A stretch of DNA of 61,400 nt, filler included, from Sphacelaria rigidula (lineage: Eukaryota): the NCBI GenBank assembly GCA_964200075.2. It is 8 parts of 8 records of this genome, joined end to end, with 100 filler letters (N's around TTAATTAATTAA, not from the genome) between each part and the next. Parts side by side here need not be neighbours in the genome. Positions count along the whole stretch, not along the records: positions 15,378 to 22,965 come from CAXNAA020014201.1; positions 23,066 to 30,652 come from CAXNAA020014202.1; 6 more parts are not named here. One strand, 5' to 3'. Numbering within the stretch: the first letter of the stretch is position 1; each line of letters starts with the position of its first letter. The position numbers were made by a program, and so were the translations under genes. This document shows, piece by piece, positions 1 through 61,400 of this stretch. The notes beneath the pieces are model-generated. The model saw only the letters and a list, made by a program, of their open reading frames with translations. It was not told the origin of the DNA and did no database searches.

Positions 1-339
1 GGGCAATCAGGTCGAAGAAATCGTGAATTTGGTGATTTTGAGTCGTGATGATTTGTCCTGACCGTGAAACCTTCGCTGTCACTATCCATTTCCTCGTGTG
101 TTCAGCTAGTGCCTTCTCTGTTTGCTTCTGGAATCCTTTTTTTGTTTCTGACTTCCCCACGAAATCATCCGTGAATATCAATGCTGACACCATATCTTTA
201 CCCATCTTAACGCCTTCGAACAGACGTTGCGGTTTTAGCGATGAGTTGAGGTGGAACTTCGTACAAGAAATGACCTCGAGTACCCTCCAGCCCCCTTAGT
301 AGCGTCACTCGTACGCGCATGGCGAGGGGTGCGATTTAC

Positions 340-2567
340 CTGCTCGTAGGCCTCGACGGGATCGGGGCAGTCCGGGGCGGGTTCCGTGGGTGATGGGGTT
401 GGATTAGCCTCTCCATCTGGAAGAAGAAAAGTGAAAGACGACGACAAACGGCAGGGAGTCGTGTTCCACTCGAGTCATTTGCGGCCCGTCACTGTCTGCA
501 CTGCTCACGCAGCTGAGGTGAACAGTATAGCACAACCATTGGATACGCGGTACGAAGAGAACAGCGCAAGTCAAGTGTGCGGGTACAGCGCGGGTGAGGG
601 TACTGGACTCGACTACAGATTGCTCTCTTCGCACTATACGTCGTGAATAACCGCCCCGCTTCGGTATATTCCAAAATGATCCTCTCCCAACTGTTTGTGT
701 GTGGAGAACAAGGATCAATTGACCCTTCAACCGCCTGGGTGGGGTCACCTATCTCCCCGTGGAATCTGCACTAGTTACTCTAGAAAAACGGAGGAAAAGA
801 GACGCTACACGACACCCTGGCGGTGAAGGGGGGAGCGAACGACCTTGTTCATCCACGCCTGGCCATCAAAACACACCAACAAATTTGTCACCACGATCTG
901 TCGTGTCGTGAGAAAAACACATAACTTCCGTCTTCCCCCTTCCCTCCCCCCGCCTGCTCCCTGCCGCTCCCTTTGAGGAGGTGGCGGGGGAAAAAAAAGA
1001 AAGTTATCTCACCGGCGGTGATAGCGATATCGGCACAATTCCAGAACTCCTCGGGGTAGGCACCGTCCTCTCCGCACGTCTTCAGGCCCAGATCGATCCA
1101 GTCCCTCTTTTCGGGAGCGCACGCGCTCGGCCAGGAGGCAGGGTCGAATTCTTCGTAGCCCACGTGCTTGCATGCGTTGCCCGTGTCTTTCGTTGATTAT
1201 TTCATTCGTTTTTTTCAAGAGGACGAGAGTGCCGGGAAAGACGAAAAGTGAACACATACTACTTTATCATCGGAAATGTTTCGTTTCGACAGCGTGAGCG
1301 TTGCCGGCTGTGCGGCTGGGAGAGGAACCGAGCGAAGGGTCTGGGTGGAGGGGGGTAGGAGGCGTACTCATTTGTTGCTTGCCTTGGTCGTTTGACCATT
1401 GACCACGGATGCCTTCGAGACGGAGCACCGTTCCTACTCCTAATAGACACCTCCAACATTCTGGCGCTCATTACACGTCCTTACACGAAGGCATTTTACA
1501 TATCCAGGGCGGGGGGGGGTGTCGACATGCACAAGATTTCCTTTTCGTCACACTTCCAACCTCTCCCCTCCCTTGGAACGAGTCCACGGCGTTGAAGGAT
1601 CAACCCACCCTCACTACAAGTAGGCCCAAAGAAGTGTACGTACACGAAGATTGAAACTAGATTTTACGTGATTTCCAAGTGAAAAAAATGCAGTGAGAAA
1701 TTGCATGGTTTTGGGCAGGTGAGCAGTGGTGAGCAGTTTTGGTCCAATCAGCGCCTGCGGCGTCGATTTGAGCTCTAGCAACGCACACTTTGCTTAGCAA
1801 ACACTCTGCACCTCCCTTGCCCGAGGGTTCTCGGTATGCCTTGGTCGTGGTTAGGGCCTTTCTTAGCACATTACTTTTCCATCAAAATTGTGCGGTGGAA
1901 AACAAAAAACCCGATCTGATAGGTCGTAATTCCACTAGGGTTAATGTGGAAGAGTTAGCAAAAAAAAATGGCAGTACAAACAAGAAAACGAAAAAAACAG
2001 GTACGCGCAACCGCAGTACTTTTACTCCTACACAGCACAAATCCGTACGTACGGTACAAGGCAAGACAAGACAAGTGATACTGTATCCGCAAACACGTTC
2101 ACACGTCTGCTCGTAAGGAACTAATGCAATCGACAGAAGGACGTACAATACGTAGATACGTACTGTGCATGTGTACGTGCACCACGTACAAGGATGAGAC
2201 CTAGAAATTTTGTCTCAATATTATTTTGTAGTCTGGTGTCTTTATAGCGAAGTGAAGTGTACACGAGGCAAAACTCACAGTAAACCATCTGTAAGATGCA
2301 CCGCTTGCAGATCAGTCCCCTGGGCAGATCGTACGTCATGTGCATTACGTAGCCCTCCGCCGCTTCCTCCGGCTTGTCCTGGACCGTTTCCTTCTCGCGA
2401 CACTCGGGATCCACGTAGTATCGCCCGGGATAGCTTGGGTCGATCGGGCTGTTGACACCATCGCCGGCGGTCCGTGTCAGAGGATTCATATTGAAGCAAC
2501 CCTGCGTAGGCACTCCATCGGGATCCGAGAGATCCTCAGAGTTGCAGAGGAAAAATTCCAGGTGGCC
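340..2567 (-). CDS. Partial lytic polysaccharide monooxygenase (AA15/LPMO_10-like) gene; exons 2279-2567, 1013-1186, 340-416
   Basis: GT-AG exons with compatible phases splice to GHLEFFLC...YDLPRGLICKRCILQMVY|YTGNACKHVGY...YPEEFWNCADIAIT...PTPSPTEPAPDCPDPVEAYEQ. These are the C-terminal motifs of AA15-type LPMOs followed by a P/T linker. The 5' histidine-brace exons were not found, and no further 3' exon was identified. Confidence 0.8.
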
Positions 2568-3640
2568 CTGAAAGAGACAGTGAGAAGCAAAACGAGATAC
2601 GAAAAAACACACACAGCATTACCGAGAAAAAAGAAAAAAAGGGTAAAATATTGATGGTGATGCCGCGATGTCTTCTGATTTATGTACTACGCACGTATCA
2701 GCACCACTTGCACGAGTGAAAAGAGAGAAACACCGTGCGTCACATTGAAGAATAAAAAACTATTGAAAAGTTTTTTCACACGCGTAAGAAGAGGAACACA
2801 TCGCAAGTTCAGAGTTCAGGCGTATACCATCATCAGTGATGCAGGCGGGCATGATACAAGTGGTCGTTTTCGGAACAGTTAGAATGATAGTTGTCGAATG
2901 CCTGGAAAAAAACAAATAAATAGAGCGTTGTACGAGGCACAAAACCCATACAGTAACCGCGGTAAGAACTCATGTATTACGGAATCGACGACTGCGCCCA
3001 CTTCATCACGACTAGTGAAGTCACATCCGGAAATTTTGGACTTCACTTCTTCCGCCACGTCGGAAAACGTCGATAATGCTATTATAATATTTATTTTGTT
3101 GCTTTCGCCTGGCAAGACCTTCACGTTCCCGTGCAACCCCAGCTACGACTGGACAGTGGACCATGTGGGCAAAAAGTGTATTCTGTTGCGCAGGATGTAT
3201 GTGGAATATCTCCTCCCTTCATGAAATAACATATTTGGTGACGTGTGCCAACTGTCACAGACGCGTCCGGTTGCGAATCAACACCCCATCATCTAAAACA
3301 GACCCTTACGGGAGGGATTCATGGGGACTCCCGACTGCTCAACACCGCTGCGAGGAACATGCTCCCACTTTCGCTGCAATGCACGGGATGATCTAAACGA
3401 ACGTACCCATGCATCCACCGCAGTCAGATGCGCAACTGGTCGTGTACGTAGCGAGGGTTGATCGATTGCCAACTCCTTGCGAGGACGCTGGGTGTGTTAC
3501 GGTCAAAGCGCAAGGAACGCGAATGAGCTTGCAACAAGAGAGGAGGAACGAGGGCATGGGCCCGTGACATATGGCGAATGTCGAAGGTTATCCTGTAGAT
3601 GCCAGGTATTGTAGGGGTTGCAAAGGCAGGCCGGCGAGGA

Positions 3641-3692
<52 letters not shown>

Positions 3693-3859
3693 GGGGTGGG
3701 GTTGAGACCCCCGGGAGGGAAAGCAAGCGAAACTTGAAACTTGTACGTGGTCTCAAGGTGTAGCATGTGGTTTGCTCAAGGGCAGATAGTTCCACTACTC
3801 TAGAACCTGACAACCCTCATCATGTCAAGGGAAGAAAGCCAAGCAAGTGTGTCCAGGAA

Positions 3860-3985
3860 CGTGGGGGCGGCGAGGGGGTGTACTCATGATCTTGCATGCC
3901 ATAGTCACATGACCATTGATCTCGCACCCTTACAAAGCTGGGATGGGGCACGCCGGGTTTTCCTCGGACCAGGCTCGGGGGGCGA
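3860..3985 (-). repeat. ~130-bp dispersed repeat (other copies ~10595-10710 and ~15145-15277)
   Basis: All three sites share the blocks 'gactatggcatgcaagat(c/g)atgag' and 'cc(g/a)gcgtgc..c.tccc.gcttt'; this copy is the reverse complement. Confidence 0.7.
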
Positions 3986-4356
3986 AACAAGCACATCCAC
4001 TGGATACCAACGCCTGCGAGCTTCTATTTGAAATCCTTCTGACTCGTCCATACACCGACCGGCATCACTGCAGCATGTACTGGACGCCAGAAGACGGGCA
4101 AGCTCGTATGGCAGAAGAATCGCACAAGACCCGAGACATTCACCATCGTCAGTTGTCAACTTACCCAGTGGTAGGCGCTCATGACAATCTCCATCTTGAT
4201 CACACCGTTCTGGGGGAACGTGGTGAGGATTGGCCAGTCTTTATTAGCTGTGCTGTAAACGTTCGAGCCTTCTGATTCCCTCTGCGAGACAAGAAAAACA
4301 AAGCGCGGACGACGAAGAATGGAGACAGCGTCGAGCATGTCAAGTCAACGGCATAT

Positions 4357-5022
4357 AACAATGTTTTCGTGATATTGAGGGTAGAGGATACGATTGAGAG
4401 TGAAAATCGGTCGAGTAGAGAATAGTGCCGATCGCCCCAGTGGCTCTGTTAGTAACCTCGAAACGTTTTGACGATTGGGTCGTGGGTTCAATTTTCGGAG
4501 CGATCTGGGATTTTTTCTCACACCATGACCAACAGTGGAGAGCGACTATGTCTTGGGTCCCCAAAATTCGACTTGACGGTCGACGAGGGAAAGGGACTGC
4601 TGAACCCCTCTCGCGACAAAAAATGAGGCAAGTACTGCAGAAGGGAGGCGGGATACAACAAATAGAAAAAAAGAAGCTCCCGTGTTGGCCGCCCTCCTGT
4701 GTGACCCCGGCTGGTGCGCCCACATATACCGAAAGGTGTAGATCGGCGTCAAGAATAGATGGCATGACAACACAACACACAGTGAATGAATCGTTTCAAT
4801 TCCGAAATGCCCCTTCACGAGGCCCGATATGCTTCCTGTAGTAGCTCGCCACTGAGGCCCTTGAAATCCCTGAGTAGGACATCGACGTGTAGCTGTAAGC
4901 ACACGCTAGTGATGGAGGCAAAGAAAAGCACACAGGGAATGAAAAAATGACCAAGTTAGAGCGAATGACCCAAGCCACTCTCAATAATCAGCGCTCTACT
5001 CTCAATCTCACGAAAACATTAT
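4357..5022. mobile_element. MITE (family A) interrupted by a SINE insertion
   Basis: Terminal inverted repeats aatgttttcgtgatattgagggtagag / ctctactctcaatctcacgaaaacatt; the body matches the intact copy at 47255-47555. Confidence 0.8.
4427..4782 (+). mobile_element. tRNA-derived SINE (family 1)
   Basis: tRNA-like head (gccgatcgccccagtggctctgttag...gtgggttcaatt), body shared with 9938-10254 and 44898-45269, CA-rich tail. Confidence 0.8.
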
Positions 5023-5594
5023 ATGTCGCCAGTCAGCAGCAGAGTCGATGAGTGTTTGCAATACTCTTGTATACAGTGCAGTCTGTTTCTGCCTCTCCCG
5101 CGATGTAATCGGAGGGCAAACTACAGTCAGCGTTGTATCCATCCGCGAGTTGACAGTAAATAAGGGGGCAGACCTAACCTCGAGGACCTCGAGCTTGATC
5201 ACAAGCTAACTCACGCTAGCTCGAAGTCTGGCTAGTATTCAAGGTCAAATATAATTAGTCCAAGAGAATCTCGCCGGAAGTGCCTATTTTGGCGCGGAAA
5301 CGAGGCTCGGCCGACTCTGCCACCTGGGAAAGAAACCATGGTGTGCTTCTCCGACAAGATTCCGGCGCACTCGGCCGAACTTCCAAATTTTTCCATAACT
5401 CATGAAATGGTGTGATTTTTTCCAAGGTTCTCCCATGACACACACATCGATCCCGGAGAAAATAATGTTTTGTTAGGATTTTCGAGAATTTGTTTGTCAA
5501 GCAAGAAACTCAACGTGGGCGCACGAAATATCGAAAAATTGGGCCCAAGACAGCAAGTACAGCAGCAAGTTTTTCCGAGGTGGCCCAACCCCCA

Positions 5595-6060
5595 ATCCCT
5601 TACGAGCTGGGCCAGCCGAGAAGCGATTCTGCAGTTTGCAGGCCCATTATACGGCCAATACTTGGAGCTGGACCCTGAAATTTGGTATGGACAGTGAGTA
5701 GGGCATAATGAAGAATACTACTGGCGTACACAAGTCTTTTTTTCATGAGCTGGGGGTATTTTACCGATATCTGAAAACTGATTATTGCCCTCAACTCATA
5801 GACGAAAAAAAACCTTGTGTACGAAGGTATGTTTTTATTATGCCCTATTCGTTGCCCATGCCAAATTTCAGGGTCCAACTCCCAGTATGGGCCGTATAAT
5901 GGGCCGTTTAGTGACAGGGTCAGAAGAAATTCGGAACAGCATTTTGCAGGCCATTTACCGGCCCACGTTGGTTGTTTGTGTATTGAAACTTTGTGTGGGG
6001 CGTGGCCAGGGCATAATCAACAAAACAAAGTGGATCAGGTTGATTTTTTCCAATTTTTTC
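5595..6060. mobile_element. Foldback/palindromic repeat element
   Basis: Inverted arms ggcccattatacggccaatact...gaccctgaaatttgg (from 5641) and ccaaatttcagggtcc...gggccgtataatgggcc (to 5905); related sequence at ~15560-15605 and ~37810-38200. Confidence 0.6.
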
Positions 6061-7589
6061 CACTTGTTTAGGGCGTTCTACTATGGTAAGACCATATTTC
6101 ACGAGAACGCCCGAACCTCCATGGAGAAAAAATGGAAGGCCGATTCAATTTTTAGTTCGGCACTCTTTTGTGGTTCTCCACACCAAAATTCGTCGCCGTT
6201 CGCTGAATGCATCGATCGGGAGTTTCGTAGAGGCTGGTTCACGCACATCACCCAAAAAACACTCATCGGCAAAACCTCACGTCGCTGTAAGGAGTTAGAC
6301 CCTGAAAATGTGCACGAATTTTCTGTGGGTAATTACGCAACTTAGCAGGAACGGGGTTTTTCGACTTTTCGACTTTTTCACCGTTTTTCGGGGGTCCCAG
6401 TTTTTTGGGGGAAACCTCGACCCAATCGCACCCCCGTAAAACGGTAACAAAACAAGAAGACCTCATCCATCCAAAGTTGCATAATGTCCCAAAGCACAGT
6501 TGTGCAAAATTTCGGGTTCTAACTCCTAAAAGCGTGGTGAGGTTTTTGGCCTATGTGCGATGAAGTTTGCCCTACCGCGGTGAAACTGCAAACTACTTAA
6601 TTTTAGTACCAAAACGGCGTTTTTGGAGCTTTTTTGACGTGAACGTCGAAATTCCAGCATCAGTTGATCGAGTTCTGCGACGAAAATTTGTGGAGCCCAT
6701 CCTTGGGTTATGCGGAGGCAGATAGTTCGCGAAAAAATTAAAAAAAAATATCGTAGTGCCGTTTTTCTGGGGTCCCAGAATAGAGACTACTTCGAAAAAC
6801 GACTTCGATCCCGTCGGACCCCCGAAGAACGGTGAAAACATCGTCCGTAGAAGGTTTCGTAATGATACGCAGCATTTTTATGCGAAGTTTCACGATATAA
6901 CTCCTAATGACAGCGTGAAAGTTTGCGCGTTGGTGGAGGACGTGGGCTTGAAACGTGCAACTCCTAACTACTTGGTTTTAGTATGGAAACGTCTTTTGGG
7001 GTGAAGTTACCGTCAAGGCAAGAAAAACCGTATGAGGTTTTCGAGTTTCCCCACCAAATTTTGTACATGTGTTCCTTGGACTCTCCCGGGACGCATCATT
7101 TCATTTTTTTTTCAGGCATTTTGTACCGCCTTCCGAGGGTCTTCATGCTGGGATCTCCGGAAGCCGGTAGAGAACGGAGGAAACATGATGTATTGTCAAG
7201 AATACATCTTTTTTCATTTTGAGCATCAATACCTACGGAACTGCCGAGTTCGAGGGCGATCTGAGCTTTTCTACAAGAGATATAGGGGACACCGTCACGA
7301 GGCTACCTGGGTCTTTTGTGCGTATCACTAGTGGAAATTAGACGACGCCAACACCCGACATCACCGAAACATCACGGTTTCGGATATAATACGACCCCGT
7401 AGTAACCGTTTTAAAAATATGATTTTCTCGTTAGGTTCCCGAGTCGATGATGGTTACTACATGGGGCATGTAGAGATTGGGTGAAACTTGGGCTTGGTAT
7501 TCATAATTTAGATCTCGGAACAGTTTGAAGGGTGCTGATTGGCTGAGACACATTTTCGTCCATAGCGCCACCGCTACGGCCCTGAACAA

Positions 7590-7689
7590 NNNNNNNNNNN
7601 NNNNNNNNNNNNNNNNNNNNNNNNNNNNNNNNNTTAATTAATTAANNNNNNNNNNNNNNNNNNNNNNNNNNNNNNNNNNNNNNNNNNNN
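7590..7689. other. Artificial contig linker (also 15278-15377, 22966-23065, 30653-30752, 38340-38439, 46027-46126, 53714-53813)
   Basis: Each is 100 bp of N flanking TTAATTAATTAA (stops in all six frames); they separate segments of 7589, 7588, 7588 and then 7587 bp. Confidence 0.97.
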
Positions 7690-9014
7690 TGTTGCGCTGT
7701 GTGGTAAGCCTTTGCATGTGCCCCTGTCAACCGCACACGTATGTTCCCCTTCGAGGTGTCCGGAAATCCCCTTTTGAGAAAGGGATTTCTGTGCACGTTA
7801 AGGGGATTTTTTGGGGGGGGTGGTATCGCAGCGACCAATCACTAGTCGTTTTCGAAAAGAGGGATTATCCCCTTCGTTGAGAGGGGCCCCTACTTGTTCC
7901 TCTCGATTTTTTCCTTCTTCACTTTTGCCCCCTCCCTTTTCCAGGAGTTTTTTTTCATAGGGTGTGTGCAAGTGAATATGTTCACCTTCAGTGGGTCTTT
8001 CTCCTGGCCTTTGCCGGGTTCGAAGCGAATAAGTTCATTTCCAAAAAAACGATCCATCCATCGATGAATGAATCAAGGTTATCGGAAGTTTTCTCAGTCC
8101 GACGTCTGTGGGTTCAGTTTGATTTGGCAGTTTCAGTTTCAGTTCAAAGCTCTAGCGTTCCTTGCTTTTTTACCATGTAGTTGTGTTGGCCGTTTTTCCA
8201 CTCGAGCTCCCTCCAGGGAGTTTCTGTCTCCCCATCCTGAGACGTTTTTTTTTAACTTGGGTCTTCTCTAGCAATTGTTTCGGCTGTTTGCCTTCTGTAC
8301 ACGCGCTTATCATGTAACCATGCATTAGATGATATCATAAGAGACATGCAGTCGATTCTAAGACTCTGTGGTATCTATCCTGCACACTGGGTTTCCTGTG
8401 TTCTCTGGCGGGTCGTGTGGTGTAGAGCGTTGTGTTGCGTTACATGGCATTGTTCTGTGTACGCGCAGCAGCACTCTAGCCGAGGAGAGTAGAATTTGAC
8501 CACGGGTCTGAGAAGTGGGGCCTATTGTGCGACCGCAGTAGCATGAACAGTACTGGATTGATGAAAACTGTGGGGGGCAAGTAAGAAGCTTCTAGCGAGC
8601 GTAGGATCATGGTTGAAGATGGTAGCATTCATAACCGAGCACCTCTTGTACGTACGTCACGTCGTACCCTACTCTCCCCCTCTCAAGCTCATCACCGCCA
8701 CCCATAATTTGATGTGCTATTGATTGTTAACGCATTGAGCGCCGCAGGCGCTCCCTTAGTGGAATCTACATTATTTTTGAGTCATATTTTAAGTAAACGT
8801 GATGCTGACTTCACAATTGGATTACCTCCGGTGGTCGAAGGGCTGAGCTACATTCCGTTTTTTTAATATTTATCGCAGATCTATCGAGAAAATCAAAACA
8901 GTACTACCTGTTTCCCCCTTCCCTCTCCCCGTGTGGAACCAATAACGAAGAAGCGCACGACGACACGAAACCAACCATCCAAAGCCACCCTTCCCCGAAA
9001 CAAAATAAATACAG

Positions 9015-12000
9015 GAAGAGATTTCGTCATTGAAGCAGACGGCCGAAGCCGCGACGGTGGCGGAGGCCGCAGCCAAAGAAAGACTGTCGCAGGTCACGGC
9101 GAGGCTTCAGGAAGCACGCTCTAGGCTGGTCACCGGCGGTGTGCTCCCAGGCGGCGGCGCTAGTGAGGACGATGGAGGGGTGGAATCTGGCGAATCTCAC
9201 ATGTCTGGTCAGCTTGCTGAGCTTGGCAAGCTGCAGATGGAGCTGCAGGTGGGTCTCTCCGAGTTTCGAGATGTTCGCCACACAGTTGTTGCTGTCTTCA
9301 CATTAAAAGCCGTTCCGATATCTGCGCGGTACATTGGTACAGTAGAATTTCGTTGGTACTGCGCAGTGATGATATAAATACATTTTCAAACGTTCAGCGT
9401 GACATGGCCAACAATCTGTATCTGAGACTGAGCTGGACCCTTCCATGCAATTACAACTGTACTGTAACAGCAAGCGAGAGGAGGAGGGGAAGAGGATGGG
9501 GAGGGGGGGAGGACGCGTCAAATCATCGTCGATTCCAGGGTTGCTGACGAGACTAAATGTAGTTTTCGAGACGCTCGGTATTGGATGCTTCTTGTTTGAC
9601 GATGACCTTGTTCTCATGTTGAATAATGTATGGCTCTTACAAAGGGGATCGTTTTCTGAGTTCCTCGCTTTATCGTGCGCCCCGACGCTATCGTCCAGTG
9701 GGGAGGGGATCCGTACATAAGGAAGGAAGCGATGATCCTATTTGATTGTGTGAAGTCGGGTGATGATTCAATGGCATCAATAGGCAAACTAAGAACACGT
9801 CATTTCAGCAAGGTGCCGTAACGAGATCATCGCACTCGGTCACTCAATTTAAATGTTTCTTCGAAATTGAGTGACCGGGGGGTCCTCTCGGGCGGCCGTG
9901 CGCATCTGCTTCGCAGTGTGTCGTATGTATCATGGTACTGTGTATGTTTGTTGTCGTCCCATCTATTCTGGACGCCGGTCTACACCTGTCGGTATATGTG
10001 GGCGCGCCAGGCGGGGTCACACGGGAGGAAGGTCAACTCAGGAGTTTTTTTTCTATTTTATTTGTTTCACTTTTCCACCTCCCTTCTGCGGTGCTTGCCT
10101 TTTTATTCCTTAACGCGAAAGGGGTTCAGCAGTCCCATTCCCTCGTCGACCGGTGAGTCGGCTTTTGTGTACCCACGACATGGGTGCTCTCCACTGTTGG
10201 GCATTGTTTGAGGGAAAAAATCCCAGATCGCTCCGAGCCACCGGAATAACCGGCCTTGGACATTACGTGGTGTAGCGGCCATACGAAGGTGTTCGAACAG
10301 GGCTCAATACCCTGCCGAACCACACCGGAGTATCCCGGACACATCCCCGGTGTGGTTTATGGTTTGGTCTACCCACCAAAAATCCACCACCTCCGGGCAT
10401 ATCTGACAGAACGCAACCTTTCACTGCTGAGAAGATCTAAGAAGGAATCACACATGGGCTTCTCGAGTGTTCTGGACAATTGGCTCCCTGACCCAAGCCG
10501 AGTCGTGATCTCATCAGACTCCTAGAGCAAGAGGCGATTATATGTAGCACTCCCCCCTCCCCCACCGCTCCTTTTTTGGGGGGGGGTGATTGCGAGCCTG
10601 GTTTGGCAAAACCCAGCGTGCTCCGTCCCGGCTTTATACGGATGCGAGGGCATTGGTCGTCAGACTATGGCATGCAAGATCATGAGCACCCCCTCCCCCC
10701 CCCCCCCCCCCCCTGACGTAATTTAGATGCATGAATATCACACAGTGAGGTCGATATCCAATATGGTTGTGTTGATTGATTTGATTGTCGCACATTAACT
10801 GATCCTAGACGGCGTACTGAAGGGAAGCAAAACGGAAACATTCCCTGAAGGAATGTCGACTAAGGAAACTACGAGAGAAGTATACAACTAGGGGAATCAG
10901 AGATCTGGCAAGCTGTTGATTACGGGGGAATGGCCTATCAAAACCCCCTCCATTTCCTCGGGGCGGGTTTGTGGTCTCAGGGGATCACCCCACCCCTCCC
11001 CCCGTACACGCCGTGCATTACAGTATCGATCGCGAGTTGGATTATGACCATTCTCCTGCACCGTGTCGGCTCTCGTCAACGAATCATTTTCGCTTGCGTC
11101 CCCACCGTTTCAACGACGAAGATCAGAGACTTGACAGATGGACTCTAATTTTGAGGCATGTTGCGGAAAATTAATCCACATTTTTTTCCCCTTATGGGGT
11201 CAATTGTACCATTAGAAAATCGGGGCGGGGCGGGTTGTCTGGGGGATGACGGAGTCGTGGAACCACATGAACGCCGGGAAAAAGTGCGCCCTGCACAAAA
11301 ACCCTCATCACGTGGTTTATTTGTTTGTATCGTTGTGCCACTTCAGCAGACTTGACCTTATGATTGTTTTTACTTATCATCAATATTAGTATAATCGCTT
11401 TCATCATCCTTAACGTGTATCTTCATCGTCTCGTCGTTTTTTTTTTATCTCTTTGTTTCCTCATTATTGTGTCGTTGTGTACACGTCAACCGTAGTAACA
11501 GTACATACAGTACATGTGGTACAGACATACAGTACATACGTGTATGACAGTATTGATTTTTTTTCTCGTATCTGTTCTCCCGTCTTTTTCCCGCCGCCTC
11601 TTGCCTCTCATCTGTGGTCGAAAATCCAGGCTACCAAGGCAGAGCTCAAGGCGAAGAGTGAGGCTCTCGCGACTAACGATAGACAACGGGTGCAATACGA
11701 AGCTATAGCCAAGTCGAAGCAGCAACAGCTGGACCAGCTAATGGCGGCGAAGATCAAAATGCAGGAAGACCTGGAGGCCAGGGAGAAGGCTGCGCTCGCC
11801 AAGGCAGCGGCAGCGGAGGGTGAGATGTCGTGATGTGGGTTTGTGTAATCGTTGCTGTGGTTTTGACGATGTGAGTGATGCGGAGATTTATTGGGCTTTT
11901 TCCTCAGGCGTGATCTGCGAGACCGTTGTTTCGTTGACGTCCAAGAGCGAGAAGCGAAGGAATGACATGCCGAAGACTAGAAGGATGATGGTTCGTGCTG

Positions 12001-13945
12001 TGAGCTGTTTCAGTTTGCAGCAGCCACACCCGTTGTACCCGCCGTTCTGCGCTGAGCATTTTTTTTTTCTTGTATTATTTCAGTATTACTGATACCAACA
12101 TTTTTCCTAATGCTGTTTTTGTTTTTGTTTTTTTCATCTTCATATATTCGTCTTTTCATCTGTTCCTTGGTTTATTTGTCCCAATCCTGCTTTTGCCTCT
12201 TCTTTTTTTGCCCGCCAGCGGAAGTGAGAGAAACAAAGACTAGCCTGTCCTCTACCGTGACGGGGTTCATGAAGGATAAGGATGCAGCAGAGAGGGAGGC
12301 CAAAGAGCAAAGAATGCTCGTTTTGAGAGTCAGGGACCAGCTCGAAGCCAGTAGGAACAGCCTCAACCAGGAATCGAAGATAGTCAGTCAACTTCAGAAA
12401 GACTTGGAGGTAAGGACGAAGATGATGACACACGAAAAAATATGTACTCATTTTTAGCCATGAACGGGAGGGGGGGGGGGCGTTGACACCCACAGGTCGA
12501 AATCAGTTGAGTTCTGGGACTGTTTACAGTTTTCTTGGGGGATGTTTCCCACGTTTTCCTTGTTGAACGACTTGTCATCTCACCATCGGGTGTTGTGTTT
12601 CTTGTCTCCTCGTTCAATATTTCAGGGGCAGGTCGAGTAGATTATACTCGGTACTCAGTATTTTCGAAGAGTCATACTCGAAGTACACTCAAAATATGAG
12701 TTAACTATTTGAGGCCGTACTCGACCTACTCAAAATTTGAGTAGGTACCAGGGGGCTATACCTAAGTGATACTCTATACTCAGGTATTACTGGGATTGCA
12801 TACTCCATATTCCAGTAGAGTATTGGAGGCCGTACTCGACCTGCCCTTGGGGTATTTCTCTTGGCTGTCGAGTCAGTACACGTAAAAGGTATGTACGTAC
12901 GTATGCCTGTATTGATTGCTTGATTGATTGATTGATTGATCGAGTTTCATTGAGGTTGATTGTCGCACTTCAAGTGACCCCTCAGGGATGCAGCCGTGGT
13001 CACATGATGGACGTACTCGCTGAATGTATGTATGTATGTCTAAATGGTTGAATGTTTGTATGTTTGTGAGCGTCCATATGTGCGTGTTCGCACGCTCGAT
13101 AGCAGTCCGTACGCGAGGCACATGCACCATGACGCTTGAGCAACACCCCCGTTTTTACTGGGGTACTTTTTATCTCGGCAATTTTCGCCACTGGAGGAAC
13201 GATAGCGCGTATGCACAGCGGCACATGAGTGGCACCTGTTGAAGCACTAATCCTGATTTGTACGACTACAGCAGTGGCCTACTCATGAGAAACTGAAAGT
13301 GAGGCTCAGCCTCTGGCTCTCTTATCTGATGCAAAGGCTGAGCATGACCTACTATCTTAGACTTGGTGCAGCGCTCGTCGCCCAAGGCCAAACACTATCT
13401 CATTTTTTTTTAATCTCAGCCGGACTGCGGCTGCTTTTTTTTCATATACTTCCATGCTTTCAAGGATCGGACGAACCATCGCCAGTTCGAATAACCAAAT
13501 CTACGATTTCTGACGCCTGTTTGATCGAAAAGAGAGAGAAAACGTTGACCACGGGCCAGCAACATCTATACGCGAATTTTTGCGTTATTCCACGTGCCTG
13601 GGGTGCGCGTATTTGGGGTGACATGCTGAAAACAAAGCCCAAGGGATGATGCGTACGCTACGAATCAATCAGACTACAAGCAAGTCATTTTCAGATGAAT
13701 CATTCCTCTTTCGACTCTTCCATATTTTGGACAGACCCACCGCAAGGATACACTTGCACCGACACTGCACCAGATTAACTTCGCCCGTTGAATAGTCAAC
13801 CTTGTTCCTGCCTTGTATCTTGCCTTCCCGTGTTAAGTAGGTCCAACGAAAAGCCGTACGTGCGGCAGATGAGCGGTACCGGAGCGAGATTGAAGCTCAC
13901 GCCGGCGCTATCACGGCTCTGAGGCAGGCCGAGGACGCCCAAGAT
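9015..13945 (+). CDS. Partial coiled-coil gene, probably nuclear basket nucleoporin TPR/Mlp1/NUA-like; exons 9015-9248, 11630-11819, 12219-12409, 13841-13945
   Basis: Four GT-AG exons with compatible phases encode heptad-rich sequence. The spliced segment QLQKDLE|VQRKAVRAADERYRSEIEAHAGAITALRQAE resembles the TPR_MLP1_2 motif (A..NYE.EL..HA..I..L). Confidence 0.65.
9938..10254 (-). mobile_element. SINE family 1 copy with most of the tRNA head deleted
   Basis: Body aligns by eye with 44925-45200; the head is collapsed to 'gctccga|gccaccgg'. Confidence 0.7.
10940..11130 (-). mobile_element. SINE family 2 body fragment
   Basis: The reverse complement resembles the bodies at ~14310-14520, ~15910-16090 and ~17370-17530. 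Confidence 0.5.
12625..12848. mobile_element. MITE (intronic)
   Basis: Terminal inverted repeats gggcaggtcgagta / tactcgacctgccc; internal tactc/gagta repeats. Confidence 0.7.
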
Positions 13946-14194
13946 GTGAGTGCAGCCACAAGAGCAGGAGGCGACGCAGTACCTTGCCGTGTACACCTCT
14001 GCGTGTTTCATTTTTGTTTATCCCCCGCTCAAAAACCCATTGTGTCCATGCCTGTGGGTAAGTTATCTCCCGTTCGTCGATAAAGTTTGGCTGTAACAGG
14101 TGTTACAACCAAGCGACTCTCCTGCTGTGGGGTACGGTGTTATTTTCCAGGGGGCGATTCTTGACCCGATCTCTGTTTTCTTCACGCAACACCT

Positions 14195-14550
14195 GCCGCA
14201 GCGCGCCCCGATAGTGTGATGGTACAACCGACACCCATTATGGCGGGGAGAACGCGGATTCGAGCCCTTTCCCCGAGATGCGTTTTGAGTTTTTTTGTCG
14301 AAAGTATCCGATCTTCGTCGTTGAAAGCGTGACAATGTGCGTGACATGAAATCAAATCAAAATTGGGTGTTTGGCCGAATTTGTTGGGCGAGATTCGACT
14401 TGATGCGGGAATGCTGATGGCTATGATCCAGTAATTCGTGAGACCACAACGCAAGGCGTGTAGTATGGGGGGATGGTGGGGGGGGGGGGAAGATGGGTTG
14501 GTTTCTTGAGTCCACGCAGTCGTCCAGAGGAAGGGAAAGGGTAGAGGGTT
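14195..14550 (+). mobile_element. tRNA-derived SINE (family 2)
   Basis: Head cgcgccccgatagtgtgatggt...ggattcgagccc has A/B-box-like motifs and a body related to 15807-16090. Confidence 0.6.
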
Positions 14551-15806
14551 ACAGGTATGGTGGACAAAAAAGGAGGTGTCCCGCACTGCCTGCTGTTGTC
14601 GTGATAGTTTCAATAACTCTTTTTTTTCGGGACGGGTCCGCAGTGTCGAGGGACCGACTCATTTCTCGTCCGGTACGTACACGCCTTGCATTTCGGTATC
14701 TTTGGTTCCATCAGATCTTTCGAACTTTGACTCTGCTGCTCACGCCCTCACTTGTTTTTTCACCAGGCGGCAACCGGATTTTCCTCGGAAAGTAGAACCT
14801 TATTGTAGACTCGTACTGAGAATTGAGGTCGTCAAGGAAGAATCAAGGCACAGAAAATAACCAAACGGGCCTGAGGACTCATGTGGTTATCCATAGCATG
14901 GGATCATCCTCGCAGGTAGCAGAGGTTACAGCGCAGCTAATCCTCATGGAATGGCACCGCGCTGTTTGTGTTTGCTGGGTGATGCTGAAGAAAACGTAAC
15001 CCGTATTTTTATGCTACCTTGATGCTGGTATGGAGAGGGTTGATTAGGTTGACGACAAAAATGAAGGGACGATGTACCTTTTCACGTCTCTGCGCTCGCA
15101 AGCTTGTTGATTCTGTTTTCGATCAACATTCCTCCTCTCCTATATATGACTATGGCATGCAAGATGATGAGTACGCCCATCCCCCCCCCCCCCTTCTGCC
15201 TGGTCCGGCGAGAACCCGGCGTGCTCCGTCCCGGCTTTGTAGGGGCGGACCCCCGATGGGGTTGGCGTCGCTTGGCGNNNNNNNNNNNNNNNNNNNNNNN
15301 NNNNNNNNNNNNNNNNNNNNNTTAATTAATTAANNNNNNNNNNNNNNNNNNNNNNNNNNNNNNNNNNNNNNNNNNNNACTGTTTTGGGCTTGAGCCTCAT
15401 CTCGAAGTTAAACCTCAATTCGCACAATTTGTTGTTATCTGTTCATTTTACCAAAATCTACCGACGCTAGCACTTTCGAGTTTTATCGAAGAGTAGTCGC
15501 GAGAAAAAACCCTTCTGAAGAAGAGTGGTCCAGGCGCCCAGTACTGTAAGTTACGAATGGACCTGCAAACTCCGAATCCGCTCGTAGGCTGGCCCAGCTC
15601 GTACCACGAGTACTGTCTTTACTTGTACTGCCGTCAGGTACAGACCCCAATTCTACTGTCATTTCGTCCGTAATATTGTAAGCATCTTTGTTGTAAAATC
15701 ACTATACTAAAATTGGTATAAACATAGCCGGTAACGGCAAACTTCAAATATACTGGATAAACTGGAGTCCTCATTACCAGTTGCACTCAAACTCCAGTTC
15801 CAGTGT

Positions 15807-16090
15807 GCCGCGCCCCGGTGGTGTAAATGGTCCAGCTATCGCCATTAGGGTGGAGAGAACGGGGGTTCGATTCCCGATACCTTGGGTTTTTTCTCGTTAT
15901 ATATGATTTCCACCGTGGAAAGCGTGAGACGTGAGTAAACAAAGTAGTCGACTGTGTTTGTGTGACGTGAGTTGACGCGGTGCAGGAATGCTGACCCAAT
16001 CCGCGAGACCAAGATGAAAGGCACGTACCGGGGGAGAGAGGGATTGATCCCTTGAGACCACCGACTCATCCCGAGGAAGGAGAGGGGTTC
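15807..16090 (+). mobile_element. tRNA-derived SINE (family 2)
   Basis: gccgcgccccggtggtgtaaatggt (A box) and gggttcgattcc (B box), followed by a non-tRNA body. Confidence 0.7.
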
Positions 16091-17599
16091 AAAGTGTAAG
16101 GGAAGAAAAAAAAACAAGTGTAACCACCAGTACAAACTGGTCCAGTTCACAGCCCTAAAAATGACCAAAAAAAGGGACGCAAATGAGAGAAAAATAAAAG
16201 CGGCCGCATCTCATGGGGGAAGAAGCAAACCAACAACCCGAACGAAGCCGAGAAAGAAACGAGAGATGCGAAATGCGAAAACAAAATTACTTTGAATGTG
16301 CCCAGTGCTTGCAGCGGCGCGAATTTAGTGGCGAATCGTGGGACGTTTATCCAGTCGGGCACATTTTGTGGTTTGTCTTTCTTGTACGTACAACCTACTT
16401 CGTCACTGGGCACCGTTGTCCCCAAAATCAAACCGAAACGTGACATGTGGTATTGTACAATGAACGCATCAGCTGTGCGGACGCTGTTTGAATATCCGTC
16501 GCCAGTTTGTGCGTTGTATGGAGTAGAGTTCAGCCGTGTATTCCGAGACCTAAGCGAAAGAGATGACCTCCCGTTGTTCACAAGTATCTTAATCACTATA
16601 TGCGTCATCGAGTTCGTTGATTTTAATCTATCTTACATCATGGGGGTGGTGAAAAACGGGACTTTAAATCAGGCATGACACTAGCGAGGGAAGGTTGGAT
16701 GGGTGCGGGTTCAGATGGCCTGTCTTCGAAGGCGCATACCTGGAGTCTCCAGGTTGCCTTCGTCGTGAAGAGTGGATAGTTCGTCAGCTGATCAGTCACC
16801 TCCATACTCCTGGAACATGATGTTGCACAAAATAGAGCGGCGGCGTTGGTCAAGGTGAGCATCATGGGAGTGGACGTGCGGTCGTGGTGTTATTAGGTAT
16901 TGCTGTTTGGCGCTGTGGACATGCTTGCAAACAGGTAACAACGTGGATCGAGGACTCTGTCCAGGATATGCCATTTTGTGTGTATTTGCTTGTTGATAAT
17001 GTCAGTGGTTGCAGGTCATTCAGCGTGGAGAGCACCACTGTTTTTGTCGACCCGACGCAGCGGCAAACTCCTCCTTACCCCCTGCAACATCAGGCCATTT
17101 TTCTCTCAAACGCGGATTAGACTTTGCTCTCGACCTACGGGGTGGGGTACATTGCGGTCGTGTCACGCTCGAGTATGCGTGTTGAGTGCTGTAGCTCGCC
17201 GTGACCGAATGGACGTCAAGTGTACAGCGTCCGGCACCAAGACGCACGATGTTTGCGCCACCTCGGAAAAATACGTAGCCGGTAAAGAGTACCTTGGTGA
17301 GAGAAAATTATGGCCTGCGTGAGACGGTTGCCCGTGAATAGGGCGTGAGGAGTACCCCGTTTTCGTGTTTGAAAGCGTGAAGACGTGAATAGCGAAGAAG
17401 ATTTTGCGAAGATCGTCGTGGTGTGGGAGTGTTAGTTATGACCCAGTCCGCGATGCCAAAATGTCGAGTGTGTACCGGGGAAGGGACGAGTTGATCCCTT
17501 GAAAAAACGGTCTCGTTCCGAGGACGGGATGTACGGTGGAAAAAAGAGCGCCATACAGAACGAAGATGACCCCTTCATATTTCTCTCTTGGATGTTAAT

Positions 17600-19430
17600 T
17601 GGGCAGTGGGTTTAGAGTATCTTGCGGTGGGAGTGAGGAGGTGAAACGTTGCCCACCTGTCAACCGTCTCGCGTACAGCATGTCGTATCCCAGCAAGGCT
17701 CTTCGCGCTTTATCGGGACAAAATATGGTTCTGGCCATGATCGGATGATGACCCGTGAGTTGACAAACTTTGCGGAATACACTATCACTGTTGGTAAGGC
17801 TGGTATGAACACCTCGAACGCTCGGCGCACGTTCCACATGTGATGGACGATGGTATGGTATTGTGTTGCTGGAGGAAGGTGTGATCGAAGCGGCTCCTTT
17901 GTACGGACGCGGCGATGCAGACGTTCCTCAGGATACACACGAAATGTGTTGATTATGGCTTCACACACTGTATGTGTCAGGTCCACTTACAGACGTTTCT
18001 TGTACAGCGTTCTCTCCTCATATATTAGGACGGGTTCGACAGAGGAGTGTTGGGAAGCGGTGGGAATTTCGTGCCACTGTTTTTGGCCGTATCCACTGAG
18101 AAGTCGATCCACACTGCGTTGTCCATTCCTCGTCAACGTGTGATCTCAGCGTACATGGCATACCTGTTTTGAACTTCCAGCGAAGTTAAGTTTGAGAACG
18201 CTGCACCAGGTCTTCACCAGAGGGTGCTGAACACCGTCGTCAACTCCACCCTCGATTATGTATCGTAAATACCTGTAAATTTGCACCGGATTGTGGAAGG
18301 ATTTGGTCGCGACGGCCTCAACCACGATGATGATGCTGACCACGAGCGTATTATGTTCGAGAGCACACCAGTCTAGTTACACGTGCTTGGAAGACTGCTC
18401 TGTCTCGCCGGAGCTCTCGCCATGATCGCATTCGTAGAAGTTCACATCCACATCCGGGTGTTCTCTGAGAGATATCTGGGGTATGTTCGGATGCATGTCT
18501 GCAAGGCACAGGCATATTTCACCGTCTTCGTCTTTTTAGCCCGTACGTACTCTGACGGTTTTGCGTTTGTAGATTGCGATCATGAGATTGTTTTCTCATT
18601 CCTATATTGGTCGGCGGACGGGTGGTATATGAGCTTCTGAAGCGGACACTGTCTTCTAGAGTGACGGGTAACACCAACGCGCGTTATGGCAGGACTGAAC
18701 CGTGCTGAACGTCCCGAATTTTCCGTTTGTTGTTCTCCACGATATTTAACCGCTTTAACAGGTAGCCGCGGGCCAGAATCGTGGACTGTGCTTCACTCGT
18801 CAATGGACTTGAGTGAACACGCACTCCCGATCTGTGTGGAGCTAGCGCCGTATGTTACATTTCGTGTGTCCTGCAATCGCAGCATGAAGCGGTTTAGTCT
18901 CCGTTTTCAGGGCTAGAGGCGGTGCCGCGTATGGAGCTTGTTGACGTCTTCTGGTATGGTCTGTGGTGTGTTACTGGTAATATGCCCTCGTTGTGCGTTA
19001 CAGCACATAGTATCCTGCCGGTGAGTTGCTTGAGTATTTGTGTTTCGGTATGTTATCCCCCCCTATAAGTGATCGTTTCCATAGGACGTGTAGTGATGGA
19101 ACTTGCATTCCTGCCGGTCGCGTAGAAGGCGTTGAAGGCACAAGGACCGTACCACTTCCAAAACAGAATTTGATTATACCTAACAATATCATCTGGCCTA
19201 GATGTAGACATCTTGCGTTGAACCTTCAACTCTCTGCAGTTGGAGTATTTATACCCTGCACCTGCTCACCTGGTTGCCGGTTCTCACTTCTTGTTGTACG
19301 GCTTCTCGTTGTACGGCACCGTCCCTGCGCCAGCGAACCCTCGGTGAATCAAGGGGACGACCGTACCTGCTGGCACTATCATCCGGTATCGAGGGTGGTG
19401 AGCTTGTGCTTTGGGGGTGACTTGGGTAAT
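17600..19430 (-). mobile_element. Heavily decayed non-LTR retrotransposon RT remnant (tentative)
   Basis: Minus-strand fragments RDVQHGSVLP (~18710-18740; cf. GV.QG..LSP) and PVQIYRYLRYII (~18255-18290; cf. YKYLG) lie in RT order, with many stops and frameshifts. Boundaries are approximate. Confidence 0.4.
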
Positions 19431-19589
19431 TGATATCATTACGTGTACGCGCGAGTTTTGTTGGGTATGCAGCCCCCAAGGGGGGCCGGGGAAAGGGGGG
19501 CGATAGAGACGTTTTGAATGTATAGTCGTGACAGTGTTGGTATGGTGGGGACGGGTATTCTAACGCGTAGTGACTTTCGGTGGTGCTCA

Positions 19590-20240
19590 CATCCTTTCTC
19601 GGAGAGGCAAGCGAAAGGGACCGTGCGTCGTAGTGATTGGAAGAGACCGACGGCACGGAAGAAAAGGCTGTCTGCAGGGGAATGTAGATTGTCTCCGGAG
19701 GAAATGTGTACGCACCGTTGGTTGTTGTTTGCGGGGATGTTTTCTTGGCGACGCTGTTGCAAGTGTTGTTGTGTCAGACTAGTGTTTTGTCCACGACTGG
19801 GCTTGGGCACAGCTGACATGACGCCTTCGGCACAAAGAGCAAACGAGATCCTGCACCGTGTCAATGAGAACACTCGGGCGGTGCAGAAGAACAGAGACTC
19901 TTGTGTGGGAGGACAAGTTGGGTAGCTTCGTGTATAGTGGAACGGCCGGGTCGGGACATGAGACATTTGTAAATGGATTATCGTGCTGGCTCTGATGACG
20001 TGGCGTCGGGTGTTTTATCGGGAGATCGCCTCGTTGGGCTACGCGACATGTTTTGCTCGGAGGCAAAAGGGACCCTGTGCCATAGCGATGGGATGAGGCA
20101 GACGGCGCGGAGGAACAGAGATTGTCTCCGGAGGAGATGTGTACGCACCGTCGGTGTTGTTTGCGGGTATGGTTCCTCGGCAATGCTGTTGCGAGTGTTG
20201 TTGAGTCAGACTGGTGTTTTGTTCACGACTGACTTGGGTG
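19590..20240. repeat. Diverged direct repeat (~19590-19810 vs ~20050-20240)
   Basis: Both copies share 'agattgtctccggagga.atgtgtacgcaccgt.ggt' and 'tcagact.gtgttttgt.cacgactg'. Confidence 0.7.
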
Positions 20241-21109
20241 ACCCAGAAGTCGTTTCTTGCTCCCCTACACTGAACAATTTTTCGAGCTTCGCACCCGCAA
20301 AAATGAGAATATCAATGCCCCCACCCTGCGCTGTATCCCTTTGCTCCCCTGTAGCATATGTCTATCCGGAAATAATCGCAATTCTTCCCTCACTGCCTCG
20401 CTCACAAGTATAGTCTGGAAACCAACACAAGCTCCCAAGGTGCTAGCTGGACCCGCTGTGTTGAGGCCCCTTCGAAATGTATCACTTTTTTTTATTTCCT
20501 ACCGCACACAGGTCGTCTACATGAACTGTTCTGGTGATGGTCACCTGACCATCCTCCATCAAACGAAACTATATGAATACTCCATGGACTGAACCATCCT
20601 CAAACGATGAAACATTCCGCGGTTATGCCACCGCGTTGAGGCCTATCTCTCGCCATATAAACTTCTATTTCGCCTCATTATCTTACCAGACGAACTACCA
20701 CGCGCGGCAATCGTTAAATACGTCCTCAACCACCTCAGACTGCACGGAGGCCTGTTTGAATTCCATTTTTCAAATTGGTTGCTGTCTCGGGCTATTCGAG
20801 ATTCGGCATTGAATTTCTGCGACAGAAAAACAAGTAGAACTTTTCCAGAACTTGAAAAAAAAAACAAGCGGAACCTTCCAAAAACTGCTCAAAACGTGAC
20901 CCAATTATCGGGAGTACAGGGTACTACACCAAACACAACACAATTCTGCAGTGGTATATGGAGTACAGAGTACCACACTGAACACAAGACAACACAACAG
21001 TTCTTCAGTGTATTTTAGAACCTGACCATGCTCTCTTGCAAAATTAATAATGTTCAGCTGCTGCTGCTGCTGCTGCTGCACTACTACGGAAGAACACGCC
21101 CTCGAGGTA

Positions 21110-22085
21110 GGGCATGCCGCAGCGCGCACACCGACGGCACAGCTCACACGCATACATACACTGACGAACTACCACTAGCTAGCCGCAAAAGTAGCAGGAG
21201 CAGTGCTGTAGTAAGGAGACTGCCGTTGAACTTATCGTACACGCTTCACGCCCGCGCACGACGGAGCTGGCACACACTTTTTGAACCTACCCACCCAAAA
21301 TAGAGCAGGCGGCATGCCACAGCGCGCACACTCACAAAACAGCTCACACGCACACATACACTGACGAACTACCACTACCTAGCCACAAAAGCAACAGCAG
21401 CAGCAGTGCTGTAGTACGGAGACCGCCGTTGAACTTATCGCACACGCTTGACGTGCCTAGCGGGCAACTGAATCATCACGTACTCTTGCGTCTTTGGATC
21501 AATTGTTTCGTGTTCGGATCAAATGTAGTGAAAATATGTTTTATATGCCGGGTGTGTTCGCCGTTGTCTGTCTGTCCTTCGCCGCGTTCATTGTGTTAGT
21601 GTGTTGGTGGTCGGGGACAATAAGAGCAGTCTTAAAAACCCTTTTGATGGTGACATCAGCAAACCATCTGCCGTCGTCCTAATGGTAGAAGCTACTTGTG
21701 CTCACGGCACGGCTTTCAGAGCAGTAAATGCCACTGTCCCACACAGTATTGTCTGTATAGCGCACGGTACTGTCTACCACTACTTACTGTCTGTGGTTAG
21801 GGGCAATGCTACGCGGCACTCTCTGTACTTGATACCAAAAACAATTGATCCAAGCACACAACAATTTATCTTGACACACAAGAGTGCGTACTTCAGTTGC
21901 CTTTATTGTCTCTGGAATATACCTTTACTACAAACATTTGATCCGAACCATACACCAGTTCATCTAAACACACAAGAGTACGTGGCGGTTCAGTCGCCTG
22001 CTAGGCGCGTAAAGCGTGTGCGGTAAGTTCAACGGCAGTTTCCGCACCACAGCACTGCTGCTGCTGCTGTTGCTTTTGCGGCTGG
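21110..22085. repeat. Two ~200-bp tandem units plus an inverted partial copy
   Basis: ggcatgcc.cagcgcgcacac...gccgttgaacttatcg.acacgctt at ~21110 and ~21310; reverse complement at ~22005-22085. Confidence 0.75.
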
Positions 22086-22409
22086 CAAGAAACCGCAATG
22101 AATTCCCTGAAAAGAAATCAAATTTGACTCGAGTGATGCTACGGTAGGGGTGGACAACTACTGTCTGAGGTTAGAATTGTTAGGACCCCTTTATCTCATC
22201 CAAAACACGACTTCTGAAATATGTGAGAGTGCGCCACGATTACTATTTCAATGTGCTAGAGATGTCCCGAAATAATTTGCAAACGGGAATACCCCGACCC
22301 AATTTCTTGTGCATCTAAAATCGTTAGGAGCCAACCACACAAGATTTTGCGCACGAAGTGCACCCCTGCCGTAGCATTGCTCACTCTTTCCGAGGTAGTC
22401 CAACGGACG

Positions 22410-22550
22410 GTTGACTAATGCCGAGATAGCCCCCCCACAACAAGTGCACCGGAGACCGTTCGACATACCAACTGCGATCTCACTATTGGGCTCGTTGGCA
22501 GCAATTTCGCCCACATGAGAGGCGTGCAGCAATCCGAAATCAGCTATAAC
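22410..22550 (+). repeat. Dispersed repeat shared with 38202-38339
   Basis: ttgactaatgccgag.tagcccccc...cactattgggctcgtt...tccgaaatcagctataa occurs at both sites. Confidence 0.75.
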
Positions 22551-23324
22551 GCCCAAATGAGTCGCGTCGTGCAGCACGAAACCAGCTCTTACGGCATTTA
22601 TGATCATCGTCTCCGTGCACGTTTTTGGCCGGTTCGGGGGGGGGCTGTCTCGGCAGCAGTCGGTTGTACAAAGCTTCGTTGCGTGACGAAACGCTGATCC
22701 CAAACGTTCAGTGCAAACTTGAGCCCACAAGAAAACGGTCGGTAGCATACTACAGTCGAGTAATTAGGGGGGATACGCGTACATTTTCCTACTTCAACAC
22801 ACACGCGCGCATGTTCTCACACGGGTTTTGGAGTCAGACGCCGAAATATCACACACATGATCTCCGGAATATTTCAATATTTCGAGACTGTGTACAGAGG
22901 GGGGGGGGGGGGGGGGGGGGGTTTTTTTTTTTAAATTTCAAAGGAGAGTATGGAGCATAATTTGTNNNNNNNNNNNNNNNNNNNNNNNNNNNNNNNNNNN
23001 NNNNNNNNNTTAATTAATTAANNNNNNNNNNNNNNNNNNNNNNNNNNNNNNNNNNNNNNNNNNNNAGTCAACGTCGGACCTACAACGGCCCCGACACGCT
23101 CGGGCCGCCGACCCGCCAATATCTGCAGCCGCCGACCGATGTGTGCGCAATGCCAAAGCTACTATGCCCGATCTCGACGGCTCACAGCTACAACGGGTTG
23201 GCTTGGCCGAACGCACACTCCCGGTCGACCTCGATCCACCGCACCAGCGCAACAGCGTCAACACCGCACCATCTCGTACACACAGCGACACACACGACCA
23301 CGACAACGTCGCCCCGGCTCTCAC

Positions 23325-26300
23325 CTGATCTTGCAACAACGTCGCGCGGTTGTGGAGCGTTAAGGCCAACGCAGGGTGCTCCGGGCCGAGAACCTTCTCC
23401 CTGATCGACTGGCACTGCTGGTAGAGGCGTGCGGCCTCGGCCAACTTGCCCTGCAATGTAGTACACGACGCACAACCACCACACAACAGTCAACGTCGGA
23501 CCTACAGCGGCCCCGACACGCTCGGGCCGCCGACCCGCCAACTTCTGCAGCCGCGGACCGATGTGTGCGCAAGGCCATGGCCACCATGCCCGATCTCGAC
23601 GGCTCACAGCTACAACGGGTTGGCTTGGCCGAACGCACACTCGCAGTCAACCATGACCCACCGCACCAGCGCGACAACACCGACACCACACCATCTCGTC
23701 CACGCGTCGACACACACGACCACTACAACGTCGCCCGGGCTCTCACCTGATCTTGCAACAACCGCGCGCGGTTGTTGAGCGTTGTGGCCAAATCAGGGTG
23801 CTCCGGGCTGAGGACCTTCTCCATGATCGACTGGCACTGCTCGTAAAGGCGTGCGGCCTCGGCCAACTTGCCCTGCAATGTAGTACACGACGCACGACCA
23901 CCGCACAGCAGTCAACGTCGGACCTACAACGGCCCCGACACGCTCGGGCCGCCGACCCGCCAACGTCTGCAGCCGCCGACCGATGTGTGCGCAAGGCCAT
24001 GGCCACCATGCCCGATCTCGACGGCTCACAGCTACAACGGGTTGGCTTGGCCGAACGCACACTCCCAGTCAACCATGACCCACCGCACCAGCGCAACAAC
24101 ATCGACACCAAACCATCTCGTCCACACGTCGACACACACGACCATGACAACGTCGCCCCGGCCCTCACCTGAGCTTGCAACAACAACGCGCGGTTACTGA
24201 GCGTTGTGGCCAAATCAGGGTGCTCCGGGCCGAGAACCTTCTCTCTGATCGACACGACCTTGACGGCTCACAGCTACAACGGGTTGGCTTGGCCGAACGC
24301 ACACTCGCAGTCAACCTTGACCCATCGCATTAGCGCGACAACATCAACACGACACCATCTCGTCCACGCGTCGACACACACGACCACTACAACGTCGCCC
24401 GGGCTCTCACCTGATCTTGCAACAACCGCGCGCGGTTGTTGAGCGTTGTGGCCAAATCAGGGTGCTCAGGGCCGAGGACCTTCTCCTTGATCGACTGGCA
24501 CTGCTCGTAAAGGCGCGCGGCCTCGGCCAACTTGCCCTGCAATGTAGTACACGACGCATGGCCACCACACAACAGTCAACGTCGGACCTACAGCGGCCCC
24601 GACACGCTCGGGCCGCCGACCCGCCAACGTCTGCAGCCGCCGACCGATGTGTGCGCAATGCCAAAGCTTCTATGCCCGATCTCGACGGCTCACAGCTACA
24701 ACGGGTTGGATTGGCCGAACGCACACTCCCCGTCGACCCTGACCTACCGCACCAGCGCAACAGCATCAACACCACACCCTCTCGTACACACAGCGACACA
24801 CACGACCATGACAACGTCGCCCCGGCTCTCACCTGATCTTGCAACAACGCCGCGCGGTTGTGGAGCGTTGTGGCCAACGCAGGGTGCTCCGGGCCGAGGA
24901 CCTTCTCCCTGATCGACTGGCACTGCTCGTAAAGGCGCGCGGCCTCGGCCAACTTGCCCTGCAATGTAGTACACGACGCACGACCACCACACAACAGTCA
25001 ACGTCGGACCTACAGCGGCCCCGACACGCTCGGGCCGCCAACCCGCCAACGTCTGCAGCCGCCGACCGATTTGTGCGCAATGCCAAAGCTACTATGCCCG
25101 ATCTCGACGGCTCACAGCTACAACGGGTTGGCTTGGCCGAACGCACATTCGCTGTCAACCTTGACCGATCGCACCAGCGCGACAACATCAACACCACACC
25201 ATCTCGTCCACACGTCGACACACACGACCACGACAACGTCCCCCCGGCTCTCACCTGAGCTAGCAACAACCCCGCGCGGTTGTTGAGCGTTGTGGCCAAG
25301 TAGTACACGACGTATGGCCACCACACAACAGTCAACGTCGGACCTACAACGGCCCCGACACGCTCGGGCCGCCGACCCGCCAACGTCTGCAGCCGCCGAC
25401 CGATGTGTGCGCAGGGCCATGGCCACCATGCCCGATCTCGACGGCTCACAGCTACAACGGGTTGGCTTGGCCGAACGCACACTCGCAGTCAACCATGACC
25501 CACCGCACCAGCGCAACGTCAACACCACACCATCTCGTCCATACGTCGACACACACGACCACGATAACGTCGCCCCGGCTCTCACCTGATTTTGCAACAA
25601 CAACGCGCGGTTGTTGAGCGTTGTGGCCAAATCAGGGTGCTCTGGGCCGAGGACCTTCTCCCTGATCGACTGGCACTGCTGGTAGAGGCGTGCGGCCTCG
25701 TCCAACTTGCTCTGGCGTTCCAACGACAACGGGAGACAGGGTTCCTCAGTGACAATCTCATTCGAAGTATCAAGTCAGGAGATCACGACATCCATTCGAT
25801 GACCCGCACGGTAGTATCAAGACGCTCCAGGCCAAGGGACTCGTCTTAGACATAAGTGTATACTGTACCGTACACGTTTTCTGGACATCCGGCACTAGCC
25901 ATACTCCAGGATTACGGCGTAGACCGTCAAACACACCCACTTGGTAAGATGAAAACGCGAAGGACCCACTGAGATAACACCACAGAGCAGTATCGTAGAT
26001 GGTCGGCACCGTTGAGTCTTGGCATGGATTGGACGCAGTATAGCAGCCAGCGTAGCATCAGCGGAGTTGATGTGTCTTAACGATTGCTCCAAACTTCGAT
26101 TTCACCACTTGTGAAATGACAGCAGCTGCACAATTAACAAATTTTCTCGACCTTCAAGTTTTGCGCGAAACCGGGAAAGCATTAATTGCCGCCCCAATCC
26201 TTCGCCCCGGGCAATAATCTGCTAGTTATATCATCTGGCGCACGTCTACGGTCCTGTGTGGGTCTACGGTATTGTATTAGTAAGGATACAATCTACTGCG

Positions 26301-29300
26301 CAAAGGGTTCATGTTGTACGTTGCGAAGCGAACTTCACAGAAGTCCTACCCTCTCTTTGCCGTCTCAGAGTACCGTCTGCACAGATGTATTTCATGGGTT
26401 TACACTGGCGAATGACGTACACCCAAATATACTCAGTCATTGGTTTACATCAATCGCGGGATAATACAGTGCGAAATGAGAGGACGAGCAACATTCGTTG
26501 CAACGCGTCAACGGACATCAATATGCTTCCCAGAACCCACACCGCACGGACATGAGCATCACCCACGTCCCAAGCGCGAGCAGCGTCGTGCCGATGGAGA
26601 TATCGTTGCTTATGATCAATTTTAGGCTCAGTAAATAAAAGCTACACTATCACGTTTTGCGCCCCTGAAGGTACTCCTTTGGTACAGAATCGTGAAAATG
26701 ATGAAATAGACCACAGACACTTTTTTTTTTTGGGGGGGGGGAAGTCTTCCGCACATCAGTTGGGGATATATGCTGTACCTGTCCTTTGAAATACGTCGGG
26801 AGAAAGAGCGCAGTTCAGCCTCGTACTGTCCATGGGCGAAAAAGATTATTTCCACAAATCTACCGCCTAAACGGTATATTACTCTCGAACATTCGAGTGG
26901 GAGCGTTTCGTTTAGGGTGTTTTTTACTGTTGTTTCTTGGGGGGATTAGTTTCATTCTCGGGGCATTACGGTTAAACAGGGAATATCGCCGTCACATGTC
27001 TCGGGCACTTTGGATTACCTCACTGAGAGGGTGCTAGCCCAAATTTCCGATTCGCTTGGCTCTGAGGTTTCGAGGATTGCCTCCGAAAAATATACAGCCA
27101 GACATGAAAATGCGGTGTCTGCAGTAATCTGAAATGATCTCTAGATTTTCCCACACCGTGTCCACATTTTCCATGTACACCCATTTATATTCGGAGGCAA
27201 TCCTCCAAATCTCGGAGCCAAGTGAATCGGAAAAGTGGGCGAGACGCCTCCCAGTGACATGATACGAGGTGTCTAGCACGTGTAATGGCGATCTGCCCTA
27301 ATTGGGAGGCAGAAGCCGTGCCAAACGTCCCAAAACTGGAAAATATGTCACCCCAAATATCAACCGTAATTACAGACTCGCTCACGCGTATCGAGCCTAA
27401 ACATACGCATCTACAGAACTTCATGACGTTTCCAGGAGTTGGTTCGCCCATAAAGGTTTGCACAGATGTTTCATGGCTCACGACGCAACTCTAGAAGAAA
27501 GAAGCTTTTGTACTTCTTGATTTTGTTCACCGTTTTTCGGGAGTGTCATGGTTCTTGGGGAAACTTCGACCCAGCGGACCCCAGGCAAACGGTCAGAGGT
27601 CATAACGTCAACAAGACTCGTTGATCGAAAATGTCATGTAGACCCATAGTATATGCGTGCAAAGTTTCAGATAACAAATATAAGGGAAAACGACGGTTTC
27701 GGTCAACGCTCTTAGCTTACAAGAGTAGGTAAAATGCGCCGAAAAAGTATCTACGCGATGTCAGGGACAATAACGGTTTCGGTCAGCGCTCTTAGCTCAC
27801 AGAGTTGGTAAAACTCGCTGAAAACGTATCTACGCGGTCAGGGGGCATTCGGCCGACAAAAACGTCATCGGGCACCATCTCTGAAAGTGGGGGGGGGAAC
27901 AGTGTTTAGTGCTTGAACGTCATGTTAGTGTACAACCTCATTTTATAGAATTGACAAAATTGTTGAGTCCTGAGTTACTGATATCGAAACCGCTTCCCTA
28001 CCCTGCACCCTGAGAACCGAGTAGGCGAGCATGGTCCGTTGAATTACTCGAATATAGTACGATCAGTTTTGAAACCTTGGCTGCGGTGTAGTCGGTCTAA
28101 ATTCCCTACAATAGCCAACATTACCTACGGACCAAAAAAGCTCGTTTACGTGAGCTTGGTGTGCCGGTACACATGTGGCTCTATGCTAGAGATTTCTCGA
28201 CTTGTTCACCTGAGTTGCGATCTGGAAAAGGGCGCTGAAAACAGTTTACATGGCATGTTATCAGAACTCAAACGCGTACTTTTGTCATTTTTTGATACGG
28301 CGAGAAGTTCAGAAGGGCCAGAAAAATGTACCCGTCAGCTCAGCAGCCACCCCCAAACCTTTTACGTCCAGCTTCTACCGTAGTGGGGTGATGTGCACGA
28401 CGATAACGGGAAGCCGGCATCATTAGGGAGCGTATTCAGTGGCCGCATCGATTGTAGACCTTGGTACCTTGAAGGTTTGGCAGACAAGATTTCCATATCC
28501 AATGAGAGAGTGTGCCCGGACTTCAGCCGAAGTGCCAGATGGAAAACTCAACCTCGCTTTGGTCTACAGTTAGACTGGATGCTTCACTAGATGCTAGAGA
28601 AGAATTGGAGACAACGGCATTCTTTCAATCAGCTAATATGGGTGCATTTGTAAACAATCAGAATTGTGCAAGGATTTGGCAGGAATTCGCAACCCTGGGT
28701 TGATATCCACGCGCACGACGTATTATTGCGCAGAAGCATCGGGAATCCGTTATTTTCCGGATTAAAATGATATTTGGCTGAAAATACTCAACACAAAGGA
28801 AAGCGATACCTCGAGTCTTCGAGTAGTCGTGGCCGTGCCCGAAATGGGACCATCGTTTGGAGAGTATCGTGACATCGAACCACGCGGAACGGACTGCTTT
28901 CAGATCCATCAGAGTAGATATGTGCGACGTGTGGATACTCCACACCCAGTGCTTTCTCTCCAATGGGGTGGGCCCACGGAACGTACTAGCCTCCGTGTAT
29001 TTACACTGTGTCACGACGACCAATTGGCAATAGCGAGTAGCTCATCAACCACTCCAAAGCTTCAACATATTTTCGACGGGACGAAACCTTTCCACACCTT
29101 GGACAATATATGGTCAATAGTTGCAATACACAAGAACGTACTGCATGAAGTACAGGCCTACTGCGACAACTATCGGCCGGCAATAGTTGCGACAGGCCTA
29201 TAATTTATGCAGTACACTTCTCGTCTTTCGCCTCTATTGACCATGAATTGTCCAGGGTGTGAACCTTTCACAATACCACTACCCATCTTGACAACACCTC

Positions 29301-29907
29301 CAGCCTAAGCGATGGACTTGGCTACAGACAGTCACCGTCGTGACGAGCCAAACTTTCTCGGTGGGAACACCTCGACATTGCTCGGGCCAGATTTCACCTT
29401 TCGTGCTGTGGGCGTTCTTCACCAAAAATCAATAGCTTGCAAAAGCCGTCTCGTCTCCTGATAAAGGTTTGACCCAAGGCCAGAATGGCCGTGACAAACA
29501 TACCAAGAACCCACCTGTCGGTAAAACAGTATACCGATGAGCGCATACGCGTCGGCCACGTCCGTCGACTCGGCTCGACCCAACTCCCCCAGGCTGGCTC
29601 TATATCTCTCCACCTCCAGCTGCTCATTGCCGGCCAGTTCCTCCAGTGACCACCACAAACGACCCAGCGCGTATACGTCTGTGCTCAGTCCCTGACTGTT
29701 GAAAAACTCCCGGACCACAGAAAGTCTGCTCAAGTACTGCGCTTGGCGCCCCACAGCATCCTCGACCAACCCATGCCTCTCCTCACTTCTACACTCAAGT
29801 TTGATGAAATCCAGCAGCAGGTCGTGCACGAAAAAGGAGCCTTCCACCTCATGCAACAGTGCATTCTGCGCTAGGTAATCAGCGTTTTCCTTTGCACTTT
29901 CGTCATC
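23325..29907 (-). CDS. Partial NB-ARC-TPR (NLR-like) gene; exon 29515-29907 then 126-nt TPR exons 25586-25711, 24833-24958, 24411-24536, 23747-23872, 23325-23450
   Basis: The 393-nt phase-0 exon carries LAQNALLHEVEGSFFVHDLLLDF (MHD-type winged-helix motif of STAND ATPases). The 42-aa exons (GKLAEAARLYEQCQSIREKVLGPEHPDLATTLNNRARLLQDQ-type) are kinesin-light-chain-like TPRs with cag| and |gtgag sites. The P-loop exons were not identified. Confidence 0.88.
24169..24253 (-). pseudogene. Truncated TPR exon lacking its acceptor
   Basis: The unit is 180 bp short; the remnant reads SIREKVLGPEHPDLATTLSNRALLLQAQ|gtgagg and is fused to mid-intron sequence. Confidence 0.85.
25255..25299 (-). pseudogene. 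Truncated TPR exon lacking its acceptor
   Basis: The remnant LATTLNNRAGLLLAQ|gtgaga is fused directly to the intron at 'tgtggccaa|gtagtacac'; the unit is ~90 bp short. Confidence 0.85.
26980..27300. mobile_element. Foldback palindrome element (same family as 44115-44810)
   Basis: Inverted arms ttccgattcgcttggctctgaggtttcgaggattgcctccgaa / ttcggaggcaatcctccaaatctcggagccaagtgaatcggaa. Confidence 0.75.
27690..27845. repeat. ~80-bp tandem duplication
   Basis: acggtttcggtca.cgctcttagct.ac...gtatctacgcg occurs twice. Confidence 0.75.
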
Positions 29908-31589
29908 CTGCAGCGATATCGAGTCACCATACACAAGTCTGTGTTAGGCGAGCGCGATCCTACAAGTTTCACGAAACGACGGTTCCGACGGCTCCACCTT
30001 ACAGTAAGATCACTTCACAACGCTGTTGCGGAAGCCTGAATTCTCACTTCCGACACTCGTCTACTGTAAATAGTCTACATGGACGAGGACTCGCATCTTA
30101 TCAACGTTCAACCCATGCCCCCGACCGACGTGCGCCAAACCCAGAACGTCTGGAGGTGAGAAGTGCCACACTGACATCAACTAGCTTCGGCATCAAAAAT
30201 GAAAACAAGCTCTTTTTTCAATCGCCGTGGATTCAAAGGTGTCCTTCAGCTTGTTGTTTGAATTGCAACTGCGAACAACTGGTGGCTTGATCTTGGCTGA
30301 CGTCGAAGTGGACTTACTGCCGACATGGAGGGCACACCTAACGCTTCACCGTACCAGGCAAATATGAGCGCCGGATACCTCAGAATCAAGTGTAAGCTCA
30401 CAGTGCACATGAATCAAGCTATGCCAACCATCGGACATGCCGACTAGAACACCCCTTGCACAGGAATGGGGCATGGCTTGTAAAAATGGTGCTGATTTCG
30501 CAACCCTCACCAGGTAGCACGTATATCAAGAGGTCTGTGGCCGATGCAACGACGCTTGCGAATGAACCGCACCTTCTTCCAGAGCGCGGCCAGCATTGCA
30601 GTTGATGCCCAAACACCACGGGTCAGCACAACCAGACTCAGGAACATGTCCTNNNNNNNNNNNNNNNNNNNNNNNNNNNNNNNNNNNNNNNNNNNNTTAA
30701 TTAATTAANNNNNNNNNNNNNNNNNNNNNNNNNNNNNNNNNNNNNNNNNNNNCCCCCCCCCCCAGCGATTACCCTGACCCGTAACTCAAAAATTCCAAAC
30801 TCCAAATGGGCAGGTACCAGCGGGGAATCTGTGCTACCGTCGGTACCGTCGAATGGCGATGGAGACAGGATTGAGAGCAGTCTCGTGGCTACAGATTTTG
30901 GAGATGGGATCATGGGAGTCAGAAGCCGCAAGGAGCGAATAGACGCCATGCCGGGCATCCACAAAGTCCAGTTTACGTGGGGCTATGCGTTTCTCAATCA
31001 ACAGTGAGGCAAACTAATTCTGGGTTGCTTTTCAGTCACGCCTTGCACTTGATCACAAGCCACACAAAACATGTTGGGGCTTCAGCCGTCCTTGGACACG
31101 TTGTCTCTCATCTTCCATCGAGAGTTTGCTACTACCATTGCTACCGAAAGTTTGCGATCATGCTTACTGGTCTAGTCTTTTGAGGCGTATTATTGGTTGT
31201 TTGTCCCTGCGCAGTAGTGTCTGCAATGCGATTGCTATCGGCGTTTCAGTGTTTGAGGCGACATATATTTTGTCAATTGCCATATTTCTGGTATATGATC
31301 ATTGGTGAGCTCGTTGTGTCGGGTCACAATATACCCATGCGTCTCACACTGAAAGGCATATATATGCTGTCACACTTTCAACCCTCTCAATCCTCCCCAT
31401 CCTCTGAGCGAGTCCGTGGGCTCAAGGGATCAATCCATCTCCCCCGTGATGCACACCTTACGTTGTGATACGGCGAATGGGATCAGCACTCCCGCACCAT
31501 TTCGATTCTGGTCAAACGAAGTCTTGTTACTATTCATGTCAACATGTTTTTAACGCCGGAAATCATATACTTGCCAGAAAAAAAACAAA

Positions 31590-31680
31590 TTGCAACTGCT
31601 GGAGATCGAACCCGCACTCTAATTTTCCGGCTTGATGGCTCTCAGTTGGACCAATAGACAATCGGGGCGCGGCCGCACAT
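31590..31680 (-). mobile_element. tRNA-like SINE head (family 2)
   Basis: The reverse complement reads ggccgcgccccgattgtctattggtcc...gggttcgatctcc. Confidence 0.55.
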
Positions 31681-33698
31681 ATTTGGAACGCCTGACAAGT
31701 CGCTAGGTATAATCAGAGATTTGAAACGTATACCTGTTTTCCAGCGTCAGTTGGCATCAGTACTGCGGGGTCGAGGACGAGGAGCTCACTCACAGCTATT
31801 CAGAGAAAGGCAGAATAAACAAGTCAATATATGGTTCACCCCTCTTATGAGTAAATACTTCGTCAGAGAGCAGTTGTGTCCAATCAGCGGAGGAAGTGCC
31901 GTAAGGAATCCACCTTGCGGGAACGAAAACCGCGTGAATCAGAGATGCGAAAAAGGTTGGCTTTGGTCGTTTTCGTCGTTCCTTTTTTCAGGAGTAACTG
32001 CCGCCTTCCAGCAGCACGGGACTGGCTCCACCTTTCACACCCTGGACAAAAAGTTACACTGTGAAAAAAATGAACTGCGTATAGAATAGGATATATTGTC
32101 TTTCGCAATAGACGCCATGGCCCATACTGTACGCAGCACATTTTTTTTGCAATGTGATCCATTTTCCAGGGTGTGCTACCTTTGTTGTGGGTGCGTGGCA
32201 ACGGCCGTCTGCTCGATCGATGACACTGCAAATTTACAGGTTATCATCGCGTGGTTCAAGACCTGTGCCTGCCGACGGGTACTTTCCTTCAACTCACCAT
32301 GACCGAGCCTTACAGACTACGTAGGATAGATTAAATAACACGTGTTCCTTCGCCTACTCATGCGATGGCGCTGTGTCCTGTCTTCCCCCGCTGGTGCTGC
32401 CCCCATGTCATGTTTGTAGGTCTATCCGGGCCGTCCCCCACGAGACCAGACTGTTTTTCCCGAACAAAGATGCACAGGTGAGCCTTCGTCTGTTTTCGGT
32501 TCCTTGACGATACCGTCAGGCCGTTGAGTAGGTGGTGCCTGGTCTTTCGTTGTTGCGTATCGTTTTCTCTGCTTTACTCTGCAAGGGGGGCATGCTTTCC
32601 GTTGTCTAAGTATTTTTCGCAGCTGTTCGAAAGTTGTCGCTGCGCTCAACTGTCGCGCTGCGTGGTGACCCTTTCAAGCCCGGGGCTCATGAACGACCAA
32701 ACGTGCGTCTTCCCGGCTGTTGGTTGGTGTAGAGAATGACGCATAAAAAGCAACCACGCGCTCAAACAGGAGGGTGCATTTGGTGTGGCTCGTTTTTTAT
32801 AAGTAACACCATGGCAGGGCAGTATCATCTAGCACCGTACAGCACCACACCTCACCGTACAGCACAGTTCTGTACATGTGCACCCATCTGTATGCGAACC
32901 TGTCACCCATAGACTTGACTCCCAGCACAATGTCGGGACAGCAGCGACGTGTCTTGGGAGGCGTTGAGGCAAAAGCAATCACGAGATGACAACGAGCTCA
33001 TCTATCTGGGGATGAGAGTACCAGCCGAATTCCGTTCACACATATGTACAGATGTCGCTGGTGGCTTGTGCCCCCGAACACGCCGCTGCTAGCCGGGACT
33101 GGAGGGGTTACGCAGTAGTGGTAGGTTCTTCCCTCACTGCGCCACTCGGCCATCGCGTGAGCGCGGTTGCCCTTGTCTCCCCCGCTGTTGGTGGTTTCGT
33201 TGCTATGTTGTATATGCGTCGGTAAGGGATGGGTGCTGAAAAGCATCGCGAGGAGAGACCTGGAACTTGGCGATATATTTTCCACACTGCTTTTGAGTCA
33301 CGAAAAATTCGTGTGCAACTTCCATATTCAATCAAGTAATTTTTGCCACGGAAGACCTGAGCTACTCTTAATACCGTCTCTATCCAGTAGTGGCCACAGT
33401 GGTATCAGTTTCTCGGCAAGCTTTCGAAGACAATGAAACGAGAAGCCTGCTAGGTTTTTGTCTCTGCTCGCTTGGTCTATGGCCCTCTGCCGACTCATTT
33501 GCTGGGCACGACCATACCTTCATTGATCACACGGCAATAGGTCCCTGTGCTCGAGCATTTGTAGTGCGTAGTGCAGCACGTCATCCGTAGATACCGTTTG
33601 ACGTGTCCCGTCCCACCATTTTATTGACGGTTTCCTCGTGTCCTATGTACGTGCTGCCTTTCTGCTCCGCTGCACATGGCGCCGTGGTGGATGGGCAG

Positions 33699-35038
33699 GG
33701 TGCCGTGGAGGTGACGAGGTTGGATCTCATTCGTCTCCAAGAGACAGTGTTTCTCAACGATACTCTCATCGACTTTTACCTCAGGCGAGGGATATTTCTT
33801 GGCCAATACCGTGCTTCTCACCCCTTCCGGTGTTTGTGTACTTGCTTGTGCATGCTCCGCATGGCAGTATTGATGATCCCCTGCTTCGGCTTGCAAACGA
33901 ACCCAGCGTTACATGCAACACGTGCTTGGGGGTAAATAGTATAGTACGTCAGATGAATGAGCGAGGGTTAGGGTTAAGTTACAATTTGGCATTTCCGCTG
34001 ACGTAGGGAACATGCTGGCTGACTCACATCCCTCCCTGTTGGCGTTTTATCCTCTCCCCTTAATCACAAGCTCATGCGTCATCATCTGTACGTCCTCAAG
34101 GATAAGATGTAAATAGGCTTGAGTGGGTGTCGTCGGTCTGCTGCACGTTGTCATGACATGCCGACATAGACTTACGATGGCTCGCGCCGCTTTGCCATTG
34201 TTCCCTCTCGTGATCATCAGGTATCTACTCTCGAAACCGGACAGTTTTGGAGAGGGGCTAACGGCGAGTCAGGTGAGGCCTAGATCGATCAACGAACAGA
34301 CTTACCCCTCGCCTGTGCGGTTCTCGTGCAGCTCACTCGGGGCAATACGCACCGTGCTCGCAAGTTGCTGTGGCACAAACCTGTAGAAGTGAATTTTTCA
34401 TACCCCAAACAGTTGTTCAACATATACGCTGTTCAGTTGATGTATCCGCTTGAGGTGCCAAATTCACAAAACTCGTGAAACATACAAGCCCTAGCTGACG
34501 TGCAAGTCGCGGGATGGCTCACACTCGTTTTCATCGTCCTCCTTACCCTTTGAGCAGGTTCATGTGTTCAGTCCCCTATTCGTACAAGCTATTACCAACG
34601 CGGCCAACAGCTGTCGAGCGGACGCCTACGTTCGAATCGTGAAGGTATGTCTATAGAAACCACCCTCCTGTCATGAGTGATGGTGTCCTCGCGTGCGTAA
34701 TATCCACAGCATAGTGATTCACTCACCTCTAGAAATGTGCCTTAGGATCGAGGTAGGGCTATAGCGTGGCTGCATACATGTCGGATAGAGATGAGAAGCG
34801 TGAGGTCGATGGATCGCTAGCTCCAGCTCGTGCTTGCAACTATGGAATGCCCGCACCATTGGTTCGGACCATTGAGAGATGACGCGGTTTCAGTGGCATG
34901 CATTGTGGAATGACCCACGTTGCCCTCATCTCTTCTGGTCGTGTCTGTGCGCATTCTTGTGCTGCGGTCATACCAGAAATGGACCAAAGGCTTGGATCTC
35001 TTCAGCAAGAAGTTTGTTCTCTTCCCCATCAACAGCTG
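33699..35038 (+). CDS. Partial Ulp1/Ulp2-family SUMO protease (peptidase C48); exons 33699-33784, 34221-34272, 34558-34644, 34977-35038
   Basis: The splice product is GAVEVTRLDLIRLQETVFLNDTLIDFYLRYL...VHVFSPLF...KWTKGLDLFSKKFVLFPIN, carrying the characteristic C48 motifs. The catalytic HW exon was not found in this contig. Confidence 0.88.
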
Positions 35039-35879
35039 GTGAGCAATGCGCTGGTTGGTCTTTTGCCCATTGAACTAGTGGTTGTTCGCAGTACACTGTA
35101 CGTCAGCTATTGGAGTCGAGGTTGCTACTGCACGACTGGAAAGATCAGAAATATTGTTTTCCCGGAACTCTGTCGTGGTTCTTCGGCCGCATAACTCCCA
35201 CGTAGTTTGCTGTTGCCGGGGTATGTGGTTTTCAGTCAAATAGAACGCGTTGTTCTGTCCGGTGGTTATTCGCAGTTCTTTCATATCGTGGTACTATACA
35301 GGAATCATCTCGGAAAATTGCATGCTGTGATCAGGACACAATAAGCGGAAAACCAAGTGTGCACTTGTGGCGCATGCCAAACTTACATACATGAACACAC
35401 CTCCCGAGCACACGAAGCACACATCATCGACCTGGCAGTACGTGGACGGCACAGTTCGGCACGCGGGTGTGCACACATGGAGATGCACCTGGAACGGTTT
35501 CACGTATGCAGGTCGACATTGCTGCCCCGTTATTACTGCAGACCTTGCGAATCCTAATATCTGTAGAGCACGCCCAACATCTTCATGACTCTTCCCTCCG
35601 TCTCCGACCGCCGCCCGACTGGGGATGGTGGGTAATTGTGTCGGGGGAACCGAAACCCCACCAGCAACCTAACGAAAAAATTATCTGCTCAGAAGAGGTT
35701 GACATGGTCTACAGTCTAGTCTACGTCTCATATCGGTGGTGTTGCGGCAGACAGCCTAGCCGGTGGCCTATTTCGACAGTGGTGGACTCGAAGTTCAGTC
35801 CTGCACATGCAGAATTTTATCCCGTAATTGAAACCAAGCTCAGCCCCGCGGGTGCGGGGTTCCATCCACAGTTGACACT

Positions 35880-37790
35880 ATGGCGGAGAGCGCAACGAGG
35901 AAAATGAGGCACAAGTGAGTGAGCACCAGATTCGGCGGACTGGAGCTAGCGGCCGACGTGCACGAGTACAAGGCGTCAAGTTGTGATGTCGAAATGCAAG
36001 CGATGGACAGGCCGACCAGTCACACGTAAATTGGCTGACGCGAGATATCGCGCATCCTGCCGCGGGGCGCAAGGGGGTGAGGGCTGTACAGTATAGGGTT
36101 GGGTTGACGGTCAGTCAGTCACTCATCAACGAAAAAAAAAGGCGTTCAGCAACGAGCGCCCCATGTTGATGACTTTCAACCTGTAAGGTAGTTGCAACGC
36201 TGTGATGCTTGTAGTCGCCTATGCGCCCACAGGCATGTCGAAGTCAAGGGAAGAGAAGGGCAAGTTCTGGAGTAAGCTGGCCAGCACTGTGAGGGCCGAG
36301 TTCCCAACAACGGCCACAAGTCTACTTTGATGGCCGCTGACGCCCCGACCGGGGTAAGGGTAGAAAATGAAGATTTTCAATAGAGAGAGGGTACGGAAGG
36401 GACTCCCGGGCCAGCAACAGCAACACACTACACTGCTTCGACTTGCAGGTGACAACAGACTTGTCCGGATCAATACCTTCCTTTTCCCCCAAGGCAGGCA
36501 CGTCGCGTACGTTGAACCTCTATGTGGGCAGTCCCGTCGACAAGTAACGCACGGATCATATCATCACACGGCAAGCCCACCGCGTAAATGCTCGAAAATC
36601 TATCTGCCTGTATCCGCCGAACACGCCTGACTCAGACCCCAACATGGCTTACGCAACAGTGTGACTTCTCGGTCGGTTCACATCCAACTGACAACGGTGA
36701 GCGCTCATTGGATTGGACTCATAAAAAAGGCGAGCAAGAGTGCCTGACAGCGTAACTCATACAGCTTTACGTCAGCGAGCTCAAGCAGAGCGCCTTCAGA
36801 GTATCCGTCAATGCATTGACTACTGACGTTGCCGATATACTCCCGAGATCTACCGAGAGGCGATACCATGTCCGACGCCGTAGCATCGTGTAAAGCGTGG
36901 TTCGAATGCGCTACGATCCAAGACATGTTCGAACACACCTGGAATGGGCCGGGGAGGGCAAGCCGAAGGATGCGAGTGGGACTGAGCGATGGCCCCCCAT
37001 GGCGCACCTTGCGAAAAGGGTAAAGGAGGCTCAGAGTGTTCATCCGAGCTGATTTGGACAGGTACGTCGATGTGTATGCGAGAGAACTGGATGAGTACAT
37101 CAATATGAGGGAAGAAAGAGGCTGGTACGAGCATCTGGGAGGAAGCCAGAGGGGACAGGGGGAAAGATCGAGAGCAAGCCGTATGCCAAGGGTGAGGAGG
37201 AGACATTGCTACGATACACAGATTCGATCCGTGAGAGATGAAAACGGCAATTCTCAGCAATTGCGAAGGCAAGATCAGCAACTTCCGATCCACATTTCAT
37301 CTGTAGCATCATACCACTACCAAAAGCTCTGTCGCTTGCAGGTCTACTAACCCTTGATGAAACAGAAGAGGTCCTGAGAGCGACAGCTGGCGGCGAAGCC
37401 ATGGGACTGGATGGATTATCTGCTGAACTCAAGCTTGAATTAGGCAGAGAGCCTCCGGAGATGTTATTCCACCTCCACAGTATCATCGTTGTTATTTGGG
37501 CGTCTGATGAGGTGTCGCGGGAGTTGAAAAACGCCACTGTCAGTGTTCCATGAAGAGGATAGATCCGAGGGTGGCATCTCTGGGGGCATATTTCTCGTGG
37601 CGCATGCTAGTAAGTACTCCCCCAAATCGTAGCCAGAAGGCTCAGTAGTGTGTGCGAAGAGGTTGGGATTATCTTGGGGAACCAGTGCTTATTCCGGCGC
37701 CCAAGATCGACCATCTGTGTGATGTTCGTAGTACACCGACGGTGACAGTTTTTGTGGTCGAGTAATATTTATGAGCATGTGTTTCATCTA
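35880..37790 (+). mobile_element. Decayed RTE-like LINE (APE endonuclease plus RT N-terminus)
   Basis: Fragments VVAYAPT (~36210), GLDGLSAEL (~37400), and GI.LVAHA.KVL / RSTI.VMFVV (~37580-37740), broken by stops and frameshifts. Confidence 0.75.
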
Positions 37791-38439
37791 CCTGCCAAAG
37801 GTCTACGACTCCGTACAGGCTGGGCCAGCCTACAAGCGGATTTGTACTTTGCAGGCGAATTCGCAATTTTGTTTCTTGGAGTTGNNNNNNNNNTTGCCAA
37901 TCAGGGGGGCATGAAGAAAAGCTGTCTGTGTGTTCCTTATGTTTTTTTTTTTTTTCGTGAATTAAGGGCATTTTACTGAAACCTCAAAACTGATTTTTGC
38001 CCTCATTCACGAAAAAAAAATCGTTAGGACCTCACACACCGCTTTCCTTCATGCACTGTTGATTGTCCGTATCAAATTTCACTTTCCAACTCCAAGACAA
38101 AAATTGCGAATTTACATTTGAAAAACCGAGGCGGTAGAAATTCGGAACAGTATTTTGCAGGCCGTTTATCGGCCCATGTTTGGTGTTTGTGGGTTGAAAC
38201 TTTGACTAATGCCGAGTTAGCCCCCCCACAAAAAGTGCACCGGCACCATCCAACAAACCGGCTGCGATCCCACTATTGGGCTCGTTTGCAGCAATTTCGC
38301 CCACATGATGGGCGTGTAGCAGTCCGAAATCAGCTATAANNNNNNNNNNNNNNNNNNNNNNNNNNNNNNNNNNNNNNNNNNNNTTAATTAATTAANNNNN
38401 NNNNNNNNNNNNNNNNNNNNNNNNNNNNNNNNNNNNNNN

Positions 38440-41400
38440 CGTCACCGTCGCCCCCCCTGCCCCCCCCGCCGCCCCCCCCCCAGCCACCGCACCCGCCGCC
38501 ACTGCCCCCGCCGCCGATGTTGGAGATACGACCGTCGACAACATTGGTCTCCTGGCGCCGGTGCAACAGCAGCACGAGCGAGCCACGGGGGTCGCAAGAG
38601 TTGGACGCGATGCCCAGGTACGTGCTCATAAAGTTACTTCGGCATGTCACAATGATGTCTTGATTTTTACCGCGCGGGAGAGATGTCACTCACATGTTAC
38701 AAATATCTCGTCCGTGCTGCATGATGACCGATGACCGGATTGCAGGTTTTCCTCGAGGGCCGCGACGGACTCCTGAAGCTCTTTCGAGAGTGTTTCGGTG
38801 GAAATTTCGTATACACGCCCATGGCCGAGGAGGTGGTGTGTGATAACAACCGTGCTGCAATGTGCCTCAAGTATGCTGTGCGCTGTTGCCGCGAGGAAGG
38901 CCGCCAGGTTAGTTGAGCGTTCGCCCGTACCGGAGTACGCGTTGTCTTCCGAGCTGCATCTGAGGGGTATTCGGATTCAACTCTAAGTTCGTGGCGTACC
39001 AAAACAATGCGCCTCCACCTACAGCAGTACGGGCTTATATTAGCAGCGCCAGCATCCAATATACATAACGCACAAGGAAGAAAATAAGTGTTGAAAAATC
39101 GGAGCTCTCGGTGATTCAATTGGTCTGTTGCGGTAGTACCGCGGTGCACTACACTGTCGAGTCGCGCACGAGCTCACTCGGATTGCCAACATTCCTCAAG
39201 TCTGCCCTGCCTCTCTCCCACCCGCATGGCTGTGGCATTGCTGTATTTTCCTCTCAGCCATCTGACTTCACGGTCAGCCGCTTCCAGCTGGCCATAACAG
39301 AACTCGTCAGCGAAAAAGAGGGGTCCCGCTTCGTGTGGAGGGGCAAATTTCCGTCTAGATACCCTAGCCTGAAGGAAGCGGCCGAGACGTTCGGGTGTTT
39401 TGGGACATTCGTCCCCACCGAAAAGCTCGGATTGTGCACCGGGTCCACTGGGTCATTGCGGGGTCCAACACCGCTTCTACAACTACGACAACGTGCCGCC
39501 GAAGGTGACTGCGGCGGATCATTGGGAGGGGAAGAGACGAAGATGACAGGCGTGAAGGTGATTGAGCTCTTCGGGCTGACCGAGCTCGTCGACAATGCCG
39601 AGTCCGAGTTGAAGCGTATGGTTTTCTGCAGCAAGAAAACCACCAGCGCCTCACTCTCCCGAGTCGCCGGAGTCACCGTCGACCTCCTCCGCGATCTCGG
39701 TGTCAGTGCACCGGGAAAGGTTCACCTAGCGCTGGGTGGGGTGAGTCACTTGTTTTTTTATGGGGCTAAGCACTTGACATCCGCACGATCTGCACATTGA
39801 ATGATAACAGTACGCGGGCGCACTGTAAGTATCTCGAAAGTCCCACCGCATCCGAAATCTGGACAGCATACACGCTTGAGTCGATATCGATGTCCACCAT
39901 AGCCATGCCTGAATTCCCCCCCACCCCCGCTTTCCCTCGGTGCTCACAGGTCCTTATGTTTAGGCTTTAGGGTTTTCAGCTGCGCGAACGTCAGGAGAAG
40001 CGAAGCGCATCTTTTCCCTCACACTCCTGCTATTTTTTTTTAAATCATTCTCCGGTCCAAACGCCTCCCCCGTTTATCAATTCGTTCGGATGCGGTAATG
40101 ATGGCAAAAAACAACAGGATAAGTTGAGGAAAGCTACCGTGAAGGTGGACACAGACGAAGGCAACATCACAGTCGAGGGGGTGTGGAGGCATGTCAAAGA
40201 CTTCATGAAGAAGCCCGTGCCTGAAAAACTCCAGCGTCTCGTCGTTGCGGTAAGATACAACAGGTTTTATTGTCGCCCCAGTTCCTGTATGTTTGTGCTT
40301 GGAACAGATTCAGTCCGGAGAGAGCATCATCAATTACCGCACGACGGCACCGGAACTCACGACGGTAAACTATACGAGATATTCGGTGTTCTGGTTTTTG
40401 ATACGTACATGCTTCTCTTTTTTTCGCCGATTGTGTGGCTCGCGCAGAATGTTTTCGTGTCGATAGCCCACCTCAAGTCCCCCCCGCCCCCCTCTTGGCC
40501 CTGATAATGAACGAAATAGATCGATGCACAGTACCCGAGGGAAGACCAAGGACTGAGTCCTCAGGAGGAGTATTGCGGGGTGCTGTTTCGCATTTTTTTG
40601 TCGTCATGGTGCTTCTTCGCACGAGTTGTGAACTAGTAGGTACAAATAGTACCGGAATATATATGTAGCGTTTCGTTTTGCCGCCGCTATTCACACAGAA
40701 CACATGTGAAACTCTCAAGGGTGAGAGAGCAAAAAATGCTGCTATTGGCAAAAGAGAGGTCGCAGTACGCCTACGAAAAAGATCGGCGTTTCCGATAGTC
40801 TATCAATAATATGTCCCTGCATACAATATCCTGCTGCCTACTCTTAACCAAGTTGTGATACTGACTGTTCTGTCGACACGTTAAACAGGTGCCCATGTCA
40901 AGTACTCGGATGATGCAGCACTTCGCTACCCCTGGCCGGTTGAGGGCTCTCGTTGACGAGGAAGCTGGTGCGTCCGGCCACGGAGAAATAAGGGTGTCTT
41001 GCGACTGGTTCGGGAAGCGACTCTTGGTGGAGAGTGTGTACGAGGAACGCACAATGAGGGACGCTGTGGTAAGACCCCAGGCGATGAGCCGTACGTGTTT
41101 TTTCGCGCAGCATATGCCCCCCTAAATAGGGTATTCGATACAGGGCAATCAATACCTGTACTGGAATATCGTCTCCGCACTGACCGCACTCAGATGAATC
41201 CTGATTGCATGTTCACCAATCGACTATTACTATAAACCACCCGGACCGAATACCCTTCCCTCTCAAACCACCGCTAGGTTCGATTGTTGCTGCAGAAGGC
41301 AGTGGAGTGGGAAACTCTCGATTTCTCCGCTGAGCTTGGGGCACCTTTGCCAGTGTTCGAACGAGCATTCAGGCAAAGCTCCGGCTCGCGGCTCGGGAAA

Positions 41401-41556
41401 ACGACGTGGAGCACGATGGTGCGCGCCATGGCGCAGCACCTGAAGGTGGATGTCGTGTACCTCGAGAACGGTCGCGTGAGAGGGAGGGGCACTTCAGCAC
41501 GGGACGCAGGGAACAAGGAGTTCCTCCTGCAGGCCTTCGTGAGTCAAAATACGTAA
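38440..41556 (+). CDS. Unknown spliced gene (partial); exons 38440-38617, 38746-38907, 39258-39740, 40118-40249, 40889-41068, 41278-41538/41556
   Basis: Six stop-free segments with canonical GT-AG sites; the internal exons are 162, 483, 132 and 180 nt, all multiples of 3. No family recognised. Confidence 0.7.
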
Positions 41557-42214
41557 AAGAGCTCAGCGGGTGACACGCAAATAGAGTACGGGTACACAGT
41601 GATGACCAATTTGTGCGATTGACAGTTTTGAACGGACTGGGCAGAGATCGAGTCTATAACAAATACAAACTGAGGAACGCGTGCTGAGGGCCATTATTGA
41701 CGAGTTAAATTGTTCATAGTCTTCTTCCGTTTTGTTAGTTGAAAACTCCGGACTCCTCCAACAACAAAAAAAAAACGCCAAGTTTCCCGAGTAACATGTA
41801 GTCATCAGTCTCGAATTGTTCTATTCCTTGACCTGGTTGATGAATATATTCTCACATTTCTACGGGAAATAGTTGTTTTTCCCCCGAAAAAAAGTGTAAA
41901 CTTGGAAAAAAAACAAGTGCCCAGACTGTGATTTTCTTCACAAACAACTGCGGCGCGGCTGACCGCAACAGCCGTGTCCGTCAGCAGATCTCCCCCCCAA
42001 AGCCGTTCTAATGACACACGTTCTAAGGTCGGGGTTGGTACCGCACGCCGTAGTACTGTCTATGTACCCAATGTTCCGTTTCATTTTTCTCAATTCGCTG
42101 TCTTCTTACGTCTGCACGTGCACCATGCCGTCGCGATCATCAGATTCGCAAGGAGAAGATTCGCTTGGGCATCCCCTAGGTTATGGCTATCCCTCCAACG
42201 GATCGGCGGAACAA

Positions 42215-44030
42215 CGTCTATTGGAAAATGCGGCAAGGCTGTCGGCCACTGCAATCTCCACCTATGTGTTGTTCTATGGTAGACTGCCACTTCTGTGATG
42301 TCTCGTTTCTCTCCGGGAATCAATCGAGCCTCTCGTGTAATTTTTGGTGGTGATTACAACATCTGTTGCGGCGAGCTCACTGGCGAACTGTAATTGGTAT
42401 TCCGTAGCAGAGTGTCTCGCAGATACTTGGAGACTGCAGCAAGGCTGTTGGCCACTACAATCCCCACCTGCATGCTACTTTGTCGCAGAGTACCATTCAC
42501 TACGTCATAGCCTGTCTTTTTGCGGGGTTTGAACGTTCTATCAGTAAAGTCTACGGTCACTGGTATTCCGCAGCAGAGTTTCTCGCAGACACGTGGAGAA
42601 TGCAGCAAGGCTGTTGGCCACTGCAATCCCCATTTGCATGCTACTTCGTCTCAGAGTACCACTTATTATATTATGCTGTCTTTTTGCCGGGTTAGAGCAT
42701 AACCTTCCATCAGTGTACTTACGGCCACTGGTATTCCGTAGCAGAGTTTCTCGCAGATACTTGGAGAATGCAGCAAGGCTGTTGGCCACTGCAATCCCCC
42801 TACCTGCATGCTACTTTGTCCCAGAATACACTTATTGCGTCATAGACCGTCTTTTCGCTGGGTTTGAGTTTTTTTATCAGTCGAAATACCGTACGGTCAC
42901 TGGTATTCCGTAGCAGAGTTTCTCGCAGACACTTGGAGAATGCAGCAAGGCTGTTGGCCACTGTAATCCCCATCTGCATGCTGATTTGTCAGAGAGTATA
43001 CCACTTACTATATTATATATATATATTGCGGGGTTTGAGCCTTCTATCAGTCGAAATACCGTACGGTCACTGGTATTCCGTAGCAGAGTTTCTCGCAGAC
43101 ACTTGGAGAATGCGGCAAGGCTGTTGGCCACCGCAATCCCCCCAGCTGCATACTACTTTGTCGCAGAATACAGTACCACTTATTACGTCATGCTATAGCT
43201 GTCTTTTTGCGGGGTTTGAGCCTTTTATCAGTAGAAATACCGTACGATCACTGGTATTCCGTGGCGGAGTTTCTCGCAGACACTTGGAGAATGCGGCAAG
43301 GCTGTTGGCCACCGCAATCCCCCCATCTGTATGCTACTTTGCCGCAGAATACAGTACCACTTATTACGTCATGCTACAGCTGTCTTTTTGCGGGGTTTGA
43401 GCGTTCTATCAGTATATAGTCTCGCAGACACTTGGAGAATGCGGCAAGGCTGTTGGCCACCGCAATCCCCCCATCTGTATGCTACTTTGTCGCAGAATAC
43501 CACTTATTACGTCATGCTATAGCTGTCTTTTTGCGGGGTTTGAGCCTTTTATCAGTCGAAATACCGTACGGTCACTGTTATTCCGTAGCAGAGTTTCTCG
43601 CAGACACTTGGAGAATGCGGCAAGGCTGTTGGCCACTGCAATCCCCCTACCTGCATGCTACTTTGTCGCAGAATACAGTACCACTTATTACGTCATGCTA
43701 CAGCTGTCTTTTCGCGGGGTTTGAGCGTTCTATCAGTGTATAGTCTACGGTCACGGGTATCCCAGCAGAGTTTCTCGCAGGCATTTGGAGAATGCGGCAA
43801 GGCTGTTGGCCACCGCAATCTCCACTTGTATATAGAATTTTATGATAAATTGCCACTTTTGTGAAGTCATCTATCTTCCAGAATCGAGCCCTTCACCACT
43901 ACTACTATAAGTTAGGTGTGATAATTTGCGGCGATACCTACTTGGTATTCCAGCAGAGTTTCTCGTCGCAGACGCTTGGAGAATGCGGCCTGACTGTTGG
44001 CCACTGCAATCTCCACCTGCATACCACTTT
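42215..44030. repeat. Tandem satellite, ~11 units of ~150-205 bp
   Basis: Core ttggagaatgc(a/g)gcaaggctgttggccac at ~42221, 42428, 42593, 42761, 42933, 43103, 43284, 43432, 43608, 43786 and 43976. Confidence 0.95.
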
Positions 44031-44114
44031 GTCAAAGAGTATCACTTACTTATTACTTTATCATGCCGTTTTGCGCATTTCCTTCTTCCCATCCGATACC
44101 CTCCTACTCGGCAT

Positions 44115-44810
44115 TAGAGAGTTTCGGAAAATGCTTTTTAGTCATTCCAGAGTGCAAATATCTCAGGCTCAGTATCAGAGTGTAACGAAAAAACATTTTC
44201 CCTACGTAAAATGTGGTATCCCCTTGACGTTTTTTTGATGAGGTGTTTTTTTTTCATTCTGCACTCTGAGGCCGGATGTTATGGCAAACATATTTTTGGC
44301 CCACGGATTGTTCACCTTAGAGACATTTGACCCCCTTTTTGACCCCCCAAACAGGGAAAATCGCCTACACACGTCTTGGACATTTTTCATTACCCCACAG
44401 AGAGGAGCCTAGCCCACTTTTCAGATTCCCTTGGCTCCGAGGTTTCGAGATCGGTCGCTGAACAAAAATTCGTGTGCGAAAATCCGTGGTTGCCGACCCC
44501 CGCCAGTTGCCCAATATTCTGTGGAGATCGCCGTACATTTTGTTGCACACGAATTTTTGTTCAGCGGCCGCTCTCGAAATCTAGGAGCCAAGCGAATCTG
44601 AAAAGTGGGCCAGGCCCCTCTCGGCAGGGTGATGCAAAGTGTCCACGACGTGTGTTGGCGATGTTCCCTGTTTGAGGGTCAAAACGTGGCTCAAACGTCA
44701 TAATAAAGTAAACAATCCGTGGGCCAAAAATATGTGTGCCATAACATCCGGCCTGATCCTGAGATATTTGCACTCTGAAATGACAAAAAAGCGTTTTCCG
44801 AAACTCTCTA
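44115..44810. mobile_element. ~700-bp foldback element
   Basis: Ends tagagagtttcggaaaatgcttttt / aaaaagcgttttccgaaactctcta; the arms pair almost to the centre (~44500); the left arm has ~100 bp extra. Confidence 0.85.
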
Positions 44811-44897
44811 CATCATCATTGAAATAGGAATGATGGTAATAATTATATGAAAGTTCTGGATAATGGTTTCAAACCGTTATTTACCGTTACCGGCTTC

Positions 44898-45269
44898 TGT
44901 GTGTGTGTGTGTGTGTGTGTGTGTTCGTCCCATTTTTTTTTTACGCCAGTCTACACCTGTCGGTAAATATGGGCGCACCAGCCGGGGTGACAAAGGAGGA
45001 AGGTCAGCACAGGAGTTTTGGTTTGTTTGTTTGTTTTTAGTACTCCGCCTTCCTTCTGCGGTGCTAGCCTTTATTTTTATCGCGAGAGGGATTCGGCACG
45101 CCCTTCCCTCGTCGACCGTTAGGTCGAATTTTATGTACCCACGAGATAGTCGCTCTCCACTGTTGAACATGGCGTGAGAAAAAATCCCAGATGGCTCCGA
45201 GATTTGAACCCACGACCCAACCGTCAGAAGGTTTTCGGGGTTACCAACTGAGCCACCGGGGCGACCGGC
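44898..45269 (-). mobile_element. Full-length tRNA-derived SINE (family 1) with (CA)n tail
   Basis: The reverse-complement head reads gccggtcgccccggtggctcagttggt...gtgggttcaaatctc (A and B boxes); (GT)n lies at 44898-44924. Confidence 0.85.
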
Positions 45270-45279
45270 GTTCCGCCCT

Positions 45280-45682
45280 TGAAAATTGACCCACACACGC
45301 GGCCATTCGGCTACCCCCATAAAAATCGACTATCGCAATTTTTATCCTCTCGAGCGTAATATACCCTCTTGAGGGTATTTCATCCCCAGGTGCGGTCACA
45401 ATCGAATCCTCTGGAGGGCATCTGATGCTCCAGCGGCTCCTGAGGTCTGAACTCCTCGAGAGTAACATAAACGATGGGGCTCTGGAGGGCCGCGCATCCT
45501 CCAAATTTCTCAGGAGGGATGCGCAGCCCTCCAGAGGCAAAACAAGCCTTCGGAGTCGTTTGATCCCACCCCTCTGGAGGGCTGCGCACCCTCTGGAGGC
45601 GTTTAATTTCTCTAGAGGCTCGAAAAGTTGGCCGGAACAAAGTATTTTTGGGGGTAGCCGAATGGCCGCGTGTGAAAATTTA
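45280..45682. mobile_element. MITE
   Basis: Inverted repeats cacacgcggccattcggctaccccca / tgggggtagccgaatggccgcgtgtg; internal ccctc(c/t)(a/g)gagg repeats. Confidence 0.75.
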
Positions 45683-45691
45683 ACGCATTTT

Positions 45692-45966
45692 ACAACGTTT
45701 CGTGAGATCGAGAGTAGAGGATGCGATTGAGAGCGAGAAGCGGTCAATCAGAAAATGAATCGTTTCAGTTCCGAAATGCCACTGCACGAGGCCCGACATG
45801 GTTTCTGTAGTAAGTTGCTACTGAGGCCCTTGACATCCCTGAGAAGGATAACGACGCGTAGCTGTAATTACACGCCAGTGATGGAGGCTAAGAAAATCAC
45901 ACAGGAAATAAAAGATTGGTCAAGTTAGTTAGAGCAAATGATCAAAATCACTCTTAATCAGCGCTC
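45692..45966. mobile_element. MITE family A, right end truncated by another repeat
   Basis: Matches 47255-47530 and is then followed by ctcgagtgatgctacggtaggggt, which also occurs at ~22128. Confidence 0.75.
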
Positions 45967-46323
45967 GAGTGATGCTACGGTAGGGGTACAGAAATAATTT
46001 CTGAGATTAGAATTGTTAGGAGGCCCNNNNNNNNNNNNNNNNNNNNNNNNNNNNNNNNNNNNNNNNNNNNTTAATTAATTAANNNNNNNNNNNNNNNNNN
46101 NNNNNNNNNNNNNNNNNNNNNNNNNNGGACGCCTTCCGTGGTCACAGGCTAGCAAAAAAACAAAAAACAAAATAGACCCAGATTAAAACTCACAAAACGC
46201 TTGCAGTGTGGTACGCTTCACGGTCAATTTGGTATTTTAGTGGCCCCGTGTATTAACTTCTCCGTGATGGAAAACATTTTTTTTGGCGTTTGGTTGCTTG
46301 GTTGCGGTGTTTGTCAAAAACAG

Positions 46324-49300
46324 CGTTCACTTCACCGTGACGATGAGTATGGAAGACCTCGACCACATCGAGAAGGCCGACGGGCTGCACAAGTTCTTCA
46401 AGCTCGAGTCCAGCGTCAGCACGACCAACATGGTGCTCTTTGACCAAGATGGCCAGCTCACCAAGTCAGTATACCAGACTTTGAACAAAAAGTGTACTGC
46501 GTACAACGGTATCGATTTTTGCGCCTATTGCAACACACAATGGATTCCATGCTGTACGCAGTAATGTTTTTGACAACATCATCTTTTGTCCGGAGTGTGC
46601 AGCATACTACGCTCGTCCCCTTTGAGTAAAGTACGTCGTGTCGTCACTGTTTTTACAATTCTGGAGTGATTCAGTGGCTGTTGGTTGGCTCGATTAGAAT
46701 CGGGCGTATTTGGCGAGGTGAATATGGCCAAGACCCGCACGATCTCGCACATGGTCTACACTGGTCGTAGTTCATCGTGTCGCGGCTGAATACCTGCAGG
46801 GTCATATGTGAGGAATGCATTCTCCCCATCAAGTGCGCAACCGCCCCACGGGCCCCTAATACCCCGTGCTTCCTGTTGGATGATCCATCAATCAATGGAT
46901 TGTTTGTGTTGTCTCATTTATTCTTACATGTACTGTACGTGGATTCTTGAAGGTATGACAACCCGCAGCACATCATGGAGGAGTTCTACACATTACGCAC
47001 GGACTTCTATAACCGGCGGAAGGCATCTCTACTGAACAGGATGCAAAACGAGTGGAGCAAACTGGACAACAAGGCATGTCGTTCACGCCTTCTGTTGTTT
47101 CTTGTTCATCGTGCTTGTTTTTGATTCGTTGGGTTGTCCCTTTTTTTGTTTCACCTTCTTGTGTGATGTTTCATGTTCGATGACCGTACTCGTAGGTAGT
47201 CGATACAACGCGTGTTGTACTTCGATTTTGCTGTGCAGCATCACATCCGCACTCAACAATGTTTTCGTGAGATTGAGAGTAGAGGATACGATTGAAGGTA
47301 AAAAGCGGTCAATTAGTAAATGAATCGTTTCTGTTCCGAAATGCCCCTCCACGAGGCCCAATATGCTTTCTGCAGCAGCTTGCCACTGAGGTCCTTGATG
47401 CTCCTGAGTAGGATATCGACGTGTAGCTATAAGCACACGCTAGTGATGGAGGTAAAGAAAAGCACAGACGGAGTGAAGAAAATGGCTGAGAGCAAGCGAA
47501 TGATCGAAGCCACTCTCAATCAGCGTTCTACTCTCAATCTCACGAAAACGTTGTTTACTCTTGGTTCATTTGTCATCCGTACCTTGATCATGTCGCGGAA
47601 TCTGGAACATGGCCGTGCTTCCGTCCAAAATTATACGTTCCTGAGTCAATCTCTTTAAAACGTGGTGTCTAGAACTGTACCTGGTTGGGTGGTTGATTGG
47701 TTTGTTTGATTGATGGACTCATTGGGTGCGTGTCTGATACTGAGTCATTTTCCACGAAATCAGGCGTGATGGTGAAGGTGATGAAATGAGAGCTTTCCGT
47801 CGCAATTTTGTAGTATAGGAGAAATACCCCAAGAGAGAAAAGAAAGGAATCTAAAGCGAGGGGATGAACGTGTCGCTCCTTCTCACCCGATAATAGGTGC
47901 GGTTCATCCTAGCTGTGGTGGAGGGAAGGCTGGAGGTCAACAACCGTAAGAAGGTCGATCTGCTCAACGAGCTCAAGAGGGAGGGCTACGACATGTTCCT
48001 TCCCCCGTGAGCAATATTATGACGTGTGCTGACGTTTTTTGTATACAAGGACATCTTGGTCTGGTTTATGCAAGCAGCACGAAGAAGTTGACTTTGCGCA
48101 TCGAGCTTCGACGGAAAGGCTACTAGACCTAGGCAGGCTTCCATACATACACCCCGCCTTCATTGTACCAGCCCGTAATCTACCACGAGTGATATGGTTT
48201 AGCCGATCCATTTAGTGGAGAGGTTTGGACTGAAAAGACTTTTGACATGTATGTGTTGTGTGCTCGTGCCTGTTCGTGATACCCCTCTCTTGACCTTTTC
48301 CCCCCAACGCATGTACCTGTCATGTCATTCTCCAGGACTGCGAAGCTTCGGGTGGCGGGCGCCGATGACAGCGACGAAGGCGAAGACGGGGATGGTGAGT
48401 TGCCCTAGGTAACAATGGATGGGCACGACCCGCCGCTGGTGATATATTTCTAAGCACCAACGCCGAGGTATCACTTGGCGGTAATTCGAGGGGGTAGTAT
48501 ACAGCGTACCCTTATGCAGTGTCTGTTACGTTATTCCCAATCCTGACACTAGCCGTACAAGTGCTCAATCACGACAGGGTGTTGTTGAGGGAAGGTATTG
48601 CATCACGTACGGGTGGTATATACCGTCACTGTCACCTACGGTACGTGCTGCAGGTATTTTTTGCCCAAGTTATAGGAATGACGAGGGAAAACAACAGATT
48701 GTTTTTTTTGTATTCCGTCAAAAAAAAGTGCCCTTTGCCTTGTCATTTCTCGGTTCATTTTTGAAAAGTGTTTATTGTAGAGTGCTGTCCCCCCCTTTCT
48801 TCGCTCCCACACCATTGTGGACTTGACACGCATCGAGAGATAAATGGTTGGTCAGACTGACCGCCGTAATACGACTTCAAGATGTGTCGAGCAAAGCAAG
48901 CCATGACCGATCTGTATGTTTATGGCGTGCAACGAAAGGCGTTGTGTCCACTCTCAGTCGTTTTGTTTTTTGTTTGGTACCATAGGCGAGGCACACTCGG
49001 ATGACATGTCCAGGGGTTACGACTACCTACTGGGCATGAAGCTGTGGAGCCTGACCTTGGAGAGGGTAAAGCAGATGGAGAATGAGCTGGAGGCGAAGAC
49101 TGAGGAGATGGCGAAACTCAAGGTTTGTATTCGTTTTTGACTCGGCATCTTCAACGCCACATTTAAAAAATCAGGGATGGTATGCGAGGTATCGTGGCAA
49201 TTCAAGTGCTCATGTTTCCTATATTTGGTGGGGGTAGTAGCAGTAGTACTTTTTTTTGGATGCGCCCTCCTTTACCTTGTACTTAAAAAGGTGTACAGTA

Positions 49301-52300
49301 CAAGCATGGCTACGTCATTGAGTGTAATATCGTCCGTGCACACCATGCGGTCTAGATACTGTAGTGGAGTAGAATTGTATCTTATAGTCACCCCCCCCAC
49401 CATTTTCCCGACCGATTGAATTTTCGCGTTTCTGAAAAAAGAAAAACCTTCTGGAAGGCGTTTCCTGCAGCCATCTATGAAATTATGTAAAGAAATTCCA
49501 GAATTATCAGAGAATCACCACAAAAAATGTTTGATCATGACGTCTCTGCCTCGTTCTGCATTTTGTGTTCAGGCTACCCCTCCGTCTGATCTCTGGATCG
49601 CCGATTTGGATGCACTGGGAAACGTGCTGGACGAGATCGCGGAGGGTGTGAAAAAGCAGGACATGGAGGACATGAAGCAGCGCAAAAATGCGGGCAAAAA
49701 GAAGGTGCTTTCTCGATCCAAGAAGAACATTCGCACGGTTTCGATTTCCGCTAATTGTGTGCACCGCCGATACATGCATCATTTCTCACTTTTCCCGTCC
49801 TTCTTCCAAGTATGGAGGAGCGTGTGCCAATCGGGCTGTGTAATGCGGTCTTCAAGATCGCTCGCATTTTAGGGGGGAGGGATGCAGAGGAAGGTGTGCC
49901 ATTTCAGCCACGCGCTCGTTTGCCTGCGTGCCTTCTACTTGCCAGGGTGGACGAGCCAAGGGTCGTGGTGGGAACGATGATGACTCTGACTTTGAGGACG
50001 GCCCCAAGAAGAAGTCGAGCAAGCCCGCCAAGGCGTTGCCGGCCCCGGTTCTTCCCACCCACGCAGTTGTGCCTGAGCTCGTTGCTAGTGCTAGTGGAGG
50101 AAAGGTGAGCCCGGTCTAGGCTCTTGTTGACCTCATTTGGCCTTGCTGTGTTTCTAGGTATTTCCCTTCAGTGACTGCAGCAGTAGTGCAATAGTCGTGC
50201 ATGATCTTGTTCGGACGGTGTGATGAAGGCTGGAAATATGTTGGAGACGATAGATGATCAGCTCAAACAAGTTTGCGAGCACAAGGCGGGAGGAACGTCG
50301 AAAGCTGATGGATGTGAAGCGAAGCAATGACGGAAGAAAGATGCTGGAAGCACCGGTGTTTGAATTGATGTACAGTTTCAACATACCGATGTTGCGACTG
50401 CGTTTTCGATGGATAACGACCAATAAAGCAGGCGGCGCATCCGTATACACGGTGCAGTCTTGTGGTACTCTGCTCTCATGCATTACCCAGAGTTGGCACC
50501 CATTACAATACCATATACCATGCTTCTTTACACGGTACGGATTTCTTGTAGGTGTCCGCCGCATTTGCCGAAGCAGAAGCGGCTGGCAAGGTCATTACAG
50601 ATGTCTATAAGGTGGTCAAGAAGGAAAACGACGAGCCGGCTAACAAGGACAGCATGGATATCACTCCCATGATGGAGGGGAGTGCTGACGAGGGCAGTGA
50701 CTTCGACGACATGATGTCTTCAGCCCGAGCTGTATCAGCAGGGTCTTCGACGGCCCTTGGCGCAAGCAAGATCACCAGCAAGATGGCATCTCTATCTCTA
50801 ACTGCTCGCATCCGACAAAAGTACGGGGATACCCAGGCTGCCTCGTCCGCCTCGACGGTGAGTTCACGGACCACTCTGTGTTTCAACGTCCTGGTCGACC
50901 ATATGATTCCGTTCAGGTTCCACCGTGTTCTACGCGTACGGTCGGTTCGAGCTGGAATCCCAGCTGCCATGAGTCCGGCTACTCTGAACTGCGATATTTT
51001 GGTCGCTGCTTATGGGCCTTGCTAGTTCTCGTGGAGTAAATAGGCTTCCGCGTCCAGTCTGATGAGCGGTGCAACGCTTACCCAAGCCAACTCGTCCGTT
51101 CTAACCGTTCTTTATAAACTACAGTTATCATGTTGAGCCGACCCGCCGGTCCCCCATCAGTGTTGCGGGATAACACGTGAATCGAGTGAGTAGCTGGATA
51201 GTTAGACACTGTGTGCCGCATTGTTGGGGTCTGTGTTGAGCGTGACGTAGCGCGAGATCTGGACCCTGCTGGTCCGTTCGAGTAGAGTTGCTTGGAATTT
51301 TTTAGGGTAGGGTGGCCTTTCGTTTTGCGTAGCTCTACTCGAACGGACCTCACCGCGTGCAAGACAGCGGCTTGGCTACAAAACTGACATATATTCCGTG
51401 AGACGGTCACTGAAATTGTGCTGTTGCTGCGTCTTTTTGCTGCGCTCGTCAAACGAAGGCTCAAAGCGCACCCGCTGCTCGAAAAGCGACGGCGGTGGAG
51501 GACTCGGACGCGAGCGACGTGGATGACGACTACAATGATCAGGTGAAAATTAACTCACGCTGCCGGCCACATACGTAAGTAGTTCATGATTTACGGGTGG
51601 AGCAGGATTTCCGAGAGCTCGAATTCCGGTAAGAGTATGTTTTTTGTGGTGCCAAATATCTTTAGTCGAGAGTACAAAGGACGTCAGAATTTTGATCGTT
51701 CACGGGAGTGGGGATTGATTCAACGCTCGATGATAGGACTCTAACGAAGGGCGAGGTGTGCACTGAGGAAGAGATGCTTGGGTTCGGTCCCTGTGAGTGC
51801 GCTCTCACCCCGAAGAACGGGGGGAGCTGTGTTTGGTCAAAAACAAGCAGTTACGGAGACAGCAAAGTTCATGGGGCACCAGAGACAACGCCAACTATGC
51901 CAACGCCCCTTTTTTGCAGTTGTGTGCTTGTGCGTATGAAGAGTTGAATGAATGAGGGCGGGGAGCTCGCCGAAAGCTGACGGCTTCCTCTGCAGTTTGT
52001 CCTCTGTACAAGAAGCACTCGTGGATGTAAAGTATGACATGCGGTGACATTAACGCTGTACTCGGGAGCCGGCATGGAAACGTGGGTTTGTAAGATGCAA
52101 GCGTCACACCCGTCGTCCTCTAGCCTGTAGTTTCCTTCTTGACAGCTCGCTGCGAAGAGTGTCGGAGCCCCTCAATTGAAGCCCAATTGTTTTGTAACAC
52201 GGTATTCTCTTGTGGTGTTTCATCGCCCCCTCCCCCCTTGCTTGTCACCCATCACCTCACCAAGCTTTTGCGTGTGTCCGCTCTGTTTGCATGCAATCCC

Positions 52301-52497
52301 AGCCCGTGGCTCCTGTGCCGGCCGCAAAGGCTACCAAGAAACCTGCTGCCAAAGCCAAACCGGCGGCTAAGCCTAAAGCGGCAGCCAAGCCTAAAGCGGC
52401 GTCCCGCAAGCCCAAGAGTAAGGCCATGAGCGATTCCGAAACTGAGGATGACTTCAACTCGGATGCAATGTCCGATGTCGCTGACGCCAACAGCCCG
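46324..52497 (+). CDS. TOP2: DNA topoisomerase II, C-terminal part; exons 46324-46464, 46953-47073, 47897-48006, 48336-48394, 48986-49122, 49573-49704, 49946-50104, 50552-50857, 51459-51542, 52303-52497
   Basis: Phase-compatible splicing yields FKLESSVSTTNMVLFD, IMEEFYTLRTDFYNRRK, LDNK|VRFILAVVEG, GYDYLLGMKLWSLTLE and DLWIADLDAL, then a K/A/D-rich tail. Confidence 0.93.
47255..47555. mobile_element. Intact MITE family A in a TOP2 intron
   Basis: Terminal inverted repeats of ~29 bp: aacaatgttttcgtgagattgagagtaga / tctactctcaatctcacgaaaacgttgtt. Confidence 0.88.
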
Positions 52498-53864
52498 GTG
52501 AGTCATCGGTTGGGGTATGAACAATAACACATGACGTATTTTGAGGTGGTGAGATGATGCTCTTCAGACGTCGGACCCACTTCATGACCGATGAATGTGA
52601 GGTAAAACATTGGGCAACCAACCCTAAAGAAATGATATGTACGCGCTGCAACGGCTGTTGAGGTATTCCTTCTACTATAATTGTACAGGTATTGGGCAAA
52701 CTATCCATTCTTGTCTTCGTGTTCACCGTCCTCCCCTTTCCCGAAGAAATGTCACTTTTTGACATGATGGCCCTTTCCGATGGAAGTAGTGCAGACGACT
52801 TTGCACTCTGATCTCTGGTGCTCGAATTCTCCACAACCCCAGCATCCCACCTAGCCTTTCCTACCACCTTTCTGGCCCTTGCTGACAGCAAGAGCGGCAG
52901 TCGTTGGTCCGGAAGCCTTCTTGGCTGCCTCAGCCTCAGCTTTCGCTACCGCCGCAGTGTCCTGTAGGTGACTTTGACGTGACGCAATGGTGCGTACCAA
53001 TTCCGCACGGGTGATAAACCCGTCACATCACATCGTATGGGCTTCGATCTCATACACGAGATTAGATGCTACCGGCGCTATAATAAGGATGTTCACGCCT
53101 GCCCGGCTGGATGCACGGTTCGAACAGAGTACGGTAGCAATTGACTTCGTATATGCGATTACAAATAGCGTTGCTTTGTGGGTACTCAAGTTTGGGGATG
53201 AAATTAGTCGGCCCCACCTAACTATCTGTATCGTTCGGGCTAACTATAGTCGGACTGAAGGTCGGCCTAGTACTTAACTGCACTTGCTGTGTGACCGATA
53301 TCGTACTAAGGTTCAGATGAAGCTCTGCCTCGGCCGTTGAAGCACCATGTGCATATCGTGTCTAATCGTACGCTGAGATCTGATTTTGGTTTCAAGTTGG
53401 AGTACTCTGCCTTCAATATTCACACATCCACACACACGTACTTCCTCTGTCCCATAAGTCTGTATCGTTACGGACGTTTAATCGTGTGGGTATTTCAATG
53501 CTCACGATCATGCTGCAGTTGGGCTCGTTAGAGAGATAACGTGCAGACGAAGCTGACTGAGAAAAAAAAAGAAGAAAAAAAACTTGTTTTCAATACTAGA
53601 ATCATATAAAAATATACCCGATTTTGGACGTTTCGACGTCGAGCACTGGCGATTACATGCTGAAAAGTTGTCAGATGGGGGTGTGTAAATTAACGTCACG
53701 GATATATCCAAATNNNNNNNNNNNNNNNNNNNNNNNNNNNNNNNNNNNNNNNNNNNNTTAATTAATTAANNNNNNNNNNNNNNNNNNNNNNNNNNNNNNN
53801 NNNNNNNNNNNNNCCCCCCCCCCCTACTTTAATGTGGATTGATCACGTGATCTTCAGGATAAAC

Positions 53865-56800
53865 ATGTGTCACCGCCGGATCACCCTGAGCACTGTTGCT
53901 CTCGCCGCCGCTTGGAGCTGTTCCTCTCTGCCAGGAGCCCGTGCTGATAACTATCTCAACGGGGAAATCGATGGCTTCTTCGGTGAGTGCGTGTGCGCTA
54001 TCTATTGGTACAAGGCAGGTTGAACGTCTGAATAGCTCCATTGATCATGGCGGTAACATTCATGTCCGGGCAGCTCAAATCTCGGCGAACACCCTCGACC
54101 ACCGAGGGAAGCGACTCGACCACAGTTCACCCACGGGTTTGTTTTTGAAGCACATTTCATTAGTGCTCAGGCACTACGACTTACTCGTGACTTCAACAAA
54201 TATTTTCCACAGAAATCCGATTATCGCTCGCGTTGGTACTCACGTGACAGTACATGGCCGCCGCTTCAAGGTGTTCCAGATTGACGAGCTCCAACACACT
54301 AAAACCCTCCAGAGCCCGATGATGGACATGCTAGTAATTGCAGAACATTTGTCAACTTGGGTTTGGGCGGGGGGATCATGGTGGCGGAGAGGACGAGACA
54401 ACAGCTGTCTCCAGGACGGGGGGGGGGGGGGGTGGCTGTGAATTTGGGGGTGGTATCCACTGTTTCGAGTTCCAGGGGGGGAAGTGGGATACTTTGGGGT
54501 GGTTTGAAANNNNNNNNNNGGGCGCGGGGGGGGGCGGTGGATGGTACAGCGCGGCTCCCCTGGGGGGGGGGGGGGGGGGTCGCTGTGAATTTGGTGGTGG
54601 TATCCACTGTTTCGACTTACAGCGTGCGAATTGCGATACTTTTGGTTGATGTGAAAGTATATATTTGGGATACTTGAGATACGAATAAATGAAAAAACAA
54701 AACGAATCGACCCGTAGTTACCCCATCCCTCTGGTTTGATACCCGTCCTCCCTCCCATCCCCTTTGTCGCTGACGAAGTCAACGCGTTCGCTCCCCGGAC
54801 GATTTTAACGCGCTGGCGTTGACGTCTACCGCCAGAACCTGTTGAATAGGAATGGTGATGCCTCTAACGATGCGAATGGCCGCTGGAATACGTCAACCGT
54901 ACTTGCTGATATGCAGGCACTCTTTTCCCCCTCCCCGACGAGCATATCTCCCAGGGCGTGCTATTTTATGCATTCGTTTACCGGCGGACTGCACGATGCT
55001 GCTACATGCATGATGGTGGTGTCCTCAGTACACATACACACTTTGTACCAGGCTAGCCAGGGGCACCGCCTTTTGTTGCGGTAGGCCAAAATGGTGGATG
55101 CCACTCCAGAGGACAGGTAATTCCGTATCTCTGGGGATCCATGGGCCTAGCCTTCCCATGAGACGTCAGTGCAGATGTTTTCTTGATGTTCCGTGCAATG
55201 GATTTGGATGTATCGGAAGAGCGAAACAGGCAGAGTAACAGTGGCCCGCAAGTTGCCCCACATTCATTTCATGGTTCAGGACCCGTCAGTTCAGTATTAT
55301 GTAATTAGGCCTAGTCGCCTCCGACAAGACAGCCACTACACCTTTGTCCTGTTCTGTTCTCACGAACAGAGGCTCGAGTCGTACGCCCCCGTTACAGTCA
55401 CAGCCGTGCAGCAACAAATGAACAAGTCGACCCGAATCCAAACCACAGTAGCAGTTCAAATCCAGACGTTCACAGAAATGAAGTATATCCTTGTAGTTTA
55501 CAATACGAACCAGAGCAAATAGTTCCCCGCGACTGTAAAGCTTACTGGTGAGGACTCACTTGGAACTCAGAGCAACGGCGGCTAAAGCTGATGTCCTGGA
55601 TCCGAGAGAGTGATCACGAAAGGGTTGATAACTCGTACAAACGCACCCGATATCCTACGCCAAGATTATATCCACACAGTCATAGTACAATAAAAAGAAC
55701 AAACGGTAGGTACTCGGGACGTTGCTGGCCCATACATCCAACAGTTCGCCCGCAACGATGAATACCACGTTTATCGTATCGTCCCTTCAGTCCAAGGAAT
55801 GGTCCAGCAATACTATTTGTGCTGGAACCTTTTGGCAATACTGATCGTACTTTTTGTGACAGACAACCGCTGCCAGTCATTCAGAACAACAATCTGGATC
55901 TTTCCACCAATGGCACAATCATATACGAGCTGGGCCGGCAGTACACCCAGCATTCTCTGTCGTCACCACAATTCTTCAAGTTTTCCAAATCAGCACGACC
56001 TGAGCATATCGCTGTGAACTGCAGACTAACCTGGTAACATAAGGCACCGCCGCTGCTCGATTGGTGCACTTATGGCGATGTTATTGTACTGCATTGAGTA
56101 CCGAGTACGTCCCAATTCCTTGTGCGATAACGTGTCTGGAGACGTTTCCTTTCACAAAATGCGGTGGAATTACGATAGACCGTTGCGCCGCAAAGGCACA
56201 CGCACACCTGACATTCCCAGGCAAAAGCACACTGGTCGTGCTGCAAGATGGCATCAAGCTCGTCATAAGCTCCATAATGGGAGAGAAATTCCGAACCAAC
56301 TGTCGTACATCACAGCACGAGGGAGAAGTACTACTTGGAGCTGCGCTATACCCCCCCCCAAAAGCAAGACCATCACTAAAACATCGAGACCCTTTGCAAC
56401 CCAGAGGTACGAGAAAGTATGCACGATTAGTGCGCACACAAACACGTTTTTGTCGTGTCGGGATTTGAACTTGTAACCTGTGTCATCTGAGGCTGTTGCA
56501 TCGATTTGACCACCGGGGTCACACAAAAAGTGCCACACGACCTCAACAAACGCAGACACCTTTTTTTCCCACTCTCAACATATCGATACCGTAGATATAA
56601 TTTCGGGGTTGCCTTTTTGGTGACCCGTCTTGGAAACCCTGACTGGTGATCTCAGATGTGCAAGTGGCCACGTCATGATCAAGGAGGTTTGATCTCGTTG
56701 AAGGCACCTCGGATTCGGAGTCTCCACAAACTTTTCAGACGGCATATTATATATTTTTTTGTCTCGATTCGATGACCGTTCCTCCCCGAAGACGCTCCCG

Positions 56801-59800
56801 GCCCTTGTTTTCAGATCATCGCTTCCCCAAACCTTTCCCCTTGTATTCGTTGTTGAACCCGTCGACAAACATGGGCTGAAAAGAATTTTCTGTGAAGCAG
56901 TTGACAGCTTTAGCAGAAGAGATATTGCCATCACCCGACGTGTTCACGGACTATACGGACACCAACGGAAGCTGGATAATACTTGACGGTGACGGAGAGT
57001 ATGAGGACAACGGCGTTTGGACAAGGTTTGTGTAATGCGAGAGAGGACCACGTGCTTAGAGGACCGCGTGCTCAGAGGACCGCATCGGAATTTGAACACC
57101 CCTACGGTTAGGGCTAGAGTTAGCGTTAGTGTTGGGGTTATGGTCAGGGGCGTGGTACTTGCAGGGAGTGGCTCGATTGGTTTTGAAAAACGTCGATCCT
57201 GAGGTATTTTGAACTACGGCGCGGTCCTCTCACGCATTACAGTTTGTTCGTCGAAAGAGGAGATATTTTTTGCAACTTTCGATTTCTCGGTGGGAAAATA
57301 TATTGCTTCCCGCATTTCAATATCTTCGACCATACATATCTTCACAGTCGGAAGCCATCAGAAACAAGATAGGCTCGCTTCAAAGTTATGTGAGTCTAGC
57401 GCTCATCGACCGAACACACGGGGTAAGACTTTGAGACGATCGAAACAACCAGGATCAGTAGCCGTATCGTGTCGAACGGATTGACGGCAGTCGACATCTC
57501 GTACACGTCATGGATAAAAGTATGCGAAACGACGATCTGGGACGTAACGGCAATACCGTCCGCGCGTGCTGTGACGTCCCGTGTGTGTGTGCGTGCGCGT
57601 CGTCGCAGTGGTATGGTGTGTGGGCAGTACTGGTACCTGTATAGCTACACGGGGGATGAATATTGGCAGGTGAGGAACATTAAGCGTTGCCTTTTCCCAC
57701 GCTTAAAATGATAAACAGTGCTTGTTTCGACATGTCGTAAGGCCAGCTCCTTGGGCTCTCTCGGCTACTGTCGAGTTTTTACTCATGCGTGAGGTTTGCA
57801 CCTCTGCCACTCAGCATGCTCATTGATCACCAACACATATGTGTGTATACGCTTGCCTTCTCAGACGACGGCAGATAGTTGTACGGCTGCTATGAACGGT
57901 ACGCAGTACGCTGATGACAACGACGTTGGATTCCAGGTGAGTCTCTGTAGTATACGAGGTCAGGTAACGGTATTTTGGGAGTCAAGTTGGCCTCGGAGTC
58001 GGTCACAATTATGATACAATGGGAGAAGGGTCCTGTCTTTTTCTTCACGTCCCTTACATCGAACCTTCCGCATATCCGGTCTTACTACAACGTGTCCAAA
58101 TAGCTATCCTACGTGGATTCCACCAGCCCGGCCTGAAACCGAACGGTGAACATTTTCCACAGTCGATTGTAGGTATCCCGCGTCATTTCTGCAGCTCACA
58201 GTCTATACCCAGAGGTTTTGTCACGAGCCAACTTTTATGTCCCGACTCTCAGCTGTTCGACTCGCTGTGTGTTGGCGTGGCATTCTGCGTCTGCCAAGTG
58301 GCAGTTATGGCAATGTGCAGGGATACAAATTCCAGTAGACCACAGACGATGGTTATACTGCATTCCGTCCGTGTCACAGTAGCAGAAGGAGTAGCGGTGT
58401 AGCTCGGAAATGGTACCAGTTGTAACTGGCCATTATCATCATGGTGGTAATAGTAATGATTATATGAAATATTTTGGTGATGTGTTCAAACCATTATTTA
58501 CCGTTACAGGCTTTTTAAGCAGTCACCGGCTACGTGTGCTACATACAGCCTTTGAAAGTTGGCCAAAAAATCGCGTAAATTCGTGCCTCCGGCATGGCGC
58601 CGGTTTTCCCTTGAAAGGTGGACGACTCATTGCAATTAGGCGGAGAGAAGATTTGCATTTTTGGAGCATAATCGTCGACCAAGCTTTCAACATTCCGTTT
58701 TCCCCGTTCTTACCCGGAGACACTGAAGCCAAAGAGTGTTCGAAGAACTATCGACACGCATACTTGCACGTTACGCAAAAACACATGCGAATGTGCCTCT
58801 GCTGGCGTCGTTGCCGATTCCTCTCTCCTCAAATGGCTTGCAACAAGATAGTGGCAACCGCACTAGATGGTCACTGGTATTTGAGTGTGTGAGCGGAATG
58901 AAGGAGAATTCTTTCGCGTGACGATCGTTTCATCCTTTGATTGGCGCAGGTTTTCAACTCGTACGGTCTCGGCTACAAGCTGACCGGGAACGCGGACTAC
59001 AAGGAACAGGTCCTCACTGGCGCCCAAAATCTATACGATATCAGATACGATGTGAGTTAACTGTCGCCACGCTAACCGCTCAAGCTGGAAGGTCGAAACG
59101 ATCTTATTTTTAACCTTGGTAGGCATGAACTGCAGGGGATGTCCGTGCACAAATGTCCTGTTGTTCAGGTCAAAACCACGGAAGCAAGAAAACCTATGCT
59201 CGGCCCGTGGAGCAATAGACCTGGATGTGGTTTTGTCTTCCCAATCTAGACGATTTCTTGTTGCTACGAGCTAGGCCAGCTTACACTGATTCTTTGACGC
59301 GAAAAGTGCCAAAATTTGACACATTCTGGGGATGCCAAGAAAGCAAAAAGAAAGGCCAGGGTGATTTCAAGTATCAGCAATAACCTGAAGAACATCATTC
59401 GACATCCTCAGAAATGTCGTACGTGCTTGTGCGGGAGATCCTGGGGTAAATTTGGCCAAAAGCTCCTACAGCTGGGCTCAGCCTGGTACTTCATGTGTGA
59501 CACCGCTAAGCCCCTGTAAACCAAGTGATACTGGAGACTCCAGTTAGAGAGGTCACGAGTTCGAATCCCGCCAGTATTTTTTTTCGTTCAGCCGTCAAGG
59601 TAAAAAATGATGCAGTACATATTTTTCATTTTTGTTTCAGCGACAGAGCGTGCATGATCAGGTTGGTTTGTAGCTAACAGCGATATGGGTATATCGTGCT
59701 GGTTCGGGAAAATTGAGCAGTTGTTGTGTGATGTCCGTTTGTACGTTTAACAGCTGGGCCAGCTCGGAGACGATATTATTTCTCTACTACGCGTCGCAGT

Positions 59801-60986
59801 TGCTAGTCAATCAGCCTTTCGTTCGGGGTCCCGACATACACGCATAGATATCTAATGTTGCTCTTGCTATTTTTTGTTTAGCTATCTGAGCAAATATGCT
59901 GGAATGTTCTCTGTACAACCAATACATTTCCCCTCATTGTGGCCATCCATGTGTACCTTCATATATATGGTTTTCTGCAGGAACGAATCCCGGCTTACTG
60001 GTCATGGGCCAACCCCTCCCGAAGACCGGATTGGGATCGAGCCGTTAACGTGGACATGATGATGAACATGGAAATCATGCTCTGGTCAGCACAGAACGGC
60101 GGAGATGAGACTTGGATCGACGCTGCTGAAGGGTGAGATTTCGTGAGGTTGCTATTCCCCTCTCGATGTGGTTTCGGTGTTTTGGCTGTTGCATTCCGGA
60201 ATCCCACACTTTGTACCGCGTACATCGCTGACCCTACTCGAATAACAACGAGGCAAGGAAACACAACTATTCGACTGAGCAAAACGACGGTCGAGGTATA
60301 TTCGGCACACGCAGCTGCTAGTCGGTAAGAAACACGAGAATGACGGTCGAATTAAGATGGAGAAAATCGTGCGGTGAAGTCAATACTTCCACGAAACAAG
60401 GCAAAGTACAAAACAAAAGTATCTAATCTGGTCGTTCGCTTCCGTGAACCGTGAAGCGAGCAGACAGAGCTGCCTTTCTTGTTATTGTGCGTACGAAGTA
60501 TTTATAAACATGTTGAAATCGATTTGTGTCATCACCTGCACATGCCGCGGTACCCTTGTCCGTTTTCAATTCAGCATTTTGAAGACAGAGATGGACGCTC
60601 AAGAAAAAGTGGTGAAACAACACACAGTTCGTACAGTACAACCAAAATCATTTGATTTTGAAAGCCGATTTCCGAGTTGGAATAGTATCGTTAGTTGGAC
60701 CCGTAGTTTGGTCGCATTAAGTCGTCTGTTCAGATCCCCGCCGTTTCCTGTATAGTTGTGTTTTTGAACTCATGATTCCCGCATCATCGCGCTCTTGAAC
60801 CCACGTGGTGTGCCTGTGGTTAGATGTACACAGATTGTTCGCGGATGTAACTCAACCCTCCCCCTCGAAACACGTGCGTATTGTACAGGCATGCGGACAC
60901 CACTTGGAAAGATATAGTTCGGGACGACAACAGCACGTACCACGTCGCCGACTACGATAATTCAACCGGGGAGTTGGTGGATCAAG
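53865..60986 (+). CDS. Secreted GH88 (unsaturated glucuronyl hydrolase-like) gene, partial; firm exons 57609-57669, 57865-57936, 58950-59051, 59981-60132, 60889-60986; probable signal-peptide exon 53865-53982
   Basis: The splice product GMVCGQYWYLYSYTGDEYWQ|..DNDVGFQ|VFNSYGLGYKLTG..|..VNVDMMMNMEIMLW..|HADTT..RDDNSTYHVADYD follows GH88 motif order (HDLGF, IIDNMMNLELL, HA.TT, SYHV). The intervening N-terminal exons are unresolved. Confidence 0.85.
54420..54620. repeat. G-run-associated direct repeat
   Basis: gctgtgaatttgg.ggtggtatccactgtttcga occurs at ~54435 and ~54582. Confidence 0.65.
57031..57241. mobile_element. MITE with internal telomere-like hexamers
   Basis: Terminal inverted repeats tgtaatgcgagagaggacc / ggtcctctcacgcattaca; internal ggttagggctagagttagcgttagtgttggggtt. 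Confidence 0.7.
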
Positions 60987-61400
60987 GTGCGATACTCGGA
61001 ACAATGTTTGCTTCGTGTGTTGCTTGTAAGGAAGTTCCCTCTGATAGTTCTGGCGGCCCGATGTGTACGTGCTGAAGCGCGCACGAGGCGAAAAATGAGC
61101 CTCAAGATTGTGGGTGTGTATCTTCGATCGGCGACGTTGTACCATACACGCATGGAACCATCGCAAGCTCAACAAAGCATTCGTATCTTCCACTTGAAAT
61201 CTTGGAATACTTGAGAAATTTCCATATTACATCTTGTTTTCCTGAGCACTTTCTCAAAACCATGTCTGGGCAATTACTTGGAGCAGGATATTACGCTGGC
61301 TTCCCTTCCCCTCCCCCCCTTCCGTCCGTGCTCCGTCTCGAAAGGGATGCGTGGTCAATGGTCAAACGACTAAGGCAAGCAACAAATGAGTACCCCCCCC

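Follow-up and report, generated by a model that had tools for sequence, protein, structure and literature searches.

The locus lies on the minus strand of an unplaced 7,587-bp contig (23066-30652) of the window, the 61,400-nt stretch of Sphacelaria rigidula DNA that was analysed. Judging from its sequence, the contig most probably carries the 3' portion of a brown-alga NB-ARC-TPR gene, a candidate immune receptor (Table 1). The interval 22966..23065 is a 100-base artificial linker (N44 + TTAATTAATTAA + N44), and an identical linker is found at 30653-30752. Linkers on both flanks separate unrelated contigs of nearly equal size (7,587-7,589 bp); the neighbouring sequence therefore provides no gene context. 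None of 10 ORFs of at least 170 aa in the neighbouring contigs had a Pfam match. Among 613 candidate proteins, three relatives were found (P0001, P0002 and P0003), all named Sphacelaria rigidula by NCBI. tblastn searches with these proteins gave no match outside 23066-30652, and every match obtained was on the minus strand. The original prediction had given the gene the span 23066..29907; a gene is indeed present there, but it extends beyond 29907 as far as the upstream edge of the contig (30652). As predicted, a contig break terminates the array; the edge at 23066 falls within a cassette intron.

The contig begins at the equivalent of P0001 residue 477, past the Pfam NB-ARC (PF00931) match of that protein (residues 222-443, E 8.9e-19), and the contig itself has neither a P-loop nor a Pfam NB-ARC match. 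In P0001 (95% identical), the P-loop (Walker A) and Walker B are present inside the NB-ARC match, at sites whose equivalents lie upstream of the contig end, and the protein can be aligned to residues 121-447 of Apaf-1 (E 8.7e-21). P0002 (77% identical) combines NB-ARC with many TPR families. The N-terminal part of the paralogues had no Pfam match, and the predicted structure of P0001 (10-row alignment; mean pLDDT 36.2, pTM 0.29) is an unusable model. From the paralogues, chiefly P0001, we infer that the window gene would possess an NB-ARC core. The identification of the locus as an NB-ARC-TPR gene thus finds support in the TPR exons and in a P0001-like winged helix, but the NB-ARC core itself is absent from the contig.

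The 26 codons of the partial exon at the upstream end match P0001 residues 477-502 at 26 of 26 positions (tblastn), and the exon ends in the donor AAG|GT. The next exon (29907-29515), referred to as the VHD exon, reads FFVHDLLLDF and shares 125 of 131 residues with P0001. This decapeptide, identical in P0001 and the window, was aligned to YYLHDLQVDF of Apaf-1, which places VHD on LHD; the histidine motif of the winged helix (MHD/LHD), a feature of STAND or Apaf-1-like NB-ARC ATPases, is thus present. All 10 aligned relatives have the same H, D, L, L, D, F and I in this segment. A Pfam search of the exon matched no family. The VHD exon ends in phase 0. That it does so after helix A of a first TPR, as had been claimed, is borne out by P0002, where positions 1-42 of the TPR_10 profile begin inside the segment homologous to this exon. 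The long intron that follows showed no coding potential (none of its seven ORFs of 101-145 aa had a Pfam match).

Table 1. Features of the locus, in window coordinates and in the order of transcription
Feature	Position	Strand	Content or evidence
Partial exon cut by contig end	30573..30652	-	2 nt + 26 codons (DMFLSLVVLTRGVWASTAMLAALWKK), first part of winged-helix (ARC2) region
665-nt GT-AG intron	29908..30572	-	joint in RNA-like runs
VHD exon, 393 nt, 131 codons	29515..29907	-	rest of winged helix with VHD motif, helical linker, helix A of first TPR
Long intron, 3,803 nt, dispersed repeats	25712..29514	-	joint 25711>29515 in X6, X8
TPR exon E1, 126 nt, phase 0/0, begins SKLDEA	25586..25711	-	TPR_10 E 1.6e-08, TPR_12 E 1.9e-08
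E1 intron (286 nt, 25585-25300) fused to dead cassette pA (25299-25255)	25255..25585	-	period 334
296-nt cassette intron	24959..25254	-	joint 24957>25254 in X6
TPR exon E2	24833..24958	-	open exon, Pfam TPR
296-nt cassette intron	24537..24832	-	array alignment
TPR exon E3	24411..24536	-	open exon, Pfam TPR
Truncated intron (148 nt) fused to dead cassette pB (24252-24169)	24169..24410	-	period 242
296-nt cassette intron	23873..24168	-	array alignment
TPR exon E4	23747..23872	-	open exon, Pfam TPR
296-nt cassette intron	23451..23746	-	array alignment
TPR exon E5	23325..23450	-	open exon, Pfam TPR
Next cassette intron, first 259 nt, cut by contig end	23066..23324	-	array alignment

Organization of the TPR cassette array

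Tandem Repeats Finder assigned the stretch 23066-25299 a period of 422 bp with 91% matches (scores 2012 and 1810), along with derived periods of 334 bp in the pA region and 242 bp in the pB region. The array contains seven GTGAG donors and seven cassettes. Five cassettes are intact 126-nt open exons in phase 0/0, preceded by an AG acceptor and bordered by AG/GT; each 126-nt unit (42 aa) corresponds to one repeat period. All five match Pfam TPR_10 (32.7-36.7 bits, cut-off 27.5) and TPR_12 (34.1-36.2 bits, cut-off 30.1). These exons confirm the proposed design of one TPR per 126-nt phase-0/0 exon, set in a 422-bp unit together with a co-duplicated intron. The other two cassettes are dead. An 88-bp deletion (7 nt of intron and 81 nt of exon) took the acceptor of pA and left 45 nt of its exon, while in pB a 180-bp deletion took the 3' part of the intron, the acceptor and the exon start, leaving 84 in-frame nt of exon. 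The original prediction held that any number or order of cassettes would keep frame and repeat register. This agrees with the 0/0 phases of the exons, but with two of seven cassettes dead, not every cassette is usable.

We rejected the possibility that the cassette introns encode a structured RNA or the precursor of a small RNA: the intron at 23451-23746 showed no better folding than its shuffled versions (z 0.48), 133 of 200 of which folded as well. Compensatory change was seen in none of 97 predicted pairs when four full-length introns, out of seven introns, were compared, and Rfam returned no match on the contig.

Splice joints and copies of the locus in sequencing runs

Contigs from four runs were compared with the window, one DNA-like (X1) and three RNA-like (X6, X7 and X8, labelled "RNA?", a guess); these are Logan contigs, which lose minor variants. 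The joint 29906>30572, which skips 665 letters bounded by CT..AC on the plus strand, is present in all three RNA-like runs. The joint 25711>29515, connecting the VHD exon to E1, and the joint 24957>25254, both with GT..AG ends, are present in two of the three (X6 and X8) and in one of the three (X6), respectively. X1, which covers introns and exons alike, has none of these three joints. In these RNA-like contigs the exon ending at 29515 is joined to a TPR exon, as anticipated, at 25711. No joint is listed in the RNA-like runs for the donor of E1 or for E2>E3, E3>E4 or E4>E5. In all three, an E5-like exon end is joined to the start of another TPR exon, indicating that at least one more cassette follows E5. 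Intron-only bins were uncovered in the RNA-like runs; this was not counted as evidence.

X1 contains a second copy of the locus that differs from the contig at 57 of 2,857 letters (about 2%), as well as a contig identical to the window over 25971-26248. The RNA-like contigs show five to six differences from the window in the VHD exon and share the intron differences of the second X1 version at all seven positions listed (26914-27128), and hence derive from a copy about 2% unlike the window. The only exact RNA-like matches to the window are two unspliced, low-depth X7 contigs, which could represent DNA carry-over. What the joints show is thus splicing at the predicted GT-AG sites in a near-identical copy of the locus. 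Word depth in X1, a sum that takes in paralogous cassettes at 95% identity or above and is not a copy number, reached 1,418-3,606 in most array bins as against 124-321 in the unique parts; three array bins (24078-24836) gave 168-259. Depths of this kind are compatible with the suggested collapse of the array in the assembly, and also with its absence.

Divergence among cassettes

Mean pairwise identity between cassettes is 92.3% in the introns and 90.1% in the exons, with 35-40 of 42 amino acids (83-95%) identical between repeats. In the four-gamete test, 146 of 435 informative site pairs were incompatible, supporting a mosaic history of the cassettes with past recombination. The array had been described as young and actively recombining. 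It is young only in relative terms, as cassette introns differ by 7.7% on average versus about 2% between copies of the locus, and the failing site pairs attest recombination in the past.

Codons 30, 33, 37, 40 and 41 of the repeat correspond to TPR positions 2, 5, 9, 12 and 13 (helix A) in a mapping made through Pfam TPR_1 at scores under the Pfam cut-off (E 0.013 and 0.16). These TPR positions have been named hypervariable concave-face positions (PMC1261162). In the five codons 10 of 15 nucleotides are variable, as against 51 of 296 intron nucleotides (seven short copies; Fisher p 5.8e-05). The mean pairwise difference amounts to 0.286 for the five helix-A codons and 0.077 for the introns, a 3.7-fold excess at the codons (seven copies); for the remainder of the exon it is 0.048. 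Pooled pN/pS of the TPR exons is 0.69, that is, not above 1 (seven copies). The excess of change at the predicted binding-face codons suggests diversifying selection on the binding face.

Discussion

Brown algae evolved multicellularity independently, and to our knowledge hardly any experiments have addressed how they sense pathogens. We give a probability of roughly 0.85 to the reading that the locus is an NB-ARC-TPR gene whose tandem cassettes are remixed by recombination and whose binding face is under selection. The protein would be an Apaf-1-like STAND NTPase with a C-terminal sensor formed by a superhelix of 42-residue TPRs; for this gene we infer ligand sensing and a role in immunity. 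Exon-plus-intron units of 422 bp would have multiplied in tandem, and unequal homologous recombination, gene conversion and slippage between units would add, remove and remix cassettes. The co-duplicated introns offer long stretches of homology for such exchanges, which would leave frame and repeat register intact. The same processes would leave behind dead cassettes lacking an acceptor, and selection would favour changes at residues lining the concave face. The introns also provide an internal neutral reference, relative to which the codons predicted for the binding face have changed about 3.7-fold faster. The mechanism that shuffles the repeat exons was not settled in the 2012 study (PMC3341825).

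Diversity might instead be generated mainly at the RNA level, through skipping and combining of cassettes into many isoforms per gene, possibly atop a genomic mechanism. Alternative splicing is favoured for brown-alga NB-TPR and ROCO genes in the part of PMC11378527 cited here (after Teng 2023), and every cassette is in phase 0/0. The joints also vary: the VHD exon is connected to the E1 start in X6 and X8 and to a GKLAEAARL-type start in X7 (placed at E5 over 28 letters), and a pA-like donor has an E2-type start as its partner in X6 but an E4/E5-type start in X8. However, the support for these joints is 22-33 letters within a family of repeats where cassettes are told apart by one or two letters, and the same runs hold many near-identical paralogous cassettes that explain the same joints. 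A loose end shows a GKYNEAEPLF-type exon absent from the contig, a complete exon with a pA-like end also occurs in DNA run X1, and minor variants are dropped from Logan contigs. On balance we view a mainly RNA-level origin as a tentative alternative, somewhat unlikely. Similar odds, well short of even, apply to the idea that the copy on this contig is a duplicate in decay, belongs to another haplotype or is in part an artefact of assembly, so that its truncated cassettes and their order are not those of a working gene. With two of seven cassettes dead and the contig unplaced, this copy may indeed be decaying or partly misassembled: the 7.6-kb contig ends inside the array, the two dead cassettes lack acceptors, the RNA-like contigs agree with the second version of the locus rather than with this one, and X1 has a complete exon with a pA-like 3' part. 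Yet the five intact TPR exons and the VHD exon are all open with good splice sites, one X1 contig matches the window exactly over 25971-26248, and inactivated exons are normal inside working Ectocarpus genes of the family (PMC3341825, cited part).

It is quite unlikely, in our estimate, that the 422-bp cassettes are still recombining over individuals or cell lineages and, together with skipping, yield a combinatorial TPR repertoire. If they were, cassette number and order would vary between strains or tissues, here and in the near-identical copies, and the differing exon neighbours in the RNA-like runs would be a first trace. Less probable still is that recombination of a programmed or somatic kind acts on the array to assemble a receptor repertoire within the individual, the adaptive-immunity hypothesis of Zambounis et al. 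stated in PMC3341825 (cited part). The frame-neutral design of the cassettes, their mosaic history and the differing exon neighbours are all compatible with it. On the other hand, according to PMC11378527 there are reports of neither somatic recombinant loci nor a dedicated recombinase, and plain homologous recombination suffices for the data: introns duplicated with their exons and about 92% identical are ample substrate, making a dedicated recombinase unnecessary.

Relation to known systems

The brown-alga literature invoked by the original prediction, in which exon shuffling and alternative splicing are proposed to diversify immune genes, was fairly cited (PMC3341825 and PMC11378527, in part). 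A literature search found no paper on NB-ARC-TPR cassette arrays in Sphacelaria, and the Phaeoexplorer preprint says only that NB-ARC-TPR orthogroups expanded. The nearest parallel to the NB-ARC-TPR reading preferred here is Ectocarpus, for which 126-nt/42-aa TPR exons, inactivated coding-strand exons and diversifying selection have been described (PMC3341825, Zambounis et al. 2012); Teng et al. (2023, Plant J; via PMC11378527) extended the design to other brown algae. The present locus shares with Ectocarpus the exon size, the G-K...Q register of the published search pattern, within-locus duplications and the occurrence of several near-identical copies of the gene, along with possible signs of diversifying selection. 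It also shares the restriction of inactivated exons (without splice sites or shortened) to the coding strand: pA and pB lack acceptors, and tblastn matches are minus-only. It differs in that its closest proteins are named Sphacelaria rigidula, from another brown-algal order, in that the gene is known from a 3' fragment alone, and in forming a regular 422-bp tandem array with introns conserved like exons, which the cited part of PMC3341825 does not describe. Intron co-duplication or the selected TPR positions may already appear in Teng et al. 2023 or the supplements of PMC3341825.

Brown-alga ROCO LRR-GTPases likewise carry a single repeat in each exon; their cassettes are frame-neutral, their exons are shuffled, and alternative splicing has been reported for them (PMC3341825; PMC11378527, cited parts), but their LRR exons are 72 nt long and in phase 2, a Roc-COR GTPase takes the place of NB-ARC, and shuffled exons are often on the non-coding strand, whereas tblastn matches here are confined to the coding strand. 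Apaf-1 (PDB 1z6t) aligns with P0001 over the whole nucleotide-binding, helical and winged-helix region, with VHD on LHD, but carries a WD40-repeat sensor and a CARD domain where the window protein has a TPR sensor. Fungal NB-ARC-TPR NLRs combine NB-ARC with 42-residue TPRs, have highly alike neighbouring repeats, change repeat number by recombination and show variable or selected concave-face sites (PMC4986451; PMC13449251, cited parts); the latter source mentions "weak" high internal conservation in brown-alga receptors. The conserved fungal repeats are described as contiguous coding sequence, with identity above 85% across 100 aa or more, whereas here 296-nt co-duplicated introns intervene and pairwise identity is 83-95%; the locus works like the fungal NLRs with internally conserved repeats but is not a member of that class. 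With its design already in print for Ectocarpus (2012) and other brown algae (2023), it is a clear example rather than a new kind of system, a compact test case that leaves the picture of the family unchanged.

A partial candidate receptor gene on one contig

Runs of N with the word TTAATTAATTAA recur every ~7,687 bases along the window, which is an artificial chain of separate unplaced contigs (7,587-7,589 bp each) with 100-base linkers between them; since the linkers are artificial, adjacency in the window has no biological meaning. The NB-ARC-TPR finding is confined to one contig, 23066-30652, and the neighbours are unrelated sequence. A tblastn search across the window with three related database proteins (P0001-P0003) gave no match beyond this contig, and of 10 long ORFs on the remaining contigs none had a Pfam family.

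Features of the contig and of its setting in the window
Feature	Position	Strand	Description
Partial exon	30652-30573	minus	upstream of VHD exon, runs off contig end
VHD exon	29907-29515	minus	131 codons, FFVHDLLLDF, phase-0 end
E1	25711-25586	minus	126-nt open exon, AG acceptor
E2	24958-24833	minus	126-nt open exon, AG acceptor
E3	24536-24411	minus	126-nt open exon, AG acceptor
E4	23872-23747	minus	126-nt open exon, AG acceptor
E5	23450-23325	minus	126-nt open exon, AG acceptor
P0002 read-through matches in cassette introns	25585-25544, 24410-24369, 23324-23274	minus	tblastn
Linkers	7590-7689, 15278-15377, 22966-23065, 30653-30752		N44 + TTAATTAATTAA + N44
Further linkers	38340-38439, 46027-46126, 53714-53813		N44 + TTAATTAATTAA + N44

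The exon carrying the VHD motif matched no family in a Pfam search. From 613 candidates, a search for longer proteins yielded three matches, each carrying the NCBI name Sphacelaria rigidula: P0001 (633 aa, 95% identical), which terminates exactly where the VHD exon ends, P0002 (1,226 aa, 77% identical), which extends into many 42-residue TPRs, and P0003 (68% identical). Pfam places NB-ARC at 222-443 of P0001, the same protein aligns with Apaf-1 residues 121-447 (E 8.7e-21), and the VHD segment common to P0001 and the window falls on Apaf-1's LHD. Judging from these paralogues, the window gene would have an NB-ARC core. Structure prediction of P0001 was unsuccessful (pLDDT 36.2).

In a fragment of P0002, matches to TPR_10 (positions 1-42) and TPR_1 (position 1) start within the stretch homologous to the VHD exon's end, so that this exon supplies the first helix A, as originally predicted. 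P0004-P0009, six shorter database ORFs with 47-97% identity, each run on from this exon into a codon beginning with GT, always in one position; the phase-0 donor is thus conserved across paralogues. P0004 (154 aa) is a VHD-exon variant mixing window-type (R, Y) with P0001-type (N, E, Q, T) residues, which suggests a third near-identical copy or exchange between copies.

Structure and history of the TPR array

Tandem Repeats Finder reports a 422-bp period over 23066-25299 (91% matches), with secondary periods of 334 and 242 bp. The array holds seven GTGAG donors on the minus strand and five intact cassettes (E1-E5), each consisting of an AG acceptor, a 126-nt open exon and a 296-nt intron. Two more cassettes are crippled by deletions and lack an acceptor: pA is short of 88 bp, 7 nt from the intron's 3' end and 81 nt from the exon's 5' end, and pB of 180 bp, which took the exon start together with the intron's 3' part. 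All five intact exons exceed the Pfam cut-offs for TPR_10 and TPR_12. Their residues 1-27 match TPR_10 positions 16-42, meaning that each exon opens with one repeat's helix B and linker and closes with helix A of the next. The 422-bp units, 126-nt exons and co-duplicated introns bear out the cassette architecture of the original prediction.

Variation in the cassette intron is uneven: 1 of 54 positions varies in columns 234-287 of the unit (23639-23586 of the E4 unit, for example), and 31 of 107 at the start of the intron. The left breakpoint of pB's deletion falls inside this near-invariant block. A conserved RNA fold was tested as the cause of the block and rejected, no sign of structured RNA being found in the cassette intron. 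Matches to residues 838-897 of P0002 do not stop at the donors but extend over the opening 42-51 nt of cassette introns, the P0002 gene model reading through an intron whose start resembles that of the array; the array therefore has its cassette intron in common with a paralogue whose VHD exon is only 77% identical.

Among cassettes, exons have a mean pairwise identity of 90.1% and introns one of 92.3%; conservation is thus no higher in the exons. In the four-gamete test 146 of 435 informative site pairs fail, and E5, for example, has E1 as its partner at positions 27 and 31 of the exon, and E2 from position 80 onward into the intron. These sequence patterns indicate that the cassettes are mosaics from past recombination or conversion. 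Given the regularity of the exon-plus-intron tandem array, plain homologous recombination is a sufficient mechanism. Cassette introns differ by 7.7% on average (4.7% for the closest pair, E3/E4), as against ~2% between two versions of the locus (see below), and the cassettes are therefore older than the split of those versions. The array is thus not especially young, and the original interpretation, right on the architecture and on the link to the literature, is partly supported.

Splicing and the probable transcribed copy

Logan contigs of four runs were compared with the contig: X1, and X6-X8, which bear the label 'RNA?'; none is on record as RNA. X1 covers 30 of 30 bins, introns included, shows none of the exon-exon joints, and behaves as DNA. 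Contigs of X6-X8 join exons with GT..AG ends: 29906>30572 in all three, 25711>29515 in X6 and X8, and 24957>25254 in X6. The predicted splicing of the 29515 exon to TPR exons is thus seen in X6 and X8 for at least a near-identical copy, and the contrary case, an exon unspliced to them, does not hold for that copy.

X1 contains two versions of the unique intron, one identical to the window over 25971-26248 (0 differences) and one ~2% off (57 differences in 2,857 letters, seven listed contigs). At the positions listed between 26914 and 27128, RNA-like intron contigs match the latter in 7 of 7 cases. The VHD exon of the RNA-like contigs shows 5-6 differences from the window, probably those of P0001, whose VHD exon differs from the window's by 6 amino acids. 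The RNA-like signal, as read from these sequence matches, appears to come from the ~2% divergent copy as distinct from the exact window copy. In low-depth contigs of X6 and X7 (depth 6-8), 25711 is joined to 26152 with GT..AG ends (window 25712-26151), which indicates a nested or alternative donor within the 3.8-kb intron of the divergent copy.

All the exon-exon joints in X6-X8 rest on 20-33 letters within a repeated family. X7 joins the VHD exon to a GKLAEAARL-type start (placed at E5, 28 letters), and in X8 an E4/E5-type start follows a pA-like exon end; the VHD exon and the pA-like end thus have differing partners among X6-X8, as expected from alternative splicing. However, loose ends of the run contigs carry exon types absent from the contig, and DNA-like X1 also contains a complete exon whose 3' part is pA-like, so paralogues account for the variety at least as well. 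A joint from an E5-like end to an E4-like start ('goes back 548'), present in all three RNA-like runs, is simply explained by a further cassette past the contig end. No joints for E1's donor, E2>E3, E3>E4 or E4>E5 are listed among the X1 and X6-X8 contigs.

The 3.8-kb intron has no recognisable coding content. Summed X1 depth reaches up to ~33,600-104,000 at 27620-28125 and ~9,700-45,700 at 28885-29390, against ~120-320 in the flanks, and in each of the four runs many loose ends fall at 29089-29093 and 29123-29137, which suggests the edges of a high-copy dispersed repeat. At an 80-bp direct repeat (27678-27721 / 27758-27801), X1 has length variants (joints 27759>27842/27845/27851). An inverted repeat (26978-27087 / 27190-27299; 110-nt arms, 75% complementary, 102 nt apart) might be a foldback element remnant. 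Reads are seemingly cut at a homopolymer tract, a C run then an A run (26712-26748), which was passed over as repeat in the read comparison.

Variation on the predicted binding face

The five intact exons give a pooled pN/pS of 0.69, and their pS (0.099) is near the intron distance (0.084). Helix A (15 codons) has exactly five variable codons (30, 33, 37, 40 and 41), and all its ten variable nucleotides lie within codons whose amino acid differs among copies. On Pfam TPR_1, in alignments below cut-off that put exon residue 2 at profile position 16 and residue 18 of the P0002 fragment at position 1, these codons are TPR positions 2, 5, 9, 12 and 13. Passages of PMC1261162 describe positions 2, 5, 9, 12, 13, 33 and 34 as the most variable and as lying on the concave face. 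In a comparison limited to seven short copies and sub-threshold TPR_1 alignments, 10 of 15 nucleotides vary in the five codons versus 51 of 296 in introns (Fisher p 5.8e-05), copies differ pairwise by a mean of 0.286 in those codons, 0.077 in introns and 0.048 elsewhere in the exon, and the 11 amino-acid-variable codons overlap the seven concave-face positions at 5 (hypergeometric p 0.0085). The pattern fits diversifying selection on a predicted binding face over a conserved scaffold; gene conversion may be distorting it.

Comparison with known NB-ARC-TPR genes

Passages of Zambounis et al. (PMC3341825) describe 24 NB-ARC-TPR loci in Ectocarpus, 13 with TPR domains from 126-nt/42-aa exons, with local duplications, diversifying selection, and inactivated exons, shortened or without splice sites, nearly all on the coding strand. 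The window locus shares the 126-nt/42-aa TPR exons and the presence of inactivated ones, and belongs to this already described brown-alga design; the original prediction had rightly made that link (PMC3341825, PMC11378527, in the passages concerned). For the Ectocarpus loci the same passages put forward somatic recombination, leaving the mechanism open. Teng et al. 2023, as cited in PMC11378527 and PMC12879055, included other brown algae and favoured alternative splicing, and the relevant passages of these two papers state that reports of somatic recombinants are lacking. Expanded NB-ARC-TPR orthogroups are noted in the Phaeoexplorer preprint. Fungal NB-ARC-TPR NLRs also have highly conserved 42-residue repeats with selection on the concave face (PMC4986451), and PMC13449251 likens the fungal repeats to those of brown algae.

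Follow-up and report, generated by a model that had tools for sequence, protein, structure and literature searches.

The window, meaning the whole stretch of 61,400 nucleotides from the Sphacelaria rigidula assembly that was analysed, is a chain of distinct contigs of about 7.6 kb, of which C14202 occupies positions 23066-30652. N-TTAATTAATTAA-N spacers join these contigs of nearly equal size, the numbering of which probably runs in order of length, and adjacency in the window is not genomic. As the window consists of separate contigs joined together, the flanking genes are uninformative on the locus studied here, which is an array of TPR exons on the minus strand of C14202. The features of the window that concern this locus are listed below.

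7590-7689, 15278-15377, 22966-23065, 30653-30752, 38340-38439, 46027-46126, 53714-53813: N-TTAATTAATTAA-N spacers
30573..30652, minus strand: upstream coding exon in the NB-ARC helical region, of which the contig end leaves only the 3' end
29515..29907, minus strand: 393-nt phase-0 exon (open reading frame, 131 aa), winged-helix/linker region after NB-ARC
25712..29514, minus strand: single-copy intron of 3803 nt, from the winged-helix exon to TPR exon 1 (joint 25711/29515 in run X6)
23066..25711, minus strand: whole tandem array of the 422-bp exon+intron unit, about 91% identity
25586..25711, minus strand: TPR exon 1, intact, residue 37 = L (codon 25601-25603), TPR_10 and TPR_12 above cut-off
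25255..25299, minus strand: unit 2, truncated relic with codons 28-42 and the donor, residue 37 = G; acceptor and codons 1-27 deleted
24833..24958, minus strand: TPR exon 3, intact, residue 37 = A (codon 24848-24850), Pfam-scanned
24411..24536, minus strand: TPR exon 4, intact, residue 37 = R (codon 24426-24428)
24169..24252, minus strand: unit 5, truncated relic with codons 15-42 and the donor, residue 37 = L
23747..23872, minus strand: TPR exon 6, intact, residue 37 = R (codon 23762-23764)
23325..23450, minus strand: TPR exon 7, intact, residue 37 = T (codon 23340-23342), Pfam-scanned

The array reaches the contig end at 23066 and the 3' end of the gene is therefore missing, while at the other end the contig stops inside the exon preceding the 393-nt exon, and the NB-ARC exon of the window's own gene is absent from the assembly. 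The gene layout can be read from a near copy on another contig, C5738 (G000:C5738:1049-10885), which matches the window locus over 5370 bases at 95.4%; besides an NB-ARC exon (Pfam E=2e-15), it has the 393-nt exon and an array of eight TPR exons, all intact, so that NB-ARC is located upstream of the TPR array in one gene. The partial exon at 30573..30652 is a 95% match to C5738, where it is placed after the NB-ARC exon. At the amino acid level, the 393-nt exon is 95% identical to its counterpart in C5738 and 77% to that in C1255; it had no Pfam match of its own, and it contains an HD motif that we take to be MHD-like. A Pfam scan of 56 ORFs, selected from 286 in the window, gave no match. Inverted-repeat and short duplicated elements in the long intron (26978-27299, 27683-27843, 29093-29261) have a very high summed depth in the DNA runs and are probably high-copy MITE-like elements.

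The predicted splice junctions are used in the RNA-like runs X6 and X7, the RNA nature of which is a guess and the contigs of which derive from other alleles. Among the joints listed, GT-AG joints spanning 296, 665 and 3803 nt were found in X6/X7 and none in X1/X3, and the joint 29907/30573, also with GT-AG ends, is present in both X6 and X7. Contigs from these two runs lead from 29515 to a TPR exon and also link TPR exons to each other over 296 nt, again with GT-AG ends, so that spliced joints tie the exon at 30573..30652 through the 393-nt exon to the TPR exons. The depth over the 393-nt exon in X6/X7 is about 400, as compared to about 5 in the introns. The winged-helix exon is joined to an exon-1-type start in X6 and to another start in X7, which might reflect alternative splicing of the TPR exons, in a comparison between different samples and with ambiguous placement of the short contigs.

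The intact unit consists of a 126-nt phase-0 exon and a 296-nt intron, which gives a period of 422. Five of the seven units have the AG-126 nt-GT form, their exons are free of stops and frameshifts, and Pfam TPR_10 and TPR_12 scored above cut-off in all three TPR exons scanned (1, 3 and 7). In unit 5, the acceptor and half of the upstream intron are deleted, with a period of 242 instead of 422. The junction of this deletion (24244-24262) shows short microhomology and a few filler bases that resemble nearby intron; an AG in the same interval could open an in-frame 90-nt exon, for which no splice evidence was seen. Within each unit, the intron has patches of variable sites (at about 86-107 and 160-178) between near-invariant blocks, and one intron site shows all four bases among the seven units. 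Two other repeats lie on other contigs of the window: a tandem array with periods 181 and 324 at 42384-44056, where the ORF that was scanned had no Pfam match, and an 18-bp repeat at 52352-52400 that reads as Lys/Pro/Ala-rich units, also with no Pfam match, and presumably resembles a histone H1 tail.

We compared the window locus to the near copy and to related units elsewhere in the assembly. The long intron differs between C14202 and C5738 at 148 of 3789 sites (3.9%). When differences in the runs were checked, 26 of 35 agreed with the C5738 bases, mostly at full depth, and two control stretches were single-copy. The two contigs are either divergent alleles, in which case C5738 may be an allele under balancing selection, or a recent duplicate lacking in other individuals. 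Units cluster largely by array, and since the intron distances within the arrays (0.079 and 0.061) exceed the distance of 3.9% that separates the loci in their single-copy intron, the order of units is not simply inherited. The consistency index is 0.67. Among 903 informative pairs, 413 are incompatible, and a permutation test for spatial clustering as a sign of recombination was not significant (p=0.14). This pattern would fit unequal exchange and conversion. A solitary exon+intron unit of the same young subfamily was found at G000:C778:14519-14841 (83% over 338 bases, one codon missing), with no TPR array or NB-ARC gene around it on that contig; it is a unit relocated elsewhere.

Each 126-nt exon encodes a helix B and, across a loop, the helix A that follows it, in a 42-residue TPR of the kinesin light chain (KLC) type. 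Position 1 of Pfam TPR_1 corresponds to exon residue 29, and residues 30/33/34/37/40/41 are therefore TPR positions 2/5/6/9/12/13. These six are the ligand-contacting positions according to the accessible text of PMC1261162, which gives position 6 as a conserved Asn and 2, 5, 9, 12, 13, 33 and 34 as the most variable, concave positions; the invariant N34 of the exons agrees with that Asn. For a structural view, four repeats of the relative P0001 were modelled rather than the spliced product of the window itself. P0001 was the sole match in one protein search, an NB-ARC-TPR protein with a brown-algal source label that may not be independent of this genome. The model (pLDDT 89) places helix B at residues 2-20 and helix A at residues 26-41, and thus the variable residues 30/33/37/40/41 within helix A, and it superimposes on KLC1 with a TM of 0.93 at 39% identity. 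The repeat length of 42 residues, the long A and B helices and a groove lined by A helices are all seen in this model, as in 42PR/KLC-type repeats.

The KLC1 residues named in the accessible part of PMC5642895 were placed on the alignment by their spacing. N259/A262/L263/R266 fall on exon residues 33/36/37/40 and N302/V305/L306 on 34/37/38, while R285 falls on residue 17 and N343, which discriminates JIP1, on residue 33. The TPR register and the KLC1 pocket agree with the placement of residues 30/33/37/40/41 in the ligand groove that the first-pass annotation had proposed. Since residue 17 occupies the position of R285, this helix-B residue is probably turned to the groove as well. In KLC1, two adjacent A helices together make up the pocket. 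This speaks against the proposed specificity code of one ligand per repeat and points to a combinatorial surface instead.

In gene order on the minus strand, codon 37 reads TTG,GGG,GCG,CGG,TTG,CGG,ACG, residue 33 is N,N,H,N,S,N,H and residue 41 is N,A,D,D,A,D,D, with single changes at residues 30 and 40. These lists are exactly those of the first-pass annotation, and the codons on both sides of codon 37 (35, 36, 38 and 39) are unchanged in all seven units, as it had also noted. G37, S33, both A41 and L40 all belong to the relic units 2 and 5; among the five intact exons residue 41 is N,D,D,D,D and residue 40 is invariant. The description of the variation as confined to these residues on one helix face goes too far. 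Residue 17, which was absent from the original list, is R,-,R,K,R,M,R (four codons, three amino acids), residue 27 is D/A, and residues 1, 4, 11 and 22 also vary among the window units.

Because exon and intron were duplicated together and are about 91% identical, the array contains an internal neutral control. We used this intron as a yardstick: it has 55 extra alleles at 270 sites, or 0.204 per site. The first two bases of codon 37 have 5 extra alleles (Poisson, multiplied by 42 codons, p=0.003), and these 5 are all retained in the five intact exons alone (p=0.001); the Poisson tests assume independent bases, and double changes such as GG to TT therefore inflate both figures somewhat. None of the 269 adjacent intron pairs has 5 extra alleles (maximum 3), and codon 37 also exceeds all of them in parsimony steps (8 vs 7). 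In C5738, codon 37 alone was not significant (p=0.35 after multiplication by 42). A groove set of residues 30/33/34/37/40/41, i.e., 6 of the 42 codons, was taken from the literature and fixed in advance. This set holds 12 of the 19 extra first- and second-base alleles in the window (p=1e-6), 9 of 16 in the intact window exons (p=1e-4) and, when C5738 is taken by itself, 7 of 19 there (p=0.013). For the five intact window exons, pN is 0.225 in the groove set and 0.041 at other residues, as compared to a pS of 0.099 and an intron distance of 0.079.

We also examined TPR exons across the assembly, in which 13 NB-ARC matches were identified. Of 32 contigs examined, 24 carry TPR exons, at least 210 in all, as 150 of 284 candidates were scored in the genome search and the collection covers exons of the intact length that pass the profile threshold. 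Of these exons, 205 are distinct and open, after 4 with stops and 1 duplicate had been left out. On each of the 24 contigs, the exons of intact length are on one strand only, and 113 of 186 intervals between exons are 410-429 bp. Two large, older TPR arrays, G000:C3:15248-24861 and C5394:6608-10829, with 25 and 18 exons, have near-identical exons in common with the order kept, and a block is duplicated inside the C3 array.

The 205 exons were analysed with our own codon model on one fixed tree, ignoring recombination. Overall omega is 0.45 and the top class has an omega of 1.10 (M7/M8 p=4e-7; M8a/M8 p=0.03). The fastest class, with omega about 1.1, comprises residues 4, 8, 17, 20, 27, 30, 33, 37, 40 and 41. 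Site tests were significant for residues 8, 30 and 40, and not significant for residues 33 and 37. An even spread of variation in a larger sample, the outcome named in advance as contradicting the proposal, did not occur among these exons. The helix-B residues 4, 8 and 20 evolve as fast as the groove residues, and residue 8 gives, with residue 40, the strongest site signal; they may mark a second binding surface or relaxed constraint. Among the 16 arrays with at least 5 exons, groove pN exceeds pS in 5, chiefly those with a low pS, one more has a ratio of 1.00 and the other 10 are below. Selection and relaxed constraint are hard to tell apart across the family. The diversifying selection suggested by the first-pass annotation is supported within the two young arrays, where groove pN exceeds both pS and the intron distance, and the support is weak family-wide.

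We consider it likely that the array encodes the sensor domain of a brown-algal type of NB-ARC-TPR (NLR-like) receptor, in which selection retains groove variants. The exon and its intron were duplicated together as a unit of 422 bp. Through unequal crossing-over and gene conversion, units would be gained, lost and kept alike, and point mutations of the usual kind would arise throughout, with purifying selection clearing the scaffold positions and selection for new binding specificities retaining mutations in the groove, most strongly at residue 37. All exons are in phase 0, and gain, loss or skipping of a unit therefore keeps the reading frame and rearranges the groove. Judging from the family, ligand binding in the groove may switch NB-ARC on in a defence or non-self response, and the receptor may have a ligand-triggered immune function. 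The variation is real, it faces the groove, and selection is its most likely cause.

An alternative, which we judge unlikely, is that relaxed constraint alone is at work, so that exposed groove residues drift neutrally, codon 37 represents a lucky tail and the window copy may be decaying. The family-wide top class omega of 1.10, the codon 37 site test without significance, the groove pN that falls short of pS in 10 of the 16 arrays and the two broken units among the seven of the window are all in line with such drift. It does not explain why groove sites in the young arrays exceed the neutral intron rate about five-fold (12 vs 2.4 expected, p=1e-5), nor why codon 37 outranks every intron pair, although the Poisson figures are weakened by multi-base mutations and uneven intron rates; the five intact exons are free of stops and frameshifts. 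Selection on groove variants remains our preferred reading. Codon 37 lies in a quasi-palindrome, which is perfect in two exons:

24420..24441, and the same at 23756-23777, no strand: perfect 22-bp palindrome over codons 32-39, with an 11-base inverted-repeat arm

The palindrome is perfect when codon 33 is AAC and codon 37 is CGG. Template switching or slippage could thereby write CGG, TTG or GCG into codon 37, with selection sorting the products, a bias that we regard as very improbable. The 11-base arm given by CGG is the longest of the 16 possible NNG codons, and a local template exists for 3 of 5 derived codons, with TTG and GCG being copies of adjacent codons. Among the 15 young units, Arg is written three times at codon 37, each time as CGG and never as AGG, though AGG is a transition from GGG. 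These three copies may, however, have common ancestry, and the pattern was noticed after the fact. Arg is encoded by AGA/AGG in 18 of 30 exons of other arrays, and other arrays vary at codon 37 with no palindrome. The loop bases that are free to vary, the third positions of codons 35 and 36, are almost fixed, intron variants are not enriched in inverted repeats (2/95 vs 3/190), and no general template-switch signal was found in the introns. The broader version, in which codon 37, as the chief specificity codon of the receptor subfamily, is located at the loop and template switching in replication or repair thereby raises the supply of residue-37 alleles, possibly somatically, in addition to unit shuffling, is quite improbable in our view; if true, it would mean that a mutation hot spot is built into an immune exon.

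The variable repeats of diversity-generating retroelements (DGR) change at first and second bases with the third base fixed, and codon 37 shows the same form. A dedicated diversifier that targets the groove codons, by DGR-like retrohoming or somatic hypermutation, nevertheless has a probability close to negligible. Only 1 A occurs among the 30 first and second bases of codon 37, where GGG is the commonest state, and intron adenines are no more variable than other bases, on which grounds adenine mutagenesis of the DGR type was rejected. The search for a template repeat (40 of 151 candidates scored) gave as closest copies the two arrays and the degenerate C778 unit; the latter, the only close solitary copy found, has GGG at codon 37 and splice sites, and is not an adenine-rich template. 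Local hypermutation was rejected on the third positions of codons 33-41, where the count of extra alleles is 0 for the intact exons of the window (five) and 1 for those of C5738 (eight). With quiet third positions near codon 37 and no adenine bias, selection on ordinary mutations fits better than the targeted mutation that the first-pass annotation had offered as its other option. Long conversion tracts from old paralogues are also an unlikely source of the codon 37 states, since synonymous states of the subfamily stay fixed nearby: codon 35 is CGC in 15 of 15 young units and T-ending in 162 of 205 exons. Somatic recombination has been proposed for the NB-ARC-TPR family (PMC3341825), whereas the available text of PMC11378527 favours alternative splicing and states that neither somatic recombinant loci nor a recombinase has been reported.

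The locus has close parallels in published systems. As far as described in the accessible text of PMC3341825 (Zambounis et al.), Ectocarpus has 13 NB-ARC genes whose TPR exons encode 42 aa, some of them inactivated, and which show positive selection, with an M8 omega of 2.8 at site 31 and M3 sites 15, 19, 22 and 31 in the numbering of that paper. The similarities include NB-ARC with a C-terminal TPR array, 126-nt phase-0 exons that each hold a single repeat, local exon duplication, and introns in which exons that are truncated or inactivated lie on the coding strand (here units 2 and 5). Positive selection on TPR exons in Ectocarpus has its counterpart here in the excess within the two young arrays, with a weaker signal family-wide. 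Here, in contrast, exon and intron are co-duplicated at about 91%; in the same portion of that paper, the TPR ligand sites are given as n.d. in table 1 and not placed on a structure, and direct evidence for a ligand-triggered defence response is said to be lacking. Fungal NB-ARC-TPR NLRs of high internal conservation, such as Podospora Pa_2_10340, also have near-identical KLC-type TPRs with concerted evolution and variation in repeat number, and their positively selected, polymorphic sites are on the concave face (PMC4986451, PMC13449251), as mapped on a KLC model (PMC4986451); the parallel between fungal NB-ARC-TPR proteins and brown algae has been drawn (PMC13449251). According to the passages available, their repeats do not have one exon each, whereas the unit here has an intron of its own, so that splicing can leave it out.

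The KLC TPR domain (42PR; PDB 5OJ8, 3NF1, 3ZFW) has the same 42-residue repeat and fold, and in the part of PMC5642895 at hand its cargo pocket corresponds to exon residues 33, 34, 36, 37, 38 and 40, with a contact at 17, and JIP1 binding turns on whether the residue equivalent to 33 is Asn or Ser. KLC is a conserved transport adaptor with no NB-ARC, and thus serves as a structural template only. Finally, TALE/PPR repeats and DGR variable repeats have a few variable residues per near-identical repeat, as is the case here. In contrast to TALE/PPR, no code of one ligand per repeat was seen in the array, and it differs from DGR in having no adenine bias and no template repeat among the candidates scored.

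The family, its exon structure and selection on its TPR exons are already published for Ectocarpus, as is groove-facing selection for fungal NB-ARC-TPRs, and the gene in the window is an ordinary member of a published family of candidate immune receptors. No brown-algal paper that names these groove residues was found in the literature searched; the likeliest source, the survey of brown algal NB-TPR genes by Teng et al. in 2023 (Plant J, doi 10.1111/tpj.16131), was outside that search. This survey reportedly describes diversifying selection on TPR exons. If it already maps the selected sites to the concave face, as it may, the modest novelty of the present findings would be gone. The practical value of the locus lies in the co-duplicated intron as a yardstick, in two close versions of the locus in one assembly and in variable residues at pocket positions of a solved fold. 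Residues 33 and 37, along with 17, 30 and 40, are candidates for swaps in tests of what NB-ARC-TPR proteins from brown algae bind.
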